Positions 1 through 48,244 of a stretch of DNA of 48,244 bases are shown piece by piece. Source of the DNA: a virus; UHGV virus genome UHGV-0308199; one strand, written 5' to 3'. The position numbers and the translations under genes are program-made. The notes under the pieces were generated by a model. It was not told the DNA's origin. It was given only the letters and a program-made list of their open reading frames with translations, and searched no databases. Each line of letters begins with the position of its first letter. Position 1 is the first letter of the stretch.

Positions 1-258
1 CAACAAACCTAATGCAGTCTTTAGTTTACAAATTGTTACATATATTATTCGTCAAATTTCATTATTATCAGAGATTAACAAGCATTGGCAAAGGTTGTCA
101 CTCAGTAATACTCACCATTATTAACTATTATTCACCATTATTTAGTATTCAAATTCTTTGAATGAGTTTGAAAGTGCCAGTCTTTACGTATTAATTCTTC
201 TGTGCAAGTATATATACACCCAATAGAGACTAATTAAGTCTTAGTATAAATATCTAAT

Positions 259-501
259 GTGAAGGACATAGCCATGAGCTTATTGCCTCGGGAAAACGCA
301 CCCCAAAAAAGATATAGACTTCTGAGAATATCAGAAGTGATTAATTTGACTGGCTTACCCAAGTCAACAATTTATCTAAAGATAAAGAATGATGAATTTC
401 CGAACCAAGTTTCTATCGGTTCTCGTTCTGTTGCATGGGTGGAGCATGAAGTTAATGAATGGATAGAGAAGAATATTCTCAATAGAAAATTAAACTCCTA
501 A
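259..501 (+). CDS. alpA: AlpA-family phage transcriptional regulator (HTH, excisionase-like)
   Basis: 80 aa; RLLRISEVINLTGLPKSTIYLKIKNDEFP...GSRSVAWVEHEVNEWI matches AlpA/Vis-type HTH pattern. Confidence 0.8.
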   Translation: MKDIAMSLLPRENAPQKRYRLLRISEVINLTGLPKSTIYLKIKNDEFPNQVSIGSRSVAWVEHEVNEWIEKNILNRKLNS

Positions 502-518
502 ATTGAGGTGGCAAATAT

Positions 519-1379
519 ATGGTTGACAATGTTTTTAAGAAGAAATTGGCATCAATTAAGAACGAACATGTGTCGGTGTTAGATAGTTACAAAGTAAGAT
601 CATTTAAAGAGACTCATAGCGACACGGCCTGTATTGTGCGTATTATTGAAATATATTCACTGAATAAGCTGCGAGCTAAAGGTGAAAAGCTGTATTCACT
701 TACGGGGTTAACAGTACCTGATACGGAAACTGTGGCGAATGAGATCAACCTGCTCCTGAGCCGTTATGCCCAGTTGTGTCGTCAGGAAGAGGAAGAGTTA
801 TCTTTCCGGCAGCGTGAAGTGACAAATGCGGAAGTTGCATGGAAAAGCACATTCTCAAAAAACGGCGTCAGTAGCATTGCTGAAGCCAAAACGAATAAAA
901 TGGGGCATGCTGAACGAGCGGATGCTGAACGGTATTACCATCTGGCTGTTTCCCGGTTGAATGAACAACATAGTCGATTGAGCACGATCAAGCTTTTGCC
1001 GGGAGTACTGGCCGATGAAGGAAACTACATTGGGAAGGGAATCGATAAGCGTTTACTGAATATATTTCCTCAATCCGGCCAGATCCCTGCTGATTTTATT
1101 TCTGTATTTAATGACAGTGACGTTGTCCGTGATATTAAATTTATTACTGATGCACTCAAGTCTTTATCTGATTCCGTGAGTGAAATTATTAGTCGTTGTA
1201 GCGTTCCAACTGATCGTTATGTATTAAATAACGGTGGAATGGCAAGAGCTATGGCTTACAGGGAGTACTATCGAGCAGATAATTATGTATTACGTTCAGT
1301 CGTAAGTGACCGGGATTATGTTGAGCATGTAATGAAATACAATCTGGTTACTGAGTACAAAAATAAAATCTTTTCTTAA
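519..1379 (+). CDS. hypothetical protein upstream of capsid-like gene
   Basis: 286 aa ORF, co-oriented, 17 nt after alpA; no motif recognised. Confidence 0.5.
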   Translation: MVDNVFKKKLASIKNEHVSVLDSYKVRSFKETHSDTACIVRIIEIYSLNKLRAKGEKLYSLTGLTVPDTETVANEINLLLSRYAQLCRQEEEELSFRQREVTNAEVAWKSTFSKNGVSSIAEAKTNKMGHAERADAERYYHLAVSRLNEQHSRLSTIKLLPGVLADEGNYIGKGIDKRLLNIFPQSGQIPADFISVFNDSDVVRDIKFITDALKSLSDSVSEIISRCSVPTDRYVLNNGGMARAMAYREYYRADNYVLRSVVSDRDYVEHVMKYNLVTEYKNKIFS

Positions 1380-1401
1380 ATACTTAAAAAGGTGAAAAAC
1401 T

Positions 1402-2406
1402 ATGTATGCCTTCAAAACTGAAAGGCCGGACGCAGCACGTCGTTATCATAATAAATTCGTCACTGGCACTAACTATCAGGAAGAATCAAACAGACGCTTT
1501 GCATTAAGCGAACCTACTGAAAATATACTGCGTACCTCAATTCTGGAATCCGGGTGGCTTATTAAAAATATTACCCTACGTGATGTTAACGCCGTGTCAG
1601 GTAATGCCGTCAATATTGGTGCCAGTGAACTGTATACCGGACGTGTGGATGGTGGCCGTTTCCACAAAAAAATGGCAATCAATGGTACGGAGTTCTTTCT
1701 GACAGAGACGGATACCTGCGCCCGGATCAGCTATTCCGATATGTCTCATATTTACCATACCGGCGTGCCGGATGAGTTTGAGAAAACGGTTGAGAGCTTT
1801 TTTGCCCAGGCATATGCGCTGGACATGCTGCGGGTCGGTTTCAACGGTGTGTCGATTGCAAATACTACAAACCCGGAAATCAATAAAAAAGGCGAGGATG
1901 TCAATATTGGCTGGCATGCACTGGCGAAAGCCTACGGGAACGGAAAGCAAATCATCTCTGAGCCTGTCACTCTGGGAGAGACTGGCACCTGGAAAAATAT
2001 TGATGCTCTGGCCAACCATCTGATTACAGAGCTTATTGCTGAGCAGTTTCGTGAAGATCCTCGTCTGGTTGTACTGGTTGGGGCAGAGCTGGCAGCACAT
2101 CAACGCCTGAAGTTATTTAATGCCGCAGACCGCCCGTCTGATGTGAATGCGGCACAGATGGCTACAAGTTCTGTTGCTGGCCGCTTTGCGTTTATTCCCC
2201 CGTTTATGCCGGGTAAGCGTCTGGCAGTAACGACGCTGGATAATCTGCATATTTACACTCAGGCGATAACACGCTGGTTTCGTGCTGAGTTTGATGATGA
2301 AAGCAGTGAATACGTGCATTCCTACCTGCGCAATGAAGGTTATGCACTCGGTGAACCTGAACTGTACGCGGCTGTTGATGAGTGCACCCTGACGTTTGCG
2401 GATTGA
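1402..2406 (+). CDS. P2-family major capsid protein (gpN)-like
   Basis: 334 aa; segments MLRVGFNGVS, DVNIGWHAL, EDPRLVVLVGAELAA, LDNLHIY fall in the same order as conserved blocks I recall from P2 gpN; from memory, not searched. Confidence 0.5.
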   Translation: MYAFKTERPDAARRYHNKFVTGTNYQEESNRRFALSEPTENILRTSILESGWLIKNITLRDVNAVSGNAVNIGASELYTGRVDGGRFHKKMAINGTEFFLTETDTCARISYSDMSHIYHTGVPDEFEKTVESFFAQAYALDMLRVGFNGVSIANTTNPEINKKGEDVNIGWHALAKAYGNGKQIISEPVTLGETGTWKNIDALANHLITELIAEQFREDPRLVVLVGAELAAHQRLKLFNAADRPSDVNAAQMATSSVAGRFAFIPPFMPGKRLAVTTLDNLHIYTQAITRWFRAEFDDESSEYVHSYLRNEGYALGEPELYAAVDECTLTFAD

Positions 2407-2419
2407 CTTAGCGACAGAA

Positions 2420-2446
2420 AGACCCGCTCAGAGGCGGGTCTCGTTT
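2420..2446 (+). terminator. hairpin after capsid-like gene (AGACCCGC-tcagag-GCGGGTCT, weak T tract)
   Basis: 8-bp stem immediately after the stop codon. Confidence 0.4.
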
Positions 2447-2544
2447 ACAGCATCAGGAAAAATGAAGAACTATTTTTAAGCAGAGGCTTAAGCATGCCAG
2501 CGTTAATTAATCCAGGCAATGATCAGTTTTCGGTTATAAATTTC

Positions 2545-2880
2545 TTGCCTCACCAGGAATGCGCGGGATATAGTTTAAAGGTTGCCGCAAAATCGGCAGC
2601 CGGGCGTAGGAACCCGTGTTATCTGAAGGCGATACTACACGCGCTAGGCGTGTTTTTTTGTGTCGCAGCTTTGACTCACCTAAAATTTATGGTGTGGTGG
2701 CTGATTGTATTTTTTTATTTTTTACGCCACATCATCAGAATTATGGTAGTCCAGGCGGGGCAGCTTTCGGGCTGGCCGGTATCCTTCAGAGCCGGTATTC
2801 CTACCCCCGTCTGGGCTACCACCCATGAGCGTAGGAACTCCGGTGGTAGCGTTACCCGCTATCTGAAGGAGGTTGCCATT
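2545..2880 (+). promoter_or_regulatory. structured leader: sigma70-like promoter (TTGCCT-18-TATAGT, 2545-2574), direct repeats GCGTAGGAAC...TATCTGAAGG (2604-2629 and 2829-2872) and an intrinsic terminator (2637-2660)
   Basis: Read directly; second repeat copy supplies GAAGGAGG RBS for the ATG at 2881; ORF-track ORF 2494..3084 is low-complexity over this stretch. Confidence 0.4.
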
Positions 2881-3084
2881 ATGGCTACAGTCCCTGCTTT
2901 ATCTCACCCTGAATTTACCTTTGTCTTTCTGGCTGTCCGCCGTACAGACCGTGATGCCCGTCCACGCCCTGTGCGTGTAATCGCAGAATGCGAGCATGCT
3001 GCACGCCTTAAACTTGCCACTGAATTTATCCTGAGCTTTGCTGCCCGTATCCCTGTGAAAAGAGCCGGGGAGGTGGTTGCATGA
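2881..3084 (+). CDS. small hypothetical protein (67 aa) downstream of the leader
   Basis: ATG at 2881 with GAAGGAGG RBS 9 nt upstream; in frame with 3' part of track ORF 2494..3084. Confidence 0.4.
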   Translation: MATVPALSHPEFTFVFLAVRRTDRDARPRPVRVIAECEHAARLKLATEFILSFAARIPVKRAGEVVA

Positions 3085-3317
3085 AATCCATGAATTTTAA
3101 GCAAGGCTGCATATTGAGTGAACAGGGGGAGAGTCGTCTGTTACGGGCGGCACTGGCCAGTGAGTTTCTTGCAGAGGTCTTGTCCGTGCCCACAGTGAAT
3201 GGAGCGAGAACTGTTTCAGCGGAAGGCGCTGCGGCTTTAGTGGCCTGTATTGCCGAACAACTGGATGGCGTTGTTAAGGAAACCAGCACAATTAAGGGAG
3301 TGATGCGCGATGAATAA
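3081..3317 (+). CDS. hypothetical protein
   Basis: 78 aa; start overlaps upstream stop (ATGA). Confidence 0.45.
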   Translation: MKSMNFKQGCILSEQGESRLLRAALASEFLAEVLSVPTVNGARTVSAEGAAALVACIAEQLDGVVKETSTIKGVMRDE

Positions 3318-3720
3318 TAATCAAAATTTAAAGGCGCATGCTTTACGAACAGCAGTCTTACGCTACTACATTGCTGATGCATTCATTTCCTTAATGGTGC
3401 GTGTTCATAATGAACCTGTTTATATTGAAGATGGCGAACGAATAGAACTCTCCCACGAAAAAGTGGTGAGTAATATTATTTACCATATTGAAATGCCGTG
3501 GGTGAATGAGTTTGGGGCTGATGCTGGTTGCATACTGGCCGCAGAGAAACTGGAAAAAATGCTTAAACCAGGCTTTATGTCAGAAAATATTCGCCTGTCA
3601 GTTTTTGGTGTCACAGAGATGCGTGAGGTTTACCGGGATATTATTTTCGGAGCACCTGATGGCGAACTACCCGAAGGTTTTGAATTTGTGAAGCCGGAAG
3701 GTCAGGAGGTGCTGCTGTGA
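3310..3720 (+). CDS. hypothetical protein
   Basis: 136 aa; stop overlaps primase GTG start. Confidence 0.5.
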   Translation: MNNNQNLKAHALRTAVLRYYIADAFISLMVRVHNEPVYIEDGERIELSHEKVVSNIIYHIEMPWVNEFGADAGCILAAEKLEKMLKPGFMSENIRLSVFGVTEMREVYRDIIFGAPDGELPEGFEFVKPEGQEVLL

Positions 3721-6404
3721 AAACACCGTCTGTATCCACGATTTCCGGAGCTGCAATTGGGCGCTGGCCTTATATCCTGTCAGCATTAGGTATTAAAGTA
3801 CCGTCCGCAGGACATCATGGGGCTTGCCCTGCCTGTGGTGGAAAAGATCGTTTTCGACTGGACGATAAAGCGGGGCGAGGGACGTGGTTTTGTAATCAGT
3901 GCGGTCATGGCGATGGTCTTGATCTGGTTCGTCTGGTGACAGGAAGAAAGATAAAAGAAGTCGCCGGGATGGTATCTGAGGCGCTTGCATTACCAGAAAT
4001 ACAGGAGAAGCCCGCATTGCCAGCCAGGAAAAAGGCCGCAGGAAAAGAAGCGGGCGCGGAGCGATATACCAGACTCAGACAGCAGTCCTGCAATGGTGAG
4101 CCGGTCTATCTGACAAATAAGAGCTTACACGGGTATTCACTTCCCTTGCTGTCACAGCCTTTGAATCTGGCCGGAATAACATTTTCCACCGGTTCATTAC
4201 TGCTGCCTTTGACGGATATTTCCGGGAATATTACTGGTGGCCAGCTTATCAATCCTGACGGGGATAAAAGTCTGCTGCCCGGTAGCCAGCTGTCTGGCGC
4301 ATTCATTGCCCTGACCGATATACCCGCTGAAACACCTGAACAGGTGATTATCACTGAGGGTTTTGCCACGGCGCTTACCGTCAGTCTGCTGACTGAAGGA
4401 TGGATCGTGGCGGCTGTCGCTGCCACCAATTTACTGAAGGTGACGGAGCAGATCCGAAAACGCTGGCCGGAAACCCGGATCATTCTGGCCGGAGATAATG
4501 ATCTGGCTGACGGCAAAGAAAACACCGGGCGTATTCAGGCAGAGAAAGCCGCCAAAGCGGTGGATGGCTGGGTAACGCTCCCTCCGGTACGCCATAAGGC
4601 TGACTGGGATGATTATCGGCAGGAAGTGGGGAAAGAACGGGCGAGAGATGCCTTTCGTGAAGAAATGACGCTGCATGGCAAAGGGCAGACCCGTTTACCA
4701 GAAGGGTTCCGGCTGACAAAAGAATATTTGTGGTACGACAAGCTGGTTAATAAGTCTGATGGTGATACAGAGATACGTAATATCAAAATTTGCAGTCCGT
4801 TGCGGGTGACGGCAATCACCAGTGATGCTGATGGAAGTAATTACGGGCGTTTGCTGGAATGGGAAGATACCAACGGAAACAGCCGTAAATGGGCAATGCC
4901 GATGGAGATGCTGGGCGGTAGCGGGGAAGAACTGCGCCGCGTTCTGCTGGTTAACGGGCTTTCTTACATCAACATTAACGGCATGGCCAGAGCATTCCTG
5001 ATGGAATATATCTCGCTGTGTAAACCGGACAGAAAAGTAACCTGTGTGAATAAAACTGGCTGGCACGGCGGGGTTTACGTTCTCCAGGATGAAGTGATAG
5101 GGCGCGAAGCCCAGTCAGTCATCTTACAAACATCGAGTGTGCAGGGGCGTGATTTTCGTGTCAGCGGCACATCAGAGGGCTGGCGTGAAAATATAGGCCG
5201 TTATTGCATAAAGAATGCCCGTCTTGCCTTTGCGGTGAGTCTGGCATTTGCTGCCCCCCTTCTGAAACTGGTTGGTATCGGCGGTGGAGGTTATCACCTC
5301 AAAGGGGAATCCACAGACGGTAAAACCACGACGATGAAAGTGGCTGCATCAGTATGTGGTGGAACAGATTTCTGGCATACGTGGCGGGCGACGGGGAATG
5401 CCTTAGAAGGAACGGCGAGCCGCCGCAATGATGCCACGCTGATGCTGGATGAAATCCGGGAGGTTGACGGCAGGGAGGCGGGAAATATCGCTTATATGCT
5501 GGCTAACGGGCAGGGCAAAGCCAGAGCCAGAACAGATGGTTCGGTAAGGGAAACCAACCGCTGGAATCTGTTGTTTCTGTCTACCGGGGAACTGTCACTG
5601 GTAGAGCATGCGGCAAGCGCCGGGGAACGTACGTATGCCGGGGTTGAGGTCAGAATGATCCAGATCCCAAGCGATTCGGGCAAGTATGGCGTGTTTGAAG
5701 AACTTCATGGCTTCAGTAGCGGGAAAACCCTGGCTGAGCATCTTGAGCAGCACGTAGCGCATTATCATGGTGCACCATTCCGCGACTGGCTGTATTGCCT
5801 GACCGCTGATCTGCCGGAACTGACCAGTCAGGCGAAAGCCTTATTGAAAGAGTATACCCGAAGGCTGACGCCGGAAAATGCCGGGAATCAGGTTGGCCGG
5901 GCTGTTACCCGTTTTGCTCTGGTTGCGATGGCCGGGGAGCTGGCCACAAAAGCGGGCATCACAGGATGGCCGGAGGGAGAGGCCTTTCGTGCCGCTCAAA
6001 GCTGTCTGGCTGCATGGATGGCTGACCGGGGCCATACAGCTAATCAGGAAGATAAAGCGGCACTTGAACAGGTTCGGGACTTCATGACGCGTAATCAGTT
6101 CAGTCGGTTTGCTGACTGGAATGACGACAGGAACCGGCCTGTTTCAATGATGGGATTCAGAAAAGTCGATAAAGGAGACAACGTGACAGAGCCGGTTGTG
6201 ACGTTCTACGTTCTCCCGTCAGGCTGGAAGGAGATCTGTAAGGGATTTGACTCGCGTAAGGTGGCCAGGTTGTGTGTGGACGCGGGCTGGCTGAAACCCG
6301 GTGAAGATGGCCGGACGCAAAACAGCATTCGCCTGCCAGAAATAGGGCTTAAACGTGTGTACCAGTTCAATACACAGGTACTGGGAAGCGCTGAACCTGA
6401 GTGA
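3717..6404 (+). CDS. P4 alpha-type primase-helicase (zinc-binding, TOPRIM, P-loop NTPase)
   Basis: 895 aa; CPACGG...CNQCGH zinc motif, ITEG and AGDND TOPRIM motifs, Walker A GESTDGKTT; GTG start. Confidence 0.9.
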   Translation: MKTPSVSTISGAAIGRWPYILSALGIKVPSAGHHGACPACGGKDRFRLDDKAGRGTWFCNQCGHGDGLDLVRLVTGRKIKEVAGMVSEALALPEIQEKPALPARKKAAGKEAGAERYTRLRQQSCNGEPVYLTNKSLHGYSLPLLSQPLNLAGITFSTGSLLLPLTDISGNITGGQLINPDGDKSLLPGSQLSGAFIALTDIPAETPEQVIITEGFATALTVSLLTEGWIVAAVAATNLLKVTEQIRKRWPETRIILAGDNDLADGKENTGRIQAEKAAKAVDGWVTLPPVRHKADWDDYRQEVGKERARDAFREEMTLHGKGQTRLPEGFRLTKEYLWYDKLVNKSDGDTEIRNIKICSPLRVTAITSDADGSNYGRLLEWEDTNGNSRKWAMPMEMLGGSGEELRRVLLVNGLSYININGMARAFLMEYISLCKPDRKVTCVNKTGWHGGVYVLQDEVIGREAQSVILQTSSVQGRDFRVSGTSEGWRENIGRYCIKNARLAFAVSLAFAAPLLKLVGIGGGGYHLKGESTDGKTTTMKVAASVCGGTDFWHTWRATGNALEGTASRRNDATLMLDEIREVDGREAGNIAYMLANGQGKARARTDGSVRETNRWNLLFLSTGELSLVEHAASAGERTYAGVEVRMIQIPSDSGKYGVFEELHGFSSGKTLAEHLEQHVAHYHGAPFRDWLYCLTADLPELTSQAKALLKEYTRRLTPENAGNQVGRAVTRFALVAMAGELATKAGITGWPEGEAFRAAQSCLAAWMADRGHTANQEDKAALEQVRDFMTRNQFSRFADWNDDRNRPVSMMGFRKVDKGDNVTEPVVTFYVLPSGWKEICKGFDSRKVARLCVDAGWLKPGEDGRTQNSIRLPEIGLKRVYQFNTQVLGSAEPE

Positions 6405-6419
6405 TTATCGCGTGAGTCT

Positions 6420-6625
6420 TATTTTTATGAGGTAACACTGGTAACAGAGGTAACACCCGTTACTGATGCGGTTCTTCAGTGTTACCAGTCAAAAATACTG
6501 ACTGGTAACAGAGGTAACAAAAAATGGTGTGTTACCACGCGTTACCTCTTGATTTTGCTAACTGGTAACAGATTAAATCCTTTTAAATCAATAGCGTTAC
6601 ACGTGTTACCAGTGTTACACGTTCA
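6420..6625. repeat. iteron array, candidate replication origin
   Basis: At least 10 copies of GGTAACA / TGTTACC in both orientations within ~200 bp just after the primase gene. Confidence 0.7.
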
Positions 6626-6686
6626 GAACAAGAGGTAGGGATCCAAATCCCTTCTTCTGGCGGGCAACAGTATAGGGCACAGAACG

Positions 6687-6959
6687 ATGAAGATGATGAG
6701 AATGTACTGCCCCACATGTCAGGCAGTAGCACGGATAGGTAAAACAAACAGGAAACACCCACAACTGTACGATGTGTACTGCTATTGCTCTAATGTGGAG
6801 TGCGGTCACTCGTTTGTGATGAATGTTGCTTTCTCCCATTCCGTTAGTCCAAGCGCGCTGAACGGGCAGGGAAGGGTTAAAGAGCTGATTGATGCAATTC
6901 CACCCGAGGAACGGGAAAAGGCTTTAAAGTTGCTGCTGGCTGCGCAAAAGAATGGGTAA
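6687..6959 (+). CDS. ogr: Ogr/Delta-family zinc-finger late-gene activator
   Basis: 90 aa; CPTCQ...CYCSNVECGHSF C2-C2 zinc finger typical of P2 Ogr / P4 Delta. Confidence 0.8.
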   Translation: MKMMRMYCPTCQAVARIGKTNRKHPQLYDVYCYCSNVECGHSFVMNVAFSHSVSPSALNGQGRVKELIDAIPPEEREKALKLLLAAQKNG

Positions 6960-7638
6960 AGTATGCGTCGGGAATGGCCGATCTGTTCCCGGAACCTGAA
7001 CACAGGATTTCAGTTTATACGGTCATAAAATTATTATTTTTCAACTGGTTATCTTCTTCATGTTTCACAAACCTTCATAAAATCACACACCTAAAATTAA
7101 TTATCCATTTAATATCATAGAGTTGCGTATTCAGGCCATAGATTCGACGGACAGTAAAACTGAAAAAAAATGAATTTCTTTTCATTCTTTTCAGTTCCTG
7201 TATCGCAGTACATCTCGAGGACTGGCACGGACTGGCGGTATCGTTTGTAAAAAATCCAGGCTGAAAATTTTTAGTGATATGAAAACCGCAGGCGGGTGCG
7301 GTGTAGTGCCGTTTTGGTCTGTCGAGCGTATATTTTCCTTTTTCACGATTGCTGCATATCAAAACGAATGTGCAGATATCAGGCCGTGTCAAACCGTGAA
7401 TCGTGGAGCCTAAATGCCCAAACTACGTTTGTAGACCTAGCTAGGGGAAGGTTTCCACATATACTGCTACCTATCTTCCAGTCGCTGGTGAGGATCAAGG
7501 TAAGCTAACTGGTGAACAAGAAAAGTACTTTCGTATCTTGCGTACTCGTTTTTTTTGATTAGTATGTACAGGTAGTAACTGGATGGTGAGAATTCGTCAT
7601 AACTTATCAAATTGCATGATGTTTATAGAGTATGAGTA

Positions 7639-8520
7639 ATGAGTCATAATAAAAAGGAATATGCTAAATTTTTCCGTCGCCCCATTTTTTCATCCTTAGC
7701 AAAAGGTAAGGATATTTCGGATTTATTTGGGAGTTTTGATTCTTACTGCTATGAAACACTGTTTTCAAACAATGATAATAATGAACATGAGATTTCACTA
7801 AGGGATTTATTTACATCATTATATGATTTTTTGCGTCTGAATTATAGAAATGAATATGTTTATAAGACAGCACTTGTCAATAAAATAATATTCGGTAAGC
7901 ACAGCCCAAAAACAAGTTCGTCGTCCATAGAGTTACCAATTAAAAACTCTATAGTGGATGTTGCGGTGTTTAATGGTACGTCTACAGCTTACGAGATTAA
8001 GACAGAGTATGATTCACCAAAAAGGTTGATTACTCAAGCCCCTGATTATTTGGATGTTTTTGATAAAGTGTATATAGTTACACATCCAGAGTATGCAAGT
8101 AAATATTGTGCTTTAAATCTCCCCAGAGTGGGAGTTATGGTTTTGAATAAAAAAGATCAATTGAGTGTCATTAAGGAGGCAGATTCAAATATTGATTATA
8201 TTAAAAGTGACAGCTTGTTTTCAGTTCTTAGAAAGGAAGAGTTCTTAGCTATAATAGAAGATTACACTTCAACTAAAATAAATATGCCTAACGGATTGGT
8301 TTATGAATATTGTAAAGAGATATTCATGCAGATGCCATTAAACATAGCAAATAAATACTTTATCTCTGCTATGAAAAAAAGATGTAACGATAAAGTTTTT
8401 TTGGATTATATTTATTCTCTTCCAGCATGTTTACGTGTTTTAGGTTATGCAACACCATTATCAAGAAAGCAAAAAGAATTCATCATGAATTTGATGGATG
8501 TAAAAATTAAAATTTGTTGA
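7639..8520 (+). CDS. cargo protein A, predicted PD-(D/E)xK-fold nuclease-like (candidate defense component)
   Basis: 293 aa; ~30-33% GC by eye; IVDVAVFNGTSTAYEIKTE gives D-x12-E-x-K signature. Confidence 0.7.
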   Translation: MSHNKKEYAKFFRRPIFSSLAKGKDISDLFGSFDSYCYETLFSNNDNNEHEISLRDLFTSLYDFLRLNYRNEYVYKTALVNKIIFGKHSPKTSSSSIELPIKNSIVDVAVFNGTSTAYEIKTEYDSPKRLITQAPDYLDVFDKVYIVTHPEYASKYCALNLPRVGVMVLNKKDQLSVIKEADSNIDYIKSDSLFSVLRKEEFLAIIEDYTSTKINMPNGLVYEYCKEIFMQMPLNIANKYFISAMKKRCNDKVFLDYIYSLPACLRVLGYATPLSRKQKEFIMNLMDVKIKIC

Positions 8521-8541
8521 TATCCTCAGGAGTTGTAAGTT

Positions 8542-9492
8542 ATGTATAGCCCATATTTGTATGCGAGAAGTACAGAGTTATTATGCCTTAGGGACCTCGT
8601 TGCGAAGGGAGTTAGCCTAAATGGTCTGCTACCAATTTTAGAACCAATTAACGTCAATACGAGAAATTTATTAACATGTTTAAATGTTTGGAATTCTGAC
8701 ATAATTGTTATCCTTAATCCTTATCAGGAAGATTTTTCTTCACACAATAACGTCTTAACTTTAAATCAAAATTTATCAAGTGTATTAACAAATAAAAATA
8801 ATATCATCTCTGGATATCTTATTCAGCCCAATACAACGATTAATGATATTAATAATTGGTTGAATGCTAACTTAAATAGACGAGTTGCACTTCTATATGA
8901 TAATCCATCATTATCCAACTCTGATATTCAGTTGTTGGCGACAAATCAATTGATTAGTTATCATGTTGTTTTAAATAATAAAATGCTTCCTAATCAGTGC
9001 GCTCTTCTTCCTTTGTCGAAGTTAATTATTATTAGCGATAACTTTAGAAAGTTAGCAAAAAATGCTGATTATAATGGGCCGGAACTTTTCACGCACGCAC
9101 ATCAATTCGTGGGACAAAATTACTTAGGATTTGGCGATTATACAATTACTGGCCAGGTACTAGATCTTGGAGGTGGTCAACCTTCTGCTGTTGCCGCACA
9201 TTTGGTGTTCAAGAATTTACAAGCGAATACAGTTTGGATTCGTCATTTTGTATCAAGCAACACGCAACGAGGAAGTTCAAATGTTACTGCAAAATTTTTA
9301 GATGTTTCAGATCAAATTACAAATCTTGTTCCCCAACATCCAACCCAGTTTGGCAGCAACATTGGTCTTAACTATTATTATTACAATAGTCAACCAACTG
9401 TAAGGCATTTCCCTGGGTTGCCAAAAAACAAACAGTATCAAATTACTCACCATATTTGTTTCATGCTGGATTTAATAGCAGGTCGTATTTAA
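8542..9492 (+). CDS. cargo protein B, unknown function (candidate defense component)
   Basis: 316 aa, N/L/Q-rich, ~28% GC; AGGAG RBS; 21-nt gap from gene A; 3' end overlaps convergent int by 21 nt; no Walker A/B seen. Confidence 0.7.
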   Translation: MYSPYLYARSTELLCLRDLVAKGVSLNGLLPILEPINVNTRNLLTCLNVWNSDIIVILNPYQEDFSSHNNVLTLNQNLSSVLTNKNNIISGYLIQPNTTINDINNWLNANLNRRVALLYDNPSLSNSDIQLLATNQLISYHVVLNNKMLPNQCALLPLSKLIIISDNFRKLAKNADYNGPELFTHAHQFVGQNYLGFGDYTITGQVLDLGGGQPSAVAAHLVFKNLQANTVWIRHFVSSNTQRGSSNVTAKFLDVSDQITNLVPQHPTQFGSNIGLNYYYYNSQPTVRHFPGLPKNKQYQITHHICFMLDLIAGRI

Positions 9493-10647
9493 TAAGCTAG
9501 CGTACCATTCCATCATTACTTGTCGATCTTTAATATATTGCGCATGATTGTAAGTACCTCGAATAGAGTTCTTATCAACATGCGCAAGCTGCATTTCAAT
9601 CCAGGCACTTTCAAACCCATGCTCATGCAAGATGGTGCTCATGGTATGCCTGAAACCGTGACCCGTTAACCGACCGTGATAACCCAGTAGTTTTATCACT
9701 TTGTTGATGCTGGCTTCGCTCATTGGTTTACTGACGTCATTCCGGCCAGGGAAAACGAGGCTGTAATTCCCTGTTATTTCTTGCAGCTTTTTCAGGATAT
9801 TGATCGCCTGAGTTGATAACGGAACCAGATGGGGGCGGCGTTTCTTCATCCGTTCTTTGGGGATCTCCCATAAGGCATTATCTAAATCAAACTCAGCCCA
9901 TTCCGCTGCACGTAGTTCAATTGTTCGCACGCCTGTTAGCATCAACAGCTGCGTGGCGTATTTGGTAACTAAACTGCCCTGATAGTTATCCAGAGCATTA
10001 ACGAACTCGGGCAACTCGCTTTCAGTCAGGAACGGGAAGTGTTGGGTTTTAGGTTTGTTGAGTGCGATAGCTAAATCGGGTGCAAAATTATACTTTGCTC
10101 TACCAGTGGCAACAGCATAACGAAGCACTTCACCACAGCGGCGGCGGATCTTACTGGTTTGCTCTAGCGCACCTCTTTTCTCTATTTTTTGCAGGACGGT
10201 TAGCAGTTCTAATGGTTCAATCTGCTCAATTGGGCGCTGGCCGATAAAAGGAAAAATATCCTTTTCCATACAATTGAGAACCTCTTTTGCATAACCCTCT
10301 GACCAGGTGGCTTTTTTCGATGAGTGCCATTCTCTGGCCACAGACTCAAAGCTGTTCTCATGCGCGAACTGCAAAGCAATCTTATCTGCTTTTCTGGCTT
10401 CACTTGGGTTTATCCCGTTGGCTAACATCGAACGCGCTTCATCACGTTTGGTACGTGCCTGTGCCAACGACACATCGCCATATACGCCAAAGGAAATCAT
10501 CTTAGGCTTACCTGCAAAGCGATAGCGAAAACGCCAGCCTTTACTGCCCGCTGTGTCGATCAGGAGTGATAGCCCCATACCATCGTTAAGCGTATAGGGT
10601 TTGTCCTTCGGTTTTGCTCTTTTTATTTGGATGTCAGATAGCAGCAT
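9472..10647 (-). CDS. int: tyrosine integrase, P4/CP4-57 family
   Basis: N-terminus LSDIQIKRAKPKDKPYTLNDGMGLSLLI...WRFRYRF (arm-binding type); C-terminus HGFRHT...LAH...GTYNHAQY catalytic motifs; start taken at internal Met (10647). Confidence 0.9.
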   Translation of the reverse strand: MLLSDIQIKRAKPKDKPYTLNDGMGLSLLIDTAGSKGWRFRYRFAGKPKMISFGVYGDVSLAQARTKRDEARSMLANGINPSEARKADKIALQFAHENSFESVAREWHSSKKATWSEGYAKEVLNCMEKDIFPFIGQRPIEQIEPLELLTVLQKIEKRGALEQTSKIRRRCGEVLRYAVATGRAKYNFAPDLAIALNKPKTQHFPFLTESELPEFVNALDNYQGSLVTKYATQLLMLTGVRTIELRAAEWAEFDLDNALWEIPKERMKKRRPHLVPLSTQAINILKKLQEITGNYSLVFPGRNDVSKPMSEASINKVIKLLGYHGRLTGHGFRHTMSTILHEHGFESAWIEMQLAHVDKNSIRGTYNHAQYIKDRQVMMEWYASLLNTTCY

Positions 10648-10895
10648 GTGTATAGAAAAAAGATCGAACTCAGTTATACACAATGTTATACGCAAAGATG
10701 TATAGATTCCATTAGAAATAATGGTACTTTGCTGGACGAGTATAAGGAGATGATATCAGTTAAAACAGTGAGTTATGGAATTAATTGAACTTAGTGAGAA
10801 GTGTTCATGGTGTCCCCTGCAGACATCTACTTGAAGCGGCAGGGGATTGATTGGAATGGTGTTTTTTAGATGTGAGAAATATTTTACCCGCTATT

Positions 10896-11096
10896 TTACC
10901 CATTGGCGCGGCTTAAGAGCTTATTTTTAAATTCACAATGGTCACGATATAACCATCTTGCTCGTCCGTGGATAACTTTGGCTTTAGGAAGGTCGCCGGA
11001 CTTAATCCGGTCATAGATGAAGGTTTTACCAAAGCCAGTATCGGCCATGATGAATTTCAAATCAACCAGTGAATCAGGCTGTAGTTCGTGTTGCAT
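10896..11096 (-). CDS. AlpA-family excisionase/regulator (Xis/Vis-like), upstream of int
   Basis: 66 aa; FIMADTGFGKTFIYDRIKSGDLPKAKVIHGRARWLY HTH; GGAGA RBS. Confidence 0.75.
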   Translation of the reverse strand: MQHELQPDSLVDLKFIMADTGFGKTFIYDRIKSGDLPKAKVIHGRARWLYRDHCEFKNKLLSRANG

Positions 11097-11141
11097 GAGT
11101 GCTATCTCCGAATAGGGAATCGAACCTGCAAATCAGGCAAT

Positions 11142-11160
11142 AAAAAACCGCCATCAGGCG
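11142..11160 (-). terminator. intrinsic terminator on minus strand (CGCC-tgat-GGCG + T6)
   Basis: Hairpin followed by TTTTTT on the minus strand, upstream of the AlpA-like gene. Confidence 0.5.
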
Positions 11161-11392
11161 TCTTGGTGTTCTTTCAGTTCTTCAATTCGAATATTGGTTA
11201 CGTCTGCATGCGCTATCTGCGCCCATATCATCCAGTGGTTATAGCAGTCGTTGATGTCCTCTGCTTCGATAACCCTGTCGAATGGCTCTCCATTCCATTC
11301 ACCAGTGACTCGGAAGTGCATTTATCATCTCCATAAAACAAAACCCGCCGTAGCGAGTTCAGATAAAAGAAATCCCCGCGAGTGCGAGGATG

Positions 11393-11677
11393 TTATTCAT
11401 TGCCGATATTCACCTTTATCGCGAACACCTTTACCGGTTTATCACCGAAGTGTGGATGTATGATTGTCTTGATTTCATACCCGTCATACGGGACGTCAAT
11501 TCTACGGCTGGAATCGTCGCGCTTCGGATATCCCTTTGTGATAATCAGACGGTCATATTCCCGGAACATAATTCGCTTATTCCAGTAGTCATTGCACAGG
11601 CGATACTCTTCCGTTTTCTCCCCGCGAATCATGGCATCGAAGTATTCACCTTTGACGGCAAGTTGCAGGTTAGCCAC
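11393..11677 (-). CDS. hypothetical early-left protein
   Basis: 94 aa ORF in leftward operon. Confidence 0.45.
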   Translation of the reverse strand: MANLQLAVKGEYFDAMIRGEKTEEYRLCNDYWNKRIMFREYDRLIITKGYPKRDDSSRRIDVPYDGYEIKTIIHPHFGDKPVKVFAIKVNIGNE

Positions 11678-11946
11678 GACCTTCCTCCTTTGGCTTGTGA
11701 ATTTGTATCGTCATGCCGCTTTGAGTGGTGACTACAATGACAGAACCAGGCTGTTAAGATTGAATGCTTCGTAAAACGAATCCAATGCCAGTGCTTTTTT
11801 ATTCTTTCTGTTCCACCAACGCCATCCCTTGCTACAGGCTACACTGACAATCCACTGCCCACTCCTGTAAGCCATATAAAACCAGATGAGCAAAACCTGA
11901 AGGAATGCTATCCAGTCAATAATCGTATATTTCGCGAAGGAGTCCA

Positions 11947-12489
11947 TCACTTCACCTCCTGCTGCGGTGCTGCTGGCATTTCACGCCAGTGCGTAACTGA
12001 GTGCGGATCCGGGTATTCGGTGCCATCATCCCAGCGATTGCCATTCCACATTGCAGACCACATCTCACCGTCTTCATACATGACCATTACCGGAATTAAC
12101 TTATCCGGCATTCGCTCACTACAGCTTATCCAACCATCCGGAGTTACCGGAGTTGGTCCATCGAATTCGGGCATGTCAGGACCTTTTCTGATAGCTTTAG
12201 CCAGCTCCAGCGGGTCATCGTAAAGCCAGTCGCCAGTTTGTGGGTGATTTGCTTCTGCAAGCTGCGCAGCCCATTCAAGACCATCTTTTTGACCTTGGAG
12301 ATAATCAAGCGGCAACTCTTCATGATTACTTGCAGGTTCGGCACTATCAGCTTCGCGCCGCTTCTGTAGCTCTGCTGCCATTGCTCTCACGACTTCAACT
12401 GGTGCCCTTGCAGCAAACTCTATGTTGGTGATCAGCTCATTAAGATATTGCTCGCCTGGATACTGTTTCTTATCGGTTATAGTGGTCAT
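11947..12489 (-). CDS. hypothetical phage protein (DUF551-like C-terminus)
   Basis: 180 aa; C-terminal W/D-rich segment resembles DUF551 of lambdoid phages (tentative). Confidence 0.5.
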   Translation of the reverse strand: MTTITDKKQYPGEQYLNELITNIEFAARAPVEVVRAMAAELQKRREADSAEPASNHEELPLDYLQGQKDGLEWAAQLAEANHPQTGDWLYDDPLELAKAIRKGPDMPEFDGPTPVTPDGWISCSERMPDKLIPVMVMYEDGEMWSAMWNGNRWDDGTEYPDPHSVTHWREMPAAPQQEVK

Positions 12490-12499
12490 GTGTTACTCC

Positions 12500-12805
12500 T
12501 TAACCCGCAGTGCTTTCAACTGATGAGGGGAACAAAATCTTTTCATCAAACCCTGCATTCATATCATGAACAGCAACACACCAATCCATCGACGAACGAT
12601 TATCAAGAGCCTCCATGATTTCATCCATGCGGCGCAGGTCATACAGGTAAATGCTTTTATCGCCAATGGTGTAAAAACCAATTTTTTTCGGTGATGGACA
12701 GCGATCAAGAACGTCCTGTAATTCGCTCAACCATGCTTGTTCTTTTTTTGTCAAAGTTGCCATATCACTCTCCTTTGATGCGAATGCCAGCGGCACGGGA
12801 ATCAT
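12500..12805 (-). CDS. hypothetical protein
   Basis: 101 aa ORF. Confidence 0.45.
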   Translation of the reverse strand: MIPVPLAFASKESDMATLTKKEQAWLSELQDVLDRCPSPKKIGFYTIGDKSIYLYDLRRMDEIMEALDNRSSMDWCVAVHDMNAGFDEKILFPSSVESTAG

Positions 12806-13472
12806 TCCATCGCTTTACTTCTTCACGAATTACGTCAATGCATTCTTTCGAATCCATTAGGTAATCTTCATCAAAAAGCCTTTCCTGTTCGTTTTCTATC
12901 GCAACAATGATTGCTTCAACTAACTTTTGTGCCTGAGAACCACTTTCTAACTCTGCAATGCGCTTCTCTGCGGCTTCCAGCTTCTCGCGCATATCGTCAA
13001 CGTACTCGACCAGAGATCCGCCAGCAGGAATTTCGCACTCCTCGACCAGTTGGAAGTAGATATCAGCTGCGGCCCGTGTGTTGCTATGCCTAGCGTCGCC
13101 CATCTCACCTTCACGAAGAGTATCGCGTTCGGCGGTAAGATTGGCTATTTTGCTGTCTTTGCCTTCCAGCTCAACGCGAAGCCACCCTACCGTTAGCGCA
13201 ATTTCCTCGTTCTCCTGGTCACGGCGTTTGATGTATTGCTGGTTTCTTTCCAGTTCATCCAGCAGCGCCAGCACGGTTTCTGGTCCGGTCAGAAATTTGA
13301 AGGCGTTGAGCGCATCAATATCCACACCGTAATCTTTAAGCTCCTGTTCACTTAACAAATCATCATCAACTGGCAACATTAACAGGCGTTCCATTGCTGG
13401 AATTGCACGTTCCGCCACCTCACGCAATGCCTGGTAATTAATTTCACTCACTGCTTGCCTCCTTTGCGCCAC
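12765..13472 (-). CDS. coiled-coil early protein (Ea22-like?)
   Basis: 235 aa, acidic, coiled-coil-like; overlaps downstream ORF. Confidence 0.45.
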
Positions 13473-13611
13473 ATCGCATTCAGATATTTGTTTTGATTCA
13501 CTGAAGGAAAAGAATTTCTCTTAAGCAATTCCTCTCTCGATGGCATTGGCTTTACGCGTTGGCGAATAATCATTTCTGCCGGAAGAATGCCGGGATTGTA
13601 TGCAAGTCCTC

Positions 13612-13893
13612 TCATGATTTACTCTCCACGAACTGGTCAATAGCCATGCTAAGTGACACACCTAAAGTATCGATATGCTGCTGAATATCCTGTAGCGTCT
13701 GAGCCTGAGATAACAGGATTTCACGGTTGCATAATTCTTTAACCAGATGCTCAAACTTGCTGTAATAACCGATACGGCTTAGTGTTTCTTTCCCTGCATT
13801 ATCACCTTCTTTGATAATTCCTCTTTCACTAAGAATCAGGTCGTGTTTTGTTCCGGTAATAACATATTTGCCTAGGTCTATGTTTAGCTTCAT
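13612..13893 (-). CDS. hypothetical protein
   Basis: 93 aa ORF. Confidence 0.45.
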
Positions 13894-13909
13894 TGTTAAT
13901 TACTCCATG

Positions 13910-14224
13910 TTAATTTATTCGTATGCCTGCTCTTTCTTCATCGAGTTTTTTTAGCTTGTATCTCATAGCTCTTACTGAATAAATTGAGCGGCAGGTTGCA
14001 ATTGCTATTTCTTCTGCGGAGAACTTACCGAAAAGTGATACTTCGGCTCTTGTCCATCGTCTTCCACGAAGTCGGCTAACAATGTCAGCGCCAATCCTTG
14101 TTGCTTTCGCCATTACTGCTTTTTCAGTCCTTTCCAGTTTTTCTGCGATAACTTCAACTGGCATTGTCGCCGCTACCTCGCGCAAGAAATCGACTTCCCA
14201 TTTCTCCCATGGAGTCTTTTTCAT
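13910..14224 (-). CDS. hypothetical protein
   Basis: 104 aa ORF. Confidence 0.45.
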   Translation of the reverse strand: MKKTPWEKWEVDFLREVAATMPVEVIAEKLERTEKAVMAKATRIGADIVSRLRGRRWTRAEVSLFGKFSAEEIAIATCRSIYSVRAMRYKLKKLDEERAGIRIN

Positions 14225-14235
14225 AGGCGATACCG

Positions 14236-14724
14236 TTATTTGATAAGAAGTGAAGGTTTCCCAACTTTGAGTTGAGCGCCGGGGATATTTATTCCTGCTT
14301 TTAGTTGGTGTTTGATTGCCAGTTTGTCGGCTTTAATTGTCGTTTCAAACTCAACGTATTCAGGAGGAAGGGCGCTTGAGTCGATTATTTCTACAATTTC
14401 TGACGGTTTGCGGATTGTTACCTGGTGAATACCTGCTCGAATATTTTTCTTGCCAACCATTTCAAGCGATGACGCTATATATGATTTGATGCTGTCAATC
14501 TTATTTTGGATTACTGCGGCTCGCTCATTAAGTGACTTTGCCTCTTCCTTGAGGCGTTCAGCATAACCAGATTCATTTTTAATGACGGAAAGAAGTTGCT
14601 CTATTTTATCGGTAAATTCTCCTTCCATGCCTTCTATTGTGTCAGCAATCATCTCTGGTTCTAAATCTGAATCCATCAATTTTGCGTATTCATTGGCTAT
14701 TTCATACAGTTTGCTCACTGGCAA
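14236..14724 (-). CDS. recombination-module accessory protein (Gp157-like?)
   Basis: 162 aa, immediately downstream of recT in the same operon. Confidence 0.45.
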   Translation of the reverse strand: MPVSKLYEIANEYAKLMDSDLEPEMIADTIEGMEGEFTDKIEQLLSVIKNESGYAERLKEEAKSLNERAAVIQNKIDSIKSYIASSLEMVGKKNIRAGIHQVTIRKPSEIVEIIDSSALPPEYVEFETTIKADKLAIKHQLKAGINIPGAQLKVGKPSLLIK

Positions 14725-15604
14725 CCTCCAGTTTCGCTTTGCATTCTATGTAAATGGCTTGTATGTTCTGCTGCAATTTCATTCCAGATGTCAGGCGATA
14801 TGCTTCTGCAAAATATCTCTTCAAATCATCCATGTTTTCAGCCTGAGCCATTTCATCACAAAGAAGTTGTGCTTTTTCCATTATTTCCTGCTGGCGTTTC
14901 CGTTCATCTTCGCGGATATCTTCCTCTGATTTGTGCGGCATAACCGGTTCCTGATGCATACCCTCATCTTCGTTAAGCAGGTGAATGGCATTATCCAGTC
15001 GCTGGGCTTTAGGCCAGTATTTGCTGGCGCGTTTAACTATTGTTTTACGCGCCATCTCTTCCCAGAATGTCTTCCACGGTCCATTCTTTGCCTTGCTCGT
15101 TGCTTCCACAGCTTTAATTTCTGCCAGACTCATTTCTTCAGTCAGGTAGTCACCATCTGCTGTTTTAACCGTGCAATAACCACCAACAATAGAGCCTCGC
15201 TCACCAAATGCGTTGTATTTGTGGGTTGGCGCTGAATCAAGGCCATTTGATTCATAGGTGTCGTTTGAGTACACCAGTTTGCATTGCCCCCACTTAATTG
15301 ATCCTGTCGATTGCGCAAGATGAAGTAATCCCATGTAACTGATATCAAGGCACACCATGCCGTCGCGAGGAACCAGATAAGCCAGTTTGCTGGCCGGGTT
15401 TAAGGTGATGCCGATCGCCGCAACATTGATGATGGCGTTCTGTGCGCTGGTTGGATTTGCCAGTGCTGTTTTAGCCAGGTAATCGTTTTTCTGGAAATAC
15501 TGAATTGCAAACTGGCTTTCCTTAGCCCATGTCACCGTCTGTTCAGTCAATGCTCCGCAGAATAACTGCTCTTGCTGTTTAACGAATTCAACGATATTGC
15601 TCAT
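14702..15604 (-). CDS. recT: RecT-family single-strand annealing recombinase
   Basis: 300 aa; RecT-like core (TIVKRASKYWP...), acidic C-terminus. Confidence 0.75.
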   Translation of the reverse strand: MSNIVEFVKQQEQLFCGALTEQTVTWAKESQFAIQYFQKNDYLAKTALANPTSAQNAIINVAAIGITLNPASKLAYLVPRDGMVCLDISYMGLLHLAQSTGSIKWGQCKLVYSNDTYESNGLDSAPTHKYNAFGERGSIVGGYCTVKTADGDYLTEEMSLAEIKAVEATSKAKNGPWKTFWEEMARKTIVKRASKYWPKAQRLDNAIHLLNEDEGMHQEPVMPHKSEEDIREDERKRQQEIMEKAQLLCDEMAQAENMDDLKRYFAEAYRLTSGMKLQQNIQAIYIECKAKLEVASEQTV

Positions 15605-15912
15605 GCAGCTTCTCCATAAATATGTCTGCGTTTGAATATTGCGAAGGCATATTCAGCCTTAACTCTTTCGGTTATTGCATCCCAGAACCATTCAGCGGCT
15701 TTTTCCTGATAGTTACAGTCATCATCTTCCAGCCAGTCGATAGCGTCCTTAGTGTGTTCATCTGGTTTATATGAGCGAAGCATTTCGCTTATTGGGTCGC
15801 AACGTTTGCAGAGGCGATCAACTTCACTGTTGATTCGCTCGTAATCTTCATCAGTAAAACTTGCGATTATTTGCGATATTTCACGCTTATCATTCAGAGT
15901 CAGAATCATCAT
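15601..15912 (-). CDS. hypothetical protein
   Basis: 103 aa ORF, start overlaps recT. Confidence 0.45.
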   Translation of the reverse strand: MMILTLNDKREISQIIASFTDEDYERINSEVDRLCKRCDPISEMLRSYKPDEHTKDAIDWLEDDDCNYQEKAAEWFWDAITERVKAEYAFAIFKRRHIYGEAA

Positions 15913-16683
15913 CTTTCTCCTGTTCTTTGTGCTGATTGAGCATTTTGTTCATCTGACGAATGAATTCTTCGTCTGACCAGTTATCTGTAAAACTCATGGA
16001 CGGCCTTGTTGTTTCAAAATATCCCAAAGCTTTTCGAGCAAACTTTTCATTCTTGGTTGTTTAAAGTCTGCTCCGGTTAAAATATTTTTTCGTGAATGCT
16101 GTACCGATAAAATCGGGTTGAAAGGGCGAACCGATGCCGCCCCTGCAATAGCGAACTGTTGCATAGGATGCTCCTTCTGTTTGATTGCATAACGAAAACG
16201 CCTCGAGTGAAGCGTTATTGGTATGCGGTAAAGCCGCCAACAGGCGGCTATTTGCTATTGATTCTTTTCAAGAACATCAATGATGTCGTCCGGGTTGTCT
16301 CCGTTGTCTTCACAAAATGCTTCGAATTCAGCCCATTTCGCGCTGATAAAATCAATTACTCTCATTAATTCTTATTCCATATTTTTCTCCAGACCAAAAG
16401 AATGCCGCCCATATAGAGCGGCAAGACTATCAAGGAATGATTTCCAATAATCAGAACAAGTCGGCTCCTGTTTAGTTACGAGCGACATTGCTCACATAGC
16501 AGACTCGCAAATCTGCTATAGGTGCTTATTCGCATCGCATGACAACATCAAATTTTTCGAGATTACTTTGTCGCAACAATCCCTCTTCTACGCGGTCAGC
16601 TTTTCTATAATTATCAAATTCGAAATGTTTAATTACTTCTTTCGTTTCTCGCTCTATAACTTCAACGATGTATTTCTTATTCA

Positions 16684-17004
16684 TCATTCTTCCCCAAGAG
16701 CTTTTCTGATTGCTGCAAGACCATTATTAACAGCTCCATACCATTCTGGATATGTTGTCGTTGTTCTATTTTTGGTTTGCTTAAGTAATAACTGAAGTGC
16801 TTCGAGAAGGTCAGGTGCTGCCGCTATTAGATTGGCATCTTCAATGCATTGAACTTCCTCACAGATTGCAATATACGAACGCCAGCCTGCGCCATTTTCA
16901 AGTGAGTCTGCCTGGATGATTTTAATCTCATCGCCATCCATCATTATTTCCCACTTACCTTCAGTACCTTTAAATTCCATGTTAGCCTCTGTTGTTTGTG
17001 CCAA
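16684..17004 (-). CDS. hypothetical protein
   Basis: 106 aa ORF. Confidence 0.45.
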   Translation of the reverse strand: MAQTTEANMEFKGTEGKWEIMMDGDEIKIIQADSLENGAGWRSYIAICEEVQCIEDANLIAAAPDLLEALQLLLKQTKNRTTTTYPEWYGAVNNGLAAIRKALGEE

Positions 17005-17017
17005 AAATAAAGGCCGA

Positions 17018-17341
17018 CTATGCGGCCTTATCTACATTTCTGAACCAAACGCAGATCGGACCGTCTTCTGTATCGTGAATCGAACCGACAAACCATCCTT
17101 CTCCATCTGGCATGCTTGGCTCCCATCCACTGATGTTTGGATTCCCATCTTCAAAATACGCGTCAATTACCGTTTGATTGTTGTCGTTTTCCATTTCAAC
17201 AATTGATGATTCAATGCCATGCTGCTTGCAGAAAGATCTGAACTCATCAACTGAAATTACCTCTCTATCCCCAAACAGGTTGGCGTATTCTGGGTGCGTC
17301 CAGTAGCCATCCTCGCTTCGCTCTACTACTAATGCTTCCAT
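17018..17341 (-). CDS. hypothetical protein
   Basis: 107 aa ORF. Confidence 0.45.
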   Translation of the reverse strand: MEALVVERSEDGYWTHPEYANLFGDREVISVDEFRSFCKQHGIESSIVEMENDNNQTVIDAYFEDGNPNISGWEPSMPDGEGWFVGSIHDTEDGPICVWFRNVDKAA

Positions 17342-17474
17342 ATCTCACCTCAAATAAGTGGTTTGCTGCCTAATTTCATTTTCTGGCGACCAACACAAGT
17401 CACACCCATTTCACTGCGTGGCTTGCTGTAGTAAATAGGGTTATTTATGTCATTAAAAACCAGCATGAGCGTGG

Positions 17475-17741
17475 TTATTTTTTCTTCCCAAGAGATGGGA
17501 GCCCTCCAGAATAATCTGGACCACTTGAACGATGCATTTGATACAATATTGCGTTTTTGTTGGCGTTTAGTGGCTTTGTTGCGAAAGAAATTTTTTCTCG
17601 TTTTACATCTCTTATCATCATCAACTCACGTTCTGATGCTTTTGGATGATAATCATTGATATGCTTCCATGCTGCCTTGGCGCTGAATTTTCTTCCACAT
17701 AAAGGGCAATAGCATTTATATGATACTTGTTTGCTAGTCAT
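17475..17741 (-). CDS. small zinc-finger protein
   Basis: 88 aa; CYCPLCGRKFSAKAAWKHINDYH C2H2-like. Confidence 0.5.
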   Translation of the reverse strand: MTSKQVSYKCYCPLCGRKFSAKAAWKHINDYHPKASERELMMIRDVKREKISFATKPLNANKNAILYQMHRSSGPDYSGGLPSLGKKK

Positions 17742-17743
17742 TT

Positions 17744-18052
17744 CTATCTCGCCGTAATTGATTTCATTGACCTGTAACCAGCAGCATACAGTGCAACTTC
17801 AGGCAAACAAACGCTTCCGCCATTCGCATCTGTATTTGATTTACTGATGATGCCGAGTGATATTGCTTTTTCAGAAAGACTTAAACGCTTTCTCGGTTCT
17901 TCCTGAACAGCTTCCTCACTGTCTGTGCCGAAGATAGAATCGATGATGTTGCAGATGGAATCACGCTCGATAGCCAGCTTTCTGCGCCGCTCATGACGGC
18001 GAGTTTTGGCATTTCCTGCAAATGTTGATTTTCCGTACACGATTACCGTCAT
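17744..18052 (-). CDS. N: antitermination protein N, P22 gene 24 type
   Basis: Arg-rich motif GNAKTRRHERRRKLAIER near N-terminus; start at internal Met 18052; cognate boxB upstream. Confidence 0.75.
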   Translation of the reverse strand: MTVIVYGKSTFAGNAKTRRHERRRKLAIERDSICNIIDSIFGTDSEEAVQEEPRKRLSLSEKAISLGIISKSNTDANGGSVCLPEVALYAAGYRSMKSITAR

Positions 18053-18171
18053 GATGTTTTCCTCATGTGAAATGGCTTTGGTGGTGATGCGCCAGGTGCT
18101 GATCTTCTGGTTGCTGTCGTTGCAGCTGCAATTCACATCACCGCCAAACCCATCTCGTTTGGTATCTGTTT

Positions 18172-18205
18172 GCGCTTTGTCAGCGCCCCATCGAAGTTAA
18201 AGAGC
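18172..18205 (-). promoter_or_regulatory. nutL: boxA (GCTCTTTAA) + boxB (GCGCTGACAAAGCGC), P22 type
   Basis: Read on minus strand upstream of N; boxB is a 5-bp stem hairpin. Confidence 0.7.
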
Positions 18206-18253
18206 CTGCCAATCTGTTCCGTTTGGCTTCCAGCTTCCTGCTGATGGCTAAAT

Positions 18254-18268
18254 AGTACGATGTGTACT
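18254..18268. promoter_or_regulatory. putative OL operator (AGTACGATGTGTACT)
   Basis: 15-bp near-palindrome AGTAC-N5-GTACT, repeated at OR. Confidence 0.4.
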
Positions 18269-18342
18269 TTATTGAGTCAATACAAAATGTTCTAAATGCA
18301 GTTAGTTTTTTATAACACTTTGTATTTTATTGATTTATATTT

Positions 18343-18375
18343 TGGAAAAAGAAAACCCGACGATAAGGTCGGGTT
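18343..18375 (-). terminator. intrinsic terminator downstream of cI
   Basis: AACCCGAC-gataag-GTCGGGTT hairpin followed by T-rich tract on minus strand. Confidence 0.6.
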
Positions 18376-18405
18376 ATTGTTGTGTGTTTTAGAGTGGTGA
18401 GGCTG

Positions 18406-19065
18406 TTAACTAAATGTCTCTTCAGGCCACTGGCTGGCGATAACTTTCCCTACTACGGAACAGCTATCATTGCATGGGATCATTGGATATTGCGGGTTTA
18501 GTGGTTGTAGGAACACCTGACCGCTATCCCTGATCAGTTTCTTGAAGGTAAACTCGTCACCACCAAGTCTGGCTATGCAGAAATCACCTGGCTCAACAGC
18601 CTGCTCAGGGTCAACGAGAATTAACATCCCGTCAGGAAAGCTTGGCTTGGATCCTGTTGGTGCGGTCATGGAATTACCTTCAACTTCAAGCCAAAACGCA
18701 CAATCACTGGCTTTTTTGGTTGTGCTGACCCATCTCTCCGCATCACCTTTGGTAAAGGTTCTAAGCTCAGGCGAGAACATCCCGGCCTGAACATGAGAAA
18801 AAACAGGGTACTCATATTGTTTTTTAACGGGGGCAGATGAGTATTCGCCAACAGGTGAAAATGTACCGTCGTGGTTGAATGAGACGTTATCAATACCAAG
18901 GTATTTAAACACCACACCAATCTCGTCAAGAGATGGATGACGAGATCCGCGCAACCAGTGACCAATTCCACCCTGCGTCATACCAAGCTCTTCAGCTAAC
19001 TTCTCTTGAGTTATGCCGAGTTCTTTCATTCTGGATCTAGCCAGTTCATACCATTTCATTTTCAT
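18406..19065 (-). CDS. cI: CI-type repressor (HTH + S24 LexA-like peptidase domain)
   Basis: [23 protein letters not shown]; C-terminal EVEGNSM Ser motif; start at 19065 or 19059. Confidence 0.8.
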
Positions 19066-19176
19066 ATCCTTATTATTACGCTCTGTACTAAAACCATCCA
19101 TGCACAAGATGTATTTTTTGTTTGCATTCCAAAAGTACATATCGTATTATTGTTTCATGGTTACTATGGAGGGCAT
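19066..19176. promoter_or_regulatory. OR / PRM-PR divergent promoter region with operator AGTACATATCGTATT (19134-19148)
   Basis: Intergenic between divergent cI and cro; operator shares 13/15 with OL site. Confidence 0.5.
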
Positions 19177-19392
19177 ATGAGCAACCTACGAAAATATCGA
19201 GAGTCACTGAATATCTCTCAAACAACACTTGCTAAGGCGGTTGGATGCACACAGGGAGCTATCGGACATTGGGAATCTGGTCGTCGCTTCCCAGACCTTA
19301 AAACATGCCGTGCTCTTGTTGCGTGCCTAAACAAGTTAGGCGCAAAAGTCAGTCTTGATGACGTGTTCCCACCGGAACACAAAGCCGCTTAA
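19177..19392 (+). CDS. cro: Cro-like HTH repressor
   Basis: 71 aa; ISQTTLAKAVGCTQGAIGHWESGRRFP HTH; GGAGGG RBS; start at internal Met of track ORF. Confidence 0.75.
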   Translation: MSNLRKYRESLNISQTTLAKAVGCTQGAIGHWESGRRFPDLKTCRALVACLNKLGAKVSLDDVFPPEHKAA

Positions 19393-19402
19393 TAAGCGGA
19401 TC

Positions 19403-19437
19403 CGCTCTTTATCAATCTGCACCGCCGACAACGCGGT
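19403..19437 (+). promoter_or_regulatory. nutR: boxA (CGCTCTTTA) + boxB (ACCGCCGACAACGCGGT)
   Basis: Directly downstream of cro; boxB hairpin ACCGC/GCGGT. Confidence 0.65.
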
Positions 19438-19501
19438 AACTAATTAATCACTCATCGAAAGATGAGTATTAGCGATTATTTACCTATGGAAATAGTAAGA
19501 A

Positions 19502-19798
19502 ATGGAACAAACAAGTTACAGCAAACTATCACAGCGCGACGTTGATCGCGCAGAAACAGATTTACTCATCAACCTGTCAACGCTTACCCAGCGCGGTCTG
19601 GCAAAGATGATTGGCTGTCATGAATCGAAGATAAGCAGAACGGACTGGAGATTTATTGCTTCGGTCTTGTGTGCTTTCGGAATGGCATCAGACATCAGTC
19701 CGATTAGCAGGGCTTTTAAGTATGCGCTTGATGGACTCACCAATAAAAAACGCCCGGCGGCAACCGAGCGTTCTGAACAAATCCAGATGGAGTTCTGA
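19502..19798 (+). CDS. cII: CII transcriptional activator (lambda type)
   Basis: 98 aa; C-terminus [20 protein letters not shown] as recalled for lambda CII. Confidence 0.8.
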
Positions 19799-19830
19799 GG
19801 TCATTACTGGATCAATCCACAGGAGTAATT

Positions 19831-19977
19831 ATGACAAAACAACTCAGTCCTTACCAGGACAAAATTCACAAACACATACTACGTGATCGCTTCCTGTCCA
19901 GCTTCAAGCAGCCTGGTCGATTTCGGGCTGAGTTGGAAAAAGTGAAGCTGATGCAGAAGGAGAAAGGTCATGAGTAA
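19831..19977 (+). CDS. small ORF (48 aa) between cII and O-like gene
   Basis: AGGAG RBS + ATG at 19831; stop overlaps O start; not in ORF track. Confidence 0.35.
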
Positions 19978-20869
19978 CATATCTAATCTAGCCGAAGCCA
20001 GAGAGGCCAGAAGGCTACAACAACCGCATCAAAGCAGCGGTAAGGGGTATGCCTTGCTGCACCGTAAAATTATGGATGTGCCGTTTTACAAGGACGCAGA
20101 AGCAGCGCATCTGTGGGTTCACTTAATCCTCAAAGCAAAGCATACGCCTGAGTATGTAATGACTGACGCAGGAGAAATTCTGGTAGGCAGAGGGAAGCTA
20201 CTTGGCGGTAGAAACTCTCTGGCGTTTGAAACAGGACTCAAACCAGATCGCGTTCAGTACCTGCTTAGAAAGTTCAAAAAACTCGGCATGATTGACTGGG
20301 TTTCACACGGTAAATTCTCAGTTTTCTCGGTAGAGAAATATGACGATTATCAGTCAAGTTTTGTACCAGCAGATTACCAGCAAATTACCACCTCAAAGCC
20401 AGCAATACCAATGCCTGCAAGCAATACTGTACCAGCAGATTACCGGCAAATTACCACAGATAAAGAATATAATAATATTATCTCTAATACTGACGTATTA
20501 GAGAGTGCCACAGCAGACAAAAAGTCTGACAAGAAAAAACCTTCCGTCAGCTGTCAGGATGTTGTCGATGCTTACCACGAAATCCTTCCTGAAGCGCCAA
20601 GAATCCGCGCACTGAATGACAAGCGTAAAAACCAGATCCGAACGTTCTGGCGAAAAGCCGGAGTGATAACCCGCCAGCTTGACGGACATGGGTTCACGAT
20701 GCAGGACTGGAGAAATTATTTGAGCTACGTAGGCGAAAATTGCCGATGGATGTTCGAAGAACGCCCAAACCATCAACGCGGAACCGTCTGGCACAAAAAG
20801 GGATTTGATTTCCTGCTTAACGACAATACCTACCTGAAAGTTCGTGAGGGTGAACACGATGACCGATAA
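19970..20869 (+). CDS. replication initiator, O / P22 gene 18 type
   Basis: 299 aa; contains iteron-encoded peptide repeats [10 protein letters not shown] / [10 protein letters not shown]. Confidence 0.7.
20363..20457. repeat. origin iterons inside O-like gene
   Basis: Two 29-bp direct repeats GTACCAGCAGATTACC(A/G)GCAAATTACCAC (28/29), each with two ATTACC cores. Confidence 0.6.
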
Positions 20870-22295
20870 TTTTTATGCGCCGCCCCATAGCATCGAGGCA
20901 GAGCAGGCGGTGATTGGTGGATTGCTTCTGGATGATGACAGCAGTGAGCGCGTCCAGAAAGTTCTGGCGATGCTGAAGCCTGATTCATTTTACAGCCGAC
21001 CACACAAAATCCTTTTCGAAGAAATAATCAGAATGCACCGGGAGCAAAAGCCAGTAGATGGCCTGACGCTTTTCGATGAACTGGATCGCAAATCATTAAC
21101 GGCGTCTGTTGGCGGTTTTGCTTATATCGCTGAGATCGCAAAGAACACGCCAAGCGCCGCAAACATCGTTGCCTATGCAATGCAGGTTCGTGAAACCGCA
21201 ATGGAACGCTACGCCATCAACCGCATGACTGAAGCGACGGAATTGCTCTATTCCCGCAACGGAATGACTGCAACGCAGAAGTACGAAGCTATTCAGGCGA
21301 TTTTCACGCAACTGACAGACCATGCAAAAACCGGATCGCGTCGCGGACTTCGCTCATTTGGTGATGTCATGGAAGACTGGGTTAGCGACCTTGAGAAGCG
21401 TTTTGACCCGTCAGGCGAACAACGAGGAATGAGCACAGGGATCCCATCGCTGGACAGGATGCTGTCACCGAAAGGTCTGGTGAAAGGCTCTCTGTTTGTC
21501 ATTGGCGCTCGCCCTAAGATGGGGAAAACGACGCTATACAGCCAGATGGCAATCAACTGCGCAGTGCATGAGAAAAAGCCCGCTCTGATGTTCAGCCTTG
21601 AAATGCCCGGTGACCAGATACTGGAAAAACTGGTAGGACAGAAGTCAGGTGTTAACCCGAATATTTTTTACCTTCCGGCGACAAATGACGCTGATGACGG
21701 CTATCAGGGTGATTACGATGGTGACTTCAACAGGGCGATCGAAACAGCCAATCGCTTGAGTGAAATCGACATGCTTTACATCGACGATACGCCGGGATTA
21801 TCTCTGGCTCAAATCGTCAGCGAAAGCCGTCGAATCAAGCGAGAAAAAGGATGTGTTGGCATGATTCTGGTCGATTACCTGACACTAATGACCGCTGAGA
21901 AGGCCGATCGCAACGACCTTGCTTACGGCATGATCACCAAAGGACTGAAGAACCTTGCCAAAGAGCTTGATTGCGTTGTTGTGCTTCTGACGCAGCTTAA
22001 CCGCGCACTGGAAAGCCGAACCAATAAACGCCCACTACCAAGTGACTCACGAGATACAGGGCAGATTGAACAGGATTGCGATTATTGGGTGGGGATCCAT
22101 CGTGAAGGTGCTTTTGATGACAGTGTTCCACCTGGTGAAACCGAACTAATCCTTCGTCTCAATCGTCATGGCAATACCGGCACGGTGTATTGCATTCAGG
22201 CAAATGGCGCTATTTATGACACAGACCAACAGTCTGCTGAAATGCGCCGACGTGAACGCGAGGAACCGCAGTCCAAGAAGAAAGGAGGATTCTGA
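20859..22295 (+). CDS. replicative DNA helicase, DnaB type (P22 gene 12-like)
   Basis: Walker A GARPKMGKTT; DnaB-like N-terminus; start at internal Met. Confidence 0.85.
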   Translation: MTDNFYAPPHSIEAEQAVIGGLLLDDDSSERVQKVLAMLKPDSFYSRPHKILFEEIIRMHREQKPVDGLTLFDELDRKSLTASVGGFAYIAEIAKNTPSAANIVAYAMQVRETAMERYAINRMTEATELLYSRNGMTATQKYEAIQAIFTQLTDHAKTGSRRGLRSFGDVMEDWVSDLEKRFDPSGEQRGMSTGIPSLDRMLSPKGLVKGSLFVIGARPKMGKTTLYSQMAINCAVHEKKPALMFSLEMPGDQILEKLVGQKSGVNPNIFYLPATNDADDGYQGDYDGDFNRAIETANRLSEIDMLYIDDTPGLSLAQIVSESRRIKREKGCVGMILVDYLTLMTAEKADRNDLAYGMITKGLKNLAKELDCVVVLLTQLNRALESRTNKRPLPSDSRDTGQIEQDCDYWVGIHREGAFDDSVPPGETELILRLNRHGNTGTVYCIQANGAIYDTDQQSAEMRRREREEPQSKKKGGF

Positions 22296-22323
22296 TGACC
22301 ATCTACATCACTGAGCTAATAAC

Positions 22324-22355
22324 AGGCCTGCTGGTAATCGCAGGCCTTTTTATTT
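22324..22355 (+). terminator. intrinsic terminator after helicase gene
   Basis: AGGCCTGC-tggtaatc-GCAGGCCT + TTTTTATTT. Confidence 0.6.
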
Positions 22356-22370
22356 GGGGGAGAGTAAATC

Positions 22371-22697
22371 GTGGCTGACTGGCAAATACCAATCATCATT
22401 CTTGCCGGAGCCTCGCTGGTTGCTGGCTTTATCCTGCTGAAAAAGCATAAAGACCGTGATCAAAAAGTCGAAGTTCTCTATGGGTATCCAGCGAACAGCA
22501 CAACATGGCTGACCATTTACCACTACCGAAAATCAGGCCGCTGGGTATTCGAATGGGATGATCTGTTCGCTGAAAAGCGACCAAAGTCATGGGGAGACAT
22601 CAGCGAATGCATGATGTTTGAAGAAAGAAAATCCGGCGCAACCCGAGAAGAGTTTAACGAAGCGTGGAGGCGATTAAGTGAGAGAGGGTATCAATGA
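22371..22697 (+). CDS. hypothetical membrane-anchored protein
   Basis: 108 aa; hydrophobic N-terminus; GTG start. Confidence 0.45.
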   Translation: MADWQIPIIILAGASLVAGFILLKKHKDRDQKVEVLYGYPANSTTWLTIYHYRKSGRWVFEWDDLFAEKRPKSWGDISECMMFEERKSGATREEFNEAWRRLSERGYQ

Positions 22698-22930
22698 GCA
22701 AAATTAAATCTGGTTATCCAGGGAATGGGGAATACCCGAAGCCATATTTACCTGTAACTGTGACCACTCAATCTAGGCATCCACATCATTTCAAGCAAAG
22801 TGGTACAGCTTATTGGAGTGGCAATCGGTGGATAGGTATTGATGGGTTCAAAATTGGGTATGCAAAGGTAATTAAATGGGAATTTAACATCGCAAACTGG
22901 AGTTCATCCCATGAGGAAACTAACGTTTGA
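22694..22930 (+). CDS. hypothetical protein
   Basis: 78 aa ORF. Confidence 0.4.
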   Translation: MSKIKSGYPGNGEYPKPYLPVTVTTQSRHPHHFKQSGTAYWSGNRWIGIDGFKIGYAKVIKWEFNIANWSSSHEETNV

Positions 22931-23498
22931 ACTAAGAAGCCACATCCATCAGCAGAACGCTATTCACGCAGTACAGCAAATCATTCCAGACCCAACCAAA
23001 CCAATCAATCAAATAACTCAGCAGAGACTTAAAGAAGTCCTTCTCTACGATGAGTTAACAGGGAAATTCACATGGAAAGTAAAGAAATGCCAGAGAATGA
23101 ATGCTGGGGATATCGCAGGGCATAAGAGTAGCGAAGGCTACTGGGTAATAAAAGTCGATGGAAAACTTTATAAGGCACACAGGCTGGCGTGGCTCTATAT
23201 GAATGGCAGTCTACCAAAAAGTGATATCGACCACATAAATCTCGTTAGGGATGACAATCGTATAGCAAATCTTAGATTGGCAACTCGATCTCAAAACATC
23301 CAAAACGTAAACAAAAAGGCAAATAACAAATCAGGATATAAAGGCGTTTCATGGGATAAGAAATCAAGAAAATGGAGGGCGCAAATCGTAATCAACAAGA
23401 GGAAAGTTAATCTTGGGTTTTACGATGACCCAAAGGAAGCTCATAAAGTATATGCAAATAAAGCGGATGAATGTTTCGGCGAATTTGCGAGGTATTAA
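22911..23498 (+). CDS. HNH homing endonuclease (HNH + AP2-like domain) fused to a NinB N-terminal segment
   Basis: First 32 aa MRKLTFELRSHIHQQNAIHAVQQIIPDPTKPI match the NinB N-terminus I recall; remainder HRLAWLYMNGSLPKSDIDHINLVRDDNRIANLRL...GYKGVSWDKKSRKWRAQI is HNH/AP2. Confidence 0.8.
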   Translation: MRKLTFELRSHIHQQNAIHAVQQIIPDPTKPINQITQQRLKEVLLYDELTGKFTWKVKKCQRMNAGDIAGHKSSEGYWVIKVDGKLYKAHRLAWLYMNGSLPKSDIDHINLVRDDNRIANLRLATRSQNIQNVNKKANNKSGYKGVSWDKKSRKWRAQIVINKRKVNLGFYDDPKEAHKVYANKADECFGEFARY

Positions 23499-23499
23499 A

Positions 23500-23928
23500 A
23501 TGAAATGTGTCAAATATCACCTTACTAATGAATCTATAAGATATAACGCCATTCAGTATCTTAGGACATGCGATTTAGACATCATTGTCGAGTTTAAGCA
23601 GCGCAACCGCAGCTTAGACCAAAACCGAAAGCTTTGGGCTTGCCTTGGTGACGTCTCTCGTCAGGTTGAATGGCATGGTCGCTGGCTGGATGCAGAAAGC
23701 TGGAAGTGTGTGTTTACCGCAGCATTAAAGCAGCAGGACGTTGTTCCTAACCTTGCCGGGAATGGCTTTGTGGTAATAGGCCAGTCAACCAGCAGGATGC
23801 GTGTAAGCGAATTTGCGGAGCTATTAGAGCTTATACAGGCATTCGGTACAGAGCGTGGCGTTAAGTGGTCAGACGAAGCGCGACTGGCTCTGGAGTGGAA
23901 AGCGAGATGGGGAGACAGGGCTGCATGA
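23500..23928 (+). CDS. ninB: NinB (Orf-family recombination mediator)
   Basis: QRNRSLDQNRKLWACLGDVSRQVEWHGRWLDAESWKC...[11 protein letters not shown] matches recalled lambda NinB; ATG 1 nt after HNH stop. Confidence 0.8.
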   Translation: MKCVKYHLTNESIRYNAIQYLRTCDLDIIVEFKQRNRSLDQNRKLWACLGDVSRQVEWHGRWLDAESWKCVFTAALKQQDVVPNLAGNGFVVIGQSTSRMRVSEFAELLELIQAFGTERGVKWSDEARLALEWKARWGDRAA

Positions 23929-24797
23929 TAAATGTCGTTAGTTTCTCCGGTGGCAGGACGTCAGCATATTTGCTCTGGCTAATGGAGCAAAAGCGTCGGG
24001 CAGGTAAAGACGTGCATTACGTTTTCATGGATACAGGTTGTGAACATCCAATGACATATCGGTTTGTCAGGGAAGTTGTGAAGTTCTGGGATATACCGCT
24101 CACCGTATTGCAGGTTGATATCAACCCGGAGCTTGGACAGCCAAATGGTTATACGGTATGGGAACCAAAGGATATTCAGACGCGAATGCCTGTTCTGAAG
24201 CCATTTATCGATATGGTAAAGAAATATGGCACTCCATACGTCGGCGGCGCGTTCTGCACTGACAGATTAAAACTCGTTCCCTTCACCAAATACTGTGATG
24301 ACCATTTCGGGCGAGGGAATTACACCACGTGGATTGGCATCAGAGCTGATGAACCGAAGCGGCTAAAGCCAAAGCCTGGAATCAGATATCTTGCTGAACT
24401 GTCAGACTTTGAGAAGGAAGATATCCTCGCATGGTGGAAGCAACAACCATTCGATTTGCAAATACCGGAACATCTCGGTAACTGCATATTCTGCATTAAA
24501 AAATCAACGCAAAAAATCGGACTTGCCTGCAAAGATGAGGAGGGATTGCAGCGTGTTTTTAATGAGGTCATCACGGGATCCCATGTGCGTGACGGACATC
24601 GGGAAACGCCAAAGGAGATTATGTACCGAGGAAGAATGTCGCTGGACGGTATCGCGAAAATGTATTCAGAAAATGATTATCAAGCCCTGTATCAGGACAT
24701 GGTACGAGCTAAAAGATTCGATACCGGCTCTTGTTCTGAGTCATGCGAAATATTTGGAGGGCAGCTTGATTTCGACTTCGGGAGGGAAGCTGCATGA
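23925..24797 (+). CDS. NinC-like PAPS-reductase-fold protein
   Basis: [15 protein letters not shown]-loop-like motif; start overlaps ninB stop (ATGA). Confidence 0.65.
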
Positions 24798-25045
24798 TGC
24801 GATGTTATCGGTGCGGTGAATGCAAAGAAGATAACCGCTTCCGACCAAATCAACCTTACTGGAATCGATGGTGTCTCCGGTGTGAAAGAACACCAACAGG
24901 GGTGTTACCACTACCGCAGGAAAAGGAGGACGTGTGGCGAGACAGCGACGAAGTTTCACCGACATCATCTGTGAAAACTGCAAATACCTTCCAACGAAAC
25001 GCTCCAGAAATAAACGCAAGCCAATCCCAAAAGAATCTGACGTAA
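24794..25045 (+). CDS. NinD-like zinc-ribbon protein (3' extent uncertain)
   Basis: [11 protein letters not shown]...CLRCE Cys pairs; ORF overlaps NinE frame. Confidence 0.45.
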
Positions 25046-25110
25046 AAACCTTCAACTACACGGCTCACCTGTGGGATATCCGGTGGCTAAGACATCGTGC
25101 GAGGAAATGA
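24934..25110 (+). CDS. ninE: NinE
   Basis: 58 aa (GTG start) ...[56 protein letters not shown]; below ORF-track cutoff. Confidence 0.6.
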
Positions 25111-25472
25111 CAATGGATTATTCACAGTTAAGTGATTTTGAAATTAACGTGGCGGTATTCGAAGCCATTCATAACGGATCACCGGATTACAAAGAAGGTG
25201 AGAATGGCGATATGGTGTTTGTCTCATTTGAGGGAGACATTGTAAACGGAGACGCAGTTGAAGTAGAAGTTGAGCGCGGATCCTTTAACCCATGCGCAAA
25301 CCCAGCAGACGCATGGCCGATTATTGAAAAATACAGGATTAGCATTATCAATCTCGATGAAGACGAGTGGGGTGCACGCGGTGTGGCCTACTGTAAATCT
25401 AAGCGAGCTATACATGAAAATCCCCTCCGCGCCGCCATGATTGTCTTTCTCATGATGCAGAGAATCCAATAA
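25107..25472 (+). CDS. NinX-like protein
   Basis: ~121 aa starting MTMDYSQL; position between ninE and ninF as in P22. Confidence 0.5.
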
Positions 25473-25648
25473 TGCTTAGCCCATCCCAATCCCTTCAATA
25501 CCAGAAAGAAAGCGTCGAGCGAGCTTTAACGTGCGCTAACTGCGGTCAGAAGCTGCATGTGCTTGAAGTTCACGTGTGCTCCGATTGCTGCGCAGAACTG
25601 ATGAGCGATCCGAATAGCTCAATGTACGAGGAAGAAGACGATGGCTAA
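25472..25648 (+). CDS. ninF: NinF
   Basis: 58 aa [44 protein letters not shown]...; below ORF-track cutoff. Confidence 0.55.
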
Positions 25649-26252
25649 ACCAGCGCGAAGACGATGTAAAAACGATGAATGCCGGGAATGGTTTCACCCT
25701 GCATTCTCTAATCAGTGGTGGTGCTCTCCAGAGTGTGGAACCAAGATAGCACTAGAGCGACGAAGCAAAGAACGCGAAAAAGCGGAAAAAGCAGCAGAGA
25801 AGAAACGACGACGAGAGGAGCAGAAACAGAAAGATAAACTTAAGATTCGAAAACTCGCCTTAAAGCCCCGCAGTTACTGGATTAAACAAGCCCAACAAGC
25901 CGTAAACGCCTTCATCAGAGAAAGAGACCGCGACTTACCATGTATCTCGTGCGGAACGCTCACGTCTGCTCAGTGGGATGCCGGACATTACCGGACAACT
26001 GCTGCGGCACCTCAACTCCGATTTGATGAACGCAATATTCACAAGCAATGCGTGGTGTGCAACCAGCACAAAAGCGGAAATCTCGTTCCGTATCGCGTCG
26101 AACTGATTAATCGCATCGGGCAGGAAGCAGTAGACGAAATCGAATCAAACCATAACCGCCATCGCTGGACTGTCGAAGAGTGCAGGGCCATCAAGGCGGA
26201 GTATCAGCAGAAACTCAAAGACCTGCGAAATAGCAGAAGTGAGGCCGCATGA
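25641..26252 (+). CDS. ninG: NinG / Rap recombination endonuclease
   Basis: 203 aa; Cys-rich N-terminus, CISCG...HYRT...CVVCNQHK motifs. Confidence 0.8.
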
Positions 26253-26455
26253 CGTTCTCAGTAAAAACCATTCCAGACATGCTCGTTGAAGCATACGGAA
26301 ACCAGACAGAAGTAGCACGCAGACTGAAATGTAGTCGCGGCACGGTCAGAAAATACGTTGATGATAAAGACGGGAAAATGCACGCCATCGTCAACGGCGT
26401 TCTAATGGTTCATCGCGGATGGAGTGAAAGAGATGCGCTATTACGAAAGAATTGA
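26249..26455 (+). CDS. ninH: NinH
   Basis: 68 aa; HTH-like [17 protein letters not shown]. Confidence 0.65.
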
Positions 26456-27104
26456 TGGCAGCAAATACCGAAATATTTGGGTAGTTGGCGACCTGCACGG
26501 ATGCTACACGAACCTGATGAACAAACTGGATACGATTGGATTCGACAACAAAAAAGACCTGCTTATCTCGGTGGGCGATTTGGTTGATCGTGGTGCAGAG
26601 AACGTTGAATGCCTGGAATTAATCACATTCCCCTGGTTCAGAGCTGTACGTGGAAACCATGAGCACATGATGATTGATGGCTTATCAGAGCGTGGAAACG
26701 TCAATCACTGGCTGTTTAATGGCGGTGGCTGGTTCTTTAATCTCGATTACGACAAAGAAATTCTGGCTAAAGCTCTTGCCCATAAAGCAGATGAACTTCC
26801 GTTAATCATCGAGCTGGTGAGCAAAGATAAAAAATATGTCATTTGCCACGCCGATTATCCTTGTAACGAATACGAGTTTGGAAAGTCAGTTGATCATCAG
26901 CAGGTAATCTGGAACCGCGAACGAATCAGCAACTCACAAGACGGGATCGTGAAAGAAATCAAAGGAGCGGACACGTTCATCTTTGGTCATACGCCAGCAG
27001 TGAAACCACTCAAGTTTGCCAACCAGATGTATATCGATACCGGCGCAGTGTTCTGCGGAAACCTCACATTGATTCAGGTACAGGGAGAAGGCGCGTGGGC
27101 ATAA
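26433..27104 (+). CDS. Ser/Thr protein phosphatase (NinI, lambda PPase type)
   Basis: GDLHG, GDLVDRG, GNHE metallophosphatase motifs. Confidence 0.85.
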
Positions 27105-27613
27105 GAGAACTAAACCTCACCAAAGAGCAGCACGAGTGGCTGAATGGCTGGCTTGAACTGTGGGGCGCATGGGTTTATTCAGGTCGTCTGGAAAAGCGCA
27201 TGAGCAGCGTAATAGCGAAGTTCATGGAGAGCGTAGAGCCGGGAAGAGTTATGACAAGGCCAATGTGCAATGATGATGATGGAATGTTGATTTCTCAGGT
27301 CGTCGATTCCGTCATGTACATTGACAAGAAAGCCTTTGGCATCCTCCTCAGCTACTACGCTCATGGTTCATCTAAGCGAGCAATTGCATCCTACTATCAC
27401 GCGACTGCAAAGCCACGCAAGATGTGTGGACGTGGTGGCGAGGGATGGAGAAAACCTTCACTGGCAACCTGTAGAAACGAAATTGACGACATCCTGAAAG
27501 CGTCATTATTTGTTTTATACCAGCCAATGCAAAATGCTTTCAAAATGCGTAAACGTGTTGAGAAAGTTAAGCATGTTGCTGTTAAAAGTCTTGACATGCA
27601 ATTAGCCATTTAG
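27095..27613 (+). CDS. Q: late-gene antiterminator Q (phage 82 / QuuD type)
   Basis: WLELWGAW...[12 protein letters not shown] pattern and position before lysis genes. Confidence 0.65.
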
Positions 27614-27660
27614 CCATAATATTCACATATGCTGCTGCTTTTGCATTCAGCAACCATCAC

Positions 27661-27686
27661 AAGCCCACCTCCTGTGGGCTTTTTTG
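27661..27686 (+). terminator. intrinsic terminator downstream of Q (candidate tR')
   Basis: AAGCCCAC-ctcct-GTGGGCTT + TTTTT. Confidence 0.65.
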
Positions 27687-27807
27687 CATTCGCGTGCAAT
27701 CAAAACAAGAGTCTTAGTGATATGGGCCTGAGATATGGTGGTGGAAACATCGCTCCGCTCTTGGCTGTCATATCTACGCGAACAGGCTCTATCCCTAAGG
27801 TAAAGCG

Positions 27808-28320
27808 ATGAAAGAAATAAAATTAACGCCAGAAATGGTGCTTTCTGTTGTTGATTACAATCCATCATCAGGCGACTTTCACTGGAGATGGAGGCAGGGG
27901 AGAGAGAGGACCACTTTGACATGGAACTCTCGTTTTGCTTTCAAGAAATGCTCATCAATAAATTCTGATGGGTATTTAATGATTATGATTAATGGTAAAG
28001 CATACCCTGCTCACAGACTGGCATGGTTGATTGTTTATGGCACCATGCCCGATGGTTTTATTGATCACATCAACAGGGTAAGAACAGATAACCGGATATC
28101 AAATCTTCGTCTTGTCACTCATTCCGAAAATATGCAAAACAGGAAAATTCAGAAGAATAATAAATCTGGATACCGTGGCGTGTCTTGGGATGCTAAGTAC
28201 GGGAAATGGAGAGCAAGAATTAATGCGTCTGGAAAGTGTATTAACCTTGGATACCATGACACTGCCGAACTTGCCGCTGCGGCTTTTGAGGCAGCCAGAA
28301 TGAAATATCATACCGTTTAA
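27808..28320 (+). CDS. HNH homing endonuclease (HNH + AP2-like), second copy
   Basis: 170 aa; AHRLAWLIVYGTMPDGFIDHINRVRTDNRISNLRL...GYRGVSWDAKYGKWRARI; paralogous to 22911..23498. Confidence 0.8.
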   Translation: MKEIKLTPEMVLSVVDYNPSSGDFHWRWRQGRERTTLTWNSRFAFKKCSSINSDGYLMIMINGKAYPAHRLAWLIVYGTMPDGFIDHINRVRTDNRISNLRLVTHSENMQNRKIQKNNKSGYRGVSWDAKYGKWRARINASGKCINLGYHDTAELAAAAFEAARMKYHTV

Positions 28321-28330
28321 AGATGTAAGC

Positions 28331-28370
28331 TGCCGTTAGTGACTCTTAAGTTGCAACGGTGGCTTTTTTT
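28331..28370 (+). terminator. possible terminator (imperfect hairpin + T8)
   Basis: CCGTT...AACGG stem with long loop, then TTTTTTTT. Confidence 0.35.
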
Positions 28371-28375
28371 TATTT

Positions 28376-28450
28376 GGGTCAGTCGTATAAAGGTCATTAC
28401 GGAAGGCTGTTAACCTTCTTATCGTGGTTCGAGTCCACGCTGTCCCGCCA
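28376..28450 (+). tRNA. tRNA, anticodon GUU (Asn) by manual fold
   Basis: Cloverleaf: acceptor 6/7 bp, anticodon stem GAAGG/CCTTC, loop CTGTTAA, T-arm CGTGG-TTCGAGT-CCACG, encoded CCA. Confidence 0.55.
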
Positions 28451-28455
28451 AATAT

Positions 28456-28531
28456 GCTGGTTTAGCTCCAATGGTAGAGCAGTCGCCTTGTAAGCGAATG
28501 GGTAGCGGTTCAAGTCCGTTAACCAGCACCA
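28456..28531 (+). tRNA. tRNA, anticodon UGU (Thr) by manual fold
   Basis: Acceptor GCTGGTT/AACCAGC 7/7, D-arm GCTC-CAATGGTA-GAGC, anticodon loop CTTGTAA, T-arm AGCGG-TTCAAGT-CCGTT, encoded CCA. Confidence 0.65.
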
Positions 28532-28773
28532 TAACTGAGCCGTAGCCACTGGCTATCCTGAATTCATCAGTGATAGTTACGCTGCGGCCTTCTACACATG
28601 ACCTTCGTGAAAGCGGGTGGCAGGAGGTTGCGCTAACAACCTCATGCCGTTTTGCCCGTGCATATCGGTCACGAACAAATCTGATTACTAAACACAGTAG
28701 CCTGGATTTGTTCTATCAGTAACCGACCTTATTCCTAATTAAATAGAGCAAATCCCCTTATTGGGGGTAAGAC

Positions 28774-29097
28774 ATGAAGATGCCAGAAAAACATGACCTG
28801 TTAGCCGCCATTCTCGCGGCAAAGGAACAAGGCATCGGGGCAATCCTTGCGTTTGCAATGGCGTACCTTCGCGGCAGATATAATGGCGGTGCGTTTACAA
28901 AAACAGTAATCGACGCAACGATGTGCGCCATTATCGCCTGGTTCATTCGTGACCTTCTCGACTTCGCTGGACTAAGTAGCAATCTCGCTTATATAACGAG
29001 CGTGTTCATCGGCTACATCGGTACTGACTCGATTGGTTCGCTTATCAAACGCTTCGCTGCTAAAAAAGCCGGAGTAGAAGATGGTGGAAATCAATAA
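28774..29097 (+). CDS. S: holin S (lambda type, dual-start MKM)
   Basis: Sequence matches recalled lambda S ([41 protein letters not shown]...). Confidence 0.9.
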
Positions 29098-29557
29098 TCA
29101 ACGTAAGGCGTTCCTCGATATGCTGGCGTGGTCAGAGGGAACTGATAACGGACGGCAGAAAACCAGAAATCATGGTTATGACGTCATTGTTGGCGGAGAG
29201 CTATTTACTGATTACTCCGATCACCCTCGCAAACTTGTCACGCTAAACCCCAAACTCAAATCAACAGCAGCCGGACGTTACCAGCTTCTTTCCCGTTGGT
29301 GGGATGCCTATCGTAAGCAGCTTGGCCTGAAAGACTTCTCTCCGAAAAGCCAGGACGCTGTGGCATTGCAGCAGATTAAAGAGCGTGGCGCTTTACCGAT
29401 GATTGATCGCGGTGATATTCGTCAGGCAATTGACCGTTGCAGCAATATCTGGGCTTCACTGCCGGGCGCTGGTTATGGTCAGTTCGAGCATAAGGCTGAC
29501 AGCCTGATTGCAAAATTCAAAGAAGCAGGCGGAACGGTCAGAGAGATTGAGGTATGA
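29081..29557 (+). CDS. R: endolysin R (lytic transglycosylase, lambda type)
   Basis: [39 protein letters not shown]... matches recalled lambda R. Confidence 0.9.
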
Positions 29558-29991
29558 GCAGAGTAACCGCGATTATCTCCGCTCTGGTTATCTGCATCAT
29601 CGTCTGCCTGTCATGGGCTGTTAATCATTACCGTGATAACGCCATCGCCTACAAAGAACAGCGCGATAAAGCCACGTACATCATCGCTGATATGCAGAAG
29701 CGTCAACGTGATGTAGCAGAACTCGACGCCAGATACACAAAGGAGCTTGCTGATGCTAACGCGACTATCGAAAGTCTCCGTGCTGATGTTTCTGCTGGTC
29801 GTAAGCGCCTGCAAGTCGCCGCCACCTGTGCAAAGTCAACGACCGGAGCCAGCAGCATGGGCGATGGAGAAAGCCCAAGACTTACAGCAGATGCTGAACT
29901 CAATTATTACCGTCTCCGAAGTGGAATCGACAAGATAACCGCGCAGGTTAACTACCTGCAGGAGTACATCAGGACGCAATGCCTGAAATAA
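29554..29991 (+). CDS. Rz: i-spanin Rz
   Basis: N-terminal TM segment, coiled-coil; position after R. Confidence 0.8.
29747..29938 (+). CDS. Rz1: o-spanin Rz1 (lipoprotein embedded in Rz, +1 frame)
   Basis: Signal peptide with lipobox LVVSAC, proline-rich mature part; entirely within Rz. Confidence 0.7.
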
Positions 29992-30193
29992 TTTTTTTTG
30001 CAAATCACAAAGTCCATTTAATGAGCCTCGCGATGCGGGGCTTTTTGCAATAAATGCGTACCGCAACGCATGTTTTTTACACCGAACCTGACCCTTTGGA
30101 ATGGGCCTTTGAGGATACCAGTTAGTGCTGGCGAGCCTCGGTGGGCTGGTTTCCTGTGCGGCAAAGGTTCATTTCAAATGGTAGGTAAACGTT

Positions 30194-30715
30194 ATGAATA
30201 TCGTGCCACTTAACTACAAAGGTGAAATTGTCAGTTTCAACACTGATGGTTGGATCAACGTCACAGGTGTTGCTGAGAGATTTGGGAAACGCATTGATAA
30301 CTGGATGCGTTTGGCAGAAACGCTTGAATACGTTCGTGCTTTAGACGAAGCGTTGACCGGGAAAGAATCTCAAATTTTACATCCCTCACAATCGAGGTAT
30401 GTAAAAACCAGCAAGGCACGAAAGGACAGGGGTGGTGGTACGTGGCTACATCCAAAACTTTCAGTTGCATTTGCCCGTTGGTGTGATGCTCGTTTTGCTG
30501 TGTGGTGCGACCTGCACATTGATAGTCTGCTTCGCGGTGAACTGACTGAGCAGCAGAAATATGAGCAAGCATGTCGCATTCGCGATGACCGGAAATCAAA
30601 AGCCAGCAATGGGGCAAGAGAGATGGCTCGCTGGCGATGGGATAAGCCGGTTATTGAAGCAAATGTCGAGTACTGGCGCGAGCAACTGCAGTTGACTCTC
30701 GATATCGCGTGCTGA
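30194..30715 (+). CDS. KilA-N domain protein
   Basis: 173 aa; N-terminal KilA-N-like pattern (tentative), located after lysis cassette. Confidence 0.5.
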   Translation: MNIVPLNYKGEIVSFNTDGWINVTGVAERFGKRIDNWMRLAETLEYVRALDEALTGKESQILHPSQSRYVKTSKARKDRGGGTWLHPKLSVAFARWCDARFAVWCDLHIDSLLRGELTEQQKYEQACRIRDDRKSKASNGAREMARWRWDKPVIEANVEYWREQLQLTLDIAC

Positions 30716-31004
30716 TGGCAAACGCAAAACTGCGTTATCGAAAAAATCAAAGCATTACGAGAACTGAGCAACGGCTATCCATTACAAAGCCCATCTACGG
30801 GTGGGCTTGATAATGAAACCGGAATTTATTCTGGGCAACCAATTAACGGCAGTACAGCGAAACAACCCAAGCCAGTAAGCGGGGAAATAACACTGGCAGC
30901 CACTGAAAGATGAACCTCCTGCCTTATGGCAAAAAAGATTCTTTGTGGTGGCGGACTGATGGAAAGACATCCTAATCAAGCAACCACTCCACAGGGGCAT
31001 AATT

Positions 31005-31379
31005 ATGAACGACCAGCAAATCGAAAAAGAAATCGTTGAGAAAGGCAAAACGGCACCGCGTGTAACACCCGAGAAAATTGAAGGCCTCATTTGCAGTGAG
31101 CATTTTTTCACTGCTGCGCAGGGTGACCACCAGGCTAAAGAAGATGACCTTATTTATAATCCGGAGCCTTATGTCGAAGCCACCCCTGATGCTCTGCACC
31201 TTCTCACTTTCTGCGTATTGGTACTGAAGAATGGCTTCACCGTTACCGGAGAGAGTGCCTGTGCGAGCCCGGAAAACTTTGATGCAGAAATTGGTCGGAA
31301 GATTGCCCGGCAGAATGCTGTAAACAAAATCTGGATGCTCGAAGGTTACTTGCTGAAGCAGAAGCTAAGCGAACAGTAG
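31005..31379 (+). CDS. hypothetical phage protein (possibly Gp49 / Sf6 gp66-like family)
   Basis: 124 aa; LLTFCVLVLKNGFTVTGESACASPENFD...KIWMLEGY; family assignment from memory only. Confidence 0.45.
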   Translation: MNDQQIEKEIVEKGKTAPRVTPEKIEGLICSEHFFTAAQGDHQAKEDDLIYNPEPYVEATPDALHLLTFCVLVLKNGFTVTGESACASPENFDAEIGRKIARQNAVNKIWMLEGYLLKQKLSEQ

Positions 31380-31482
31380 TTATTACAAAAGCCATTCCCT
31401 ACAGAGTGGCTTTGATAATGGCTTATACCCTACACGGGATAACTTAACTGATATCCCTTTTAACGGATAAACGGAGCCAACA

Positions 31483-31725
31483 ATGGCAGAGATTATTCCC
31501 ATGACTGAAGAACAGAAATTCCAGTTAGAGATTTACAAACTGGTCATGAACCAGAACGCAGCCGCAGAAGAAGCATTTCAGTTCATTGGCACTGACGAGC
31601 TGAAGCTTGAGCTATTTAAAATTCACTTCCAGTCAGGCGGCGCTAATTCAGATATCACGACCCGCACTATCGAAGCAGTGCGTAAATCGAAGGAAGCGTT
31701 AGACCTGTTCACTACCGGAGCATGA
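31483..31725 (+). CDS. hypothetical protein
   Basis: 80 aa ORF upstream of terminase. Confidence 0.4.
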   Translation: MAEIIPMTEEQKFQLEIYKLVMNQNAAAEEAFQFIGTDELKLELFKIHFQSGGANSDITTRTIEAVRKSKEALDLFTTGA

Positions 31726-31923
31726 TGTGAGCCGCGTAATCAATTTTGGTAAGGAGAAGAAATTCCCAATTACTCAAGAGCTATACGAGCGGCTGGAAAG
31801 CGTCATTCATGATTACGATGGTGAAATCAGTTTATGTGAGGCGATTGGCACACTCGAATTGCTGAAGCAGTCACTGATTGAAGGCGCGAAAGAGTCCTCA
31901 GCCTGAAATAACAACTAAGTGAG

Positions 31924-32352
31924 ATGAATATGGCGACTGAACCAAAAGCTGGTCGCCCCTCTGATTATATGCCGGAGGTGGCTGACGATATCTGCTCGTT
32001 GCTTTCTTCTGGCGAAAGTCTGCTGAAAGTATGTAAGCGTCCTGGTATGCCGGATAAGTCCACTGTTTTCCGCTGGTTGGCAAAGCATGAGGATTTTCGC
32101 GACAAGTACGCGAAGGCAACTGAGGCACGAGCTGATTCTATTTTCGAAGAGATATTCGAAATTGCTGACACTGCGATTCCAGATGCTGCTGAGGTGGCAA
32201 AGGCAAGACTTCGCGTAGATACCCGTAAATGGGCGTTGGCCCGAATGAATCCCCGTAAGTATGGCGACAAGGTAACTAACGAGCTTGTCGGTAAGGACGG
32301 CGGCGCAATCCAGATTGAAACATCACCGATGAGCACTCTATTCGGAAAATGA
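31924..32352 (+). CDS. terminase small subunit
   Basis: 142 aa directly upstream of and overlapping TerL start. Confidence 0.65.
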   Translation: MNMATEPKAGRPSDYMPEVADDICSLLSSGESLLKVCKRPGMPDKSTVFRWLAKHEDFRDKYAKATEARADSIFEEIFEIADTAIPDAAEVAKARLRVDTRKWALARMNPRKYGDKVTNELVGKDGGAIQIETSPMSTLFGK

Positions 32353-33764
32353 CCTCGATTAATCCTATCTTTGAACCGTTCATTGAGGCGCATCGCTACA
32401 AAGTCACCAAAGGCGGTCGAGGTAGCGGTAAATCATGGGCAATTGCGAGGCTGCTTGTTGAAGCGGCGCGCCGACAGCCTGTGCGTATTCTCTGCGCTCG
32501 TGAACTGCAAAACAGTATCAGCGATTCGGTAATCCGGTTGCTTGAAGACACCATCGAGCGGGAAGGGTATTCGGCTGAGTTTGAAATTCAGCGTTCAATG
32601 ATTCGTCATCTCGGAACTAATGCTGAATTCATGTTCTACGGCATCAAAAACAACCCGACGAAGATTAAATCGCTCGAAGGCATTGATATCTGCTGGGTGG
32701 AAGAAGCGGAAGCGGTAACGAAGGAATCATGGGATATCCTGATACCAACCATCCGCAAGCCGTTTTCCGAAATATGGGTGAGCTTTAACCCGAAAAACAT
32801 CCTCGACGATACCTATCAGCGATTCGTCGTAAATCCTCCCGATGATATTTGTCTGCTGACCGTGAACTACACCGACAATCCGCATTTTCCTGAAGTTCTC
32901 CGTCTGGAGATGGAAGAGTGTAAACGCAGAAATCCGACACTGTATCGTCACATCTGGCTTGGTGAGCCGGTAAGCGCAAGTGATATGGCAATCATCAAAC
33001 GAGAATGGCTTGAAGCTGCAACCGATGCGCACAAGAAACTCGGATGGAAAGCGAAAGGCGCTGTTGTTTCTGCGCATGACCCATCAGATACAGGGCCAGA
33101 TGCTAAAGGTTATGCATCGCGTCACGGTTCGGTAGTTAAGCGCATTGCCGAAGGTCTGCTGATGGACATCAACGAGGGTGCTGACTGGGCTACTTCGCTG
33201 GCGATTGAAGACGGCTCTGACCATTACCTGTGGGATGGTGATGGTGTTGGTGCGGGTCTACGCAGACAGACAACGGAAGCGTTCTCCGGCAAGAAAATCA
33301 CCGCCACGATGTTCAAGGGCAGCGAATCGCCATTCGATGAAGATGCACCGTATCAGGCCGGAGCATGGGCTGATGAAGTCGTACAGGGCGACAACGTTCG
33401 CACTATTGGCGATGTGTTCCGCAATAAGCGAGCGCAATTCTATTACGCGCTGGCTGACAGGCTGTATCTGACATATCGGGCGGTTGTCCACGGTGAGTAT
33501 GCAGACCCCGACGACATGCTGAGTTTCGACAAAGAAGCGATAGGCGAGAAGATGCTGGAGAAGCTGTTTGCAGAACTGACGCAGATTCAGCGCAAATTCA
33601 ATAATAACGGGAAGCTGGAGCTTATGACTAAGGTCGAAATGAAGCAGAAGCTCGGTATTCCATCTCCTAACCTGGCTGATGCGCTGATGATGTGTATGCA
33701 TTGCCCGGAGTCGGCTGCGCAACCCGACTATTCCAGTTACTCAATTCCTTGTGGTGTAGGTTGA
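32349..33764 (+). CDS. terminase large subunit (headful type)
   Basis: 471 aa; Walker A VTKGGRGSGKS; C-terminal nuclease region. Confidence 0.85.
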   Translation: MTSINPIFEPFIEAHRYKVTKGGRGSGKSWAIARLLVEAARRQPVRILCARELQNSISDSVIRLLEDTIEREGYSAEFEIQRSMIRHLGTNAEFMFYGIKNNPTKIKSLEGIDICWVEEAEAVTKESWDILIPTIRKPFSEIWVSFNPKNILDDTYQRFVVNPPDDICLLTVNYTDNPHFPEVLRLEMEECKRRNPTLYRHIWLGEPVSASDMAIIKREWLEAATDAHKKLGWKAKGAVVSAHDPSDTGPDAKGYASRHGSVVKRIAEGLLMDINEGADWATSLAIEDGSDHYLWDGDGVGAGLRRQTTEAFSGKKITATMFKGSESPFDEDAPYQAGAWADEVVQGDNVRTIGDVFRNKRAQFYYALADRLYLTYRAVVHGEYADPDDMLSFDKEAIGEKMLEKLFAELTQIQRKFNNNGKLELMTKVEMKQKLGIPSPNLADALMMCMHCPESAAQPDYSSYSIPCGVG

Positions 33765-33765
33765 T

Positions 33766-35964
33766 ATGGCAGAAAAAAAGATGACTGACTGGCATCGCAA
33801 GGTGCTGTGCAACTTTGATAATGCCTGGTCAGCAACGCAGGATATGCGTGAGCAGATTATTGAGGCTCAACGTTTCGTACGGGTGTCCGGCGCACAGTGG
33901 GAAGGCAGCACAAACGCTGGTTACTCATTTGATGAGGGCAGGTTTGAGCATTACCCGCGCTTTGAGCTGAATAAGATCGCCCGTGAATGTGATCGCATCA
34001 TTGGTGAGTATCGACAGAATCGCATCAGCGTTAAATTCAGGCCGAAGGACGACAAGGCATCGGAAGCGTTAGCCGAAAAGATGAACGGCAAATTCCGCGC
34101 TGACTATCAGGAAACATCCGGTGGCGAAGCGTGTGATAACGCATTTGATGATGCCGTAACTGGCGGATTCGGTTGTTTCCGCATGTGTGCCGATTACGAA
34201 GATGAAATGGATCCGAGTAACGAACAGCGCCGTATAAGCCTTATCCCGGTTTACGACCCAGCGACATGCGTCTTCTTCGATCAGGACAGCAAGCAATATG
34301 ACCGCTCTGATGCTATGTGGGCTATGGAAATGTTCTCCATGACGCCCAAAGCGTTCGAGGCTGAATACCCTGATTCCATCGCGGCAAGCCTTTCTCGTGA
34401 TGACACTGGCACTCAATATGACTGGTCAACGCCTGATGCCATCTATGTTGGACGCTACTACGAAGTTCGCATAGAGAAGGTGAAGCTCACGGCGTGGCGC
34501 AACCCTGTTAGCGGAGAAACGGCAATCTATGATGAAGATCAAATCAAAGATATTGTCGACGAGCTAACCGATGGTTCATTCGAACTGATCGGTGAGCGGA
34601 CAGTGAAGAAACGCCGCGTTTATTGCGGTCTTCTGTCTGGCGCTGAATGGCTGGAAGAACCGAAGCGTATTCCGGGCGAACATATTCCACTCATCCCGGT
34701 ATATGGGCGTCGCTCATTTGTTGATAATCAGGAGCGAATCGAAGGCCACGCAGCAAAAGCGATGGATGCACAGCGTCTTGAGAACCTGATGGTTTCCATG
34801 ATTGCAGATAACGCTACTCAGGCTGGCGGTGATGGAATTCCTGTAGTTGATGTTGACATGATTCCTGGTCCTCTCGCCACTCATTGGGCGGAGCGCAACA
34901 AAAAGCGCCCGGCGTTCCTGCCGATGGTAAGTCTGAAAAACAAAAACGGAGATATTACTGCGCAGGCTCAGGTCAGCAGTTATACACCTCCGACACAAAT
35001 GCCTCCTGCTCTTGCCGGGCTATTGCAGTACACCGGAACGGCTATTCAGCAAATTACAGGCGCGTCGCAGCTTGAGAACATGCCGAGCAACGTTGCTACC
35101 GATACCGTTGATAGCATCTTTAACCGGATGGATACGCAGTCCTATATCTACATGGACAACATGGCTAAATCCATGCGTCGCGCTGGCGTTGTGTGGCTTT
35201 CTATGGCTCGTGAAGTCTATGGCAGCGATACGCCGATGCGTATCGTTAATGAGGACGGCAGCGATGACGTGGCGCTGATGACTGGTGAAGTGGTTGACCG
35301 TCAGACAGGCCAGGTTATCGCGCTTAACGACCTTTCGCAGGGTAACTATGAAGTGACTGTCGATGTCGGTCAGTCGTTCGCTACTCGCCGTGATGCAACG
35401 GTTAAGTCGTTACTTTCCATGCTGGCACTTATCCCACCAGGAACGCCGAAGCACGACCTTGTATCGTCGATGATTCTCGACAATATGGACGGCGAAGGGA
35501 TGGATGACCTTAAAGAATACAACCGCAATCAGTTGCTTCTGTCTGGAGTTATCAAGCCGAGAACGCCAGAAGAGCAGCAGATGGTTGAGCAGGCGAAACA
35601 ACAACAGGCCAGTCAGCCAGATCCGGCTATGGTTGCAGCGCAAGGTCAGCTTCTTGCTGGTCAGGCTGAATTGCAGAAAGCGCAGAACGAACAGGCAGCC
35701 ATTCAGGTTAAAGCATTCCAGGCACAGACTGATGCTCAGGTTGCTGCGGCAAATGTTGTGAAAATCCTCGCATCTGCCGATAGTCAGCAGAAATCTGATA
35801 TCCGCGAGGCTCTGAAACTGCTCGGACAGTTCCAGCAACAGCAAGGAGACAATGCCCGTGCTGATGCAGAGCTTGTCCTGAAAAGTCAGGCACAGGGTCA
35901 TGCGCAGCGCATGGACATCAGCAGCATCCTACAAAAATCAACTCAGCAACAACCACAGCAGTAA
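33766..35964 (+). CDS. portal protein, P22 gp1 type
   Basis: 732 aa; blocks matching recalled P22 portal, including Q/A-rich C-terminal barrel. Confidence 0.85.
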   Translation: MAEKKMTDWHRKVLCNFDNAWSATQDMREQIIEAQRFVRVSGAQWEGSTNAGYSFDEGRFEHYPRFELNKIARECDRIIGEYRQNRISVKFRPKDDKASEALAEKMNGKFRADYQETSGGEACDNAFDDAVTGGFGCFRMCADYEDEMDPSNEQRRISLIPVYDPATCVFFDQDSKQYDRSDAMWAMEMFSMTPKAFEAEYPDSIAASLSRDDTGTQYDWSTPDAIYVGRYYEVRIEKVKLTAWRNPVSGETAIYDEDQIKDIVDELTDGSFELIGERTVKKRRVYCGLLSGAEWLEEPKRIPGEHIPLIPVYGRRSFVDNQERIEGHAAKAMDAQRLENLMVSMIADNATQAGGDGIPVVDVDMIPGPLATHWAERNKKRPAFLPMVSLKNKNGDITAQAQVSSYTPPTQMPPALAGLLQYTGTAIQQITGASQLENMPSNVATDTVDSIFNRMDTQSYIYMDNMAKSMRRAGVVWLSMAREVYGSDTPMRIVNEDGSDDVALMTGEVVDRQTGQVIALNDLSQGNYEVTVDVGQSFATRRDATVKSLLSMLALIPPGTPKHDLVSSMILDNMDGEGMDDLKEYNRNQLLLSGVIKPRTPEEQQMVEQAKQQQASQPDPAMVAAQGQLLAGQAELQKAQNEQAAIQVKAFQAQTDAQVAAANVVKILASADSQQKSDIREALKLLGQFQQQQGDNARADAELVLKSQAQGHAQRMDISSILQKSTQQQPQQ

Positions 35965-36054
35965 TTAACCCATAACGTGCAATGGCTGTCTTTATGAGGC
36001 CTGGCACCCTATTGCCTTCCGATGGGCTGAACATCGAGTAAACAGGGGTAACAA

Positions 36055-36948
36055 ATGGACCAGATGGCAGAAAACACACCAGAAGTTGAAATCGAAACCG
36101 ACGCGTCAGAGCAGATTCCTGATGATGTCGAACTGGCTGAAGAAGTCGAAACAGCAGATGGCAGTGAGTCCTCAGGAAATGATGCAGAGGAAGCTACTGA
36201 CACTGATGACGACGAATCAGAACAGGAATTCTACTTTGGTGACGAAAAGCTGGATTCGCCAACCAGCGAAGATGGCGCAGAGCATGGACTGGTAAAACAC
36301 TTGCGCAAGACGATTAAAGAGAAAGACCGTGAGCTGAAAGAGCTGATGCGTCAGTCTCAGAAACCCGTCGAGCAGCAGCCGGTAATCACTCAACCACCGC
36401 GAATGCCAAAACTGGATGATGAGGACATCGGTTTCGATGAAGAAATCTATCAGCAACGCATGGCTAAGTGGGCAGAGGATAACGGCAAGTACCAGCAACA
36501 GGAGATGGCTCGCAAGCAGAAGGAGCAGGAGCTTCAGGCTGCCTATCAAGAGCGATTATCCAAATATCAGCAACGTGTTAAGGCTCTCAAGGTTCCTGGC
36601 TATCAGGAAGCAGAACAGGCCGTACTCGAGGAAATCCCCATCGAGACACAAAACGCGATCCTGTTTGAGTCAGAGAAGCCGGAAATCGTTGTTCTGGCGC
36701 TCGGTCGCAACGCTGAACTGCGCAAGCAACTGGCAGAAGCTACCAACCCCGTAGCAATTGGTCGTCTGCTGGAACGTATCGAATCGAAGGCCAGAATCAT
36801 GCCAAAAGCAAAAACCACGGCAGCCACAACCCCGACAGTTAAGGGGAGCAACGGCGCAGTAATCAATAACCTCGACAAACTGAAAGCCAAGGCGCTGGAA
36901 ACTGGTGACTGGACGCCGTATTTCGCCGCTAAAAAGGCAAAAAAATAA
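36055..36948 (+). CDS. scaffolding protein (P22 gp8-like)
   Basis: 297 aa, acidic, helical; between portal and coat. Confidence 0.7.
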   Translation: MDQMAENTPEVEIETDASEQIPDDVELAEEVETADGSESSGNDAEEATDTDDDESEQEFYFGDEKLDSPTSEDGAEHGLVKHLRKTIKEKDRELKELMRQSQKPVEQQPVITQPPRMPKLDDEDIGFDEEIYQQRMAKWAEDNGKYQQQEMARKQKEQELQAAYQERLSKYQQRVKALKVPGYQEAEQAVLEEIPIETQNAILFESEKPEIVVLALGRNAELRKQLAEATNPVAIGRLLERIESKARIMPKAKTTAATTPTVKGSNGAVINNLDKLKAKALETGDWTPYFAAKKAKK

Positions 36949-36966
36949 CCTATCGGAGCATTAAGC

Positions 36967-38220
36967 ATGGCTAACCAATTAGCAAAAGACCTTGAAATCA
37001 TGTTCGAAAACTACGTTGAAGGCTTTGAGGCCGCCTGCGTAGTTTCCCGTAACGCTAAAAAATTCCGTCCCGGTGATACAGCAATGCAGCGAGCAGGTGA
37101 TGTTCTGTATCGTCCGCAGCATTACCACATGAACATTGAGGAAGGCCTCGATCTCAGCGGCAAAACGCCAACAGCACTGGTTCAGCGCCTTGTTCCTTCA
37201 GTGTTCAAGGAGCCGAAAAACATTCTGTACACTCTGGATGCGCGTGAAATGCGTGACCCGGAACATAAAACTGAAGCTGGTCGCGCCGCAGGTATGCGTC
37301 TTGCTGCACAGATTGACTCTGATCTGATTTCCATGGTCACGCAGCGTGCTACTAACGTGATCACAATGGCTGACTCAACCACTGGTTCACAGGGCCGTGA
37401 TTTGTGGAACTGTGCGGCAGGTATTGATGCCACCATGACGGCGATTGGTGTACCACAGGGTATCAACCGCCGCTCTTTCTGGAACCCCTTCAACTATAAA
37501 GACCTTGCTGGCGAGCTTGGTCACCGTGCCTATGCTCAGGGCGCAACCCTGACAGCATACGAAAAAGCGCAGATTCCTCCGGTTGCGTCCTTCGATAGCT
37601 ACAAGACCGATATTTCTGGTCGTGTTCCGAAGGGTGCAGCAACTTCCATTACGCTGGCAGCAGCACCTGCGCACAAGGTTGAAGCGAAAGATGCTAACGA
37701 TATGCCAGTGGATAACCGACAGGGGACCATTACGGTATCTGCTGAAGGCTTGCAGGTTGGCGATGCATTTACCATCGCAGGGGTGAATTCCGTACACCAG
37801 ATCACCAAAGATACCACCGGGCAGCCGCAGGTATTCCGCGTTCTGGCAGTTAGCGGAACGACAGTAACTATCTCCCCGAAAATTCTGCCGCCTGACAACG
37901 CGGATGTCGCCAGCCGACCATATGCAAACGTTGATGCTAACGCGGCAAATAGCGCAGCAATTACCATTCTCAACAAAAATGCCGCACCGGCTAACCTATT
38001 CTGGGCTGATGGTTCTGTTGAGCTGATGTACGGCAAACTGGCGTTCCCGACTGGTCAGGGTCCACAGGTAATGACAGCAACCACCGAGCAGGGCGCTACG
38101 CTGATCATGTCTTACGCCTTCGACCACATCAAAGGCGTAACCACTGCTCGTTTCACCACTCTGTACGGTTGCTCTGTACTTGTTCCTGAATATACGGGCA
38201 TCGTTATTGCCGGGCAGTAA
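36967..38220 (+). CDS. major coat protein (P22 gp5-like)
   Basis: 417 aa; position and size. Confidence 0.8.
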   Translation: MANQLAKDLEIMFENYVEGFEAACVVSRNAKKFRPGDTAMQRAGDVLYRPQHYHMNIEEGLDLSGKTPTALVQRLVPSVFKEPKNILYTLDAREMRDPEHKTEAGRAAGMRLAAQIDSDLISMVTQRATNVITMADSTTGSQGRDLWNCAAGIDATMTAIGVPQGINRRSFWNPFNYKDLAGELGHRAYAQGATLTAYEKAQIPPVASFDSYKTDISGRVPKGAATSITLAAAPAHKVEAKDANDMPVDNRQGTITVSAEGLQVGDAFTIAGVNSVHQITKDTTGQPQVFRVLAVSGTTVTISPKILPPDNADVASRPYANVDANAANSAAITILNKNAAPANLFWADGSVELMYGKLAFPTGQGPQVMTATTEQGATLIMSYAFDHIKGVTTARFTTLYGCSVLVPEYTGIVIAGQ

Positions 38221-38227
38221 TTTTGGT

Positions 38228-38252
38228 GGGGCTTCGGCCCCATTTTTATTGG
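38228..38252 (+). terminator. intrinsic terminator after coat gene
   Basis: GGGGC-ttcg-GCCCC + ATTTTTATT. Confidence 0.6.
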
Positions 38253-38430
38253 GAGAAGACAATGGCACGAACAATGCTCTATAAGCCAGGCAACATGATC
38301 ACCTGTGGTCAGTTTGCTGTCGATTACATCATTGTTGATGACGAAGAAGTTAAATCTCACCTGAAAAAAGGTTGGGTAAAAACTCCTGAAGAAACCGCAA
38401 CGAAGCAAAAAGTGGCTAAGGCGGAAGAAG

Positions 38431-38892
38431 ATGGCGAAAACGAAGGGTGATCTCGTTCTTAAGGCTTTACGAAAAGCCGGGCTGTATTCCAATGCCACGT
38501 TGACAGATGCTGACCCTCAGGCAATTGAAGATGCCATTAATGACCTCGAAGACATGATGGCAGCATGGCAGGCTAAAGGTATCGAGCTTGGATATCAGTT
38601 TGCTGATACAGAAAACGGCATCATGCCGTTACCTGACGATGATTCAGGTATCCCTGCATGGGCAAATGATGGCGTCGCTTTGAAACTCGCTGTGCAAGTG
38701 TGCATGGATAACGTCATTCAGCCGTCAGACGCTCTCCTTACCGCTGCTGACAGTGCATATCAGACAATCTGCATCGCTTTAACCAAAATACCACCACTTG
38801 AGCGGCGAAATGACATGCCTCGCGGTAGTGGTAACAAAAGCGCGTTTACGTGGAATCGGTTTTACATCGAGAAAGATGATCCGAGTACGTGA
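38431..38892 (+). CDS. head-tail adaptor (P22 gp4-like)
   Basis: 153 aa; N-terminus KTKGDLVLKALRK...ATLTDADPQ resembles recalled P22 gp4. Confidence 0.75.
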   Translation: MAKTKGDLVLKALRKAGLYSNATLTDADPQAIEDAINDLEDMMAAWQAKGIELGYQFADTENGIMPLPDDDSGIPAWANDGVALKLAVQVCMDNVIQPSDALLTAADSAYQTICIALTKIPPLERRNDMPRGSGNKSAFTWNRFYIEKDDPST

Positions 38893-38901
38893 GGTGAATA
38901 A

Positions 38902-40320
38902 ATGCCGATTCAGCAACTTCCGCTCATGAAAGGTGTCGGCAAAGACTTCCGAAATGCCGACTATATCGACTATCTGCCAGTGAATATGCTGGCTACCCCC
39001 AAAGAAATCCTGAACAGCAGCGGATATCTTCGCTCATTCCCGGGCATTGCCAAACGTTCTGATGTGAACGGCGTATCGCGCGGCGTCGAGTACAACATGG
39101 CGCAGAGTGCTGTTTATCGCGTGTGTGGTGGCAAGTTGTATAAGGGCGAAAGCGAAGTCGGTGATGTTGCCGGAAGTGGTCGTGTATCAATGGCGCACGG
39201 TCGGACATCTCAGGCTGTAGGCGTTAATGGTCAACTGGTCGAATACCGCTATGATGGCACGGTTAAAACCGTCTCAAACTGGCCTACAGACAGCGGATTC
39301 ACGCAGTATGAGTTAGGCTCAGTCCGCGACATTACGCGCTTACGTGGGCGTTATGCGTGGTCAAAAGATGGTACTGATTCATGGTTTATCACTGACCCTG
39401 AAGACGAATCACATCCTGACCGTTACAGCGCACAATATCGCGCAGAATCGCAGCCTGACGGCATCATCGGCATAGGTACATGGCGAGACTTCATAGTCTG
39501 CTTTGGTTCGTCGACGATTGAATATTTCTCCCTGACTGGTGCAACCACAGTTGGTGCTGCTTTGTATGTCGCACAGCCATCACTGATGGTGCAGAAAGGC
39601 ATTGCCGGAACCTACTGCAAAACGCCGTTTGCTGACTCATATGCGTTCATCAGCAATCCGGCAACAGGTGCGCCGTCTGTGTACATCATCGGCTCCGGTC
39701 AGGTGTCACCAATCGCCAGTGCGAGCATTGAGAAAATCCTCCGCTCCTACACTGCTGATGAACTGGCTGATGGCGTGATGGAATCGTTGCGGTTTGATGC
39801 TCATGAGTTGCTGATTATCCATCTTCCGCGTCACGTCCTCGTGTACGACGCATCTTCAAGCGCCAATGGTCCGCAATGGTGTGTGCTGAAAACAGGACTG
39901 TATGACGATGTGTACCGCGCTATCGACTTCATTTACGAAGGAAATCAGATAACGTGCGGCGATAAGCTGGAATCTGTTACCGGGAAACTGCAATTCGATA
40001 TCAGCAGCCAGTACGACAAGCAACAGGAACACCTGCTGTTTACTCCACTCTTCAAAGCGGATAACGCCAGAGTGTTCGACCTTGAGGTTGAATCGTCAAC
40101 TGGCGTTGCGCAGTACGCCGACCGCCTTTTTCTCTCTGCAACCACTGACGGCATCAATTACGGGCGTGAGCAGATGATTGAGCAGAATGAACCGTTCGTT
40201 TACGACAAACGTGTTTTGTGGAAGCGAGTTGGGCGCATCAGGAAAAATGTCGGCTTCAAATTACGCGTTATCACGAAGTCACCTGTCACTCTGTCTGGCT
40301 GCCAGATAAGGATTGAGTAA
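38902..40320 (+). CDS. tail hub protein (P22 gp10-like)
   Basis: 472 aa, same length and position as P22 gp10. Confidence 0.7.
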
Positions 40321-41168
40321 TGGCGGATTCGAATCTCAATGTTCCGGTAATCATTCAGGCTGCACGGCTCGACACATCAGTCCTTCCACGCAATATCTTC
40401 TCGCAGTCGTATCTGCTTTACGTTATCGCACAGGGCACTGATGTTGGTAATGTGGCTAACAAGGCCAACGAGGCCGGACAGGGCGCTTATGATGCACAAG
40501 TCAGGAACGATGAGCAGGATGTGATTCTCGCTGACCATGAGCAGCGAATTTCTGCTGCGGAAGCAACGCTTGTTAATCATGAGGAGCGAATCAGCCAGGC
40601 AGAATCAACTCTTCAGGGACATGAAACGCGAATCGCTCAGAATGAAAGCGATATTGCGTCGCTTGATACCAGAGTTCAGTCGCTGGAGTTGCAGGTTTCA
40701 GACCATGAAACGCGCATTGATGCTCTGGAGTATGCAACCACGCGCAAGAAGTCAGAGGTTGTTTACTCTGGCGTATCTGTAACCATCCCGACAGCGCCGA
40801 CCAACCTTGTTAGCCTGCTGAAAACGCTCACGCCGTCATCCGGAACGTTGGCACCATTCTTCGACACCGTTAACAACAAGATGGTTGTGTTCAACGAGAA
40901 CAAAACCTTGTTCTTCAAGCTGTCGATTGTCGGGACGTGGCCCAGCGGAACCGCCAATAGGTCAATGCAGCTAACCTTTTCCGGCTCTGTTCCTGACACA
41001 CTGGTTAGCAGTCGTAATGCGGCGACAACAACCGACAACATCCTGTTAGCTACGTTCTTCAGCGTGGATAAAGACGGCTTTCTTGCCACAAATGGCAGTA
41101 CGTTAACCATTCAGTCGAATGGTGCGGCGTTTAATGCCACAACCATCAAAATCATTGCGGAGCAGTGA
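40320..41168 (+). CDS. tail needle (P22 gp26-like) with C-terminal knob extension
   Basis: N-terminus [43 protein letters not shown] matches recalled gp26; 282 aa versus ~233 in P22. Confidence 0.8.
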
Positions 41169-41623
41169 TGATTCAGTTCAAACCAACGCGAAATATCGAC
41201 CTGATCGAAGCAGTCGGAAATCACCCTGACATTATTGCCGGAAGCAACAATGGTGATGGATACGACTACAAGCCTGAATGTCGTTACTTTGAGGTGAACG
41301 TGCACGGTCAGTTCGGCGGCATTGTTTACTATCAGGAGATTCAGCCGCTGACATTCGATTGCCACGCCATGTACCTGCCAGAGATTCGCGGCTTCAGCAA
41401 GGAAATTGGGCTGGCGTTCTGGCGATACATTCTGACTAACACCACCGTTCAGTGCGTCACATCGTTCGCTGCGCGCAAATTCCGCCACGGGCAGATGTAC
41501 TGCGCAATGATTGGCCTTAAGCGTGTCGGAACCATCAAGAAATACTTCAAAGGCGTGGATGACGTGACATTTTACAGTGCTACACGCGAAGAACTAATCG
41601 ACTTCCTGAATCACGGGAGATAG
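41165..41623 (+). CDS. head assembly protein (P22 gp14-like)
   Basis: 152 aa; position between needle and ejection proteins. Confidence 0.5.
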
Positions 41624-41625
41624 CT

Positions 41626-42318
41626 ATGTTATATGCATTTAAGCTGGGCAGAAAACTGCGCGGAGAGGAACCTTATTGCCCTGAAAAAGGCGGGAAAGGT
41701 GGGTCCGATAAAAGCGCAAAGTATGCAGCAGAAGCTCAGAAGTATGCCGCAGACCTGCAGAATCAGCAGTGGCAGACGATCATGAAAAACCTTGCTCCGT
41801 TCACGCCACTCGCTCAGCAGTACGTATCACAATTGCAGAATCTTTCCTCTCTTCAGGGGCAAGGTCAGGCACTTAACCAGTATTACAACTCTCAGCAGTA
41901 CAAAGATCTTGCTGGTCAGGCTCGCTATCAGAGTCTGGCGGCAGCGGAAGCAACAGGTGGATTGGGTTCCACTGCAACCGGTAATCAGTTAGCAACAATC
42001 GCACCAACGCTTGGTCAGCAGTGGCTGTCTGGTCAGATGAACAACTACCAGAATCTGGCAAATATTGGTCTTGGCGCACTGCAAGGTCAGGCAAACGCCG
42101 GGCAGACATATGCCAACAACATGAGTCAGATTTCGCAGCAAAGTGCGGCTCTTGCCGCTGCTAATGCCAATAAACCATCAGGTCTTCAGACAGCAATTAG
42201 CGGCGGAGCTTCAGGGGCTATGACTGGCGCTGCTCTTGGCTCTATTGTTCCAGGACTTGGCACTGGATTAGGTGCGGCAATGGGCGGCGGACTTGGCCTG
42301 CTTGGCTCGTTGTTTTAA
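41626..42318 (+). CDS. ejection protein (P22 gp7-like)
   Basis: N-terminus MLYAFKLGRKLRGEEP.CPEKGGKGGS, Q/G/A-rich body. Confidence 0.75.
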   Translation: MLYAFKLGRKLRGEEPYCPEKGGKGGSDKSAKYAAEAQKYAADLQNQQWQTIMKNLAPFTPLAQQYVSQLQNLSSLQGQGQALNQYYNSQQYKDLAGQARYQSLAAAEATGGLGSTATGNQLATIAPTLGQQWLSGQMNNYQNLANIGLGALQGQANAGQTYANNMSQISQQSAALAAANANKPSGLQTAISGGASGAMTGAALGSIVPGLGTGLGAAMGGGLGLLGSLF

Positions 42319-42327
42319 GGGGTAATC

Positions 42328-43716
42328 ATGGCTACTTGGCAAGGAACAAACGGCGGATTGTTGGCTGGTATCGGCGGCGTCAACTCAAACGCCCCGAGCG
42401 TAAATGACATCGGCAATACGCTTCAGCTTATCAGGCAGAACAATGATATTGAGCGTTCAGGCGCTAACAATGTTGGGCTGACTGCTTTGCAAGGCCTTTC
42501 AGGTATTGCAGGGGTGCTTCAGCAGGAAAAGCAGGCTCAGCGGCAGAAAGAATTTCAGCAGGCGTACGCTAATGCTTATGCGTCTGGTGATCGCGGTGCT
42601 TTGCGTCAGTTGGCTACTCAATATCCAGACCAGATTGAATCCGTTCGTAAAGGCATGGGATTCATTGATGAAGACCAGCGTAATTCTATCGGCACCTTAG
42701 CGGCTGGCGCACGCCTTGCGTCATCGTCTCCAGAAGCAATGCAATCATGGCTGCAAAACAACGCCAAGGAACTGGCGCGCGTCGGCGTTGACCCTAACAA
42801 CGTTGCTCAGATGTATCAGCAGAATCCTTCAGGATTTGGCGAGTTTGTTGATCACCTCGGAATGGCTGCTCTTGGTCCGATTGATTACTTCAATGTTCAG
42901 GACAAGATGGCTGGTCGTGAGATTGACAGAGGCAGACTGGCAGAGACAATCCGCAGCAATCAGGCCGGAGAGGCGCTAACAGCACGAGGTCAAAACATCA
43001 CGATGCGCGGTCAGGATTTATCTGCTTCTACTGCGCGACGCGGGCAGGATTTGGCAATGCAGCGAGCGTCAACAAGAGGAACCGCTGGGAATGATGAGCG
43101 TACAGTTCAGTTATCAGATGGCAGAACTGTAACGGTAGGCGGGAAGCTTCACGGCGCTGGGGCTAATGCGTTCTACGAAGGCATCGACAACGAGGGGAAT
43201 ATGGTTCGCGTTCCTGCCAGTTCAATCGCAGCGCCTGCAACATCGTCTGCATCAGCACAAAACTATGCCATGAAGAAGGATATCGACGCGATCGCAAATG
43301 CAGACGCTTCTGCTCTCGATTTCATGACAGGAATGACCGGCGGTGCAGGTAACCCGGCAATTGGTGCTGATGTTCGCAGCCGATTAACAGGAAAAGAGCA
43401 GCGCCAGTTATATAACTCAGCACAACGTATTCAGGGAAGAATGCAGAATCAGGGCGTGGCGGCAGCAAGGGACATGGGTGCCAGTGGTATTAACACCGTT
43501 GCAGAAGCGAAGATGTATTTTCAGGGGATGCCGCAGGTTGACTATTCAAGCCCGGAGGCTATGCAGCAGTCGATTCGTGAAATTCAGGAATACACCAACA
43601 ATTACAACCAACAATATAACGTTAATGTTGGTAAATCTCAGCGGAAGCAATCTCAATCTGCACAGGTATCACAGCCAGCAGCCAGCAGTAACTTTTCTTC
43701 ACTATGGGGTGATTAA
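42328..43716 (+). CDS. ejection protein (P22 gp20-like)
   Basis: 462 aa; size and position. Confidence 0.6.
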
Positions 43717-45713
43717 TGGCTAAAGCATGGAAAGATGTTATCGCCTCTCCACAGTATCAGGCGTTAGCACCAGAACAAAAAGCGCAGGCTCAGGAGCAAT
43801 ACTTCAATGAAGTCGTGGCCCCGCAAGCCGGAGAAAATGCAGAGCAGGCTAAGCAAGCTTTCTATGCTGCCTATCCATTGCCATCTGTGCAGCCAGTGGA
43901 GACACAACAACCAGTAGCACAGCAACAACCACAGCAAAGTGGATTTATGTCTGATCTTGGTGAAGCAGTAAAAGAGACTGGTCGTGGACTGGTGCAGGCT
44001 GGCGTGAACGTGGCAAACATACCTGCATCAGTTGCCGATGCTGTAACAAGCGCGGCGGCTTGGGCTGGCGGTAAACTCGGTATTGGCGATGGTACATATC
44101 AACCAGCACCACGAGTAACAACGCAGGGATTAGAGCAGGACTTTGGCCTTCAGCAAGGTGCGCTGACTCCACAAACGACAGAGGGAAGGGTATTTTCTGA
44201 AGCATTGCCTTACCTCACTCCTGCTGGCGTTGAGAGAGCGGCAACACAGGCACCAACACTTGCTGGTCGAATTGCTCAGGGGGCAACTCGCCTTCTCGCA
44301 GAAAACGCAGTTGGATCACTTGCTGCAAATAGTGCGAAAGATGATGCGGAAGCACTCGCCACCGATTTAGGCGTTGGTGTGCTGGCTGGCGGTGCTATTA
44401 ACGCTGCCGGACGTGGATTAGGTGCTGCTTATCGTGGCGTTCGTGGTTCTATTGCGCCAGAAGCGCAGCAGGCTATCAGATTTGCAGAGCGTGAAGGAGT
44501 TCCTCTGCACACCACAGACCTGTTACAACCAACTTCCCGCGTCGGAAAAATGGCGCAGACTACAGCAGAAAATATCCCTCTGGCTGGCACAAGCGGAATG
44601 AGAGCAACGCAACAGGAAGCGAGAAGCCAGTTGGTGCAGAGATTTGCTGATAAATTTGGTGAGTATGATCCAGCGGTTGTTATTGACAGCCTTAAAGCGA
44701 AAACATCAGGAATTCGTCGTGCCGCCGGTAATCGACTGGAGCAGGTTCAGAATGCTATGGCTGGAGTAAACATTCAGCCTGCGCGAGCAATTCAGCAGAT
44801 TGATACTGAGATATCTAATCTGCAGAAGCTTGGTAAGGTAGCTGATAACGAGACAATTTCAAAACTTCAGTCATATCGTGATGAGCTTGTTCGCAATGCT
44901 GGTCCTGATGGTCCGGTAAATCTGGATTTGAAGCAATTAAGCGACCTGCGCAGCCAGTTCAGAATGGACGTGAAGGGTGAGCGCCCAGTGTTACCAAACC
45001 GTTCCGATGCTGCCATTCAGCGCGTTTACAAGGCAATGACTGACGATATCAATGGTGCCATTGGTCAGAATCTTGGCAACGATACTCTCCGTAAATATCA
45101 GCAGGCCAATGCCGTCTACGCTGACGAAGCGGCGAAACTAAAGAATACCAGGCTGAAGAATGTTCTCATGAAAGGCGACCTGACGCCGGAAGTTGTCAAC
45201 AACATGCTATTCAGCAAGAACAAATCGGAAATTAAGACGCTGTATAACTCAGTTGGTCGTGTTGGCAGGGCGCAAATGCGCAATGGCATCATTGGAAAGG
45301 CGATGGAGAAATCTGGCGGATCCCCTGACCAGTTCCTTCGGCAGCTTAACATCCTGCAAAACCAGACTGGCATCACATTTAAGGGGCAGGACGCTGCTTA
45401 TCTGAAAGGATTAAAAAACTACCTACAATCCACGCAGCAGGCTGCAAAAGCGGCAGTAACAACACCCACAGGGCAGCAAACTATCCCGTTCATTATTGGG
45501 TATGGGACGGCAATGAACCCGGCGACAACTGGCGCAGCAGTAAGCTACGGACTTCTTACTCGCGCCTATGAGAGCGAGCCATTCAGAAATGCAATGCTCC
45601 GAATGGCAAACACCCCACGCGGATCAACAGAGTTTGAGAAAACCATGCAGCAGGCACAAAAGGCAATTAACGCCCTGACGCAGGGTGCGAAGTCTGATTC
45701 GTTGTCAGAATAG
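43716..45713 (+). CDS. ejection protein (P22 gp16-like)
   Basis: 665 aa; size and position. Confidence 0.6.
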   Translation: MAKAWKDVIASPQYQALAPEQKAQAQEQYFNEVVAPQAGENAEQAKQAFYAAYPLPSVQPVETQQPVAQQQPQQSGFMSDLGEAVKETGRGLVQAGVNVANIPASVADAVTSAAAWAGGKLGIGDGTYQPAPRVTTQGLEQDFGLQQGALTPQTTEGRVFSEALPYLTPAGVERAATQAPTLAGRIAQGATRLLAENAVGSLAANSAKDDAEALATDLGVGVLAGGAINAAGRGLGAAYRGVRGSIAPEAQQAIRFAEREGVPLHTTDLLQPTSRVGKMAQTTAENIPLAGTSGMRATQQEARSQLVQRFADKFGEYDPAVVIDSLKAKTSGIRRAAGNRLEQVQNAMAGVNIQPARAIQQIDTEISNLQKLGKVADNETISKLQSYRDELVRNAGPDGPVNLDLKQLSDLRSQFRMDVKGERPVLPNRSDAAIQRVYKAMTDDINGAIGQNLGNDTLRKYQQANAVYADEAAKLKNTRLKNVLMKGDLTPEVVNNMLFSKNKSEIKTLYNSVGRVGRAQMRNGIIGKAMEKSGGSPDQFLRQLNILQNQTGITFKGQDAAYLKGLKNYLQSTQQAAKAAVTTPTGQQTIPFIIGYGTAMNPATTGAAVSYGLLTRAYESEPFRNAMLRMANTPRGSTEFEKTMQQAQKAINALTQGAKSDSLSE

Positions 45714-45877
45714 CTTTGCAAACACCAGAAATGTGCAAAAACCAAATATATAGAACGCAATATTCAACAGATATTTTTGCATAGACTCATTTCATAGTTA
45801 ACAAATCATAACTTACATTAATGCAATGCCGGGCAAGTTGCATCTTGTTCCGCATTGCTACGTCTGGAGAAAATTAA

Positions 45878-48244
45878 ATGACAGACATTACAGCCAATGT
45901 TGTAGTGAGTATGCCTTCGCAACTTTTCACTATGGCGCGTTCTTTTAAAGCAGTAGCCAACGGCAAAATTTATATCGGAAAAATTGACACTGACCCGGTA
46001 AGTCCAGAAAACCAGATTCAGGTTTATGTAGAGAACGAAGACGGCTCTCATGTTCCTGTTTCGCAACCAATCATCATTAACGCTGCTGGATATCCGGTAT
46101 ATAACGGGCAGATTGCCAAATTCGTAACTGTGCAAGGCCATTCTATGGCTGTATATGATGCATATGGCACTCAGCAGTTTTATTTTCCAAATGTATTAAA
46201 ATACGATCCTGATCAACTTAGGGAAGAGATTTTTTCTGACCGTATGCTGTTAATTACGCCACAGCATTATGGGGCGAAAGGTGACGGTGTTAACGATGAT
46301 ACGGTGGCATTTATTGCAGCAGCAAATGCTCTTGGAGATGGTGGAAAGTTATATATTCCAACTGGAACATATAATTTAATTGGACCAGTTAATATACCAC
46401 CAGTGAATATGTGTGGCGATGGACAGGGTAAAACGGTTATTGTGTTTGATAATACCACATCACCAAAAGATGGATTTGTTTTCGCTGCACCAACTAAGCA
46501 TGATGTTGAATTTGGTTTAAGTCACCTTACAATTAAAAGCAAAGGCGGGAATGGCGCTAATGCCATATATACCCCAAGAGGTGTCGGGCTTAATCATCTA
46601 AGGCCAAAACCAACATTTAGATTTTTATCTTTCTGTTCTGAGACTGCAAATATTGATTCTGATGAATTCGCACAGAAGTACGGTTGGGAATGGTCTTTTA
46701 ACTGTGGTGATAGTTGGCAGTTCACAATCGAACGCATTGATGCTGTTGGATGTTATCAGATAGCCAAAAGTTATAATGAACAGTTCCTTGATGGATTCAT
46801 TCGCACCGCTCCAGAAGAAGGTATTTTATCCATGCGTGTGAGTGATATCACAACGCATAACGTTGCCAATTTTTTTGAAATTAAGCAGAAGACATATTTC
46901 AATCTTACCAATGTCGATGTTGCTAGATCCCTAAACGGTGTTTATGATGCTCAGGATAGAGTGTTCGAATCAAATCGCTATGCGTATGGTGAGTCTATAT
47001 GGACAAACGTTATCATTAATAGCCAGCTTCACCCTATTAATCTTGATAACAGATTTCTTTTGATTGCTAATGGACTAGCCATACATAGAGCAGGAGGAGG
47101 ATATGACCACGGAAATGAATGGGTAGGAATTAGACTCATCAGACCAAGAGTGTGCACCATTAATGGATTGGAGATTAGCAGTGCATCAGGTTATACGACG
47201 ACTAAAAAAGGAATAATTATAGATGGTGGCGATGCAAACAACTTCATTAATGTAAGTTTTGGTACATTGGATATTGGAGCTCAGATAGGAGTAACATCAT
47301 CAATACATGGAGCAAATCAGGCGACAAACTTTTCCAATATTAGCATTAATGCTAATGTCACAACATTACTTAACATACAAAACGCACGTGGTTTTAATTG
47401 CAGCCAGTATACTGCATCTCCTCTCTACACTCTTGCCAATTTAATGGTCAATGATGACAAAGTAAATAACACATTTACACTTACAAATATTGATGGCAAA
47501 AATAATTACACTGATAACTCTATTTATCTTTATAATCAGGAAGCATCAGAAGATACCAAAAGATGGAGGATAGATACTCGTACCGGATACACACTATCCA
47601 CTCAGAAAGACAATGGTGCACAAGGTAATAACGCTATCATTATTCGTCGCAGTGGAATAATTGTAGACTCTATAGAATTACGCACAAAAAACGATTCTGG
47701 CGGATATCTTCTTCATACATCACCTGAAACTCATTTTTCTGGCCTTATAAAACCAACTGTTGATAATGTTAACTCAAACGGAACATCAGCATTTCGATGG
47801 TCACAGGTATACGCTGGTACTGGCAGTATCAACACGTCGAATGAAGAGCTGAAATTGCGTATTGAGGCTGACGAGAAAACAACAGAATCAGAGCGTCTTG
47901 CTGCGCTTGAAATAAAGAAAAATATCTGGAGGTTTAAATTTAAAGATGCAGTAAAGATCAAGAGTGATGGCGCTCGGATTCATTTCGGTGTTGGTGCACA
48001 AACTGTAGGTAATATTCTCAGAAAATACGGTCTTGACCCTAATAACTATGCGTTCTGGTGTTATGATGAATGGGATGATATTTATGCTCCAGAGGTATTA
48101 ATTAGGAGTGTTAAAAACAATGAAACAGGAGAGTGGTACGACGAGGAATATTACACAGGAAGGCAGGTTATTATTAAACCTGCTGGTTATCAGTATGGTA
48201 TCAGATACGAGGAACTTCTGATGTTTATTCTTATGTTTATTTAA
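45878..48244 (+). CDS. tailspike: P22-type head-binding N-terminus + pectate-lyase-like beta-helix + C-terminal intramolecular-chaperone domain
   Basis: N-terminus [11 protein letters not shown]...[21 protein letters not shown]...VLKYDPDQ matches recalled P22 gp9; [18 protein letters not shown] motif; C-terminus resembles endosialidase-chaperone domain; stop at 48242-48244. Confidence 0.85.

Follow-up and report, generated by a model that had tools for sequence, protein, structure and literature searches.

The window analysed here, a 48,244-nt stretch of DNA, ends in a tailspike gene and raises the question of which pieces that gene is made of, where they are joined and which host glycan its product might recognise. 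Tailspikes determine the host range of phages and serve as typing and antibacterial reagents. The exchange of N-terminal adaptors among phage tail proteins is well documented.

The tailspike gene and its domains

The tailspike ORF is real and intact: it begins with an ATG placed at a nine-base offset from a GGAG (45866-45869), and its TAA stop codon forms the last three bases of the window. It lies at the end of the late operon, behind homologues of the ejection proteins gp7, gp20 and gp16. The ORF immediately preceding it (43716-45713, 665 aa), at a spacing of 164 nt, equals in both length and spacing the annotated gp16 homologue of a 99.9% identical prophage. In E. coli AH21A060, a 99.9% identical copy of the tailspike gene closes a complete P22-like virion operon with the capsid, portal, gp4, gp10, needle and ejection proteins. 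A scan of 45400-48244 for promoters and terminators gave counts that were not above those of shuffles. The window as a whole is E. coli DNA, in which a P22-like prophage is preceded by an unrelated satellite-like element. We hold with considerable confidence, for the explanation as a whole including its mechanism, that this is the tailspike gene of a temperate, P22-like E. coli phage. The features on which the discussion below draws are as follows, with all positions referring to the window:

45690-45877, + strand: AT-rich stretch comprising the 3' end of the gp16-homologue gene and the 164-nt spacer (GC change point at 45690, GGAG)
45878-48244, + strand: tailspike ORF, 788 aa
45878-46216, + strand: head-binding (virion anchor) domain, aa 1-113 (PF09008 profile match)
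46217-46264, + strand: linker and anchor/enzyme recombination junction, aa 114-129 (ends of partial DNA matches)
46265-46899, + strand: proximal half of the right-handed beta-helix, aa 130-341 (PF12708 at aa 130-204; AF2 pLDDT >90)
46900-47720, + strand: distal, exchangeable half of the beta-helix, gene nt 1023-1843, aa ~341-615 (allele divergence)
47723-47836, + strand: conserved pre-cleavage stalk, aa 616-653, with D629 and R640 (weak End_tail_spike match; T5 pb1/endoNF alignment)
47834-47854, + strand: predicted autoproteolytic site T653/S654 with the general base K659, motif INT-SNEELK (T5/endoNF alignment)
47837-48244, + strand: C-terminal intramolecular chaperone, aa 654-788, 16.0 kDa, and stop codon (phmmer, Foldseek)

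Profile, sequence and fold searches agree on the three-part architecture that had been proposed from the sequence alone (the original prediction). The P22 head-binding domain expected in the first ~110 aa is present from end to end: the Pfam Head_binding profile (PF09008) is aligned over all of its positions (1-113 of 113) with an E-value of 8.7e-67 and 222.9 bits against a cut-off of 24. Solved tailspikes match the same region, namely Sf6 gp14 (7sg7; aa 1-120, E 2e-64) and P22 (8tvr; aa 1-117, E 1e-50), and neither of these two spikes aligns past aa 120 or aa 117, respectively. A domain of this type docks the spike trimer on the tail hub.

The pectate-lyase-like beta-helix of the original prediction is likewise recovered. 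The 18-residue segment that contains the YGAKGDG cap motif (aa 131-148; 46268-46321) falls within a match to PF12708 (Pect-lyase_RHGA_epim) over aa 130-204, which scores 38.3 bits against a cut-off of 27, and the profile is also matched by 19 of 31 homologues. An AF2 monomer model and a fold search show a right-handed parallel beta-helix of the pectate-lyase fold over residues ~126-601. Its solved structural neighbours, which include hydrolases, lyases and epimerases, are all at most 16% identical, and a search of BFVD and the PDB for closer characterised structures returned fold-level neighbours only; NCBIfam gave zero family matches to the tailspike. Members of family GH28 carry the signature motifs NTD, G/QDD, G/SHG and RIK. 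By the crude test of searching for these as strings, none of the four is present in the tailspike, and polygalacturonases match aa 130-249 only, with E ~1e-3. Membership in GH28 is therefore without support, and because the four motifs are absent the name 'GH28-related' given by NCBI to close relatives is not literal.

We propose that the beta-helix would bind and cleave a host surface polysaccharide, and that the virion would thereby reach the outer membrane. It is reasonable to suppose that its specificity differs from that of P22, since past aa 117 the sequence shows no similarity to the P22 endorhamnosidase. Across the 31 homologues, down to 30% identity, seven acidic positions do not vary; most of the family-invariant acids lie in or near the proximal half (D278, D288, D305 and E334), with D347 and E372 just beyond the seam at aa ~341 described below. 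This conservation argues against the beta-helix being a binding-only adhesin, or having a non-glycosidic activity (e.g. deacetylation), as does the fact that, to our knowledge, almost all characterised P22-type spikes of the pectate-lyase-type beta-helix fold are endoglycosidases or lyases. We regard such a role as improbable, while noting in its favour that the catalytic residues of the beta-helix cannot be assigned, that the four GH28 motifs are missing, and that the top fold neighbour is an epimerase, with adhesins such as PfbA among the other neighbours. A chain-cleaving depolymerase is thus the reading that we retain.

At the other end of the protein, the C-terminal ~170 aa match solved chaperones in phmmer searches (7y5s, E 2e-19; T5 pb1, 4uw8, 2e-14; endoNF, 3gw6, 1e-10), with 6eu4 and 3gud also among the matches and the five structures spanning E-values from 2e-19 to 3e-08. 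Foldseek recovers the same fold (3gw6, E 4e-08, prob 1.0; 4uw8, E 1e-07), so that an endosialidase-type chaperone at this position, as had been proposed, is found by both sequence and fold. Two profiles had been expected in the protein, and the outcome was divided: the pectate-lyase profile scored above its cut-off (see above), whereas Peptidase_S74 (PF13884) reached 19.0 bits over aa 654-718, below its cut-off of 22; the latter profile is found in 16 of the 31 homologues (E <=0.001). The stalk that precedes the chaperone gives a sub-threshold match to the C-terminal part of the Pfam End_tail_spike profile (aa 621-653), and its pLDDT is low in the monomer AF2 model, as expected of a segment that folds in the trimer only.

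The residues of the cleavage site can be read from the alignment with T5 pb1 and endoNF. S654 aligns with the positions changed from Ser to Ala in T5 pb1 S1264A (4uw8) and in endoNF (3gw6), K659 aligns with K1269, and the whole set of D629, R640, T653, S654 and K659 is spaced exactly as D1239, R1250, T1263, S1264 and K1269 of T5. The pattern T-S-[DN]-x3-K is retained in the 23 closest of 25 homologues that have the chaperone domain; five homologues lack the chaperone altogether. In T5 pb1 cleavage occurs at Thr1263-Ser1264, with Ser1264 activated by Lys1269 and an oxyanion hole provided by Arg1250 of the neighbouring chain and by Asp1239; as this arginine comes from the neighbouring chain, cleavage needs a correctly folded trimer (PMC4690869). 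In the window spike the chaperone would drive trimerisation of the preceding stalk and would then cut itself between T653 and S654, using a S654/K659 dyad together with R640 of the neighbouring chain and D629. Because the T5 cleavage residues are conserved at the same spacing, the 87.6 kDa precursor is predicted to yield a mature spike of 71.7 kDa and a released chaperone of 16.0 kDa.

Base composition and recombination seams

A horizontally swapped receptor-binding module had been predicted on the basis of a sharp drop in GC content from ~46250. The swap itself is demonstrated, by comparison with other E. coli prophages and not by composition; the drop is absent. Over 40000-48244 the strongest change point lies at 45690 (GC 0.509 to 0.383, log-likelihood ratio 56.8), which is ~190 nt 5' of the tailspike start codon, and the neighbouring structural genes with a GC of 0.51 contrast with a tailspike gene that is AT-rich in its entirety, anchor included. 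Inside the gene the parts have similar values (head-binding 0.410, beta-helix 0.380, C-terminal 0.387; Fisher p 0.33), and the best change point, at 46345, is no better than those of codon shuffles (p 0.68; GC3 p 0.42). As there is no change point within the gene, the head-binding domain is AT-rich too. It is thus very improbable that a GC-normal native anchor was joined to a recently imported AT-rich module at a composition step near 46250, even if GC3 has its minimum (0.16-0.18) at 46253-46477 and a recombination junction lies close by (46190-46265). Composition was consequently rejected as evidence for a seam, since change-point and shuffle tests gave nothing within the gene.

Comparison with related genes indicates instead that recombination has made the tailspike gene a mosaic, with three or more seams (anchor/enzyme at aa ~106-130, mid-helix at aa ~341, helix/stalk at aa ~615), and that it consists of four exchangeable pieces: the virion anchor, the two halves of the beta-helix and the cleavable folding domain. 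The first seam is marked by the ends of partial DNA matches. The anchor alone (gene nt 1 to ~317-380) is present in 1050 of 5426 complete E. coli genomes and in 30 phage records, attached to many different bodies; such anchor-only matches stop at gene nt 314-380, and enzyme-only matches with other N-termini start at nt 389. The allele of strain AVS0578 differs from that of the window at 29 positions, 23 of which fall within gene nt 1-339 (the last at nt 295), followed by two at nt 346-347 and four further downstream. The resulting divergence of 23/339 nt in the anchor versus 6/2028 nt downstream is concentrated in the anchor, which was therefore exchanged independently of the rest. Conversely, the 861-aa protein WP_370144331.1, from a prophage of another type in NRZ14408, carries an unrelated N-terminus of ~200 aa before the module corresponding to aa 130-788, and this body is 95-99% identical outside the variable segment. 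Homology searches indicate that at least five other N-terminal adaptors bear the same enzyme module, the adaptors among the 31 database homologues being Head_binding, Tail_spike_N, Phage_T7_tail, Phage_tail_fib and Mtd_N. Two protein clusters from these searches comprise about 188 and 300 sequences.

The two remaining seams emerge from comparison with the commoner allele of the NRZ14408 type (WP_192459817.1), whose carriers include GF43 and others. Over gene nt 1023-1843 the window and NRZ14408 alleles differ at 349 of 821 nt without a gap, as against 10 of 1207 nt in the flanks (Fisher p 2e-144). At the protein level, the distal segment (aa 341-615/620) is 56% identical between the two, in contrast to the flanking aa 130-340 (95-100%) and aa 621-788 (99-100%); the proximal half shows 91-100% aa identity to alternative alleles. 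The closest relatives also differ according to the half that is compared: P0002 is closest in the proximal half (91%, compared with 56% in the distal half), whereas P0004 and P0006 are closest in the distal half (72-74%, compared with 60-69% in the proximal half). A sharply bounded, 56% identical segment between near-identical flanks, combined with relatives that differ by half, is the signature of a recent double crossover, which would have imported an anciently diverged mid-helix segment, and not of fast local evolution. This swap within the helix is the most interesting detail of the gene.

The seams are more numerous than in the original prediction, which had not foreseen one inside the helix. 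A separate observation concerns repeats: the single tandem repeat that was found is located in the 3' end of the tailspike gene and not in the acetyltransferase gene.

Comparison with known spikes and the adjoining acetyltransferase

A convergent gene for a 218-aa hexapeptide-repeat O-acetyltransferase (WP_000953884.1) lies ~20 nt past the tailspike in all six E. coli prophages examined; the window ends before it. The acetyltransferase DNA is 100% identical beside both tailspike alleles, and the enzyme probably modifies the same glycan in lysogens. NCBIfam places it in the general CatB/Vat hexapeptide group only, below every curated cut-off. The prophages themselves occupy several chromosomal sites (ybhC/bioA, argW/yfdC, torT, and one adjoining another element). 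The genes upstream of the tailspike vary as well, being either gp16 directly or an ant/arc immunity region, and the sequence 5' of the ATG that is shared with the ant-preceded prophages amounts to only ~20 nt.

The plan of a P22 anchor, an enzyme body and a cleavable chaperone is already known from phage CUS-3 (CP000711), whose spike SiaK1 shares with the window spike the P22-type head-binding domain (72% over aa 1-158) and, at the C-terminus, the intramolecular chaperone (29% over aa 582-784, E 2.5e-14). In both phages the spike also adjoins an acetyltransferase gene and an integrase, the order in CUS-3 being ant, spike, neuO, int. It is the enzyme body that differs: CUS-3 has a sialidase as its catalytic module, the window gene a beta-helix, and the middle parts of the two proteins share no sequence similarity. 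The acetyltransferases differ too, as that of the prophages studied here has no BLAST similarity to CUS-3 NeuO, is convergent with the spike and is without heptanucleotide repeats. A phase-variable acetyltransferase of the NeuO kind was accordingly rejected, as BLAST shows no similarity to the CUS-3 neuO region and the acetyltransferase gene contains no such repeats.

Other well-studied spikes share one end of the protein or the other. The tailspikes of Sf6 (gp14), P22 (gp9) and HK620 have no sequence similarity to the window spike past aa ~120, and in our search none of them matched aa 600-788; we know of no cleavable chaperone domain in these three spikes. The K1F endosialidase (3gw6) and T5 pb1 (4uw8) have the same chaperone fold and an identical spacing of the D, R, T-S and K residues, with a chaperone of 135 aa here and of 133 aa in T5, but there the chaperones sit on different receptor-binding bodies, and the residues after the serine are Asn-Glu-Glu-Leu here versus Asp-Ala-Arg-Leu in the K1F/T5 comparison. 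Beta-helix bodies with the same type of chaperone are found in phi29 gp12 and Acinetobacter AS12 gp42. Among 50,697 phage records, one isolated phage alone, PSK1 (PP541512, XAO35746.1), encodes a protein homologous to the enzyme module and chaperone over their full length (54% identity over aa 131-788; 54-56% for the beta-helix). Its uncharacterised spike of 900 aa belongs to a T7-type virion and has a different N-terminal ~240 aa; a literature search found no paper naming phage PSK1.

Glycan target and significance

To approach the receptor, the O-antigen loci were read in four complete genomes carrying the window allele. AH21A060 has an O16 locus, GF4 and TUM9803 have O21 loci, and AVS0578 has an O25 locus in which one gene is frameshifted. 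O21 is found in 35 of 5426 genomes overall versus two of these four carriers, for which a hypergeometric estimate gives ~2e-4 if both strains are independent. GF4 and TUM9803 carry the prophage at different sites and have identical O-locus proteins, and on account of the latter they may be related strains. The O16 and O25 carriers imply that the window allele does not track one O type. The other allele occurs in two O7 strains, Br_112_kylling and NRZ14408, the latter with one copy in each of two different prophages; its six remaining carriers are not among the O7 genomes covered by the listing (~83 of 97). We looked for a clean receptor rule in the O loci of lysogens and set it aside, as carriers of types O16, O21, O21 and O25 yield a hint of O21 only. 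At most, these data hint that the alleles might track O types and that the swapped segment might set specificity. The most likely target of the beta-helix would be the O antigen, with O21 as the best candidate for the window allele, though not an established one.

The same distribution bears on whether the spike could target a glycan other than the O antigen, such as a K capsule, colanic acid or another shared exopolysaccharide, with the cytoplasmic acetyltransferase modifying that polymer in a CUS-3-like manner. Such a target would accommodate the near-identical alleles (98.8-99.9% nt) in O16, O21 and O25 lysogens, and the presence of the alternative allele in an O7 strain when the O7 genomes listed do not include most of its other carriers. 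It would also fit the parallel between the architecture with its adjoining hexapeptide acetyltransferase and CUS-3 siaK1 and neuO, the occurrence of the enzyme module in just one isolated phage, a T7-like UPEC phage that has a spike and not a fibre, and the match of PHROG 8280, annotated as colanic-acid degrading, to aa 1-655. However, O21 is enriched among the carriers, the acetyltransferase is unlike NeuO and without phase-variable repeats, and a solved colanidase and characterised capsule depolymerases give nothing above the level of the fold. Furthermore, resident P22-like prophages can pass spikes to one another by recombination without any infection via this spike. On balance we consider a target of this kind unlikely, though it deserves more weight than the adhesin role discussed above, and the O antigen is kept as the preferred target.

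The internal seams allow a more specific possibility, which we put forward tentatively and consider somewhat doubtful: aa 341-615 might form a specificity cassette in its own right, replaced by double crossovers whose ends lie in a constant proximal half and in an equally constant block formed by the stalk, the chaperone and the acetyltransferase. If this is true, one intra-domain recombination would retarget the spike between O antigens, e.g. of the O21 and O7 types, and the machinery for catalysis, the folding device and the gene that modifies the receptor would all stay in place. Alternatively, recombination among resident prophages may have spread the cassette; GF4 carries three anchor-bearing loci.

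The accepted view of how such proteins work is unchanged by these observations, and the gene is an ordinary but clear case of phages swapping the parts with which they recognise their hosts. With it, an uncharacterised putative depolymerase module joins the small set of P22-type spikes that have a cleavable chaperone. The two naturally occurring alleles, which have identical flanks around a swapped half-helix, would be convenient for mapping the region that governs glycan specificity.

The satellite-like element at the window start

The first ~12,000 nucleotides of the window are separate from the P22-like prophage, and look like a P4-like satellite or an integrative element. The following features were identified in this region:

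1402-2403: P2-family major capsid gene
2494-3081: Ash
3717-6401: primase-helicase with Zn-ribbon, Toprim and DUF927 domains
7639-8517 and 8542-9489: two genes between primase and integrase, of the sce7725/sce7726 family according to NCBI naming in matching genomes
9475-10695, minus strand: P4-type integrase

The product of 7639-8517 matches a PADLOC candidate-defence model (E 1e-18). A total of 415 E. coli genomes, some of them from O25b:H4-ST131 strains, contain the element at a coverage of at least 80%.

In E. coli TUM9803 (loci L017, 21610-32368, and L010), the integrase of another satellite-like element abuts the tailspike gene and its acetyltransferase neighbor. This element also contains Toprim/DUF927 and Ash, and adjoins a second, truncated gp16-type gene; this arrangement suggests nested or rearranged mobile elements.

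Prophage gene content and the region upstream of the tailspike

Within the prophage, ahead of the lysis genes, are genes for tRNA-Asn(GTT) and tRNA-Thr(TGT) (window 28376-28531), a pair shared with the AH21A060 prophage. Whereas the prophages of AVS0578, NRZ14408 and GF43, as well as the P22-like coliphage CUS-3, carry an immunity-I region before the tailspike, its genes (ant, arc, mnt) are absent from window 45714-45877, the interval that separates the tailspike from the gp16 homologue. With the exception of its last ~20 nt, this 164-nt spacer is confined to the arrangement in which the tailspike is adjacent to gp16.

E. coli NRZ14408 contains the receptor-binding body (residues 130-788) twice, in two different prophages (L002, 7397-9979; L003, 3001-5367). 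One prophage is P22-like; in the other, the body is joined to a different N-terminal adaptor with no Pfam match, and this copy adjoins holin and endolysin genes.

In the AVS0578 lysogen, the gene at the expected wzy place in an O25-family O-antigen cluster is frameshifted (L014, 15265-16327), and this strain may therefore not make full O antigen.

The convergent O-acetyltransferase gene

In all six E. coli prophages examined, the tailspike is followed by a convergent gene for the CatB/Vat-like hexapeptide O-acetyltransferase WP_000953884.1, which lies just outside the window as the latter ends exactly at the tailspike stop codon. Its positions in the E. coli loci are:

L001, 8387-9043, convergent with the tailspike
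L003, 5387-6043, convergent with the tailspike
L010-L012, 5887-6543, convergent with the tailspike

The DNA of this gene shows no difference between copies adjoining either tailspike allele (that of the window or that of NRZ14408, GF43 and other strains). It is likely that WP_000953884.1 is a receptor-modifying (seroconversion) gene.
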